From: Lytechinus pictus
Lineage: Eukaryota
DNA: 64,000 bases
NCBI RefSeq assembly: GCF_037042905.1
Contig: NC_087257.1
Coordinates: forward strand, 7,440,001 to 7,504,000
Reading direction: 5' to 3'
The notes beneath the pieces were generated by a model. The model did not search any database, had not been told where the DNA came from, and was given only the letters and a program-made list of their open reading frames with translations. Below, piece after piece: positions 1-64,000 of this stretch (the first letter of the stretch is position 1; the number at the start of each line of letters is the position of its first letter). Made by a program: the position numbers and the translations under genes.

Positions 1-1009
1 ACTAACCTAATGCTGCAGATGATACATAATTATGATATTAATATCATTTTAGTGAATAATGTAGTTTTACGTAGAAAGTGTACCAACTCCACATCGCATA
101 AAACTTTTTTTTTTGAAAGTCCATTCACTTTTGTAAAGCGCATGTTTTCGCATATTTTTGTAAGCGAACACATATTTTCTGTTTTGTGGTACTTTTTGTA
201 CTTTTTACGCGTAAGCGCATTCCAAACCTTGCACGCCGAATTGATTTTCTGAACACCGAACCATTTACTTTCTGTACAAACTACCGACGAATTACAGCTT
301 TTGTTATTGAATGGACAATAAACTTTGGTTCAACCAATCATTTTATTTCAAGGTTTGGCTTGATTTGCCCCACTTCTTCTTGTGATCTCGAGGAGTAAAC
401 TTCTTGATTGCACGACATACATGCAAATAACTGGCTTTTCATATTTGGTCATATTTGTGTCTGTCGACACATATACATGTAGATTATATCATTCGTTCAT
501 TGTGTGCATAGTAAAATCTTCATTCGTTATTTATACGGACAAGATGATACGACAAGTTTAATTTTCATCGGATTGTGCAATAACTTTGGACTTTCGCTGT
601 TATTTATTGATCATCCGCCAGTTAACAAGAACTAGCTCGAAGTTGATCGCGTCCTCCTTCGTTTAGTAACTTTAGTTAAATATCTACTGGATATTCGCTC
701 CGAACTTCAGTGGAGCTTTGACATTTGTGGACATATTATGGAAAAATTGAGTTACCTGCGTCGGTGAGTATACCAAGTAGAGAATTAATTTCACATCACA
801 GAACACACAATAATGATAATCAATATCCTAAACATAAATTTCACAACATTTTGGAGAAATCAAGTTCGTTCAATTGAAAACCCAAAGTAATACACTTAAT
901 GTAGCCGAAAACGTCTAGATCAATCAATTTTTTTGTTGGGGGGGGGGGGGGGTATGCAACGCTGAGAATATTTGAGATAAATTTGAATATAATGGCGCTG
1001 CTTAAACAA

Positions 1010-1365
1010 GAGAGCGTTGTTGGCTCAGTCGGTAACGCGTCTGCCTGTCGAACCAAAGATCGTGGGTTCGAGTCCACCCCGGGCGGATGACTGAAGCCAG
1101 TGCGTTGTGTGTAAACGTCTCTCCCATGTTTCATAGATGCAGGCTCTGTTACAATGGAAAACACTCCGTCCCAAGGATAGGACGTTAAATGGAGGCCCCG
1201 TGTAGAGGAGAGTCACCACCTTTGCACGTTAAGAACCCACTGCACTATTCGTATAAGAGTATGGGGGAAACCCCGGTGGTCCACCTGCACTCCCCCCAAT
1301 CAGTTATATCAGGAGGAGAGACTTGCGGGTCATAGTGATTCAGTTCGCTTTTCGCCTTTTTTTTT
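1010..1365 (+). mobile_element. tRNA-derived SINE, MetaSINE-like
   Basis: Pol III A box (TGGCTCAGTCGG) and B box (GGTTCGAGTCC) in the head, followed by GGACGTTAAA...GCACGTTAAGAACCC, which resembles the Meta central domain. Ends in a T-rich run. Confidence 0.7.
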
Positions 1366-1469
1366 AATTGCGAAGTGGTTGGTGGGCAAGACGATTGATA
1401 AGTCACAGTTCGGCAACAGGAAAGGCCATTCAACTGCACATTATTTGATAGATATACTAAAGAATGCCG

Positions 1470-3150
1470 ATAAACCCCAACGGTCTCAACTCTGGTGGCT
1501 ATGGACTTCAGCAAAGCCTTCGACAGGATAGATCATGGGCTAGCTGTTAGGAAACTGCTTGATATGGGAGCATCTCCATCTCCGTCATTGGTGGCTTGGA
1601 TCTCTAATTTCCTCTCCAACCGAAAGCAGAGTGTATGTTATCTCTGATTGGATGGAGATTTCGGCAGGTACTCCGCAGGGCACTCGACTTGGACCGATAA
1701 TCTTCATCTGCATGATCAACGACTTGTTCAAGGATAGCGACCAACAATATTGGAAATACGTCGACGACCTCCCCCTGCTCGAATGTAGGAATTCAACGGA
1801 CCAACCAAAAATCCAAGAAGAAGTAAGTGAACTTGAGAAATGTACCAAAGACAACTGCATGAAACTGAACCCTAGGAAATGTGTTGTAATGAACGTTCAG
1901 TTTATTAGAAACCCAACACGTGTCCCAAAAGTAAAAATTGATGATCATGAACTAGGTGAAGTCCATCTTGTTAAACTTTTAGGTGTGTTCGTACGAGATG
2001 ACTTAAAATGGTCATACCATGTTACAGAAATGGTCAAGGCAGCAAGCATGAGGCTACACATGATGCGGATCCTGAAAGGATTTCGGCTACCACTTGAGGA
2101 TTTTAAAGTAGTATATTGTTCATATGTGCGCCCGAAACTCGAATACTGCTCCCCGGTTTGGCATTCTGGCCTAACGCAGAAAGAGAAAAAAATTGATAGA
2201 GAGAATTCAGAATCATGCGTGTCGCCTCATGCTTGGCCAAAGGTACATCAGTTATGATGATGCCCTCACTGTTCTTCACCTCCCAACATTGGAAGAGAGA
2301 AGGGAAACTAGCAAGTAACCTTACAAAGGAGACATCCCCATTCCATCACTGGCTCCCTCCTACCAGAGCCATTAGCACCTCCCATAACCTGCGGAATGCT
2401 GGGAAATACTCTGAAATTAAGTGCAAAACCGAGCGCTATAAAAAGAGCACACTGCCACTCATTGTGAGGCTACTCAAACCCAAAATCTGAATAACTGGCT
2501 AAATAATACCAAATAATAAATTATATGAATAATTGATTGCTTAGTTGGCAGTACATGTAGGAAATGAAATTAAAAGATTAGCAACAAAGTGACTTATACT
2601 ACTTATAGATGTTTTTTTATAAATTATGCTAAAATGATAAATCTTGGATGTTCTTGGACACAATTTTCTTTTTACCCTTTTATATATTTCAAGCTGGACA
2701 TCCCGCTAGTCGTTATCATGTTTGCTAATGCAATTTATCAGTGTTTTGTCGATACAAAACAATATTTCCATTTCCACTCATATTGTATGAATGATATGAC
2801 CTTAAACTTTGTATCCTTCTATACTTGCACCGAAAATGCCCTAATTCATGCAAGCCAGCTGGCTGCCTCTGCTGTGATCATACAGTATAATATTGCAGCA
2901 GAGGTGATTGGTTTGCATGGGGTACATAAATTATATGAAAGATGGCATGCCATATACATCCCAAAGCAACCGTATTGAATTATGTTATAAAAACTTTATC
3001 TAGTAAAATCATTTGTCAATATCTTATTTTGATCAACTATTGTATGTGTATTGAATATATCAACCATTTTTTTAAATTGTACGCAATTCAGCCGTAAGGC
3101 TGCTATGTGCAATGTTTTTTAATACCGAAATAAATAAATAAATAAATAAA
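1470..3150 (+). mobile_element. 5'-truncated, frameshifted CR1-group (L2/Crack-like) LINE: RT C-terminal half plus 3' UTR
   Basis: RT motifs DFSKAFDRIDH, GTPQGTRLGP, KYVDD and YVRPKLEYCSPVW are spread over shifted frames. The 3' end has a stem-loop CAGCC-GTAA-GGCTG and an (AATA)n tail at about 3129-3150. Confidence 0.9.
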
Positions 3151-4097
3151 TTTACAGTTATTTTTCATAACGCCAAATGCCTTTCCATGCTCTGTTTATT
3201 TTCATCCGATTTTATGCAATCGACGCCCGAAACTTCATTTTGATTATTAATGTAGCATTACCTTTCCCTCTTCTCTAAGTACTGACCTTGGTATTTTCAG
3301 ATCGGATCTTCTTGCATGCATTGTCCAGCATGTTAGCAAGGACCGATACGCTCTAGTCAGCCGACCTAGATATATATATTTTATTTCTGAAAATTATAGA
3401 GGGTGGCACACATCACCAATTTGGTGGTCTTCATTGTGGCCCTGGTAACAAAGAGATCAACAAATAATATGAATAATGAAAATAATAGGTAGTTATAAAC
3501 AGGATATAATAGAGTAATAAACAAAATGCATGTAAACATGTTATTAGAAAAATTCTTGGGAATAATGTTAATTTGATAATCAACTGATAACTTGAATCAA
3601 ATTTGTGAATTTAGATTTGAAGTTAGAGCATACAATAATTTAACAAAAATTTGAACGAATAAGAAATTTCCAAATGGCGAATTCATGTTCAATTTGCATA
3701 TTGGTTTTTTGGCAGTCACAATTAAAACAGAAATAAGAAACAATGTGACCCACTGAAAGCGAATTGTCCGAATTAAGGGCTCTAATTGCATCCAACTTCC
3801 GGGGGAAAACCGCCGTGAACCGCCATTTAACCGACAATGTGAGATACCCCCTTAAGGTTTTCAACTCAAACATTCCGATAGGAATCCACACGTCAGACAC
3901 GCATTGACGGTTTAAGTGATATAGGGAATAAAATCGTCATAAACTCTCGCATTAGACAAAAAGATATTAGATCAAGATTATAAAATGACACAGGAATTCA
4001 TGATGACTCTTAGGATTTACTTTGTTGTTCCCGAATAAAATGCTACCTTTCTTATCAAATGTAATAATTTTTGCTATGAACTGAATGCAAAATACGT

Positions 4098-5331
4098 GTG
4101 TTCACTCAGTATGCCTTACCTTCTCTCAGATATTTGTTAACTGTACACAACTTGACTGATACACAACTCACCTCGCTTGATTCTATTCAGACTAGAATGC
4201 TGAAAAAATGGCTGAAAATTCCCAGTCACGGTGCAACGCCTTCCATATTGTACGCATCAAAGGGATTGAATATAAAAACATTATCAGAGTTGTATCTTGA
4301 GTGTCATACATTGTCTTTTGCCTCTACCTTGACCAAAGGTGATCCAAAGGTAAGGCATGCAGTAGAGTCGAAAATAGAAAGGGAAAGTAAATGGTCTAGT
4401 AAAAACAAGAAATTTGGCGTTAAAGTATCAATGAAAATGATGGAAACAGCAAGGGATACGAATAATGATGATTCACAACAATGGAAATCAATGAAAAGGG
4501 CAATTAAAAATGTAATCGTGAAAGAGAAAAACGATAACTGGTCAGAGCGTTTACAGAAGCTCGCAAAACAGGGTATCTTATTACATTTGTTAGAAGTAGA
4601 AAAAAGCGATCTTACGTGGAAAACAATTATGTATGGTTTACCCAGAGGTGTCCTAAGTTTTGCCTCGAGGGCTGCAATCGATAGCCTTCCAACTCCCCAA
4701 AATCTCAAGTTATGGGGTAAAAAGATGAATGAAAAATGTTGTCTATGCAATTGTACCGGCTCTTTGGTCCATATTTTAAATATGTGCACTGTTGTCCTTA
4801 CTCAAGGCAGATTTACATACCGACACAATAGCGTGTTAGGTTACCTTGCAAAGGAATTGAAAAGTTGTGCAGAAAGCAATGGCATAAGACTTGATTTGTA
4901 TGCTGACCTCCCAGGGATGAGAATTAATGGTGGTACAATCCCTTCTAATGTCATAGTCACCACAGAGAAACCAGATATAACTCTCTTTTTCCCAGAATCT
5001 ACCCCTCCAAAGATTGTACTCATTGAGTTGACAGTTCCTTTTGAACCTAATATTCGTAAGGCGAGAGAACGTAAGGAGGTGAGGTACGTTCAGCTGAATA
5101 GGGACATCATATCTAAGAATTGAGTCGCATCTGGTATTTTTTGAAGTCGGAAGTAGAGGGGTGGTTACCAGAGACAATAAACAGCAAATTAAGACAATTC
5201 TACACCACGTCGGTTCAAGGAAATACAAAGATGTTATCCTTACAATGAGTAAACTAGCACTAATTGGTTCATACGTGATCTACAATGCAAAGAGTGAACC
5301 ACAGTGGACCGACATGACACTTCTTCACTGA
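4098..5331 (+). mobile_element. 5'-truncated non-LTR retrotransposon with restriction-like endonuclease (HERO/NeSL-like)
   Basis: CCHC knuckle (C..C...HILNMC), RHNSVL, KPDI and IELTVPFE. After a frameshift near 5119 the frame continues FEVGSRG...SKLALIGSYVIYNAKSEPQW to TGA at 5329-5331. Confidence 0.88.
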
Positions 5332-5434
5332 CTCATTTTGAATTTCCCCAATATGATTGTTGTACATCTAAAGATAATTATTTGCTCATTTTTCCGTCAA
5401 TATTATGCTGTTCAGATTATTATTAGTATTATTA

Positions 5435-5475
5435 GTCCGACGAAGATTCTGCTAGGATCGAAAGCTTAGGCCCCT
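5435..5475 (+). ncRNA. Degenerate minimal hammerhead ribozyme (Penelope-like terminal repeat remnant)
   Basis: GTC-CGACGA-A-GATTC-TGCTA-GGATC-GAAAGCTTA-GGC gives stem II, the GAAA core, a palindromic AAGCTT stem III and a UA cleavage site. The CUGAnGA box lacks its U. Confidence 0.5.
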
Positions 5476-6484
5476 TTTTGATTTTCTAATTTACTCCATT
5501 GGCTCTCTTTTATTAAATAAGCAGTTTTCAGCAGCTTCTTTTTGCCACAGATTATTATGGCGTAAGGGCTGATTCCTTTCCCCTTATACTTCACCCCCTC
5601 TCTACCTCTCTATCTATATTCCCTTCTCCCCTTTTCCTATTTCTTCTCTTCTTTCCAACCTATTCCACACCATTTCTTTTCCATCAGCCCTTGCTTCCTC
5701 ATTCTTCCCCATTCCAACCATTCTTGTTTCATTTATGTATGCCAGACTGTAATATATCATATACTTTAATATATCACACCTGTTACATATACAAAATATA
5801 AACTCAAGATTTAGGCCTACCTATGTGAATTTACACTTTATCTGTTCATATATTCATAATTGCATAATTTATATATTTTTGTAATTCCATATGTTAGTAC
5901 GATGACCTCATTTTAAAATAAGAACAACCTAAGTTAAACCACGGGACAGCACATCCCCTCCTTCCACCTTCTCACTACTTTAAGTATAAATTTTGCTATG
6001 AATTGAATTGACGCGTTTGATATGTAAATAATTATTATATCTTGTTTTATGTTTGTTTATGTATATCTTTACTGTATTCAATTTATGTTGCCCTGTATTA
6101 CGTTCGTTTAGAACTGGTAACATGGGCCCATTATTGTAATTGATTCCCTTTTTTATGAATAAAAGGTGATTTATAAAAAAAAAAAAAAAAGGATACTTCT
6201 TATCTTTATACATTAAAACTTATGTAAAAGCGATTGGTAAGATCGCTTTCATAGTCAATCATAATCAATGTTGGGACCGAAATTGATAACTCTTCCTGAT
6301 ATTATGGACAACTTGTTATTTAGTGTAAAGGACACTTCTGGTCTTCTGAACTATCAAATAAATTGAAGTATTTCACCGTCACTCAGTTCAGCATAGCCCG
6401 TACCGATCGCACAGAAACGTTTTCAACGCTAACAATGTGCTAACAGACGTCCTGATAGAACATACAAAGTCACAGCGTTTCCTG

Positions 6485-6750
6485 CGCCCCGTCTTACAAA
6501 GAGTTGCGAAAGATCCCATAAACCACAACTATGGAAAGCCAGTAACGTCAATATCTAAAATACATGTTTGTTAAAAATATTTTCCAGATACGATGAATAT
6601 CTATACATTGGTTTCTTGAAAATTCAGTGTGCTTCTCTTTATTTACAAAGGACATTTGTAAATAGACATTTGCAAATTTCCTGTAAAAGAAATTGACATT
6701 GATGGATTTCCATACAACTGAGGTTGATCGAATCAATCGCAACGCTTTAT
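6485..6750. repeat. Non-autonomous DNA-transposon repeat; inverted paralog at about 21830-22080
   Basis: CCCCGTCTTACAAAGAGTT start, with internal sequence shared with 21830-22080 (which ends ...CTCTTTGTAAGACGGGG). Confidence 0.65.
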
Positions 6751-7530
6751 AGGACACAATTGACTCAGCCACGGCGGGAGATATGGTTTGTCCGTCACCT
6801 TTCCATCGGTGCTTATTCTCTTTTTAATTCACACAATCAAGACACTGAAAAACCTGTCCACCAGATCAAATCAACCTCAACTGGAGACGTTATCATCTAG
6901 AATGCAATGTTTACTGAAAGTGTTCTGTAAAACTATGGCCCGAATTACACATGCGTCTGGTTTGAAGCCTCCTCCAACGCCGGCTTTCGATCTGGCCTCA
7001 AGCATGCAATGGGTGACGTTACACATACGCCAGAAGAAGACTAAAATCGCTTTTAGATTATTTATCCACTTCGCCTATTGAAGTGACACATGTGCCCATC
7101 TTTTCTAGTCAACATTTTCTATTGTTTGTTTAATAGCAATAATTGTTCGCTACAGTCGTAATTGCCGCCTTTCAGGTGGACTCCGTCCAGTCCGGCAATC
7201 AAAAGTAGTGAGCTGATAACATATGTCGACGCGTCTATGGGGCCGGCCTCGGTCCACTTTCGACGTATGTGTATCTTGGGCATATGAACACCTGGCCGCG
7301 AGTTCTAAGAAGTAGTCTTTTTCATTGGTTTAAAACTTACAATGACAACTCTAAGATTTTAAACTCGATTTGATTCTTTATTGATTGATAATTCAAAACC
7401 CTGTATTAAGAACAGATATGGAAGATATACAGATATGGCACATTACAGATATGGCAGGAATTGTAGTTGGAAGACAAACCAGAATGTTAAAACTGTTTAT
7501 TCGAATGATACAAGCCTTTCCTGACTGTTT

Positions 7531-7779
7531 TCACTTGGAATTTGCATTCTCTTCACGATGATAAATGGAGTTATCCAGCATGAGTTGGAGGGTTTCCTTC
7601 GTGCGCAGTTTCCGCGGGACTTTGTACTGGTTGGCAGATGTCGTGCTGTTATTCAGGATAAAAGTGTGCAGACGAACAAATGTGCCGGGTTTCACGATGT
7701 GCACCAAGGGAGGGGCTATGGCTCCCTTTTCGCGGAACGAGTTGTACGTGAAGGAATGATGGCAGAGCTCCTCGTCAAC
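7531..7779 (-). CDS. GHDC: GH3 domain-containing protein, terminal coding exon (VDEELCHH...QYKVPRKLR...NSK*)
   Basis: Acceptor ttttggtag|G, phase 0, 83 codons to TGA. Contains the GH3 C-terminal motifs IVKPGTF and QYKVPR. Not in the supplied ORF track. Confidence 0.92.
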   Translation of the reverse strand, partial: VDEELCHHSFTYNSFREKGAIAPPLVHIVKPGTFVRLHTFILNNSTTSANQYKVPRKLRTKETLQLMLDNSIYHREENANSK

Positions 7780-8008
7780 CTACCAAAAATAGTTCATCAT
7801 TGATCAAAAATATTCATTGGAAATCTCCAGATTTCCTTTATTGTCCATCACTGGCAGATTTGTTGTGATGACCATTTTATTGAGGAGTTTTTTTTGCAAT
7901 AACTACACAGATGCTTTCTGGAACGTAGAGAATCTAATTGCAAAGGCCTTTATGATAAAGCAGTCTTTGTCGAAAATTGGTGAATAGAAACAACAGAACC
8001 GTCCGTGA

Positions 8009-8347
8009 CAGTGGCGGATCCAGAGGGGGGGGGGGCACATCCGGCGCGTACCCCCCCCCCTTGAGAGACGCCAACAACTTTTCTAGTGGACGATGTTATG
8101 CATATTGGAAGTGCGGACCCTTTTTTTTAGATTTTGTGTTCTATCTTTTTATGGCTATTTTTTACATTTTTCTTGGAACTTGGACCTCGATTTAGTAGTG
8201 AAGACCTTTATTTCTTTGTTATTTTTTCCTTGTCGAAGTTTTCCAAGAACAAATGACCTCGATTTGGTAGTGAAAACTTTTTTATAGGGTTGTCTACGTT
8301 TTCCAATACGAATCCCCCCCCCTTGGAAAATCCTGGACCCGCCCCTG
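8009..8347. mobile_element. hAT-type MITE in GHDC intron
   Basis: TIRs CAGTGGCGGATCCAG / CTGGACCCGCCCCTG with a perfect 8-bp TSD GTCCGTGA (8001-8008 and 8348-8355). Confidence 0.9.
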
Positions 8348-9040
8348 GTCCGTGACTCTGGACAAACAGCATATTTAAAAGTTTTTGTCAGCTCCGAAAC
8401 TTACGACAATGACCTGTCCCGGTTTTTTTTTCAAATTTTCGACAAAGACCTTCTGAAATCGGCGACAGACAGGATTCTTTAATATCGACTCAGATTTACA
8501 AAAACGGTTACGAATGTGGAAAAGCTGAATCTTAAGCCTTTAAAACAAAATGCTGGTAAACATAATCGGGAACATGGCTCTGTCATATGTTTCAGTAACA
8601 ATCATTGTTCCTCAAAAGTAAGAATGGATCTGGAAGGCTATACATGTACTGATATCGCATAAAAATATGATATGGCTTTGCAAAAGACCGGGGTTCAATT
8701 CCCTGTACGACACTAACCTTCCTTTTAAATTGTATTTCATTTATTAAAATTCAAAGATATTTTTTAAAAAGTGCTCACATAGTTTCCAAGAATGAGTATA
8801 GCATTTCCGTTTAATTGAATGTAGGTTAAAAGTGCAATGTTGATTAATTGCCTTGCTCATTAGTGCCGTGGCTGCGGATCGAACCCCAGACTAAGTGTAT
8901 AGTCAGGCACCTTAAACAACCATTAGGAAAATCAGTTAAGTTTTATCGATACCACTGTATGTGCTTTGAAATAAAAGAGTGAATACAAAAAATCCGATAA
9001 ATCAATGAATGATGGTACGAGATTCCCGTTAGAATATTAC

Positions 9041-9138
9041 CTTTTCCAGTTTGATGCTGTCCATAGAATCTCTCTCCGGGGGAGGAAGCAGCTCAAGAAA
9101 TACCACATAGTACGGTCTATGATCAGCATCAGTCTTCA
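9041..9138 (-). CDS. GHDC: GH3 domain-containing protein, internal exon (VKTDADHRPYYVVFLELL...KLEK)
   Basis: atgtag| acceptor and |gtaata donor; 98 nt converts phase 1 to phase 0. PYYVVFLEL matches the GH3 HYV.f.E strand. Confidence 0.88.
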
Positions 9139-9482
9139 CTACATGAGGAGAATGATAATTATGCAACTGGTTAATGAGAAGACGTGTTAAATTCTATCCA
9201 CATTTTACCCGATCGGTCATCGCCGTTTGTGAAATCAAGCAAAACCTGAAAAAATCATAACTTTCTTGTTTTACGACGGATTTTGAAGGGGTTTTCACTG
9301 CTGTGCTTGATAGGCGGTTGGCTGGTATTCAAATCAACTTGATTTGATTGTGGAATTGACCTTAAAGTTAACACATAAGACTAAGAAATCACACAAGTTT
9401 GAATGCTGTTCAATAGCCTATTATCTCGATCGTGATGTCTGAGGATATTTTTGGAACACTCTGATCGGGAAACACTTCTTAC

Positions 9483-9625
9483 CTAGTTGATCAAGGAGAG
9501 TACTCTCAGCTACAGCATATTCCTCAAGGGAAACACCGGGCCAGTGGCCCACGGCAGCATCCATAGCAGTCTTCACAGTATGTTGGTCAAGTTTCTCTGC
9601 ATGCACATTGAGGATTTGACCTGAC
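9483..9625 (-). CDS. GHDC: GH3 domain-containing protein, internal exon (RSGQILNVHAEKLD...LLDQL)
   Basis: gtccag| acceptor and |gtaaga donor; phase 2 to 1. R...LN..xEK is the GH3 hinge motif. Confidence 0.92.
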
Positions 9626-9697
9626 CTGGACAACGGAAATGAATTAACAGTCGTTAATCAATCCCAACATGCCAAAGTATTGTGCCATTGGTTGAGT

Positions 9698-10147
9698 TCA
9701 GGGTTCCGTAACAAAAAGCATATTGATTGATCGTGGGGCTGACTTCTTGTATTGATCATACACACTAATCAATACAAGATTTTGTAGAAATAATCCCATG
9801 ATTAATCGCTGATAGGCAATTTTCGCTATTGCAACGGGAACGGATTCTGCAACATAAAAAATATATTGTGAAAAGCCCTTCATGACAAAACAGTCTTTGT
9901 CAAAAATCAGTGAGTCAAAACGGAAGTTTCGTCCGGGACTGTGGATATTCGGCATATTTGCATTTTTCGTAAGCTCAGAATCTTACGGCGATCGGCAGTC
10001 TCGGTTCACCATGATTTCCGACAAAGGCCTCTCAGCCGTCCATTGTGATTTGACGGGCATTTTCACTAGATTTTCTTTGTTGTAGAATTATTTTGTTCCC
10101 GTCGCGATTGCCAAAACCCGCTATAGCTTCATGTTACGTGGACCCGG
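9698..10147. repeat. MITE (PIF/Harbinger-like termini); related copies at about 57728-57860 and 61020-61175
   Basis: Imperfect TIRs CAGGGTTCCGTAACA / TGTTACGTGGACCCGG, and a shared GATTGATCGT core among the copies. Confidence 0.55.
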
Positions 10148-10644
10148 ACATTATTATATTCTTTACATGTCGAAAGCTCTCCTGAAGGAGACCATCTTCA
10201 TGATGACAGCTGCGATGAATTGACGAATGAATAAATGGATACATATGACTGCGCAATTGAAGTTGAATAAATCAATAAACGAAAAAGTTGAAAATAAAGT
10301 TAAAGGTCATTTATTGAATATAGATAACATCACCGCTAAGGATAATCGAAATATTTAAAAGCAAAAAAAAAAAAAAAAAAAAATCTTGCAATAAGTGAGC
10401 AATATTTACAATATCTCTTGAATGTAAAGACTGTGAATAAATTTATTCACCATCTGCATCATTCATTCCTTTTCAGGGCTTCAGTTGGTACCATACAAAA
10501 TTTCTTTTAATTTTACTGCTATCCAAATTACACATTTTGTGAGAGGAAACAACGCACATTATTTTTCTCAGCATATTTTCTATTCTGATGGGTTCTCTGA
10601 TAGCTACATGTACATCAATGAAACAAAGACAGGAAATGAAATAC

Positions 10645-10809
10645 CTGTACATGAATTCCACAACGGGAGCATTGAAGTGAAATCGCCGGACTCGGATGAC
10701 GTCACCATATCTAAACCTGTAGAAACCGAACACTTGAGTAATGACGACCTCGTAAATGCCACCAACTTGGAGCTCATCAATAAAGAAAGTCTCCGGTTGA
10801 TCTTCAGTT
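10645..10809 (-). CDS. GHDC: GH3 domain-containing protein, internal exon (TEDQPETF...YEVVIT..GFYRFRYGDVI...FMYR)
   Basis: ttccag| acceptor and |gtattt donor; 165 nt, phase 2 to 2. Contains GH3 motif III (YR..GD). Confidence 0.95.
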
Positions 10810-10919
10810 CTGGAACAAAGCATTGTATGGAATAAGTGATGATGGGGTTTGGCAAACAAACACAACTCATGGCCATTTTGATTACAAGGCGAGAGTCGAT
10901 CGGAACAACTATAGGGCTA

Positions 10920-11271
10920 CTAATGCTAGTAGTCAACTGGGCAGTTTGCGCCACTTCGCGCCAATGCGAAGCGGCTGTGGCGCCAATTGTCGCCAAAAAA
11001 AAAGAAGCCCAGTGGCGTGCAGCGACCCAACTGCCTCCCAGCTGGCGCATGGTGGCGCGTAACGGCGCCAAATTTCATTGTTTGTGCCGTTACGCGAAAT
11101 TTTCATCTTGCCAAATTCAATTTTGGCGCCGTTACGCACCACCACGCTTTAGTTGGGAGGCAGCGTTTGAGCCACTGTACGTCACTAGACACCTTTTTGG
11201 AGACACTGGGAGCCACAGCTGCTTTGCATTGGCGCCAACTGGCGACGGCCCAGTGGACTCCTAGCATTGGA
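10920..11271. repeat. GC-rich palindromic MITE in GHDC intron
   Basis: Inverted ends CTAATGCTAGTAGTCAACTGGGC / GCCCAGTGGACTCCTAGCATTGG plus an inner inverted repeat (GCGTAACGGCGCCAAA / TTTGGCGCCGTTACGC). Confidence 0.7.
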
Positions 11272-12131
11272 CGATTCCACATTATTAAAAAAAAGCATGT
11301 ACATTCACAGATCATAAGGTATGGAGAAACAGGTTTTGCAAATGTCGGTCTATCTTTGTGGAAAGGCCTCTCTTTTGTTATGTGAAATTTAATCTAACCC
11401 CTGTCTACAAATTCCGACGTTACCCACAGATTCACCCAAGGTTTGTCATATCTTTTTCCCTTCTTCACTGTGATACTGATGACAGAAAAAAATTGCAATC
11501 AAGATCTTATCCTACTTATAATGCACGTAAGATACTTGCTTACTGTTTGAGACAAACACTGATTCACCGTTAGGTTTGGCCTTTAATTTACAAAAAAACA
11601 GTAGGAAAGTAAGAACACGCTCGTATTTCTTTCTCTTTTTTAATACTTTTTTTCATTGGTGAGAAACGAGTCTCGCAGCAAAACTTTACACATTATTGCC
11701 CATTTAAGTGGATGTAAGAGAAAAGATTATAGCCATTCATCACATAAGTTCACAATCACTACCCTTCAGAGTTCAGATAAACATTAGTGGTTAATTTGGA
11801 GATAAACGCAGTGCTTCTGACGCTGGAAGATAAGAGGATTACATGTATTTCAGATTTCGTTCGTTGTCCTGTATATACCATTCCTGAATGACATCAAAGC
11901 TGCTAAAATATAGCTTAATTGCAATATAAATGTTTGTTTCATCAGCACAGACACGCTCAACACATTGGTGGGATTGAATGATTTCGGACAATGAACTGGT
12001 GTAAAGAGTAAAATAATTAGTGGGTCGACAAGGTTGCCCTGTGGAACCACAAAAATCACGGGAATGATTACGGAAGTGCGTTATTTATGAACATATTTAA
12101 AATAAACTCATGGTTGTTCGTAAGCACTTGC

Positions 12132-12270
12132 ATATTATCCTGTGGAATAAATTCGTAGATTGCTGTGCCTGGCAACAGAACAAATTCATCTTTGCCCGAT
12201 GACTTTGGCCAGAGGTTAAACCCGAAGAAACCCTCGGAAGCACCAAACACCCCACCATACAGCGTCAAAC
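12132..12270 (-). CDS. GHDC: GH3 domain-containing protein, internal exon (GLTLYGGVFGASEGFFGFNL...YEFIPQDN)
   Basis: atacag| acceptor; contains GH3 motif II (GASEG) and YEFIP. The only phase-compatible donor is the non-canonical GCAAGT at 12131. Confidence 0.9.
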
Positions 12271-12597
12271 CTGTATAAAAATTGAAAAGACAAAATTATA
12301 AACTCAAGACGAATTACTATTGTAGAGATGGATACATATGAAAAATGAAGTTCTATTTTAAAAATAGGGGAACAAGTCTTGGTTATAGATCATGATCGTG
12401 ATATTTCAGAAAATGACAGAGTTTACATGATCGATCCATATCATGAAAACATTTTTAAAGTTTTATTTTCTGTTTGTTTTCGGGGGATTTCTCGAACCTA
12501 GATGAAAAATTTTCTTTTTTTATATAAATATAATTTCATAGATATTAGGCATGAATTATAGCGACGATGAGAGTACATTATAAGAGTAAATCAGAAC

Positions 12598-13623
12598 CTT
12601 TCGCATATGATTTCAGGAGAGCATCCTTGAGGCCTATTGAATCGATTGCTTGAACATATCTCATGTGTGGCCAGACCCTCTTCATGATGCCTTCGAAACC
12701 CTTCTGGAACTCCTTCTTCAATTCTGTAGCTCTAGCCTTATCCCCTCCTCCAAGCTCCTTTACAAGTGCTCTATGAATGTCAGGTGGAACATTGGTTGTC
12801 GTCACGGTTCCAAGTTCAATGTCTCGAACAAACTCGGGCCATTGTTGCTCAACCATTCGCATTGCTGACATCAGGTTTGAAGTGAAATTGGCGTTGATGC
12901 TACGAAGGTTTGGATCACGGAGCCCGAAAAGAAGATGGACATAAACGGAATCAATAGGATCACTGATGTCGTAACCAACTGCAGGTGTTGAGTACAAAAA
13001 CAAGAGTCGTTTTAAGGTCTTAGTCATTACTGATGCAGGGGCCATCAAGACGCCGCCTTCTGAATGCCTTACCTTTGGTGCTGTATACATGTACAGCTCT
13101 CGTTGGAGACCGTCATGACCGAAACAGTTCGCCCTGACATCGAAGTGTATTCCAAATGCCCACTTGAAGAGATTCTTTTGATAGGCTTCAGTGTACGGCA
13201 CCATCTTAGCTTTTCCTGTGGTTCCGGAGGTGAGCGCGAACCGTATAACAGGGTCACCTGCCAACAAACCTGTTTCACCTTTCTCCAAACGATCTACGTA
13301 TGGCCTGTACCGTTCGTAGTCGGTTAATGTATGTTTCTTCCTCAAGTCCGCCAAAGATGTTACTGAAAAGAGTCCAAAGTCTTTTGAGTATTCGGATTGC
13401 GCATTTGCCTTGATGATGTCTTTCAGATATTCTTCCTGTGATTTCCTGGGGTTCTTCCAGGCCTTCTTGCACTTCCAAACCACAGGGAAACGGGTCACAA
13501 AAAGGATTGATATAATGGTAATATGGAGGTAGGATGAGACAAGCCCATGTCCGTGGGATATGTGCAATGTTGACATCCAAAGTGATAGAACGGTCACCAA
13601 GATACTCGGAACACCAAACAAGC
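12598..13623 (-). CDS. GHDC: GH3 domain-containing protein, large coding exon (hydrophobic N-terminus plus P-loop TSGTTGKAK)
   Basis: 1026-nt open exon, acceptor ttttctcttttccag| and donor AAG|gttctg. Contains QEEYL..I...NA.SEY, LTDYERYRPY and FALTSGTTGKAK. First in-frame ATG at 13576; the upstream exon is unresolved. Confidence 0.95.
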
Positions 13624-14141
13624 CTGGAAAAGAGAAAAATACTATGCAGTTACATTAAAATTAACTTGCATTGAAGCCTTTTCACACATATTTTGCTCCA
13701 AAATTTGAGCTATACCCACGCGCGTCCACACATTTGGAAATGAACGTGAATGAAAGTAATCTACCTTATTTCGGAAAAAAATACCTCTAAGATGGCCTAA
13801 AACCCGTATCGTCACAAAAGCCAAGGATAGGTGACTTAAATCCCTAGAAGTAAAACAAAAAAAGTTTGCCTAGTTAAAGTACTCAAAACGCCGAAAACAG
13901 TATTTGAAGCTGAAAACATCCCCTTTTTAAGGAAACATCAAACATGTCAAAGTGATAAAGATACACTATAAAAGTGCCCACTGCTCAGTGCCCCCCCCCC
14001 CCCGACATCCCCACCCCGGGTGCAAGTCATGAGCAGTTTACGTCATGTTTTGGCATAGGATGCGAAGAAATGTTATTGTGTATTTTTGAATCTGTATTCG
14101 TTCATGAACACATAAATAGCAGAGAAGTTAACTGCTAAAAC

Positions 14142-14382
14142 TACCCTGTAAAACCGTGGTGTTAAAACTGACACCAGTTGGTGTTAATAGAGGACCACAC
14201 CCTGAGGTGTTAAAACTACACCCCAGAGATTGAACGTAACACCAAAGAGTGTAAATGCAACAACCAAATGTGTTGTAATAACACCTATATAGGTGTTAAA
14301 CTAACACTGTCAATATAACACCGGTGTAAAATAAGTGGTGTGGTCCTCTATTTAAACCGGTTAACACCACAGTTCTTGCTGT
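14142..14382. repeat. Short internally repetitive DNA-transposon-like repeat
   Basis: CCCTGTAAAACC start with iterated GGTGTTAA/AACACC motifs and inverted AGAGGACCACACC / GGTGTGGTCCTCT. Confidence 0.55.
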
Positions 14383-14478
14383 TTATAGAGCAGTGGAATG
14401 CATTAGATACGTAAAACGTAAAGAAATACATTAGAAAATAAACCATCCCCATCCTGAGAAAATAAAGTAAAACCTTTT

Positions 14479-14792
14479 GGCCTGTATTCTCAGGTCGGGT
14501 TTAATTTAAAATCTGGTTTAAAGTTGTGGTTTTAATATGGACAGCCAATAGTTGCATAAATCTTTAACAATATAATATAAATGTACCAGCTCATTTTTCG
14601 CTAAAATCATTCTCAATTGTTTTGGAAAGATAGATAAGATAACTTTCTTCACCATTCACGAGTTAGGAAAGAGCACAGTAAGCATAATAAACATGCAATG
14701 GAAGGAGAAAATTTTGACATGTTTGGCTTTCCATAATTTTAGCACAGAGTTAGACCATGGTCTAAATCAAACCTGACTTCAGAATACCGGCC
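14479..14792. repeat. MITE; partial copy at about 22461-22690
   Basis: TIR GGCCTGTATTCTCAGGTCGGGTTTA / TCAAACCTGACTTCAGAATACCGGCC; clearly homologous to the sequence starting at 22461. Confidence 0.65.
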
Positions 14793-16349
14793 TATGGGTT
14801 TCATATTTCATTGCATGGTGGGGACCTGTAATTGGTTTCTATCAAATTTGAATATCACCTTTCCCTTATTTGCCAATATCACGTCAGAGGGAAGAATCGA
14901 ACCAAATTTGCGCAAGGTGTAAGGGGTTGAGGATTAACGATAATCCATGATTTTACGTTGTATAAAAAAAACAACCTTATCATAAAGCTACATTTTAATC
15001 GTTTTAAAACTTCCAATGATATTGTTGTTACAACTGATACTCGCTCTCTCAGTCATTTTGTATTGAATTCGGTTTTTCCTCGTATTTTTTATGAATTTCC
15101 CAGGTCAGGATGGTAAGAGAAAACGCTTTTCCTATTTCTTATAAAAACAAGCCTCAGGTGTAAACAAGTAAGGCCCCACTCGGAAAAAGGATATTGTTAT
15201 AAACTTCCTGGACAGAACTAAATTTACAAATGGGAAAATGGTCCGACTATAGAGAAGCCAAAAATGAACAATGTTGCGTTAGAAATAGTGATATCACAAT
15301 TTTTGTAGGAAAACACCTCATTTACAAGCTGGTTTAGTTCGATCATGGTTCTATAAAATAATTTCACCCCTCCCCTATAGAGAATGGCCGAGGGATTAAT
15401 AGAACCCCATGAAATCTCCGCGCATGGCAATATAATGAAAATTATAATGATGACGAACGAAGATGATGGTGGTAATGATGATGACGACAGTGGTGATAAT
15501 AAGGCACACATTCTCTCGAGGATAATTTTATGATGCATTGTTATGGGAAACTGCGAGAATAACAAAACCAATGAATTATTTCAACTTATGAATACATTCT
15601 GTAATAAACTTGGTGTGTAAGACGTAAAATCCTTAAAGGAAAATTGAATAAGATTGTGGTGCTAATTAATTTGTACTTTTGACTAAAGAAAGCAACACTC
15701 TATTTGAAAAAAAAAATATGACAGCGCCCACCCACCCTTCCGCAAAAAATAATAAAAATTCCAATCAGTATGTAACTGGATGATAATAAAGAACTTAAAT
15801 GCAGACATAATTATTAAAAAATAATAATAATGTCCTGTATTCTATAGCAGTTTATGAGCAAATTATAAAATCCGAAGACATTTTGGAGTGATCAAAATAA
15901 CAGACATGATAGATAAGTGGTTTTGACCTTTCCAATAACACTTACAAACCGAGCAGTGTTAAAGCATTGCATTTCTCTTGGTTGTTCCTGTGGCCTCCAT
16001 ATGATATTGATTCATGTCACACGCAAATTCAATGTCACACGTATTCAGGCCAATCCCGAACACTATATACGTGTTCATTTTGTGATATGATTTCCATTGC
16101 TCATTTATTCAAAGTTGAGTAATCTGCTTTAATTCTTAAGCGAAACATTGCCTGAAATCTGAGTCTGCATGGCAAATGACACCCAAAGTTGGAGCAAAAT
16201 CATATCATCTCGGCGGTTATATTGGTCAAGAAGAATGAGGTCAAATTTATTGTTGATGCCCAGACTGCCAAGTAAGCAATATTGTAGCAGAAATCTTAAA
16301 CCTTTATTCATCTCATCCCTTTCAAGCAATTAAAAAAGGCGTTCGTCTA

Positions 16350-16535
16350 CATTTGCCACTCTCAACCCAGTGGCAATAAATGGGTACCCGGTAGGAATTC
16401 CACGAATGCTTGGGCACCGAGACAGCCCAGCTAAATCAGGGGTAATTGTAACTTCATCATGTAAGCAGGGCCCGATCTGGGAGACTACTTTTTATTGAAC
16501 AGAACCCTGGGTAAATATGACGTTATTATTGCTAC
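16350..16535 (+). mobile_element. Decayed SINE fragment (same family as 61690-61960)
   Basis: CTCAACCCAG...AAATGGGTACCCGGTAGGAATT core, matching the reverse complement of the 61.8-kb SINE. Confidence 0.55.
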
Positions 16536-19500
16536 TGCTACAATTATATGGCAATCAAATGACACATTAAAACATTAAAACATAATTATTCAATTCAATT
16601 AAATTCTTTTATTTCATTTCCATTCAAAACATAATACAAAGTAATATAAAGTAATACAAATCAAGTACAATTTTACAGAAGGGCATTCTTACTTCGTAAA
16701 AAAAACCCAGAAAAAACAGTATAATATAGAGCATAAATGGAAATGAGGGGGATCCACTAAAAAGCAAAGCTTGTAAAGTGTGGATCCCCCTTGGAAATGA
16801 AGAAAGTATAGTAGACTTATTCTTATATGCGTACATATATGTATTACATGAAAGAAAAAGAGAACAAAAGAAATCATACGGATGCAAATATGATTACTGA
16901 ACAAATGCAAAGCTTTCACACAAAGAGGTCTTCGTAATAAAGGATGTGTTGCGCAAGACAGAAGAAAGACCGAAGAAATTATGCTATATATAGACATTAA
17001 AAATTGGAGTGCATGCACTTTACTCGAATCGCTTCTTTAATTTTGGCACAAAGCCTATTGTAATGTAGTTACGAAAACCCAAAACAAATATTTGCTCTGC
17101 GTCTGTGTTAATTGACAGAGGACGATTGTGAACAATCTGTGCATCAACGTTAAATAAAGTTTTTCTTCGAATTCCAATTTTAACAGAATTTGTATTGCAG
17201 AGTATAGCATTTTCAATTCACACTTCATATTTGCCCTACGTTTTTATCAGAGCAATGCGCACTACCGGGACGCACTATTGCAATGTAGTGTGTAATCGTG
17301 GTCTTGTCTTCATCTAATGAAATATGTTAAAGGGCTGCGCCACAATAAAGGGGACAGGGGTCGACTACCAACCCAATGATTTGTCGAGGAGTGAGAAATT
17401 GGGGGAGGAGGAGGGGGGGGGGGGTAGTAAAGTGTCGAAAGAAGGAAGAAAAGCATGACAATAGAGTTCGTGGTCGTAGAACGCTAAAATATTTATTGAA
17501 TTCAATTGAGGTCAAATGTTGCTGTACCTGTATGTCGTCGTGCCAGCCCGTCCCTATCTGAATATTCTGACGTTTTCCCTGTTATTCTTTTTGATATATG
17601 TTGAAGATTTACATACGAATCATATGAATTTACTCCCGAAAATCACTTTTGATTATATTTGTTTGCTTTTTGTTGTTGTTGCCTTTTAAGGGGGGGGGGG
17701 GGGGGGCATGGGAGATCATCTGACGCTGAAATAGACTCCCGTGTATGAAAAATAGGAGAAATCAATTAATAATCACTTAATAAAGAATCCCGTTCTAAAG
17801 TACACTACCATGGCAACAAGCTCATAGTCATGTTGAAGAATTTCCTTTCATTAATTTTTATCGGAAATTTGTTTTTTAGACTCCATAAACATGCAGTCAC
17901 TTGGCAGTAATTATCGTGTACTGAAGAAATGCGAACTCGTTATATTACAGTTAACAAATGGTTAAACACCGCAAAGTATATCAAAATGCAGCCCTAGTCA
18001 TGATAATGAATTTCCTTTTTTGTATACTATTTCCTTCCCTAAGAGTGATTTCATGAACTTTTGAAGCAATAATGAAGAACCTTGGTATTCACCAGAATAT
18101 TATGCAAAACATACAGGAAAAAGGAATGAAACATTGGAAACGATGTATTTCTTATAACAATATTTCAAGAATGGAAATACTGAGTGTGTATACCATGATT
18201 TGGGTAAAACAACCATTGTACAAAATAAACGGTTGTTTATTTAAACTGGGTAAAGATTTATTTTCTATTTTGTACAAATCGACGTTATAATGTGGAGGAC
18301 CTGGCCTTATAAAGCTTCGGTAATAATCAGTAATGAGAATTATGTTTTAGACAATTGTCAGGTTCAGGTAAACTATCATGAATTACAGCGCGATGCCAAA
18401 TAGAGAAAAGATATTAGAACGTTCATGGTATGCGAAGTTGATTACAACAAAAAAGGAACTCAAACAGTAGCAAGCTACACCCTAAAGGTTTCACGAGCAA
18501 GCAGCATGGAAGAAAGGGAGAGTCAGTTTGATATCACTTTCTTAATATCGTGTAAAAACATATCACTACGTTTGATTTATATTGTAAAAGTGTCAACATT
18601 TTTGTTCGCTCGTGACTCTCTTGAAATTTTGCTCTAACGTCTATACATGTATAGTGCTCCCTCAAAGTTTTTATCTATTATTATTTATTGACTCATTATG
18701 CTACTGTTTGAGGTTACATGGCTACAGAGCCCAAGCATGCCAAGGGTGACGTGACAATTTTGTTTGTCCTAATTCATTCCCACAACTTATATTTTCTTCC
18801 CTCGTCTTCATAACTAGGTCCCTCGACTTTATCTATTGATCGTGGGAACGCAAGAATGCGTGGAGCGAACAATAAGTCAAGTGAACGAGTTTATATCAGT
18901 CAAGAAAACGAGTTGGTACTCACGCGAACGAGTTAGGGATAAAATGACACTTAACCATAGAGGCTCCATACAGCAACTTTATAACTAGGGAAATATATCA
19001 AGAACTTTAGAAGGGACACGCTGCATCGATTCAATATAAATGTATATATATTTGCAAGGTACATCATAGTCAGTTTGTTTTGCTTTAGTTTTTTATGATT
19101 TCAAGAAAATCATTAAGATGATGATTAGCTAAACCCCTCAAAAAAGTTTCTGCAACTCGATTGGATACCATGCGTGACCCCCAATACACGTAAAAATATC
19201 TATTTTTTTTCAAGATAGGGCACGTTATGACGTACGTAACGGATTAAGGGAGTCAAAAGTACTAATGAAAAAAGGGTTTATATTTCGCTGGGAAAAGTAC
19301 GTGTTTACGGTCCAATTTGCGAGAGTATAAAAAGACTAAAATACTTTATAAAGAATTTTGCCCTAACACTACGTGTTTAGGGTCCGATTTGAGCAACGTG
19401 TGTGGGATGGTAGTGTTGAATGCTGAACCCCGTCATTTCAAAAAGTTTAAAGATGTTGAATTTATAAAAGATGAGAATGTTGGTTTCATTGTTGTTGAAC

Positions 19501-22500
19501 ATTTATAAATTATGAAAGCTTTCACTTCAAGCTAACACTTCACCATGCAAACAGTCGATACACAACTCTTCAATTCAACAACATAAACCTTAATGATACA
19601 CTAATGAAGACACCCAACAATTCATTGTCACCTGCATCCTGGGCAAAATTCTATAAAAAAAAGGAGATTGGTTAGAAAACAGTGAATTTTGCAACATTTC
19701 ATTTCTTTATTTGCCCTTTATTTAGGGTAATTGCACATTTCTCTCATTCACAAGTCTATTTCTTTGTTTGTATTGTATGTATTTTTGTTTCCTTTATCGT
19801 AAAAAAATGCAAATCAATGTAAAGAGGAATAATAAAGCTTTCCATTGATACCAGTTTCACCATTAATACAAACAAAAACATATCGTCCCCCAATCTTTGA
19901 GTTGCAGAACTTTTTTGTGGGGTTTATAAACACATAAATGAAATTAAAGTAATAAAGGATATATGTCCCCGTTCTGGTTTTAAGCATCTAGTCAAACAAG
20001 CATATAGTATCAGCCACTTTCTTGAAACTTCTGATTACACTATTTCTGCAGCTAGTTTTCTTGGAAGAAGTAGGTTCTTACCTGCCAAAATGCGTTTCCA
20101 CATCTGTTCCTGGTGTTCAGAAGCCATCTGTAGGAGGCACCAGGCCATACAGAATGTTAGTCCTGCCACTCCTAGGAGCTTCCATCGAAGCAGACGTGTT
20201 CCGCCCATGATGTTGGTCTGGTAATGTTCCCAACTGCACTGGGTGGGTTGATGTTATGACGTTGAGGAGTGCTGCTGGTGTTATGTAGATTCGGTATAAC
20301 AATGGTGAAGTGCAGGTTGAGAACAAGTCACGTGAAATATTCATATGTTCTGTGTTACACGCTCGAATCCACCTGACCCTCCGTGCTGAAGTGATGGTTA
20401 AGTTCAGAGTGTGGTCAAAATCACACATAGTGCAATAATCTGATTTCAAGTGTACGTATGGTTCAGTCATGTTCAACATATATACGTGCGTACCGATTGA
20501 ACTCCATTTCAATTAGGACGCAGCAGTAAACACACGATGTGGAAGAGGATATGTAAACAAGACAACTTGAATGTGTAAAGTAGTTGCATATGCTGGTCGT
20601 CTAAGCGGGAAATTGTAAGTAAACAAATCTCTCGTCTGCGTACTAAAGGAGAAGTTGGATGCGGTGAAAGAACCACCTTAACTCCTTCCAATCCTGATGA
20701 TACCACGTTCCGAATGTTATTAGCAAATTTTCGCAATTACAATGGGAACGGATTCAAGAACGTAAGTAAATACATTGAAAATGCCCGTCAAATCGCAGTA
20801 TGATCAGCTCCCGGGGATCAGCTCTAAGGTCTTTGTCGAGAAATGGTGAACCGGGAGAGCAGATCTTTTCAAGTTTTGGAGCTAACGATAAATTGCAAAT
20901 TATTTCGTTTGTTATGTCGAAGCTGCTGTTTTGATTCACCAATTTTCGACAAAGACTGATTTCTACGTCATGAAGATTCTCTATGTTCTAGAAAGCGTAG
21001 TATTGAGAAAAACCCCTAATTATTTTTTTTAACTCCATCTCTGATAGTTTGATACATGTTAAAAAAATGGTCCTTGTCATTTTTGTTGGCTAATCTTTGA
21101 TATTTTGTTTTGATTAAGCAATAAAATGTAGGGGTGCTATAACGTTACTTAACAACAGTTTTATACGGTCTTTACTGTCCCCTATATGCTTTCCTTCTCC
21201 CCTGTTATTTCAAAGGGAACAGTCTCTTCCATATCTACTCCTTGTAAGGCTCCCCCTGACAATATCACCCCCCCCCCCATTTTTTACCAGCGATATCCAG
21301 ACTATAATTGAGCTTGATTTGTGTGCGTTATAATTATTAGGCCTTATTAGCCAAAATACCGTTTATCCTTTGTCATCTTTGTTTGAGAAGTCCTGGCTGA
21401 TTATAAGTGTCCTTTTTGGAAATTCGAGCTCGGAGCTGTACGGAGTAGACATGTGGGGGGGGGGGGGGTGAGGACCGAACGAGCCATTTTCTCCTTATCA
21501 TCACCTTCTCTCTCTCTCTCTTTCAACAATCGCGTGGCTATGCAATGTGAAATGAAATATTCAATAACTTCATTAATCTACGTCTTAATATATGGTGTTG
21601 CAAAAGAGGAAGATGAAAAGAAAAATCATAATCAAGATATAAAATTCCTAGCAATTATACAATAAAAATAACCATCAATAAAGGGCTCTATAGCGTCTGC
21701 AATGACTTTGGTCCCGTCGCAATGTACTGAACTCAGCATCACGTACAATAGTGTAGAATAAAGTTTTTCTACCAAATGTTATATTCTACACTACACTATT
21801 ATAACATTTCTCCTTAAAATATTTCAAAAGAGTACAAAGGGTTGCGATTGATACGATCAATTACATGGACGGCCAGCAACGTCAACATCTAAAATGCAAA
21901 TTGGTTCAAAATATTTTATAGATATGATGTACATTCATGCATTCATCATTCTCTTGAAGATTCAGTGAGATTCTCTTTGCTTGCTAAGGAGAATTTCCAG
22001 TAGAAAAAATTATGGTATGGATGGATTTCCATACAGTTGAGATTGATTGGATCAATCATAACTCTTTGTAAGACGGGGTCCAGATGTATCTTACATTTTG
22101 TAACAATACAGAAATTTTGTATATTGGGTATGTAACCTTACACATTTTTGGTATTTTTTGTAATTGACCCGTTCTTTGAATTTGCAGTCCATTTAATGTT
22201 ATAATTATTTACAGAATGGCTCTGAATTGTGCCTGTAAATTAGGCTTGTTTAAAGAGTACACAAACTGAACATGATTCCATACCAGGGGGGGGGGGGGAT
22301 TCGATTCGATTACTTAACTCTTCAAACTTTCGATATTCACATTTATTATACTATGTTCACATATTTTCTAAATATAACCTAAATAAATCAGTTCACACAA
22401 CACCGAATAATTGCTAATTCTACTTATAACTAACACTAGTCGACATAAACAATACACAAAGGCCCGTATTCTGAAGTCGGGTTAAACTTAAACTCAGGTT

Positions 22501-22989
22501 TAAAGTTGTGGTTTAAGTATAGATAGCCAATTGTTACATAAATCACTAACAGTAGAGATATTATATTTCAGCTCATTTGGCTCTCAAATCATTCATAATT
22601 GTCCAGGAAGTATAAATAGATGATTGCCTTCACCATCGATGAATTGGGAAAGAGCACAGTAAAAATAAGAAACATACAACTTAATTAAAAAATGTAAATC
22701 ATGTTTTACTGGAAAGGCCAAAACGTATGAATCTTTAGTATCATCACGAAGCCAATTATTGTTTACTGGCCGAAATTAATAATGAAGTGTGAAAAATAAG
22801 TTCCAGTTGTAACGATTTCGAAATGACTTCGTAAAGAATCCAATGGAATAACAACCCAAGTGTCGGTCTGTTTATATATAAAACCTATGACAGGGGATTG
22901 TGGAAGAAATTGCGTTATTGCTGAGAAACTAGCAAAATAGCATGGGATTCGAGCAAAATGTCGAATCTTTTTCTTAGCAATAATAATAC

Positions 22990-23858
22990 AATGGATCAGA
23001 TGCATAAAAAAGTAGCAATTGCTGGGAAGCACTTGCTTCAAGCACAAGCAATAGCTAGGCGAGCAAAAGATCATGCCTCAGCAATTACTTTATTTCATAT
23101 TCATTACTCCTTGCTAGTGCCTTAACCGTTTTCTTGCCTTCGGAAATCAATTGCTAGTGGTTTGAACAATGGGTCAGATGCATAAAAGTTAGTATTTCCT
23201 GGCCAGCAATTGCTAGCCAAGCAGAAGATCATGAATTAGCAATTGCTTTGTTTCGTGTGCATAACTCTTTGATTGTGCGTAAACAGTTGTCTTGCCTTGA
23301 GAAAAAAATTGCTCGCGGTTCGAACAATAGCGACGTCACGCCGCGCTGGTGCGGACACGACTCACAGAACGAAAGCGAGAATCGAATGCAAAAGTGTGAC
23401 AGTGCAAAATACCGCTTCTCTCATGTAACATCTTTTCCTCAGACGTGGTGTCTAATTAAGTTAAAAACTAATAAATTTAGATATTTCACATTTGGTTTGC
23501 ACTTATCAGGAAGAAAACATGTACATGTAGGCTACGGTACACTTTAGGGTTCTCTATCAGGTGCATAAATATGACTAAAAAAACAGGAACGCCCAGATCA
23601 AGCAAACGCGCAAGCTGCTCTGACGAAGCTTGAAAAAAAAAACCAAGCAAGAATGTTCGCTTTATATGCATACGCTTGTTGGCAATAGCTTAGTCATGAA
23701 TAAAATGCCAACAGTCAATTAGTGATTGCTTGAACTTACTAGCAAAATCAAATGCTTGCTCATTTCTATGTATGCGGAATCAAGCAGATGCCAAGCAAAT
23801 GCCAAGCAAAAGCCTAGCAAGAGCCATTAATTGGTACTTTGTATGCATCTGACCCATT
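22990..23858. repeat. MITE with duplicated left end
   Basis: CAATGG(A/G)TCAGATGCATA occurs at about 22990 and 23167; the inverted TATGCATCTGACCCATTG occurs at about 23842-23859. Confidence 0.6.
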
Positions 23859-24694
23859 GTCCCGCATGTCACGGATGTGCCTTTCTGTGTGACGATCTAC
23901 AGTATAAAGTTTTTTTTTTTTAAGACTTAATACATTTCATGATTTGACAAAGTTTATTGGCTTAAGCAATTCGAGATCAACTACTTTCGCTTGTCTTTAA
24001 CCTCCACCTAGGTTTTATGAGTTTGCGCACTTTTAATATGACCTAAGCATACTAATTGTACGAGCGCACATTGGGAAATAAATGTGCTAATTTCAGTGAG
24101 GCGGGAGTTTAATAATTCCCTCCACTTTTTGTGAGTTTGGGCCATAAACTTGCGTTTCAAGTTCCACAATATTCATGTTGATGCAGTTCTGATAAGATCT
24201 CCTGCCGGGGCATATAGACGTCCATCCTCACTCTTTGAGCAAAAAGACCGCCAAAACGACATCAATTTGTTTAGCTTTTCAGCGGGGACTGTTCTCCGGA
24301 AGTGCGCCACTGAAGTAAAGAAATCGGCAAGTTTATCACGAATTAGGATTTTTCTTCAAATAGGTCAGTGAGATCCCACTTGATATTTATCTTTCTTACA
24401 TCGGTCGTATAACCCCTTTGCTTTACAAACGTGATAACCTTGTCGTCAGTTGGTTCCTTATGAGTACCGTGACTTGCAGGGAGCCATGTATTTCGGAGTT
24501 GAGTCTCTCTCATCAGTGTTGTTTCTGGAAAGAGGAAATGACAACACGAATTAGAACATGGGAACAAAAAATGATGGACTACCTCACATTTTAAAACTCC
24601 TCTTCTACAAATCGTCTGGCCGGTAATAAATACGCAGCAGTCAATAAATTTACATTATTCTTGTGTAAGACTATCATTTAACATGCCAACATTT

Positions 24695-25192
24695 AAGCCC
24701 CCGTCACACTTATTCGGAATCAAGCAGAACCAGCCGGAATGAAAATTTTTCTAAATTTGATCCACATTTGGGAGGGAATTTCGATTTGATCTAAATTTGT
24801 AAAAATGCTGTTCGATGACCTCGATGCTCCTCAGTGCTGACTGACGTTGCAGCAACAGCGAGACGTGCTTTTATGCGATTCGATTCTCCCATGAATACGA
24901 TCGGAATGTTTCGAATGTTGTTGAAATGTAGTCAGAATATTTGGAATGTAGTCAGAGTGCTGTTGGACTGCACTTTGAATGCCGTTCGATATTTTTCCAG
25001 TTCGAATGAACCTCGAAAGTTTTGAGCATAAGCAAAACATTCGGACCGGACACAAGAATGGACCCGAATATTTGGAATGCACTGAGAATGCAGTCAGAAT
25101 TTGTAGGATGCACTTCGAATATCCAGGAATGTGCCAAAAATTTTCATTCCGACGGCATTCTGGCTCATTCCGTCTCTAGTGTGACTAGGGTA
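24695..25192. repeat. MITE with internal GAATG-rich repeats
   Basis: Inverted ends CCCGTCACACT / AGTGTGACTAGGG and subterminal CGGAATGAAAATTTT / AAAATTTTCATTCCG. Confidence 0.6.
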
Positions 25193-25564
25193 TAAGACAG
25201 TGGCAGGGGCCGCGGAATGGGGAGGTACAAAAACGTAACAAAAAATGACCATCTGATTGCGATATTTGCATGGTCAGCCCTCCAAACCTTCCACTTCCAA
25301 AACCGTTCGGCAGTCACTGAATGGAATGACTTTTAAATTCTTTTCAATGGGTGATTCTTTGTGAAATTAACATGTAATTGTTAAATATGTATTTAGCGCC
25401 CTCTCTCATCAATACCTTTATATTATTTTGACAGAAGTAGCCTTTGGCCAGTTGTCTTAAAATCTGGAGATTAGACATCAGGAACCTTCTGACAAAGATT
25501 AAAATTATTAATTTTATTTAAGCAATTCCATGCTTGAGAAGTGATTTATATGGTTTAGGATATA

Positions 25565-26332
25565 CAATGCGTCCCAGAAAAAAATGAAACCGAGATTCAG
25601 CGATGATTTATCATAACTTTATTATAAATACAATAGACAAATAGAACTACCAATGTAAAGCTTAGAATCTCCTTTTTCATCTGAAATTACTTAGATTATT
25701 CCTCATTCACGCATGAGTGAGCAAAAATAATTTGAAGAAAGGATACAAAAAACTAATTTGGCGGGCAGTATCTGAATTTCAAAAATAAAATCTCATGCCT
25801 TAAAAGTTCAATATCTGCTCTTTTATTTGATACCTTAAATCACAGAAAATGGTCAAGAGGTAAAAAGTTCTGTTCCCTCGAAACAATTCTTGTATTTCAA
25901 TAATTTCATTAAATAAACGCGTTTTCTCCGGTTTCCCACAGAAGCTATCTCATGGTTAACAAAACGGAGTGTCGAGTGAGACTAAACGGTAGCCTGTAAA
26001 ACCTCTTCATTTCATGAAATTATTGAAATTCAAGCCTTATTTCAAATAACCAGAACTTTATTTTGCTGGTCTTTTTCTGTAATTGAGGTATCAAATTAAA
26101 GAGCAGATATTGAACTATTTGAAACCCAGATACAGCCCGCCAAATGACTTTTTGGTATCCCCTCTTCAATTTTTTTTTACTCACTTATGCGTGAATGAGA
26201 AATAATCTATAATTTCAGATGAAAGAAGAGATTCTAAGCTTTACAATAATAGGTCATTTGTCTAATATATTTGTGATTAAGTTATGATAAATCATTGATA
26301 AATCTCGGTTTCGTTTTTTTGTGTGGGACGCA

Positions 26333-26335
<3 letters not shown>
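25565..26335. mobile_element. Tc1/mariner-type foldback MITE
   Basis: TA-flanked termini CA(A/G)TGCGTCCCA; the arms are inverted over roughly 300 bp. The right TA runs into a (TA)n tract. Confidence 0.85.

Positions 26336-26383
<48 letters not shown>
26336..26383. repeat. (TA)n microsatellite
   Basis: Perfect TA dinucleotide run. Confidence 0.95.
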
Positions 26384-26387
<4 letters not shown>

Positions 26388-27099
26388 CACGAAATGGGTT
26401 TTATTTCGTGTTTAGAAAGTTATTTTGGTTGATTTATAATGTTTTTGTCGTAGCTGGCGATATTCCATGCATGCTTCTACACTGATAATGACGTAGATAG
26501 GAACATGAAAGTTATGCATGTTTTAAACGGTTTTTGTGGAATAATTAATTACTGGAGATGTTTAGCTGATTAATTTGGTTATCACTAGCTTGAACTAAAT
26601 AAATGCTTTAATTTGATATGTCATTCATGCATATCCGATTTCGGAGAGCAAAGTTATAGCTGAAGTATGCAGATTGATTTGGATTCGCTATCCAATAAAT
26701 AAAGTTGGTGGATGCGATCGAAATGATTTATATGATCGTTCGCATGTCTTTCCACGAGGAAACCTAGGATGGACTTCTAGTTCTAGGCGACGACTGTGGT
26801 TAGATTTTCTTGTATGTTGGATCTTTTGCACGCCAGCAAGAGACTATACCAGGGCTTGCTCTTTTGGTAGTCTGGTTGGTCTGGAAGCGGACGGTTCGGA
26901 GTCTGGAGCAGACGGCTGGTGGTCCGGAGCTGACGGGTTGGTCTGAAGCGGATGGTTGCTGGTCTGAAGCAGAAGGTCGGAGGTCTGGAGCAGACAACGG
27001 GGAAAACTACAAGTAGAGCAGAGTCAGTGGGTGTGGTCGTGAGAGCCTGACTGCAGAAGGACCCATACATACCCTTACAAAAAATTCCTGTAGTACTCT

Positions 27100-28210
27100 G
27101 TGATATGTACTGCAGGAAGTATCGCAGGAAAGTACTGCAGGAATTACGTGCACGTAATTTGGGACGGTACTACAGAAATGTACAACAGGAGTACAACAGG
27201 TCCGTGTCCTGTGATACTTCCTGTGGTAATAACCGCATAAGTATGGCAGGAAGTATGACAGGACACGATCACCACAACCGCTACAACCGCTACCACACTA
27301 CTACTAGTACTACAGGACAGTATCACAGGAATATCACAGGATAGTATCACATGATAGTATGACAGGACAGTATGACAGGACAGTACTACAGGAATTCCGC
27401 AGACCAGTATCACAGGGAAGTACTACAGGACAGTATCGCAGGACAGTACTACAGGAGTACCGCAGGCTTCTGGTACTGTGTCCTGTAGTACTGTCCTGTG
27501 ATACTGGTCTGGTATTCCTGTAGTACTGTGCTGTGATACTATCCTGTGGTGATAAATAGTATCACAGGACAGTATGACAGGACAGTACTTTAGGAATTCC
27601 GCAGACCAGTATCACAGGAAAGTACTACAGAACAGTACTACAGGACAGTACTGCAGGAATACCGCAGGCTTCTGGTACTGTATCCAGTAGTACTGTCCTG
27701 TGATACTGGTCTGGTATTCCTGTAGTACTGTCCTGTGATACTGGTCTGGTATTCCTGTAGTACTGTCCTGTGATACTGGTCTGGTATTCCTGTAGTACTG
27801 TCCTGTGATACTGGTCTGGTATTCCTGTAGTACTGTCCTGTGATACTATCCTGTGGTGATAACTAGTATCACAGGACAGTATGACAGGACAGTATGACAG
27901 GACAGTACTTTAGGAATTCCGCAGACCAGTATCACAGGAAAGTACTACAGAACAGTACTACAGGACAGTACTGCAGGAATACAAAGAGACCTTACCGCAG
28001 GACAATTCCTGCAGTACTGTCCTGTGGTATTCCTGTGATACTGTTCTTTGATATCTTCTGTGGCATTATTGGTCTCATCCTGCAGCCTTCTTGTGATACT
28101 TTACTGTGGTAATCCTGCAGGGGTATTCTTGTTGATTTCCTGTGACAATCCTATGGTATTGTCCTGTAGTAGTCTGTGCGATTTTCTCACGACACCGTCC
28201 TGCACTGGTT
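27100..28210. repeat. Left subterminal repeat array, including a 35-bp tandem unit
   Basis: Direct and inverted ACAGGACAGTACTACAGGA motifs; the unit TACTGTCCTGTGATACTGGTCTGGTATTCCTGTAG starts at 27691, 27726, 27761, 27796 and (partially) 27831. Confidence 0.9.
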
Positions 28211-28499
28211 TGTTAGGCGTAGTAGTTTGTAAGAATTTCCTTTGATCCAGCACAACAACTTTGACATCTTGACTAATGAAAAGAGGGGTGAAAAAACCCA
28301 CAAATTTGCAAAGACGTTAAAAGCATATTCACATACCTTTATTATGTATGAGTTGTACTATGCACAGTATAGAACATCTTTGATATCATAAATGACTGCT
28401 AGAATAATGCAGTAACATTTCATCTTTAGGATAATACATGTACAAAGATTTATATCCACCAACATTGAGATGCCACATGAACTACTTTCACTATTCATA

Positions 28500-29070
28500 C
28501 ATAAATATTTTTATCTTAAATCATAGAGTAGAATTTACTGAGCAAAATGCCGAAAATTTCATCAAAATCGGCTAACAAATAATAAAGTTATTGAAGTTTA
28601 AAGTTAAGCAATATTTTGTGAAAACAGTCGTCATGAATATTCATTAGGTGGGCTGATGACGTCACATCTCCACTTTCCGTTTTCTTAGGTTATTACATAA
28701 AATCATAATTTTTTCATTATTTCATACTTGTGTGAATAATATGTCTCCCTTATAATGAAATAAGTTGCAGCAATAAATATCTAATGCACTAGATCAGTTG
28801 TCAATCCAATTTTTCTAGTTCTTGGAGGAAAAAATTTGAATAAACCTAATTTCATATAATAAAATACAAAAGAACAAGTGGAGATGTGACATCATCAGTC
28901 CACCTAATGAATATTCATGACGACTGTTTTCACAAAATATTGTTAAACTTTAAAATTCAATAACTTTGTTATTTGTTATCCGATTTCGATGAAATTTTCA
29001 GCATTTTGCTCAGTGAATTCTACTCTATTTATTAAGCTATAAATACTTTCAGCCCGGACCACCCCTTTAA
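28500..29070. repeat. Kolobok-like palindromic MITE (left end truncated); related copy at about 39300-39765
   Basis: Inverted arms (AAAATTTCATCAAAATCGG ... GATGACGTCAC), ending ...CCCCT-TTAA. Confidence 0.65.
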
Positions 29071-30204
29071 GTCCATGAATACTGAAAGATATTTTTGAAT
29101 TAATTTCACATGATTTAGAATGTTCACCATAGGTTAGAAAAAATATGAACATAAGATTACTTTGCCAAAACGTAGATCAAATCTTTAGAGACATTAACCT
29201 TTTTGACATTGAATAGGCATATCATTGTTTTACACAGTCTTCTTGTCTAAGAATTGCTCCAACTACGTATTGAAGGGTTATATATGAATGTAAGCATGAG
29301 CCCATCATAAACACGAAATTGCGGCATGTAATTTGATTTGCTACATGTCATAATTGATAACTAAATGACGTTCAATACTTGATGTTGCTACATAAAATAA
29401 TTAAGGTCATGTGGCAACGTGAATTCATACCTACTCGAGTCATTTAGTAATTTCAATTAGTATATGACCTAATTAATTATGACATATAGCTCAAAATTGA
29501 CTTGAATAATTATGACCAATTTGATTGACCTCAATTATTTGAAGTAGCAACATCAATTATTTAACATAAGCACTCTCAATCGACGTGGAGTAACTCTTCT
29601 TTAGGTCATGTTACTATTCGAATTGGAACATGTCATTGTTTAGGTCATGCAGCAATTCAAATTACTTGCTCAAGTAAACAATTACAATTGTAATATCACG
29701 CAAAATGAATTAGCTGTACATGACATAATTCTGTTTTTTTGATGGGCTTATGCTTCCATATATTAAGTAAATAGCTTTAATTCTTAATGATTATCCAAAA
29801 ATTCATATACATAAAATAAACCAATATGAAGAGCATCATATCCAAAGTGATCACCAGTTCACCCAATGTTACAGTACAAAAATAAAAGCTGATTTTCTTA
29901 TGTACTTTCACACACGTTATACATGTGCACTGTATGTCACTTGACCCTGGCAGACAATAGAATTGACAAGCAGTGAGTCCTACATGTACATGTAGCTGCC
30001 TGGTTTGCATTATTTAATGTTATATGAATTTCAATCATGGCCATGTGCTGTTTATACACTAAATGGAGGGATCTTGTCATAATGTTATGTCAATTAAAAA
30101 CTGAATAAAATCCCAATTATCCTGAATAGACTAGCCCCCTTGCAATGGACATTGTAATCTTGTTTTCTTTTACCTTTCATTATTTTTGAAAATTTTCATA
30201 CAAC

Positions 30205-31163
30205 TAGGGCTGGGACTAAAACCCGGGTACCCGGGTCCCGCCCGGAAGCCTCGGGTACCCGGGTAGAAAAATCAATACCCGATACCCGAAAATTGCTCAC
30301 CAGTATAATGTACATGTATTTGATTTGTATTGCGTAGTGTAAGACATGATTGTAACTCATCACAAAAGTACACAAGCCTCATTTTGAATTTCACCAATTA
30401 CCCTCTAAATATCCATAAATATACAAGTTTTCAAGTGATGATGATGTGACCGAGATCGTTCAATCATCGCCATGTTTCTTTTGCAGCGCAGTGACGTCAT
30501 CCAGCCACTGCGACGCAAACCAATTTATGAATGAAAATATAGTAAACATGCGCATTGCAAGCCTCAGCCCCACGCAGTATTCCGTCAAAACAAGTCTGCA
30601 ATACTCTGTCACCTCATACCAAAATCGACCTACGAAGCGCCAGCCAATCACGTTCTTGTTACCATTTTTAGTTCATCATAAACCGAAAATGGGAACACGA
30701 TCGTGATTGGCTGGCGCATTTGACGCTCCGAAACCTGGAAATCAATTGACTTTGTTCACGTAGCGGTACAAACTCACGAACACGATGTAATATCGACGCT
30801 ACTTCGTAAGATTTTGACGGAAAAGCAAGAAGTAATACAAATTTGCTTACCTGTGCAGTATCGGTGAGAAAACCTTTCATAATTCATATGAAATATAGGA
30901 AAGTGGAATTCTAGGTCGATTTTGGTACGAGGTGACAGAGTATTGAAACTTGTTTCGATGGAATACTGCGTGGGGCACTGGAGGCTTGCAATGCGCATGC
31001 TTACTATATTTTCATTCATAAATTGGCTTGCATCGCATTGGCTTGATGACGTCACCTATGGGGTTTTTCCACCAGTCATATTTCAAGTGACATGATTTTC
31101 GGGTACCCGCCCGAAAATTACCACGGGTACCCGAAGAGAAAAAACCCGAAAGTCCCAGGCCTA
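30205..31163. mobile_element. hAT-type MITE with internal inverted repeat
   Basis: TIR TAGGGCTGGGACT / AGTCCCAGGCCTA, 8-bp TSD CATACAAC, GGGTACCCG subterminal motifs and inner inverted arms at about 30490-30630 and 30912-31055. Confidence 0.92.
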
Positions 31164-31423
31164 CATACAACTCTTTGTTTTTTTTTATACTTTATCAAAG
31201 CTTTTATGATTATAAATGTAATTAAATAATTTGACTTTAATCTTGATAAATGTATATTACTGGTATACTAATTGTGAATTTTTAGCAAGAAACAGTATTT
31301 GTGTTGGATTAATACATAAAAATGTTGCGAAATTTCGGAACAGCGTACCCAGGCATCACAAATTTGGTCTCAAAAGATGTGCAAGACTTGAAAGTAAAAA
31401 GGCAGCTAACAGCCTCCCAGTTA

Positions 31424-31890
31424 TTAACCCTTAGTTAAATTGGACCAATTTGACCCCCCCCCCCCTTCCAAAAATTTTGCGACCATGCTGTCGCACAATT
31501 TTTTTTAAACATGCCTCTTTCTAGTCTTGTGCATCTTTTGAGACCAATCTTGTGTCACCCGGTACGTGGTTCTGTAATAACGTGACATTATGTAAGTACA
31601 TGTCATACCAAAAATTGCTCAAAAACGTGATTTTGTGTACAAAGTCAATGCAATAAAGGAAAAAGTATGATTTTGTATTCTAATTACGCATAAATTAGTA
31701 TTATCACTTAATAACAATTTGCGTGAAATAATTTACAATTTAATTTTGTAAATTATGCCCTAGACAACCCATGTGCCAATGTTAGACGCGATTGTGCGGT
31801 CGAGATCTCAAGGGAGGGGGGCCCTGGAACCCCCCCCCCCTCCCCCCCTTCCCCGGCCATATCAACTCCCAAAATACCCTGGCCTTAGTT
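31424..31890. repeat. piggyBac-like (TTAA-CCC) non-autonomous repeat
   Basis: Starts TTAACCCT with subterminal poly-C tracts at both ends; the right terminus is degraded. Confidence 0.45.
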
Positions 31891-33845
31891 GACTTTCTGG
31901 CTCCTCTTGAGTAGTCACCATTCATTGGACAGCTTGTTTTTATCCACGTCTGTATAGCACGAGGCAGCTTAATCTGTAGAAAAAAAACACACGTACCATT
32001 ACGATAACATGAACAACATAAAAATACAAGAAATAAGGTGTTTTGCCACCATCTAGATCTCTTTTCACAAGTACATACCTATCGGATCATGAGGTCCTTG
32101 CGGCTATCTCTCTTAGCATATTCTTGCTTATAAAGCAAACTAAGCCGAAGAGTGACAAACAATTTATAATGCAAACAAATTGTCATAAGCACATATTGAA
32201 ACTCTTTAATAAAAAAATGAAGAATAAATCTACATCTTCTAACAAGGATTACACTGTATGCCACTGCATGAATACAATCTGCTTAATTTTGCAATTATAA
32301 TATCTACTGAAGTGAATGCCTACATAATCACCTTTTATGAACTCCAACCGTGTCTTGTACATGAACATGGCCTTTTCTGTGTACACCTGTAGTATCTTTC
32401 CCACATAATGCTGGACTTGCTGCTCGATCATCCAGAGATCCCTCTTTGAATCTTTAATGAAATGAAATGAATTTGAGTGATATAGTAAAATTTTATTTGC
32501 AGATTAATAAAAATACATGATGATAAAACTTCTTCATTTCCATATTTCAGTGTTACAATTCAGGTGCAAAGAGTCATATTCTTTAATAATATTCAACATA
32601 AAATCAATGAAAACTAGTGCTGTTGTCGATAGGCCTCATATCGACATTGATGTCGACATACGAAGGATTTTCAAAATTCCGACATGTCGACATGCACGCA
32701 CCCACATCGACATGTAAACATAAAATAAAAAGGGGTCTAGCCTACAGTCAAGAGTGTAAAGATTAGCTGAAAAGTTAGAAGCATTTATCCACAGTAATTG
32801 GCACGATTAAAAGGTTTATTCAGCTTAGCAGCGCATTAAATGAAAAAAGAATACCTGCGAGCTGTGCGGCAGTAGAAATACGTCAGTGCAGGCCGGCCTG
32901 CCCGATCGAGCCGCCCTCGATATCCCGCTATAGCGAGCGTAGCGAGAGTAGCATTCACCGTACCCACCCACGGAAATATCTACCCATCGCGCGCTATTCA
33001 CCGTGCTTGATAATACGTTGCTCCTCAATGCATTACTTTTCACATAAACGTGAGCAGCAGCGAACACGTGTTTTTGTCAAAGTTGTGACCGCCGCAATTG
33101 AGCGCTTACTTCATATCACGAAGTCACAGAAAACTTCCCTTCATTCGTTTGGAGATCGTTGCACGGATCGCCGCGGAAGTGATACTGAAATTATCGGTCG
33201 ATTTTCATTATTTTTCATTGTCAAATTGAGGAGCTTGCGTTTGCAGCACATGGTACCAGCGTATACTACGCAATGATCACTGTTGTAATAGGTGATTCTC
33301 AAATTGGCTACGAGTGTTATTGCGCAATGCTTTCGAGACCGGATCGTGGTACAAAAACTTGATTCTCCAGAAAAAAAATGTGGATTAAATCAGTGATTTT
33401 GGAAGTGAATTCACTCCAGCTTGGTAAAAAATATGTTTTCCCGAACTGAGCCTGTATTATATAGATCTAGTGTGGGGATATCACTCGTGTCAAGGTGAAT
33501 ATATTTGATTGAGAGTGTTGTTCCACGATCGAATGCTTTTTTTATGTTAGGGAGCCCAGGCTAAATTACGGTCCCTTTTTCATGTCGACATTGTCGATGT
33601 CGGGATTAATTTTTAAGCGACATGTAGACATGGATTTTTGTTCCCGACAACAGCACTAATGAAAACATTAAAAGTAGAGGAGCATTTTAACCTTACTCAC
33701 AGTCTGTTATTGTCGCTAAAGTCTTTACAATAAGAAGATTGGACACTTTGCCGACATCGCGTAATGCTTTGCATCGATTTACATGTATAATAGTCTTTGT
33801 GCCTGATCTTTTCTATGTAGTGTCTTTAATATGTAGATAAAACAT
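31886..33845 (-). pseudogene. Putative 4-exon cargo pseudogene of unknown family inside the 14.2-kb element
   Basis: Exons 33845-33701, 32451-32324, 32126-32079 and 31973-~31886 have GT-AG sites and compatible phases (1,0,0). The joined frame has two in-frame TAG codons. Confidence 0.4.
32615..33658 (+). mobile_element. hAT-type non-autonomous element, copy 1
   Basis: TIR TAGTGCTGTTGTCG / CGACAACAGCACTA with 8-bp TSD ATGAAAAC. Confidence 0.95.
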
Positions 33846-34695
33846 GCGTCCTTTAGCTAATTAGACGAACAATTTTGGAAATTAAAGACGGATCCATATT
33901 TTATCAACCGGAAGAGAAATTAGTGCTTAAATGAAGCTATTTGAGGGATATTGATGATATTTAGGGTGAATTGACTTCACATCTTTTCGTAAGTTTGTCA
34001 TGTTCATAGAAGGCCGGACTTGATTTTATAGAAACCTCTTTTAAATTTGTGGGATCGCCTACCTCGAGTGAAGTTCGTGCAGGCTCCACTCCACTTCACT
34101 ATTGCTACACTACGCTTCACCTACCCAAACTTTGAGACCGTGAACTGGATCTGATATTCCGAGTGACAATATTTGGAAAAGCGGCGCTAATGCAGTTTCG
34201 CACCGGCCGATTACCAGCATACCTCATCACCAATATCTGTTCCAAATGTCATGACAAGTCTCGCAGTCATATTTCGATGTCAATATACCTACTGCTTTTC
34301 AAAATATCCTGATCGGGAACGGCTGTATTTCGGCTTCGATCTTGACCTTGTTGATCTAATCCGTAGACATCGCTTCGCAGATCGCTTGGATTTGCCATCG
34401 CTGTAATGTTAATATGGACTGAATTTAGCAACCAAATAATGTGAGCAAAGCGGTGTTTGACTGAGGATTCGATGTCTTCGAGATCGCAGTCAAAATACAG
34501 CCGTTACCCTTCACAATATTTGGGAAAGCAGTGGGTATATTGATATCGAAATGTGAACCAAGAGACTTATCATGACATCTGGGAACAAGTATTGGTGATG
34601 AGGTATGCTGGTAATCGGCAGATGCGAAACTGTATTAGCGCCGGAAAAGCAGTGGGTATATTGACGACGAAATGTGACTGAGAGACTTGTCATGA

Positions 34696-35191
34696 CTAGC
34701 CTGGAGGCATCTGGGGAGTAAAATTATTTCTACTATACGTAGGCTTAGCACATAAATATTTATTGGCTAATGCAAGTATTTTATAATTCATGATTATCAT
34801 CGGCCGAAGTTTTTTTTTTTAATTGGCACTGCTCATGATATCGTCGCCCTCTCTTATACGTCTTTTAACTAGGCTACAAACAAAGAAGGAAATATGGCGA
34901 CAAGATCATCGGTGAGTATCTGCTCATCTTCTCACATGATTTTTCTTAATATTTGTATTATTTTTCGTGTAAAAAACTTTATAAGTGCCTAATGGGGGGA
35001 AATGAACTACTTCTTTTCCATTTACAAAATTGTGTGATAAGCAAGTTAAATAAATCAAATATTTTGGAGCAACATTGTTTTTTCAAAAAACTCTCCTTCG
35101 TGTGGCCCAATGCCTTGCCAGGCATCATGGGGAGTAAGCCTACATATACATGTAGTAGAAATAATTTTACTCCCAGACACCTCCAGGCTAG
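34696..35191. mobile_element. MITE with CTAGCCTGGAGG termini
   Basis: About 50-bp inverted ends, flanked on both sides by TCATGA (possible 6-bp TSD in a palindromic site). Confidence 0.7.
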
Positions 35192-35394
35192 TCATGACAA
35201 GACATGATTTGGGACCAAGTATTGCTAGCCTATTGGTGATGAGGTATGCTAGCACTGTAATCGGCGGGTGCGAAACTGCATTAGCGCCCCCGATCTTGCC
35301 TTTCTTGAAATGGTTAGCGGACAAGTAGCTTACTATCTTTGATTTAGTCAAGAAGTTAGACTTACGACGGTGTTGAAAAACGGGCCCCTGACTA

Positions 35395-37653
35395 GCCTGG
35401 AGGCGTTTGGGGAGTGAAAGTAATATACTGTACGTATGGTCACTCCCCTAACGCCTGGCATTTTTACTTATAGGCTCCCACACACCAAAGAAAAATGCAA
35501 CTATAAAAATGCGCCAAACTGCTAGTTATGTTTAGATTCTAGTTTTAACACTTCTGTACATGGGTAAAAATATTGGTTGGCAACGTTTGGCAAAAAATGG
35601 ATAGTTATGGTTACAAAATGATGCCAGAATTATATGAATTAATAAAAGTAGAAGAGAGTTTACTTACACTTGTTGACATCGCCATCTTTGTAAATGCAAC
35701 CTAGTTACGTGATGCGTATAGAGGGCGGCAAAATCATGAGCGGTGCTAGATTAAAAAGTGCTAAAATGTCCCGCTTCTAGTGCTGTTGTCTGAAACAAAA
35801 ATCAATGTCGACATGTCGCTTAAAAATTAATCCCGACATCAACAATGTCGACATGAAAAGGGGACCGTAATTTAGCCTAGGCTCCCTAACATAAAAAAAG
35901 CATTCGATCGTGGAACAACACTCTCAATCAAATGTATTCACCTTGACACGAGTGATATCCCTAGATCTATATAATACAGGCTCAGTTCGGGAAAACATAT
36001 TTTTTACCAAGCTGGAGTGAATTCACTTCCAAAATAACCGATTTAATCCACATTTTTTGTACCACGATCCGGTCTCGAAAACATTGCGCAATAACACTCG
36101 GAGTCAATTTGGGAATCACCAATTACAACAGTGATCATTGCGTATTATACGCTGGTACACATGTGCTGCAAACGCAAGCTCCTCAAATTGACAATAAAAA
36201 ATAATGAAAATCGACCGATAATTTCAGTATCACTTCCGCGGCGATCCGTGCAACGATCTCCAAACAAATGAAGGGAAGTTTTCTGTGACTTCGTGATATG
36301 AAGTAAGCGCTGAATTGCGGCGGTCACAACTTTGACTAAAACACGTGTTTGCTGCTGCTCACGTTTATGTGAAAAGTAATGCATTTAGGAGCAACGTATT
36401 ATCAAGCACGGTGAATAGCGCGCGATGGATGGGTACGGTGAATGCTACTACGCTACGCTCAGCTCGCTATAGCGCTAGATATAGATCTAGAGCGAGTCGG
36501 GATCGAGGGCGGCCGGCTCGATCGGGCAGGCAGGCCCCACACTGACGTATCTCTGCTGCTGCACAGCTCGCAGGTATTCTTTTTTCGTTTAATGCGCTGC
36601 TAAGCTGAATAAACCTTTTAATCGCGCCAATTACTGTGGACAAATGCTTCTAACTTCTCAGCTAATCTTTACACTCTTGACTTTAGGCTAGACCCCTTTT
36701 TATTTTATATTTACATGTCGATGTGGGTGCGTGCATGTCGACATGTCGGAATTTTGAAAATCCTTCGTATGTCGACATCAATGTCGATATGAGGCCTATC
36801 GACAACAGCACTACCCGCTTCAATCACTGAACTAGAAATACGTGGAAGTCGTGTACACCCAAGCAAAACATTGCCAGCGAACTCGATAAGTGACCGCCGC
36901 CATTTTGCTAGGTCAATTGTTCGAGAATGCGCCGTAGAAGGCAAGATGCAATATGTTTTCTCTTTGTATTTCTAGTTCAGTGGTTGGACATTTTAGCACT
37001 TTTTAATCTAGCACCGCTCATGATTTTGCCGCCCTCTATACGCGTTACGTAACTAGGTTGCATTTACAAAGGATCAAAGATGGCGATGTCAACCAGTGGA
37101 AGTAAACTAAACTCTCTTCTACTTTAATTAATTCATATAATTCTGGCATCATTTTGTAACCATAACTATCCTTTTTTGCCAAACGTTGCCAACCAATATT
37201 TTTACCCATGTACAGAAGTGTTAAAACTGGAATCTAAAGTTTTTAACTAGCAGTTTGGCGAATTTTTATACAATATAGGCCTAGTTTTTCCTTTTGCATT
37301 TTCCTTTGGTGTGTGGGAGCCTATACCGTATATAAGTACAAACGCCAGGCGTTAGGGGAGTGACCATACGTACAGTAGGATGGGGGGTGGGGTGTCCGGA
37401 CACTTAATATTTTTGAAGCCTTCTGTTTTGTCTTTGGATTACACTAAAAATACGAATTCAATAGTTGTAATCATCTTCTGTTTTGTTCTCTATAATATTA
37501 CCTAACATTTCGTACTAAACATTTTATGAAACTTTGCTTGTAAATTTTTCCAAATGACTTTCTAAAACTGATCGTCCGGACACACAACCTGTCCGGACAC
37601 ACAACAACTGGGTAGGCCTATATATTACTTTCACTCCCCAAACGCCTCCAGGC
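35395..37653. mobile_element. Foldback element of the GCCTGGAGG family with about 350-bp inner inverted arms
   Basis: GCCTGGAGGCGTTTGGGGAGTGAAAGTAATATA at the left end and its reverse complement at about 37621-37653. Arms at about 35427-35770 and 36985-37378. Confidence 0.75.
35778..36813 (-). mobile_element. hAT-type non-autonomous element, copy 2 (inverted relative to copy 1)
   Basis: Same TIRs and interior as 32615-33658 in reverse orientation, with a different 8-bp TSD (CCCGCTTC). Confidence 0.95.
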
Positions 37654-40436
37654 CACCCCTGTCCCTGACCTGGCTACAATCATGACGATACAAACATCCT
37701 CACCGCCGCCATCAATACTAGCCAGCCGTCGCGTTGGCCGTCCCCGGCCGCGCACACCGCAGATCAGCCCCCACCCGTTAAGCGATCGGGAACAACGGCA
37801 GTGCAGTGGCCGTACGGTAATGATTAAAAAGTCGAAGAAATTTAAGTGCATGCCGCGCCAAACTACGAAAAATGGATCTAACTTACTGTTTAGCCTGTTG
37901 TGTGAATGTCTTAAGAAGTCGTTGTCCGAATCTGATCCATATTCTGTTAGTTTTTTGTTGAAATATTGACGGCCTTCTTCATCAAGCTTCAGGTTCAGCT
38001 GAGCAGTTACGAACGTTTTTTTTTTTTCAAATGGCGGAACCGGAAACACGTAAGGTATATACGCGTGCAAATTACTAGTTAGCCGCAGTCCGTGCGTTTG
38101 TACGGGGAGGGGGGGGGGGGTCTTACTTTTTACTTGGCAACCAGACAATTTGACTATTTTCGCCGTCATATATATCATATTATTAACGTAAAGTAATTAA
38201 ATAAAGTAAAATTCAAATATCTATTTCTTCTTCCTTTCTTTTTCTTTTCTATGTCTTTTAATTTTTTCTTTCTCTTTATTAATTCTTTTTTTTTTAATAT
38301 AAGGATAGGATTTAAAAACATGTCTCACAATTTAACCAGGGCTTTTACTGAAAATATGTTATATAGGCGGGTATATAGGCCTACTAGTATGCAAGTAGGA
38401 TGACAAAGAAAGCAATGAGGAAAATCACAGCTCCAATCCTATGTATTTTTCATTTTATTTATTTTCAAAAACACACATTTTATCCTTTCTTGCGATCGAA
38501 GGAAAGATCCCTTTATAAGGTTCAAGTAGTAAAAGAAAATAATCTTAGATCAAGTGCCGGCAGGGTATTTTGATAACGGCCAGTGGAGGAGCAAGACAAG
38601 CAAATATAAAGATACCATTTTGAAGCGAAACATAAGAAAAGATAATAACTTTGCCAACGAGGTAAAAAAATAATATGACATCGGTCGTGACACTTTAAGG
38701 ATGGAAAATAGTTTGAAAATATATAGATACAAACTTCATACAAATTAGAAAAAAGAAGCAAAATAAACTGCCATCATATGTGAACAGAGATACAAGATTG
38801 TTCTTGCAATTAAAAAACATATTTACAAACTATGTATAGCCTCGCATCATAAAAATAGATTGAAAATATACAAATTTATTTGATTTAAAAAGAAATAGAT
38901 ATAAACCAGCCTGGCTAACATATTGCAAGGTTGCAAAGATATAAACCGGGGATATAAAGCAAAAAAAAAAATAGGCCTTAAAATGGAAATTAAATATCCT
39001 ATTTTTAGTTTATCCTATTCCACCTGTAAAATAGAAAAAAATATTGTGAATAGGAGAACAAATATTGAAGTAATTTTATTTGTAAAAATATATTTGTAAG
39101 AAAATAGGTCCTTTTTACAAAAAAAAAATAAATAAAAAAAATAGATGGGAAACTTGGAAAAATGTATTTTCTCGCAATAAAAACTTCAAGGGGCCAGTAT
39201 CGCATTAAAACTTGGTTATCAAACATTTAAAACAAAATCTTAGATAGCATTTTAACTGAGATTTATTTTTTAATCAACATTCAACGCTGAACTTTCTTAT
39301 GTTTGTGAAAACAGATAGTGTGCACATCGTCATGAATATTCATTTGGTGGGCTGATGATGTGACATTCCCATTTTCCTTTTTTAATGTTAGATATGAAAT
39401 TATGATTATCTAATTTTTTCAATACATGTGTAAATAATGTGTCTCCATTGTAATGAAGTTGCTGCATTAAATAACTAATGCGGTTAATCAGTTGTCATTC
39501 CAATTGTTTAAGTTCTTGGTAGAAATATGTTGAATAAACCTAATTTCATATAATGTACAAAAGAACATGAGATATGACATCATCAGCCCACCTATTGAAT
39601 ATTCATGAGACATGCCTAAATAAAACTGTTTCATGGGAATATTGCAAATCCTTAAAATTCAACTTAACTTCGTTATTTGTCATCCGATTTTGAATAAATT
39701 TTAAGCATTTTGCTCTGTGAATTTTACTTTATTTATTGATTATCTCTAGCCTTGACCTCCCCTTCAATTATTTTCTTGTATTGTTAGAAAGAGATGGATG
39801 AAGTAGAATAATACGTTCATGCTTATGTTTTTATTCATTACAATATCTCTTTGAAATTCAACCCGGCTTCCTCACAACCATTAAGCTCTAAGGGTGTTAG
39901 GTGTGTCCTGTATATTTCAACACGTACCCTTTTAAATGTAGTCAATTTTTGTATTATTCATCCTGTTTTTTATGTAAAAATAAGTGGCGAACAAACAAAA
40001 CAAATGATAATTGAAATTTAAAAGAGCGCATGAAAAAGAAATAACCCTGAAAACGAACAAGAGTCCTCAAAATATAAGTTGCCCATTTTGGGGTCAATAA
40101 TTTTTCACATTTTTCAGTTCGCGCTTTGCTCCTAGTTTTGATCTAGTACGTATAGTACCCTTTCTCGTAGAAATAGAAGCTATCAAACTTAAAACCTCTG
40201 AGTCTCAGTAGGCATAACCCCCCCTCGCTGATATAGACCTACACGATGGGACAGGGTGAAATATAATTTTCAAATAGGGCCTATATGTCACAATCTAGCT
40301 ATCACAAAATTAAATTTTCATATAAAAAATTTTACTTTTTAAAATGAATGGTGCCCTTTTAAGCCATATGGCCTTCTAAAAATTTAAGACTCAATACGCT
40401 ACTGACCTCTCCCGAAACTGAAGAAAAAAGATAAAT

Positions 40437-41314
40437 CCCTCACTGGAAATAAAAAAATTTTAGTCTGTGGTACAAACAGGGCTTCCATGCAAGTACTGAA
40501 GGAAACTAAATTTTTCATGTACCACAGAAAATACACCATAACGTCTGTGATACAGTTTCAGTCATATTTCTGGGGTGGCTGCATGAGAAGTACCGAAGGA
40601 AATTTTGAAAGTATAGCACTGGGGTTGCCATAGAATTTTAGAAGTGCCTATATTGAGTCCTGCAGGAAATTTCAAAATTTTCATTTACCACAGAAGTATC
40701 ACAGGGTTTCCATAGAAGTGCCTTTAATAGGATCGAGTACTGCAGGAAATTTCAAAATGTTCATGTACCACAGAAGTATCACAGGGTTTCCATAGAAGTG
40801 CGTAGTAATAGGAGTACTGCAGGAAATTTAAAAAATGTTCATATACAACAGAAGTATCGCAGGGTTGTCATAGAAGTACTGCAGGATATTTTAGAATTTT
40901 CATGTACAACAGAAGTACGACATAACTATCACAGAGTGATATTGTATACAGTTATGTACAACAGAAGTATCACACAGGTACGACAGAGTACCATTAAGGT
41001 ATTGCATGAAATTTTCATATTTTCATGTACCACAGAAGTATGACAGAACTATCACAGAGTGATACCGCAGAAGTCCTGTCGTAATTCTGTATACAGTTTT
41101 GTACAACAGAAGTATCACACAGGTACGACAGAGTACCATTAAGGTATTGCAGGAAATTTTCATATTTTCATGTACCACAGAAGTATGACAGAACTATCAC
41201 AGAGTGATACCACAGAAGTCCTGTGGTAATTCTGCGGTACCGTCGTGTATGACAGAAGTATCACACAGGTACAACAGAGTACCACTAAAGTACTGCAGGA
41301 ATTTTTTGTAAGGG
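40437..41314. repeat. Right subterminal repeat array of the 14.2-kb element
   Basis: Iterated CATGTACCACAGAAGTATCACAG / GTACTGCAGGAAATTT motifs, related to the left array. Confidence 0.85.
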
Positions 41315-41316
41315 TA

Positions 41317-41790
41317 TGGTCGAAGAACCAGGCGTAGTTTCCGGTACTGAACAGATGTCAGTGGTTGCAGTACGGACTCAGACGTGGTCGTGGTACTGAA
41401 CAGACGTGGTTGCAGTGCTGAACAGATGTTGTTGCAGTACGGTATCAGACGTGGTCGCTGTACTGAACAGATCTGGTTGCAGTACGGAATCAGACGTGCA
41501 TGGTTGCAGTAAAAAATCAGACGTGGTTGCAGTACGGAGCAGACGTGGTCGCTGTACTGAACAGACGTGTTAACTGGTCTGAAGCAGACAGACGGACATC
41601 TTGAGCAGACGGCGGATGACATTACATGTAGAGCAGAGTCCATGGGTATGGTATTGGGAGCTTGACTACAGAGGAACCCATACCTATGGTCGTAAGAGCT
41701 TAACTACAGGAATCAGATGCATATGGTCGAGAGAGCTTAATTACACAAGCTAGATGCATATGGTCGGGTGAGCTGTTGGAGCTGACAATA
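41317..41790. repeat. Minisatellite-rich host repeat, continuing 26880-27069
   Basis: About 22-23-bp units CAGACGTGGTTGCAGTACGGAAT. The GGTCTGAAGCAGA and GTAGAGCAGAGTC motifs are shared with 26880-27069. Confidence 0.75.
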
Positions 41791-43477
41791 AAGAGTGTAG
41801 CCGTCTGGAGGTTGCATGGTGGTGGTACTGGCAGGATCGAGGCTTGTGCAAGTGTCGACTGCGGCAGTATATCTCTGCCAAACGGATCCGCGACTAAAAG
41901 TTTGGAAATCGACGTGAAAAAACGACCCGCCGGCGGCAGGCATCCTGACATCGTTCATGCTATACCAACAAGTGGAAACATACTGGTTCAATAAAGTTAA
42001 AAATGATTTTGTAGACTTTGGGATAAGTATGAATATTAGAAGACAGGAAACAACTTTTAAGGTAATCATATAAAAAACAATGTGTATCTCAACAATCTAC
42101 AAGAATTGAATAGATTATAACTCAAGGATGGTCACAGTGATTTTAATATCACCGATGAAGAAATTTGTATTTGTATTTTTTTTTACATAACATGAAAAAA
42201 CAAATCAGGGAATTTCAGTTTATGCTTCAGCATGGAGCAATATATACACAGAACATTTTGAAGAGATTTGGTTTTGTGGTTGGAAATTACTGCTCGTTTT
42301 CTTGTACACATACGGAACCATACTTTAATATACTGATGTATTGTATGAAAGATAAACCTCTGTGGCAATTTCGTATTGACTATTTTTGTTTCGTTGAATA
42401 AAGAACAATGGATATTTTCTTAGGATAACCTGGAAATTCAAATTATTTTATTCGTAAAATATGATGTTTTTTTATTCCGAAGCTGGACGCCGGGTATTCA
42501 TCAAAATGCAGAAATATGTTACGGGTTGTATAGACAAAGAAAGTCTCCTGGCAACGAAGTCAACTAAGATTTCTCATCCGATGTCGATCCGCATGCGTTG
42601 ATTTTGAACGATTCCAGCAAGCGTTCGTTGCGATCAACAGCTACATTCATTATGATGAGAAAAGGGAACCGAGAGTCTTCAGAAAATGTTGTTCACGATG
42701 ACCTACAAAATAAAATGGACATTTAAGAAAGGTTCTCGTGATAACCAGTGTTGATAGGACTGAGCCGAACAAAATCCCCCAAAGGCACTTGGAAGATCCC
42801 AAATTTGATCCACTTCCCAATTTTTTTAAAATAACAATAATTTCGGGAAAAAAATATTTCATTGCTCAAAATTTACACGTGAATGTGTATGCTCGCCTGT
42901 TCACACCGCGGTAGGTTTATTTGTTTTGTTCATTTTACACGTTTATACGATGCAATGCATCCCACTACTTCGGTTGGGATACTTTAGATTGGCAATACTG
43001 TCATTGTATTTTAATGACTTCAGTGTACTATTATTGGGATTGCGTAGGACCACTGATCTGAATATTAATATTCAGATCAGTGCGTAGGACATGCGCTGAT
43101 ACTCTCTTCAGTAGATCGCATTCATAGGTTACTGGAAAAGGGCGATTTTTGCTGCTTTTCACCAAAATCTTCAAAAATCCCCTAAAATATGCCCCCCAAA
43201 AAACAATCCCCATTTATTTAAATCCCCAATAATTTTTTTCACCCCCAAAGGATTCTAAAAATCCTTAGATTTTCCAAATAGGGGATGAAAATCACATATT
43301 GCAACACTGATGATTAAAAAATAATGTCATCTATAGTTTGCTTTTCCTTGATGGAGCGAACACAGTGTTTCACAGTACATGTATGTTACGCCGGCTGTAT
43401 TTCATTGTATTAGAATTGTGTTCACATAATGGAATATGTGACATTATGATCCACACTTTTAAATTACTTAGATTTAA

Positions 43478-44026
43478 AGGACGTGTGCACCCCAACAAAG
43501 AGTTGATTTGAATAGAAGGAGAAAAATCCAACTATAGCATAACACTATAATGTTAATCAAAATGATATGTAAAATGGTATGTACAATAAAAAGGTTATTA
43601 CATTTTAAAGTTTCGCAAAATAATTGAAAAGTTTCACAAAACAGTTATATGCACATCCTGGTCGGTATGTAAATGAGGGGACTGATGACGTCACCCACTA
43701 ACTATTTTTTTTTTTTGAAATATGAAATATTTTGATTTTCTCCTCATGGTCATGTGTAAGAAAGATTTATTCCCGCCTAAACATGTGTAATGACCATTGT
43801 TATAACATTTTGCAGTTCAGTCAGGTTGGTCATTATCGTCAAATCCGTGAAAAATTGAAATGTACTATAATTTAAACAATAAAAAAATAAAGAAATAGTA
43901 GTGATTTGCATATCACTGAGACTTTCTCATTTTAAATCCGATTTTGATGAAATTTCCAGAATTATGCTTGTTTGATTGTTATCAATTGATTCAAATCAAC
44001 ATTTTTTTCTGGAGTGGACTTGCCCT
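43478..44026. repeat. Kolobok-like MITE
   Basis: TTAA-AGG...CACCCCAACAAAGAGTTGATTTGAAT left end and an inverted right end ...GTGGACTTGCCCT; same family as 52431-52745. Confidence 0.7.
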
Positions 44027-46410
44027 GTGTCAGGAACAAACTTGGACTCCACAAATTTCCACCTAAACAACTGATTTCATATACTTTTTAACTCAAGTTT
44101 AATGCCTCATGAAAATAATTGTCACTCACATTTACAAGACTAAACTCACGTAGCGAAAATTGTATCAAGTAATCAAGTATTTTCCAAACATTTCATACAC
44201 TGAAGTCAAATGTAGGATTACATGCAATCTATTGAACATTATATGGAACATCCCAACCAACTGAATTCAGTTATGCAAATATATGAATCGACAATCTTTG
44301 AGTACAGGTATAAAGTATGAGTATGAATAAAATAACAAAAATATCATAATACTGTTCATAAGTGGTAGCAAAGTCTTGTAGGCCCAACAGTCCTACTTTA
44401 TCACGTTATAGTTATGCAGATGTATTCCAGTTTAGAATATCAGATTGAACGAACCATTAGCTGGGTGCGTGAAGAAAACAGACGATGGGCAAACAAACCC
44501 CAGTCACACAGAGCTAGTCCAGCAATTCCCGATTCACACAGGTACGATAATCTTCTCATAGAACGTTGAATGCACCACCCAAGCTCGTGATCCGGGTCAC
44601 GCACATGAGTGCAAGCTGGTAAGGTCAAATCCCCCAAATCCCTCTTTGAAGAGGAGTCACCTGAAATAGTATAAGCGACGTTTACCATAGTAATTGCATA
44701 GACAATGATTTGTGATTAACACATACAAGTCATAGACGTATTCGTAGGTACTGCCCGTCTCTTCGTGCTGGAATTCACCTATCCACAGCTCCTTTAGGAG
44801 GGTGAGAGGTACACGGACAAGTCTGCTATAGATCAACTCAAACGGCGAGAAACCTAAGCTTGCCTGCGGGGCCTCACGATAGGTGAAAAGCAGTGCTCCA
44901 AGGTATCGATCCCAGTCACTTGGTTTCTCTGCACACATTCAGCGGAACATCATCTTCAATGTTCCGTTGAATCTTTCCACCAACCCGTGATCCTTTGTCA
45001 CTCAAAATTTCCTGTGGCACACCAATACGAGAAAAAATATCTACAAGAGCATCAACAATGGTTACTGCTTCACTATTTTCCATAGCAACTGCGTTAGGGT
45101 ACCGGGTGGCAAAATCTACTAGGGTTAGTATGTGCTTGTTGCCTCAAGATGTCCGTGGTTCTGTAGGACCCACAATGTCTACAGCTACACGTTTGAATGG
45201 CGTGACGATAATGGGCATGGCACCCAATTTAACTTTCTGCACTCTTCCTTTTGGATAGGTTCTTTGGCAAATGTCACATGATTGGACGAAGCGAGATATA
45301 TCCCCAATAATACCCGGCCCGTAGAAATTTCTCAATATTCGGTCAGAGGTCTCCTTGATTCCTTGATGACTACCAAGGAGTGATTCACGTGCTATCTTAA
45401 TCACTTGCCTGCGAAGTGATGTTGATGGAAGGACTATCTGCATATCAGTTAGATCAGTACTGGGGTCTTTGTAATCCATGTACAGCATCACCTTTTCCAC
45501 AAGAAACCGTGATACAGATCTCACTTTACTAACCTTAGGATCACTGTCTTGTGCTAGCTGGAAGCAACGACTTAGGGAGGAGTCAGACTGTTGCTCGCTT
45601 TGTAGGGACTGTACATTCACCACATCGGTAATAGGAGGAGGTACTTTCAGAGGTTAAATTGGTCTGTCAGTCCCTGCTTTCTGGGCTCTGGTCTGTACAG
45701 CTTGAGCCTGGTCGAGTGAATCAGCCGACGGGTGCTTGGTTGCTCTATTTCAGATGTTGAGTAGTCAGGCTTCCACTCTGGGTCTGGGTCTGTTGGGCGG
45801 GGACGCCTCTTATGTTCCCTTAAACAAGATCATAAATCTGTTTTTTTTACACATAGAGCAGGAACATCGCCCCTATAAAATGGGGGTATCAACGTGAACA
45901 CGTGCTACTGGGATCTTTCTGACTGTGCGGTCAATCAACACACGAACCCTGATCTCACCGGTCAGTTGGTCCTCGCATGGACAAGGCCCTTTCGGATAAC
46001 TCCGCTACATCCACTATCTCTGAGGACTTTAACTGGCTGTTTACCAACAAAACCCGTAACTACTGGCATGTCCTCGGAGTTCCTCTCCCCACATGCTGCA
46101 GACAATATAGGAAGTTGGTGACCGCATCTCAGTGTTACTCAGTCTAAATCAAAACAGCAACCTTTTTTTTTTACCTTTTCAGGAAAAGCACAAAAAGCGA
46201 CAACATCCTGTTCAGGATGTGTCAGGTTATTGTTTGTCGAAGGACGATTAGGAGTCGCCAGGCTGAGCTTCCTATCAGGTTGGCAGAATTGGGAGAATGT
46301 TGATCTCATCGCTTCAACATAATGCTCAGCCAGCTGCCCAAGCTCTTCAAGTGTTGTCACGCTGCGTTCCTTTAAAAAAATCAACAGATCTGAACAACAT
46401 TTGATTAAAT

Positions 46411-48285
46411 CGTCGGCGGTCATCCGAACTGTCTTATCGCATATACGACGGTGCAAACCCGTTTTAGAGAAACTCGACTTCAAAGTTAACTATAATTTTC
46501 ACACTTAGTTCCCCGGCCTTACAACATATTCATTGCTAGAAAAAAAAAAGGTTGGAAAGAGCAAGACAATTGCTTGACATTGGTATTGGTATTTTTTTTG
46601 AAAAAACAAGGATCCGAGAAAATATCGCAAAAGAGCTACATGCTTGTAATTTCGGTTTGAGTGGCTTAGATTTTCCATGTACAAAAAGGCCGTAGAGAAA
46701 AAGCGATACGACGTTTTGACTGACCGCGATTTCAATGCGCGCGATCAGTCAAAACTTCGTATCGCTTTTCACGTGCAAAGTCAATGCAGTGCCCAGTGCC
46801 GATACGACGCATTGACATCGCGGTCAGTCAAAACGTCGTATCGCTCTGTTACAGTACACGTTTCCAATGGGATTTGCGCATTTTATTAAAAGTTTGCATA
46901 ACACCGCCGTGAAAATCCTCTCATATCTCAAAAAATAAAATAAATAACTACCTAGAAATTTGGTTACGAATAGAGTAGGACTTGTACTGTCAATTTCTGC
47001 AAAAATCTCAAAATCGATTTTTGGACCAAAATTGACTGATACGGCGCACAGTGGGCCAGAATGAGTTGAAAGTGCGCCAAAATTATATTCCGTGTTAGAT
47101 TTTTACTTTAATATGTTGATAACGGGTAATTTTGGGCGTAGAATCGACTGAACATAATCTAAAGCCGATTTGACGTCACCTTGATACCAAATTTTGATTG
47201 GCTACTTAAAACCTATCTGTGAAGACAAATTACGCTAGACAATGTGTAGTATATAAATTTGTGTTATGTGCTACTTTAAGATTGACCAGAGTGAATGTTG
47301 GTTTAGGCTTCTCACATGCCTAAAAAGTGTGTATGAGATCCTGAAAATAATTTTATGGCATCAAAATGATCATTAATTAGATTTATAAAAAGAAAAAATA
47401 AAATCTGAAAAATATTAACCGTGCTTTATGAAGCTGTGTTGACTTGTGTAAAATGCAGTGTATATAGCACCAAGAATGTATCACTATGAGGAGGGTTTTT
47501 GGCTGAAATTATTCTACAAGTAAGTTTTAACTCTGGAAGAGTTGTGGGTATAGCCCTTATTTGCGTTAGCAACCTTTATTTTGTTTACATTTTGCCCGGA
47601 ATTCATGTCATTTTCATGGAATGGAAGGGGAATCGTCCTCGCCGTGCAAAAGCGAACGGCAATGTACACCCATACGGTGCGCTACGATGACTGCGCGGTA
47701 TAAAATGACCGTTTTTGAACAGGTTTTGGGGGTGTTGTGTCAAGTAAAATCGGCTCTCAAATGGCAACGGGCAAAAACGGGCAGCTAAATTTGGTATTGT
47801 CTTAAAGCTTAGACATCAGAAAAAATGATGATGATAGAAATTAGACGGAAATCCAAACGTTTCTAATGTAAATGCAAAAAACATGGATTTTCAGCCTATT
47901 TCGAGGAATAATCATACTATAAACCTCCTGAAAGGTGTCTTTTATCTACTTTGAACCCTTTCACACACAAAAAAAAATATATCAGGATTATGTTGGAGCC
48001 ATTTCAGATTCCTACATGAAAAACCTCCTGGGAAATTGCCTGTTTTTCAACTAGGTTGTCATATACGCGACATGTCGCAAAATGTCACATTTTACGATTT
48101 GAGGTTGGAAATTAACAACCTTTATGCAAATTTCGGAATGAAATATTTTGCTGAAGTATTCTTCAAAGTGTTGTCTTTCAATTGGGCATAACAAAAAATA
48201 AAAATCTAAAATTGCCCAAAATGACTTTTGGCGCACTTTTGTTTCGCCCCGGCCCACTGTGCGGCGGTTCGGATGATCGTCGACG
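46411..48285. mobile_element. Sola1-like non-autonomous element inserted in the Gypsy gag
   Basis: TIR CGTCG(G/A)CG(G/A)TCATCCGAAC with 4-bp TSD AAAT (AWWT type). Removing it restores the gag frame REQYLIKCC. Internal palindrome at about 46700-46845. Confidence 0.75.
47047..48261. mobile_element. Non-autonomous Transib/RAG-like DNA transposon with RSS-like ends
   Basis: Both ends begin CACAGTGGGCC and share AAAGTGCGCCAAAA further in; perfect 5-bp GC-rich TSD CGGCG (47042-47046 and 48262-48266). No transposase ORF. Confidence 0.9.
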
Positions 48286-49713
48286 AAATATTGCTCACGT
48301 ATCATTATATTTTTCAATTTTTAGAAGTTGGTACCAATGCTAGCAAATTTTACCCATTTATCAAGTAAATTCTCTCATCTGAGAATAAATTCATGAGAGT
48401 TTTCATCTTTTTCTGGTCTAGCATTGCGAAATTTCTTGCGGAAGCCTTCCTCTGTCAAGTTAAAACGAGTAAAGAGGGCTTCTTTCAATAATGATCTTGG
48501 GAATTCCTTGCAGGCTACCTAGCATATACCTGCAAGGCCTTGTCAGAGAGCAGAGCATACTTCTCGAACCGGAGGATATAACTATCAAGATCATCATTTT
48601 CCTCATTGAATATGGGCAATTTAGGCACTTTAGGTTTTGTATCAGGTAATGTTTCCTCATTCTCAATTCTAGAGTCAGAGAGTTTTGTTTTGAGTTCCAG
48701 AATAGCGATTTCATTTCGTTTCAATTCCAGTAAATGCACTCGCTCTTCTCTTTTTTTTTTATAATTCTGTTTTTATTAAAAAATTTAGAAAATCACAATA
48801 TTTACAAGAATTATTGCATAATTAAAGTACAAAATCAAGGTAACAAGAAAATAAAATGAATGACTGCAGAACAAAGATTTTAAAAATCTCTCATTCAAGG
48901 ATGAATTTCGTATTGGATTTAAGCCCTAAAGAAATACACTTCCCTTTCTTTGGTGTGCACAACCTCTTTGAAACAGATTATGGACTAGTATAGCTGATGC
49001 AGGGCCGCGTTGCGATCCACAAACATACCTTCCACATGCACACAACACAGCAACATTCTCGCTCCCCGCCCCCCTCTCTCTTTCACTCTCTCCCTCTCTC
49101 ACTCACTTACTCACTCTCCATAAAAATACATCGCTCGCAAAGACTTTGATTTAGAAAATCGCACCGCGGCCCAATCTCATCAGATCCAGTAGCACTGATC
49201 AAGAAATTACGTACGTGCACCATGCACGAAAACCTGCCCGGAGTCTGCTGACTGTCTATCTCTTACAAATACAAACATGGATATAACAATGACGATCGCC
49301 TTTTATATATATAAAATCGCCTTGTATATATAAATTGTTGCTTAATCATGATAATAGAAAAAGATATGGTTTAGATAGAAGAGATTCAAATTTAAGATAC
49401 CTTTTGTAAGATAAATGGAAAATAGAATAATTACAAACAAGAATTGAAAATGCCAGATAAGAGATTCTGGAAAAAATCTTAAATGTATTGTGATGTTTAT
49501 GACATATGAATTATGAATAAATCCCTCATTTCGAGGTACAAACAAGTGTCGATTTAGAGAGTGTATCATGTAGAACGTGTTTCAAATGTTAAAATGCACA
49601 TATTTTGTTATTTATACATACATAAGGACATTAGTCCTTAGGTCGTTTTGTCCACACGTGGTCATTTGTACGCAAGATTCCGCCAATGGTGTCATTAGAT
49701 CCTGGGCGACTGC

Positions 49714-49925
49714 TTGGTTCCCCGTGATGGTGACACGACATTGGCTCCGGCGGCAATTGCTAGGGGCTTTATTTCGTCCAGGGTATATAGGGCTAGGGTT
49801 GCAATAGGGTTTTACGTTAGGTTAAGGGTAAAGTTTAGAATAGGGTACAGTTATAAATCTAGGGTTGAAGTTAGTCATTCCAGTATTGCGTGGAATTGTC
49901 GCCGGAGCAAATGTCATGGAACCAA
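49714..49925. repeat. Small palindromic repeat with TAGGGT-rich core
   Basis: Inverted GACATTGGCTCCGGCGGCAATT / AATTGTCGCCGGAGCAAATGTC flanking degenerate (T)AGGGTT units. Confidence 0.65.
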
Positions 49926-52430
49926 CCACCCTGTGACATCGCGTTTTGTATAAAGGTACCTTACAGTGATCCTTCTTGCTTTCAAAGGATTGTTCCCTCT
50001 TGGAAACCAAGGAAATGATCGCATTTACTTGATAAATGGATCTACATTTATGTTTCTATTTTCAACTCGTGGTGGTTCGAAGGCTGCCCTTAGGGAAGGT
50101 ATTGTGTAAGCCAGATGTCGCATATTCTTTAAAATGCATTTCCAAGCTATACCTGTATACGGCGATATTTTGGCTGCATCTGTATTTTTTTTTATTCACG
50201 ACTTTGTAAAGGTCGTACCCCTCATATTTATGTCCAGTGATATCAGGGAATTTCTCTCGACATCACATGCCCTCCCTCAACCCCCCCCCCCACACACAGA
50301 CACAATAGCGTATCCAGCATCAAGTATGACAAAGAAATGTATGGGCCCAAGCAGAAGCATAATAGAGTCACTACTGTCCCCAGACATGAAATGCTTTGTG
50401 AATACGCGCATGCCCTCACACACACACACACACACACAAAACCATCTAAAATCAATGATGCTCTTATACTTTTTTTGTGCAGGAGTAAATTGGGACTGTT
50501 CCAGATAGGTCTCAGGAAGGTCTGTTACTAATAATTTATCCACATTTAATGTATGAATGGAAACATAATGCAGGTCCATATCAATGGGTTAAGGTTATCT
50601 GAAATTCAGACGTTTTGTCGTTCTTGTGCATACGGCACGGGCCGCATGTAACCCTCCCACTCCCCCCCCCCCCCCGGCCCCGGATCCGCCACTGGTGCCA
50701 TCCGGCCCGACAAGCGTTGACGTTTTGGATCTTTGTTCAGAAACAGGAGCCGATATTCCATGAAGCCACTAACATGACTAACGTGTATTTGCATGTGACG
50801 GCCCTATGAGGTCAATACTGTTTATGTATATATTTACATCATTGACCAGAGGAGTGAATGCATCCATCGTATTCATGGGCACTTAGAACGATCTTTTCTC
50901 TCTGGCTCTTTGGGATACCGTTTTTAGATTTTAGATCGATTGGCTCTGAAGAGGCCAGATGTTCTGTACTAAGTCGATCTTCATCTGCGCCGCGGGTAAG
51001 CAAATTTACTGTTTTATGTTGACTTTCAGTAGCAGACCTATCATCTTCATCGGGATTCCTTTATCGTCCATATCAATAATCACCCTCGAACGACATCGTT
51101 TGCTGAATTCGGGCATCATTCAAAGGGGGGGGGGAACCACCTCATAGTTTTATGAAAAGTTAAATTGACCATGCTCAAATAAAAGTCGATTATAGGTTTT
51201 AGCAAATTCCACTTAATTTGCATGCCACTATTCCAATAAATTACAACCTCATTAGAATGTGCATACCATAATTTTAATGAACATTAATGGAAATTTGATT
51301 TGATGAGGGTACCCATACACACATACTGTGTGTTCATGTATGTAAGCGGATGTTTTTTTATAAGTGTATATACTGTATATAACACATTATTATGTGGACA
51401 ACTCGCACTCAGTTATAAACGCACACACACACACAGCCTTGTATTTTGACCATCGGGGACTCACTTATCATTAATCGCCAAAGTGGGGGCGTGTGTCTGC
51501 GGGCTCATATATTCTATTTTTAATTCAATCCATTAACCGGGCTAAACAGTGAGGCTTCCTGTCACCCTACATACACAACCTGAGCTTAATAGGCCGAACG
51601 GGACTTTTTAGATATCACGAGTTTACTATAAATGTTTGAAATGAGGTAATGATGCGATTGACATGGTTACCAGGATCGGGGGCGTCCCTGGTTATAGGAC
51701 GTCCCCGATTGACGGGTAAAATGTAAAAAGAATCACCAATACACACATCCCGCCACACGGGAAAACTGTGATATCCGGTACTGTCCTAATAGAGAGAGAG
51801 GCATATAATATGGGAATATGCATACGATGAAAGTAAAAAATAATAGTTCAAATTTAACCGAGAAATATGTTAATGTTAATTAATTACGCACATGATAGCT
51901 GTTGTAAACATTAATGTCATTTATACACATTGTAATGCTTCAAGGGATCCACATCTTACACAATATCGGAATTATCAAATAAATATGATTTTTTTTTTCT
52001 TGTTGCGAAGTGGGAATTATATCTTCAGGGTAGTGTAGCAACAACGGGAAAGGCAATTTATGACACAAAATATACTACATACCTAATGTAATCACTGTTA
52101 AGTAAAATGAAGCACCCCTAGAATTACTTTTGGGGCTGCTTGTATTAATCACCATAGGCAGTACCCCAAGGTATCGGATGTGTAACAATATACAAATGTA
52201 ACAAAAAAAAAACTTTAATTTCGTAGTGAAACATTTTTTCTTTGCGCTTTTCAAATTTATCGGAACCAATTAATTGATTTCTATTTTGTAGTGCAAACCC
52301 CCTTTTTTTTCTTTGCTTTTCAAATTTTGTCGGGACCAATTTGACAACTTTTTCTTATTTTGCTTTTCAAATTTACTTCAGCACCTCACAAAAAAAACGT
52401 ATCCAGGGCCTTGCGGTCAGTCTTCCTTAA

Positions 52431-52745
52431 AGGAAAAGTCCACCCCAACAAAAAGTTGATTTGAATGAAAAAGAGAAAAATCAAAACAAGCATAACACTG
52501 AAAATTTCATCAAAATCGGATGCAAAATAAGAAAGTTATGACATTTTAAAGTTTTGCTTAATTTCACAAAACAGTTATATGCACATCCTGTTGGGTGTGC
52601 TAATGAGGAGACTGATGACGTCATCCACTCAATTGTCATAACTTTCTTATTTTACATCCGATTTTGATGAAAATTTTCAGTATTTTGCTCGTTTGGTTTT
52701 TGTCTATTTATTCAAATCAACATTTTTTGTGGGGTGGACTTGACC
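52431..52745. repeat. Kolobok-like MITE, internally deleted
   Basis: TTAA-flanked AGGAAAAGTCCACCCC / GGGGTGGACTTGACC with long inverted arms. Confidence 0.75.
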
Positions 52746-54749
52746 TTAAAGCTCACAAGCGCTTTACATAGAGGTACAGCTCTTAAACGACACCCAAATA
52801 CTCAGCCAAACAGTTTCAGTTGCAATTATGTGCTCATTGTGATAGAATTTTGAAGAGTTATCCATTGCATTAGACACTTTTTCATAAAATTCGTCTCGAT
52901 ATCATGGAAATATCACGATAATATAGATAATAATAATTACTAACAACTCCACGAGAACTCCGTATACAAAACGGTTATGTCATGTTTCATTCTTTCGGTT
53001 GCCGAAAAGTAAACCAGGTAACTTATTGACCATTATTAAAAAAAAAAAGTTTGCAGAATTACGGCGAAACATCAATATCCGAGCTTAAAACCTTGACCTA
53101 ACTGAAGGCAGAAGGCGATCGAGTAAATGACTTTTCAATAAATTAATTTGAAGGGTGAGTCGGTCCACATTGCTTTGTTGAACGGTCAACGATATCAACA
53201 CTTTCTTTTCATTTTCTTAAAAAACGCATTCATTTCCAATAGCTTTGAAAACGAAAAGAAATTTAATTTCCTTTGGCTTTGAAACGTTTGCTGTTTCCAA
53301 AGCCATAGGAAATGGGGTTTTAGTAGGAGGAAATGGTAAGACAAAGAAATGGCATTTAGTGCGTCTGCATCATTTTCAAAGTATAATCCGCGAGGGACCC
53401 GATGCTATTACAGCACGAAAATAAGCAATTTTTTTCTGACGAATAATTGGCGTTAATTCAAATCGGAATGCACGGAATGAATTGAATGTTAATGAATAAT
53501 CAATTATTTGGAATAAAGATAGTAAGTCAAGCTCTTAAGGATTTCTGCGAGTGCTATAGTGGACCCTTGGGTAATTCGAGGTATGGAAGGCAGCCGATAC
53601 GATTCCAACTTGAATAATACACTTCTTGAAATTCAGAACCACGTCTAAACCTTCTTTTCTTATGAGTATTCCCGTGCGGAAAATTGGAACCTGTGTTCTG
53701 TTACTCAAATAATTAAAAGAGCAATTCTGATGATAAATAGGAAAACAATGTGTCTGTTTGATTGGTTAGAAATATAGAAAAGTTTTATATTTACGTTCTA
53801 TTTCAATAAAACTCTTTCACTAATTAGAGTCCATGTACACTTTATCGAGATAAGAGAGTGGCGTAATTAGTCCAAAATGTTGAAGGGGCCGGACATGGGT
53901 GATGGAGCAAAAGTTCCCCCCAAAATGCGAGCGAGTGTAGCAAGTGAATAAAGAACTGACATTTCACCCAAAAACCCAACTTAGTTTTTGATAGATTAGA
54001 CATGATATTCAGAAAATGATATAGTTGTTCATGTTTTTTTTTTCTTTTCACATTTTTGGCTCTCTTGCCTGTGAAATTTTTGAGGACCATGCCCCTCCAT
54101 ACATCTGTACGCAAGTTAATGAGGACATCAAGAAAAGAGTCTAGGGTTACGAATAATAGATTACCCCAAGAATGAATGAACAAGGAAAAAAAAACTTGCA
54201 CTCTACATCGAGGCCTGTCAGATGGAGTTCCTTTATTATTTTTTTCCTTAACTTCATGAAAAAGGATAATGAATGCTTATGGGGTACTTAACACGGTTTT
54301 TTTTTCTTGGGGGTTGTGATTTTTTGTTGCGCCATTTTGTATGTGGTTGTCGGGGGTGTTCACTAGCCTGACAAATTATCCCCCTCAATAACAATAAGAA
54401 AATGCACTTGCTATAGAGAACATCGTGTCATAGGGTTTCATCTACTGCAATTGATCTATAGAACGTAAAGCGACCGTTATTGAGTAAATAAAAAAAGTTT
54501 GAATTGAAATAAAAACTTCAACCATGGAAAAGTTCAAGTTTTCCTGGATCTAGCAATGTTTTTAAAAAATAGAAAATGTTTGGTGATCACAACCGGTATT
54601 GTCTGAACTAACAGTAGCGTGAACTTGATGATGAAGTCTCGATCAATACGTCAATCATCTATCATGACTCGAGTATTCACAGCAAATCAGGGTGACATTC
54701 GCTCAATAATTTACTTCGATTTGAGGGCAACAGTCGAGGTTTGATGGGC

Positions 54750-54960
54750 CATCCATACCAATAAGGCCAAGTATATGCATTGCGCATGCCACCATTGTGT
54801 CGGGCACGTGGTACGTGCGCTTTAAGCCAATCACGGCCATCAATTGCCCAACGTGGTCACTGAATCAACAGTCAATATTGTGCGTGCGTGCTTTCCGTGT
54901 GTACGCCGTATATCAGCAATATTCCAACGAGCGGCGATCTTTGGTTGTACCTGTTAACGC
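54750..54960 (+). promoter_or_regulatory. CpG-rich Pol II promoter of an unidentified plus-strand gene
   Basis: CCAAT boxes (about 54759 and 54827), NRF1-like TGCGCATGC (54781), CACGTG (54805) and several RCGTG motifs upstream of a strong splice donor. Confidence 0.55.
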
Positions 54961-54999
54961 AAGCGTTTCGAAAGTCCAATCGTCACCTACTTAATCGGA

Positions 55000-55209
55000 C
55001 GCAGTATACGTCCTCACATCCATTTCTCACTTTTCACACTGAAGTTGTGGCTTCATTCGAGATCATTTTCCTCAAGACAACTGTACCAGTTACAAAAATT
55101 GTAGTTCTCGTATCGGATGCACAATACACCAATGGAATCCTTTTCTGAATTTCAATGAATAAGCATCTGATGCTACTCCGAATCAGGGAATAGATGGTGC
55201 AACATTCTG
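55000..55209 (+). other. Probable first exon (mostly 5' UTR; possible ATG GTG CAA CAT TCT G start); 5' boundary approximate
   Basis: Consensus donor CTG|GTAAGT at 55209/55210, followed by an abrupt switch to T-rich intron-like sequence. No downstream exons identified. Confidence 0.5.
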
Positions 55210-58200
55210 GTAAGTAAAACCTTTTTTAGAACTTATTGCATTTGTATGTTAGACGAATTTGTTTTGCATATATGAACCGTTAGTTTTGTGTCGTATTTAA
55301 TTATTCATTTTACTTCAATGTTTTGTTTCACATAATTTGAATCAATGAATCATATTATGTAGTAAAAGAACAAAAAAAAATAATTAAAGATCCTAATGAT
55401 TCCTATATGAGAGGTTTGCAGTTCAATAATTATTTCAACAGTTTTATGTTCATCCGTGGTTCATGGGCGAAAGTCTATACCCGTTTTCATTGTTTTTTCA
55501 GATAAACATCTTCATTTATATGAACTTGCGAAATAGAAAGTGCTGTGTGATAAATTAAAGTATGTTAAAATATACGATTTTAAATGAAATTCATTTATAT
55601 GAATGCCCTCTTGTAAAAACACGATTAATTTCGTTGCGTGATAAACAAATCCACTTTTTGTAATTAAGTATACACATTCCAGGATCGAATCATTTTTTAT
55701 TATTGTTTTTTAATAAATGAAACGGTTGAATGTTTCTTATCAGTCTGAAGATATATTTGGAGTCTATTTGCTCTTTTATAAAGGTATGCTCAGATGCATG
55801 CCATTTTTGTCTTAATAATTGCGTAACTTTTAAATATATATAAAAAATGTTCATCATGTTTACATCGTAGTTGCAAAATAAATTAAACAGGCATGACATC
55901 TTTTATAAAATAGGAAAAAAACTTTTAGATATGTAGAATCAATAATATGATTTAAAGGAACATTTATAACCAGGTCCAGAGCAACTATCAGCAAGCATTA
56001 GGAACCATTTTTCCTACTTTCGTGAACCTGCATGACTGTGTTACATGTATCCAATCTGATTAAATGAAGCAAACAAGGCCTCGACCCTGTCAGTTATAAT
56101 TCTTGAACTAGAAATATCCGTGAGATGCCCACGATGAAGTACATTAGCGGTATTATAAAAGGGGTGGCTTGGAGGCAATTCCTGAGTTAAAAGCATGAAA
56201 CAGTTTATGTTGGAAATGAAACCCTAGAAAAGAAAATATGGATTGTGATACTCACACTTTCTTTCATGTAGTGAAATTTAGTGAAGCGGTTAGTATATTA
56301 AAAAAGTGTATTAAGTAAAAAGGTAAATACAAATTTTTGTTCATTTCCAGTGAGGGCCGAATTGAAAATGAAAGGCACCAGTCTGGTAAAATTGGTAATA
56401 TTTCTTTTTACTTTCAATAATTGATTTATCTTCATTAGATATGAAATTGTCTAAGTTTCTCAAACAACGTTTCTCTTAATGTGGTAAGAGTAGACGACCC
56501 AGTTTCCATTAATATAAATATTTTTTTTTATTTTTAAGTTTTTAACTTTGTGGGTATGTGTGCATGAAATGTAAGAATATGAGTCCGTGTGCTTCAGGCT
56601 GTGTGTGTGTGGGCGCGTTCGGGTTCTTGTGAATAGGCGGTGTGCATGAATGAATTACTGAAGATAGAGAGAGAGGGAGAGGGAATAGCTCACAGTGACG
56701 GGTTTAGTTTTCTTGAGTTTACTGCCGTGTGTAATGGGTAGGATAAATGAATCTGAATATATCAAATCAATGTGACAGCATGAATCTTGACCTTAATATA
56801 ATGATAATTTCTAGTGAAAAAATAGATCAACTCAGACAATTAAAACTACCCATTTATTTGAAGAAAAAAAATTAACTATTATCTTTGTAACTCGTGGTAT
56901 TCAGGATTAGAATTGTGATCGACTCGTGAATTGAAAAGAAAGTTAATGTCTTTTTACACATGTACATGGAACGTTTATTGTTTTTTACGTCTTTCTTTCT
57001 TTCTTATCATTACCAAACAGCAGCAACTAATTGTTATTTGCTAATACACTGTTTGACAACTGGCAATAATGAACTTCGTATACGTACGAATGATTGCAAA
57101 TGCTAACCGATAACAAAAAACAGAGTTGTCAAGAGAAAGAACTTATTTGCCGTAATGAATTGCATATTGGCATTTCATGTTTGCAAACGTCACGAGATTT
57201 CACCCGACGATTTCTTAATTTTGGCTTCGTGGTGACAAACACCTTTATTAGCAGTAATTCTATTTCAGGATATACTTGATCTGTTGAAAATGAATGTGGA
57301 TGCTTGGAACCTGACGAAAAGTCAAGAAATTATCGCATTCATGTTTTCTTGAGGATGTTTCCCTCACGTAATATTTGTCTGTCAATTTTTGCAGTCTCTC
57401 CCTTCTGCTATCTCCACTGTTATTAACCGAGGACAGAAATCCGTGTTCGTTTAATGAAATAATTTAATGAAGGAATTAGATTGAAAAATAAAGGAATATG
57501 TTTTGGGCTAAGTATAACTTTTCCAGAAATAAAATGATTTGCACAAGATATATTTGTCTGACTTTTATTAACACCTTCATCGTCTATTGGATAATTTTCT
57601 ATGATGTGAGGTAAAGGATTAAAAGAAAGAAAGAGGGAAAGTTTCATAATCTGTAGTAGATATGAAACTGGTGTAGAGTATTTCAATAACCTCGAATTAT
57701 GTCATCTTCACATTTAAGCTTCGATTCCAGGGTTACGTAACACAAAGGTTAGCGATTGATCGTACGCTTGGTTTTTACGATTGATTGTACAAAGTAGTCA
57801 ATGCAATCAATCGTTAAAAAATGTTCTACGATCATTGCTGAGCTTGTTTTACGGGCCCCAGGACGAATGCACCCTCATACCGACCCCCCCCCCGACCCCA
57901 TTTCAATGATTGCAGAACCTTACAAACTCCCAATCTTTTCTTTGAAAGGAAGAAAACAGATCTGTCATGAAACAGTTGACAGTAAGATTCTTAAAGATAG
58001 CTTTTTGCAAAACATTTTGTCTAACAGGCATGCAAGATCTCTCTTCACCCTATAACGGATAAAACCTTTTTGTAAGGTTTATACCACAAAATGTTACGTT
58101 ACTAATGGGGTTGCACACTTGGCATTTCATGGAACGTGAGAGGTTAAAAGCTAATGCTGATCGCCACTTAATTCAAGGTCATTTTATATACCCTTATGAA

Positions 58201-61200
58201 GAGATAAACGTAGGTGGACTCTATTGCGATATCACTAGTGTGTGGGCACTGCATGGAGAAAAGTATATGGTATCTTCGAAAACACAGCTAAAACAGTTGG
58301 AATCATGGAGAAAAGGATAAAAAATAAGAAAACAGTTTAATTCAATTCAGTTAAACATTCATTTCTTCCGAATGAGATTTCGTTATTTTCATATAAAATA
58401 TACAAATCAATGACGTAGTACAAAACAATTAATATGAATACAGTATGTGAATTATGTCATTATGGAAGATGGCGTAAAAAACCCCAAAGCAGGTGATTGT
58501 GTCGGGATACGACTGTAATACTCTTGACTGAGATGGGAAAATACGACACAGGAAAGTGACGAAAATGATAAGGCAGACATATTTATACAACTATCGTTGG
58601 CTACAGACTTTGCTCGAGCTTGAATTATATATGATACTTTTCACTTCTGCAAGTGATTCCAGGAAGAGAAAGTTCATTCTCATCACTATTGTTACAATGA
58701 TAGGTTATAACCCGAGAATTGTCGATGTAGTCCGTACTGGCAAGATTACATGTAGGTGAAATTGATACATGGAAATACTTCAAATGGTATTATTTTCTCA
58801 GTTGGCGTAGATGATACGTCAATCGTGACAGTCTCTTCTAATTTACGGTTTTCATTTTCATACCCGATAAATCATACTTTTGACAATCATAAATCTACGT
58901 CATTTTTTAAGATTTGACTTCAATCACATTTGATTGATCTTTTTTTCCCCTTTTAAAATACATGTCATTGCTTAAAGCAAACAGCATAATAGGTCAAGTA
59001 ACTTGCCTTAAAGTTGATCCAAACAGAATGCCTGGAGGGAATAAATAGAAGAGCTACAAGTCAAGCAAGAACCGCCATGTAAATGTGCTTCAAGTCCTCT
59101 GTCAATGAACAGGATGCCACAAAGAGAAGGGATTCCCTATAGCAAATGCATCATAAGAAATCCACCGAAAATAGGGGGTGGGGTGGGGGTAGTGAAGAGA
59201 AGATTCGTTGACAATCTATCTAAGAGGTAGATGTTCTGACAGTTCGTGTAATTATGAGTGACATGGACTCCGATGCTACAGGTAGAATTCATTTCGTACG
59301 AAAAAGCTCCCACGAGAGTCAAAACTTATCCAATGATGGAGTATTGTTGATACTACATCTGCAGGCTAACTCAATTCGACGGGAGGGGAAATGGGCGAAT
59401 GGCTATGAATTACTCTGCTCCAAATACATTTATTACTGGAAGTGCAACATTATTCCCCATCCCATATCTTCATCCTTGCCCTCGATGTCACAATAGAATG
59501 TTACTGGTAATGGAAAAAGCGCCCAAAGTTAAGCTATCCTTCGAGAATTAGGATGGTTAGGAAGACGAATGTTACTTCAAATTCTCTGAAAACTACAGAG
59601 TTTACCAATTTTGCTTCAAGCTAGCGTTGTTCACAGGCATGGAAAGGAAACGTGCACTCGGGGGTTATTCACAGACTTAAAGTGTGGGTTTTAATGGGTA
59701 TGAAGAGATGAATGGCTTACCAACACTTTATCGAAATTGAAACCTTTGAATTGAATTGAAATGAATATATTTATTGTCCTGTGTAGGACAATTGTATTAG
59801 TTATATGTGGTAATAGTAACCTAACTGTCTCTTTATCTCATTTTCATGATATTTATTGTGAGATCGAATTATTCCTATTCATCATCCCGTATCTTTTTCT
59901 TTAACACCGATATCTTTAACAAAGGCGACCGATGACCGTCTAGAATGATGAACCCGATTTAAGAATATTTCTTTCTTAGGGGAGGGGGTTTCTATAAAAA
60001 AAGAAAAAGGAATAGGGGTCTACGTAACTTTTTGATAGGATACTGTTACATGGGTTGTGTTACATAGACCATGCATTATATCTCGACTGATAAATGACAT
60101 GTTAATAATCATTAGAGGCCTGTTTTCAGTTAAAAAAAGACAGTTAAGTTAAATTCATTATCTCAGTATCAATACCTAGTTCAAGCACTGGCCTGGCTGA
60201 ATATTTTCATACGTTATGTTGGATATTCTGTGGTCCGGTTGATAAAGGATTTAAAACGTTGTGGTTTTGTCACTGTGGCAACTACCATGGTAACATGGCT
60301 CAGCAGCCAATCACAACCAAGGTTTCCATGGTAGTTGCGAAATTTAATTTACCCGAAAATATTTTCAATTACGCTTAGACATTAGATGAGTAATGTATTT
60401 ATAACTTTATATGAATCATGTGATTAGAAGGCGACACAAGTAATGAGAAAGAAATATGTGAGACACAAGGACTAGAGATAAATAGTGCATAAACATACGA
60501 AGCTTGACGCCATTAGTATTATTCAATTATTCTATTGAACATTGTTAATTTCTATTTGTATTTGATAAATTTTAATCAGTTATTTATTTCAGTGGACTCA
60601 CATAAACAAGCGAAGCTTTCCAATGAGGTTCCTTTTTTCATTCCTGTAATTCATATTCTGTTTTGTTCCTGCTTACTTTGCCAATTTGTTTGAAATTAAG
60701 AAGAATAAATTCAATCAATCCCTCAACATGATCAAAGATACTTATCTTCCTTTGATACCAGTCCTCATTCAGAAGGTTTTGTAACAGCCCTTGGACATTT
60801 CGTATCCCCGAACAGCCTTGCTGAGTTGAAAGACAAAAACTCGGATTGCAAACGAGATAAAGTGGTCTTCTTTCTCACTCAATCTGAGGATGATATTCTA
60901 TTTCCATCCCATACTCGTCTTGGTGTTATAAATCGAAGTAAGATGATTTGATATCTGGAGCACGGCCACAGCTGAGGAACCGTGCCATGCTGATGAAAAG
61001 TACGGCTCCGAAAGATGACCAGGGTCCGGTACACAGAGGTTAGCGATCAATCGCTAGATGAGCTGACCAATCAAGATCAATGTAACATGCGCAATTTGTT
61101 CAAAATAAGGACCCTGAACCAATCAGAAGCGTTCTTTGATATTTTCTATTCAACGCAAAGTTTTGTGTTACGGGAATCAAAACGACCGTACCTGTAGTGA

Positions 61201-61689
61201 AAGTGAGATATTAGAGTGAAGCCACAGTCACGCCAAAGGAATTGACTCGAGATCGATCAAAGCTAATACGTTCTTACCAATGGCTTACCATCGATCGGTT
61301 AGGAGGTGCTATCGTTTGTGTACCTGCGACATGAGGGGAAGGAACGTGGGGGGGGGGGGCAATCACTCGCGAATCCTAGGTCCACCTCAAATATGTATTT
61401 TTCCAAATTGATGAAGTAGCGAGAAAGATAGAAAATACATGAAAAGGGAGAGAAAAAAAGAGAAAGGGGGAGGATGAGTAAGAGAGAAAAGAAGAGGGAG
61501 GGGGGGGGGGAGCGTAAGATCGAGAGAGAGAAAGAAACAAACAGACAAACAGACTCCTTTCTTAAGTTTCTCTTAAGTTTTTGTAAACCCCCTTAAGCAT
61601 TGTTAAGCGTTGGTATTTTACCTGAATTTATAATGCTCTATTACCATGATTACTGTTACAGTGCGTATGCTTTACGAAATAATAATAAT

Positions 61690-61960
61690 CATTATAATAG
61701 CTGTATTTATAAAGCGCCTTTTGCCGGAGGATACAAAGCGCTGCTATTATTACCCCGGCTTTAGCTCGAGCTACCATCACCGGCACTCAGTGCATGCAGG
61801 AAATTAATCCTGCCGGGTACCCATTCACCTCACCTGGGTCGAGTGCAGCACAGTGCGGATAAATTTCTTGCTAAAGGAAAACACGCCATGGTTAGGATTC
61901 GAACCCACGACCCTCTGCTTGAAAGGCGAGAGTCAGAACCACTAGACCACGACGCGCCCG
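61690..61960 (-). mobile_element. tRNA-derived SINE (DeuSINE-like), near full length
   Basis: On the minus strand: GGGCGCGTCGTGGTCTAGTGG (A box), GGTTCGAATCC (B box), CTCGACCCAGGTG...AATGGGTACCCGGCAGG core and an (ATT)n-like tail. Confidence 0.85.
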
Positions 61961-62910
61961 AAATGACATCGTGTGTCGGTGGGTGTGCTCTCGTTTTTAC
62001 TAGAACTTATTTCTTGGATCACATACGACATATAAACGAATTGTGTTGTTTTTCCTTTTTTGTAACAAAACAATTCTCAAGCAAGGAACACATTTCAGGA
62101 TAATATTTTTGTTTAATAAAATCCTCCTGAAATGCAATGCCTTAATTTGAAATGAAAGTAGGTGTTGACATGGTTGAAAGTAAAAAAAAAACGTCGCCTT
62201 TTGAAATAGCAACCCATTTGCTATATTACCTCTGGATGAAAATAATGAAATCGACGTATTTTTTATTACAATAATTATACTTTCGAATATGCAACTGTCA
62301 GGATGGGATTGATTATTGTACAAAGAGATAGTGTTTTTTCAAATATAGTTTACTTATTTATCTATTCTGTTGCGCTTTTCTGACCCTGAATACGATGTGT
62401 TAATTAATCCCATTGCATCGATGTTATCATTCAGTCAGTCATCGAAATAGTCGCATAGTTCGCCTGCATGGAAGTCGAATTGCAAAATTCACTTCTATCA
62501 TGTCGATACCCCCTCTCTCTCTCTCTCTCTCTCGCTTTCACTCACTCTCTCACTCTTTGTTTAGACAGAACAAATTGAGTTGAAAGTGATAGCCCTATAG
62601 ATAGTTTCAGCATTATGATTCTGCGATAAGAAGATTGTTCGAGAAAACCAATTAATAAACTATAAAAAAAACCGTTCGATTTGCTTCATGAATATCCCTG
62701 ATGAGGGTGTGTTACTTGTTTAATTGTAGAGTTGTGACATATTAATTAAGTCCTTTCTGTAGATGACCGCTTAAATTGTCTTTTTTAAAATATTTTATCT
62801 TGATTTGCATTTGTGCTGTTTCAGATCAAATTGTAGCTTTCGGGTTTCAGCCAACATGACCAAAGAATACTTTCATAAATTCCTTTCTCTTAACGTAAAT
62901 GCGATGCTAC

Positions 62911-63049
62911 NNNNNNNNNNNNNNNNNNNNNNNNNNNNNNNNNNNNNNNNNNNNNNNNNNNNNNNNNNNNNNNNNNNNNNNNNNNNNNNNNNNNNNNNNN
63001 NNNNNNNNNNNNNNNNNNNNNNNNNNNNNNNNNNNNNNNNNNNNNNNNN
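62911..63049. other. Assembly gap
   Basis: Run of N. Confidence 1.
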
Positions 63050-63311
63050 AATCAGGGTGGCCTCATCAGTTACACATTTAACTGCAGCTGTCATTGAGGG
63101 CCTTGAGCTAAAAATTCATATGTACAATATTCACAAAGAATACATCAATCAAAATGGCATATACATGTATTACAATGTTACTAAAGAACATATTGATATA
63201 ATGAACATTTCAATACAGTAAAGTGAAGGATGACTGGCAACAGAGTATTGTTCAATTGATAAAGAAATAATTTGAGTAGATGTTGAGTAATGAGTAATGA
63301 ATATAATTCGA

Positions 63312-63955
63312 GTAATGTATATATAGTGAAACAACTGAAAATGAGAGAATAATAGATGCGTAACTTCACTCAAGGTCCCTCATAGCTGTCATCCTTTCTG
63401 AGACAATCAAAGGTTGAACAATGCCTCTGCAGGAAATCGAACCCGGGAGCTTGGCTCTGAACGCCTTAATGCCTTAACCACTAGACCACGGATGCTGGCC
63501 TATACATGCATGACAGGCGAGACCGAGTTCAATTTACCGGCAGACAAATTTCCAACCTTTTTATTGATTCTTTGTCTTTTTTTTTTGCCTGAATACATTC
63601 ATTCATCAGAATAAATGAATGAATAAATGCGTGAATTCAGGCTTGAATGAGCTGGGATCCAACTTTGGCATGCGGCTACTGATTGTTCATTAAATCATCT
63701 GCACCAAAAAGACAAATAATCAATAAAAAGGTTGGAAATTTGCCTGCCGGTAAATTGAACCCGGTCTCGCTTAACTGCTGGCCCGCCTCCGTGGTCTAGT
63801 GGTTAAGGCATTGGTGTTCAGAGCCAGGGACACGGGTTCGATTCCAAACGGAGGCATCTTTTCAACCTTAGATTCAGAATGGATGACAACTCTGAGGGTC
63901 CTTGAGTGACGCTCCGCATCTACTATTCTCATTTTCATTTGTTTCACTGTATATT
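63312..63955. repeat. Foldback element with two divergent tRNA-like units
   Basis: Arms at about 63312-63585 and 63705-63955 are inverted copies. tRNA-like units with A and B boxes lie at 63422-63496 (-) and 63785-63856 (+). Confidence 0.8.
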
Positions 63956-64000
63956 ATCTACAAGAGAGTTGTCACAATTTGTTTGCATTATCTAATCTCT

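Follow-up and report, generated by a model that had tools for sequence, protein, structure and literature searches.

Transib transposons end in 38-bp terminal inverted repeats (TIRs) in which a CACAATG heptamer is separated by a variable spacer of 23 bp from an A-rich nonamer, AAAAAAATC; CAC at positions 1–3 and the A residues at nonamer positions 5 and 6 (positions 34 and 35 of the TIR) are conserved (Kapitonov and Jurka 2005, PMC1131882). Most Transib families carry RSS23-like signals at both ends, generate target-site duplications (TSDs) of 5 bp and insert into GC-rich targets; 12/23-like ends are the exception, being found in Transib5, Transib2_AG and TransibN1-3_AG (PMC1131882). In a later classification, the TIRs of subgroup I of the superfamily are asymmetric, and those of subgroup II may be of either kind (PMC9435367). 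Among sea urchins, Transib1_SP of the purple sea urchin is flanked by CGGCG, and a non-autonomous relative, TransibN1_SP, has also been described (PMC1131882). Transibs with intact TIRs are present in many echinoderms, and no intact RAG-like (RAGL) element that is predicted to be able to transpose has been found in this phylum (PMC10629977). RAG-like transposons also have TIRs that begin with a CAC heptamer, as well as 5-bp TSDs; their TIR consensus, CACTWMCAAACKTYKBB, includes a conserved AAA at positions 8–10 (TR2), and similarity lies within about 13–17 terminal base pairs (PMC7204232). The origin of the 12/23 rule itself is debated, with the 'Transib seed' idea (PMC8355894) standing against an origin from RAGL-A (PMC10629977).

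The stretch of echinoid DNA analysed here (64,000 nucleotides, referred to as the window) harbors one element with ends of this general type, delimited as follows.

47047–48261, no strand assigned: whole non-autonomous element, 1,215 bp
47042–47046, no strand assigned: left copy of the TSD, CGGCG, 5 bp, identical to 48262–48266
48262–48266, no strand assigned: right copy of the TSD, CGGCG, 5 bp, identical to 47042–47046

The left heptamer is CACAGTG at 47047–47053, and the right heptamer, CACTGTG at 48255–48261, reads CACAGTG on the minus strand. The two CGGCG copies that flank them (47042–47046 and 48262–48266) are identical at five of five positions and GC-rich, so that both the heptamers and the TSD claimed in the initial annotation are borne out. 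Within the window, this is the only CACAGTG…CACTGTG pair, separated by up to 6 kb, that has identical 5-bp flanks, whereas 0.003 such pairs are expected by chance on average from block shuffles of the 64 kb. Furthermore, a 36-bp two-block pattern describing the ends occurs at two sites in the window, namely the two ends of the element, with zero expected. No further copy of the element was detected in the window, either with the end patterns (allowing up to three mismatches) or by blastn with the element and its flanks. Scans of viral contigs and a first scan of genome contigs with the end pattern gave no match, and a literature search for the end sequence CACAGTGGGCC retrieved unrelated primers and guide sequences only. 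A second genome contig scan, for which we estimate about one chance match, returned two matches in bacterial MAGs; these have spacings of 16 and 13, lack GGCC, and were dismissed as chance.

The heptamer is short, and with six forward and three reverse copies in the window, two of them might conceivably have come to face each other by chance, with no mobile element involved. Such a coincidence is vanishingly unlikely: beyond the low number of flank-matched pairs expected (0.003), 14 further bases are identical in register at the two ends, three independent metagenome contigs have related elements with these same ends, and the host into which the element inserted regains its TIR once the element is removed. 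The 1,215-bp element is a well-preserved transposon copy and not a chance pair of heptamers.

The architecture of the two ends, each read inward, comprises the following parts.

47047–47084, plus strand: left 38-bp TIR, identical to the right end at positions 1–11 and 23–36; heptamer CACAGTG (47047–47053), GGCC (47054–47057), variable spacer AGAATGAGTTG (47058–47068) and conserved block AAAGTGCGCCAAAA (47069–47082)
48224–48261, minus strand: right 38-bp TIR, identical at 37 of 38 positions to the end of a metagenome copy (L003, see below); heptamer (48255–48261), GGCC (48251–48254), spacer GGGGCGAAACA (48240–48250) and conserved block (48226–48239)
47095–47109, plus strand: left subterminal inverted-repeat block TTAGATTTTTACTTT, at positions 49–63 from the left end
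48195–48209, minus strand: right subterminal inverted-repeat block, at positions 53–67 from the right end, partner of 47095–47109

When the two ends are aligned without gaps, identity is 11 of 11 over positions 1–11 (CACAGTGGGCC), 3 of 11 over positions 12–22 (AGAATGAGTTG on the left versus GGGGCGAAACA on the right), and 14 of 14 over positions 23–36 (AAAGTGCGCCAAAA). Of the nine mismatches in the 38-bp alignment, eight thus fall within the 11-bp spacer; the probability of such clustering is about 3e-5 if the stretch is fixed and about 8e-4 if any stretch is allowed. As the mismatches are concentrated in this middle stretch, the ends are bipartite, with heptamer and GGCC separated by a spacer from a distal block, and are alike on both sides. 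Because positions 1–11 and 23–36 are identical in an ungapped register, both ends carry the A-rich CCAAAA after a 23-bp spacer. The subterminal inverted block, TTAGATTTTTA, lies 4 bp farther in at the right end than at the left. Read as its reverse complement, TTTTGGCGCACTTT, the conserved TIR block (47069–47082 and 48226–48239) includes TTTGGCGC, which matches the E2F-site consensus, TTTSSCGC; this match is probably incidental.

The initial annotation had also read the ends as an asymmetric, 12/23-like pair, and each of the spacer and nonamer motifs that it quoted is present at the spacing given. At the right end, CACAGTG is followed by GGCCGGGGCGAA (12 bp) and then by ACAAAAGTG, which matches the nonamer ACAAAAACC at six of nine positions; at a 23-bp spacer, the same end has CCAAAAGTC, also six of nine. 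The corresponding motifs at the left end are TTGAAAGTG (three of nine) at a 12-bp spacer and CCAAAATTA (five of nine) at a 23-bp spacer. Taken on their own, these nonamer matches are weak evidence: 9-mers that match ACAAAAACC at six or more positions begin at 1.8% of window positions, and those matching at five or more at 7.3%. What was read as a '12-bp nonamer' on the right consists of three spacer bases and the first part of the shared block AAAGTGCGCCAAAA; the left end departs from it at three bases only, those at positions 20–22. On both sides, the distal block AAAGTGCGCCAAAA contains the A-tract behind the '23-bp nonamer'. A 12/23 pair would be characterized by unlike heptamer–nonamer distances at its two ends, whereas here the 14-bp block occupies positions 23–36 on both sides. 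The two ends are therefore geometrically symmetric, both being RSS23-like, with the sequence of the spacer as almost their sole difference, and they do not form a 12/23 pair.

The same two blocks, at the same spacing, recur in three related ends (L001, L002 and L003) that come from marine or estuarine metagenomes. The first two, both on JGI metagenome contigs, were retrieved by a metagenome scan in which both blocks were forced and 9–13 bp were allowed between them; conservation of the blocks in these two is hence circular, and it is their spacing and their spacer sequences that are informative. In each of the two, the blocks are exactly 11 bp apart, the spacers being AGGACTGAGCA and AGGAGTGAGTA, respectively. 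They represent the same end of one family related to that in the window, and are 87% identical to each other over 364 bp. A search for a second end in L001 found none. By contrast, L003, an 813-bp contig from the Tara Oceans marine metagenome, was found independently of the TIR: the reading frame spanning the right end, used as the query of a homology search, returned one protein of 114 amino acids. With 83% identity to the element over 546 bp, L003 represents another copy of its family, and the L003 end differs from the right TIR at one of 38 positions, in the spacer, where ACAAAAGTG is changed to ACCAAAGTG. L003 also retains the right-end position of the subterminal block. Identity between L003 and the right end of the element declines inward as follows.

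Positions 1–38: 97%
Positions 39–100: 95%
Positions 101–300: 82%
Positions 301–535: 78%

Greater conservation of termini than of the interior is the usual pattern for termini that are recognized by a transposase. Farther in, the element shares a module with both L003 and L002.

47756–47822, minus strand: internal module, about 440–506 bp from the right end, common to L003 and L002 at the same distance (about 440–525 bp from the end over all three)

The local alignment score for this module in the window is 40, compared with a shuffle mean of 21.6 (s.d. 2.3), and that between L003 and L002 is 69, compared with a shuffle mean of 22.7. Since the module is equidistant from the end on the right side of the element, in L003 and in L002, the L002 end corresponds in position to the right end. 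The L002 spacer, however, resembles the left spacer of the element; a counterpart of the right end thus has a left-like spacer, and spacer sequence drifts between related families while its length is fixed.

Considering the two ends in the window together with those of L001, L002 and L003, the distance from heptamer to block is identical in all five. All five also have the heptamer CACAGTG, GGCC at positions 8–11, CAC at positions 1–3 and AA at positions 34–35, and are identical at positions 23–36, with AAAA at 33–36 (the block having been forced by the search pattern in L001 and L002). Between families, spacers vary and blocks are kept, although two of the three additional ends came from a pattern that fixes the blocks; within the family, the terminal 100 bp are kept, spacer included, as is evident from the 37 of 38 TIR positions shared with L003. 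The proposed asymmetric 12/23-like ends are not supported by this comparison, the shared block lying in the same register at both ends of the element and its spacing being fixed in five ends. The initial annotation had named, as the outcome that would count against its reading, simple symmetric TIRs with the asymmetry being decay private to this copy. As regards geometry, symmetric TIRs are essentially what is found, with one left end examined; the spacer difference between left and right is not private decay, because the right-end spacer is conserved in L003. Two features of L001 lie outside this comparison. An unrelated short repeat (…GACACGACATTTGCTCCG…) at 1381–1412 is 91–92% alike to window positions 49730–49761 and 49894–49918, and suggests that L001 comes from a related (echinoderm) genome. 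At about 600–1060, L001 has an array of palindromic units based on TTCCACGAAGTGACACATCG and CGATGTGTCACTTCGTGGAA, which is absent from L002 and from the element in the window.

The ends might nonetheless be functionally asymmetric, with ACAAAAGTG acting as a 12-type signal on the right, CCAAAATTA as a 23-type signal on the left, and a transposase that would favor left/right pairs. The two spacers do truly differ, and conservation of the right one in L003, the higher score of the 12-bp nonamer on the right (six of nine versus three of nine on the left), the deeper position of the subterminal block on the right (by 4 bp) and the precedent of a few Transib families with 12/23-like ends are all in keeping with such behavior. 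This reading is highly improbable, given that positions 23–36 are identical and in the same register at both ends, and that the 23-spaced block is also present at the right end, where it even scores better than on the left (six of nine versus five of nine). The motif at the 12-bp position, moreover, becomes ACCAAAGTG in L003, GCAAAAGTG in L001 and GTAAAAGTG in L002 (the positional counterpart of the right end), and a six-of-nine nonamer match occurs at 1.8% of random positions. The small chance that we do allow for asymmetric behavior derives from the better A-tract at the 12-bp position of the right end and from the 4-bp subterminal offset. Each end has two A-tracts about one helical turn apart, at positions 21–25 or 23–25 and at positions 33–36, which lie inside and beside the block AAAGTGCGCCAAAA. 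Each TIR could accordingly present both a 12-type and a 23-type nonamer position, with the better 12-type tract on the right biasing the ends towards left/right pairing, but we consider this very unlikely as well. Were such a pairing bias to be real, the family would be a deuterostome Transib that stands between symmetric and 12/23-type ends.

The geometrically symmetric, RSS23-like ends can be compared with those of several known systems. The closest by description, as opposed to sequence comparison, are Transib1_SP and TransibN1_SP (PMC1131882), which share with the element an echinoid host, ends with a CAC heptamer, TIRs of about 38 bp and an A-rich block that a spacer of about 23 bp sets apart from the heptamer. 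The TSD of Transib1_SP, CGGCG, is the same 5-bp, GC-rich sequence as that of the element, and the short non-coding body resembles TransibN1_SP. The heptamer differs in being the RSS form, CACAGTG, rather than the superfamily consensus CACAATG. Transib5 from D. melanogaster and Transib2_AG and TransibN1-3_AG from A. gambiae have a heptamer, an A-rich distal element and a 5-bp TSD as in the element; however, their 5′ ends are RSS12-like and their 3′ ends RSS23-like, whereas in the element the same block is located at the same distance at both ends. The resemblance to the 12RSS and 23RSS of V(D)J recombination extends to the heptamer CACAGTG, the A-tract, the A's at nonamer positions 5 and 6 and a spacer of 23 (or 22) bp. 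In contrast to those signals, the ends of the element have no length asymmetry and match the nonamer at only five or six of nine positions; the RSSs of V(D)J recombination flank gene segments, whereas the signals of the element are the ends of a transposon with a TSD. Lastly, the TIRs of ProtoRAG, RAGL-A and RAGL-B have a CAC heptamer and a 5-bp TSD, as does the element, but in RAGL TIRs the A-rich TR2 follows directly after the heptamer and conservation extends over about 15–17 bp, whereas the element has GGCC in that place and a distal block.

The element encodes nothing itself and is non-autonomous. The longest open reading frame (ORF) touching it comprises 88 amino acids and starts in the flank, and Pfam searches with six of the longest reading-frame pieces of the element gave no match even at E values up to 1, and hence no transposase remnant. 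An exact-protein look-up of an internal ORF gave no record, and a homology search with a mid-element reading frame returned no candidates. Another mid-element frame, when searched against a representative library, matched three long tandem-repeat proteins in many stretches at 30–34% identity; these were rejected as spurious. Rfam and tRNA scans of 46000–49500 gave sub-threshold matches only. Across the window, none of 85 stop-to-stop segments of at least 85 amino acids had a RAG1 or Transib domain according to Pfam, and neither a transposase nor a RAG1L–RAG2L partner was seen within the 64 kb. The initial annotation of a short non-autonomous element of Transib or RAG-like type holds, in view of its CAC heptamer, its 38-bp TIRs that include a second conserved block, its perfect GC-rich 5-bp TSD and the lack of any ORF longer than 88 amino acids.

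As no transposase is seen in the window, assignment to Transib or to RAG-like transposons is made from the features of the ends. The element has every Transib feature that was looked for, namely a 5-bp TSD, a CAC heptamer, a TIR of about 38 bp with a spacer of about 23 bp and an A-rich block, and GC-rich targets. Concerning the latter, the targets of four independent insertions are CGGCG, CGGCC, CGACG and ATACG, a small sample, to be set against the 38% GC content of the window. Descent from a RAG-like transposon (RAG1L–RAG2L, of ProtoRAG type) would also account for the CAC heptamer and the 5-bp TSD (PMC7204232), and is favored by the presence of RAG1L and RAG2L genes in echinoderms (PMC10629977) as well as by the exact RSS form of the heptamer, CACAGTG. 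Positions 8–10, where TR2 has AAA, are GGC in the element, and its second conserved block is at 23–36; in addition, Transibs with intact TIRs are common in echinoderms, whereas no transposition-competent RAGL element has been found there (PMC10629977). These points make a RAG-like derivation improbable, and in all likelihood the 1,215-bp element is a non-autonomous (passenger) member of the Transib superfamily with symmetric ends in an echinoid genome.

A passenger of this kind would depend for its movement on a Transib transposase supplied in trans, a DDE enzyme resembling the RAG1 core and encoded at another site in the genome. Such an enzyme would presumably bind the 38-bp ends through the heptamer CACAGTG and the block at positions 23–36, including the A-tract at 33–36, cut at the border of the heptamer in a nick–hairpin reaction, and reinsert the element into a GC-rich target with a 5-bp stagger, in this case CGGCG. 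The steps of binding, cleavage and reinsertion are modeled on what has been published for Transibs (PMC1131882, PMC4840297); the symmetry of the bipartite ends, their constant spacing, the perfect GC-rich 5-bp duplication, the conserved terminal 100 bp, the nested position and the absence of coding capacity are direct observations.

The element lies within another element with TIRs, which in turn interrupts an ORF. The two parts of this host are as follows.

46421–47046, no strand assigned: left portion, and the bulk, of the 635-bp host TIR element, starting with CATCCGAAC
48267–48275, no strand assigned: last 9 bp of the host TIR element, GTTCGGATG; the Transib-type insertion is at bases 10–14 of the host right TIR

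If the Transib-type element is excised in silico together with one TSD copy, GTTCGGATG comes to adjoin the left flank, and the result is a 635-bp element beginning at 46421, whose restored ends, CATCCGAACTGTCTTATC and CATCCGAACCGCCGTATC, pair at 15 of 18 positions. The minus-strand ORF, which runs from about 48772 down to 46142, is interrupted and present in two pieces, 46142–46420 and 48276–48772, with the peptides …PKLPIFNEENDDLDSYILRFEKYA… / …IMIREQYF… / …LIKCCSDLLIFLKERSVTTLEELGQLAEHYVEA…. When both nested insertions are removed, this ORF is back in frame, with …IMIREQYF… followed by …DDLIKCCSDLLIFLKER…. The step-wise excisions therefore establish the order of arrival as the ORF-bearing element, the 635-bp TIR element and the Transib-type element. 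The latter, being innermost, is the latest insertion at the locus, and the earlier suggestion that it is the youngest layer is upheld in relative terms, its excision restoring the host TIR. The interrupted minus-strand ORF gives the impression of a retrotransposon gag, and a Pfam search with this flanking ORF detected no gag domain.

The host itself is MITE-like, its ends CATCCGAAC…GTTCGGATG (15/18 over 18 bp) being inserted in the minus-strand ORF. Its borders display a direct repeat matching at nine of ten positions; the left copy, ATCGTCGGCG, is separated from CATCCGAAC by 2 nt (GT), and the right copy, ATCGTCGACG, immediately follows GTTCGGATG. It also contains a palindrome at window positions 46699–46845, with 38-nt arms that are 97% complementary and a nested 30-nt pair. 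The match of this palindrome to an Rfam miRNA precursor, MIR1513, is below threshold (34.6 bits, compared with a gathering score of 95), so that it is probably just a hairpin.

Other features of the window include the remains of retroelements: an integrase H2C2 zinc domain at 45147–45653 on the minus strand (E value 1e-14), a reverse transcriptase at 1544–2254 on the plus strand (E value 2e-11) and a weak zf-RVT match at 4080–5120 on the plus strand (E value 5e-5), which is below the Pfam threshold with 24.4 bits compared with a cut-off of 27.5. An ORF of at least 347 amino acids at about 12581–13654 on the minus strand belongs to the GH3 family (acyl-acid amido synthetase-like), the closest named relatives of its part at 12581–13621 being from Strongylocentrotus purpuratus (61% identity) and Diadema antillarum (53%), compared with 34% for a sea cucumber protein; these relatives identify the window as sea urchin DNA. 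It is 72% identical to a Logan protein, an exact-protein look-up gave no record for it, and another ORF segment of the window has a match to the GH3 central domain. A run of 139 N at 62911–63049 is either an assembly gap or masked sequence.

A deuterostome Transib with true 12/23-type ends would bear on the source of the 12/23 rule in V(D)J recombination. The evidence points away from such ends and towards the common symmetric, RSS23-like layout of Transib, and other Transib families are already known to have asymmetric ends (PMC1131882, PMC9435367). With the same layout at both ends, the element is an ordinary member of a kind that has been described in sea urchins since 2005. It opens no new question; its value lies in repeat annotation and in providing a clean case of nested insertions.
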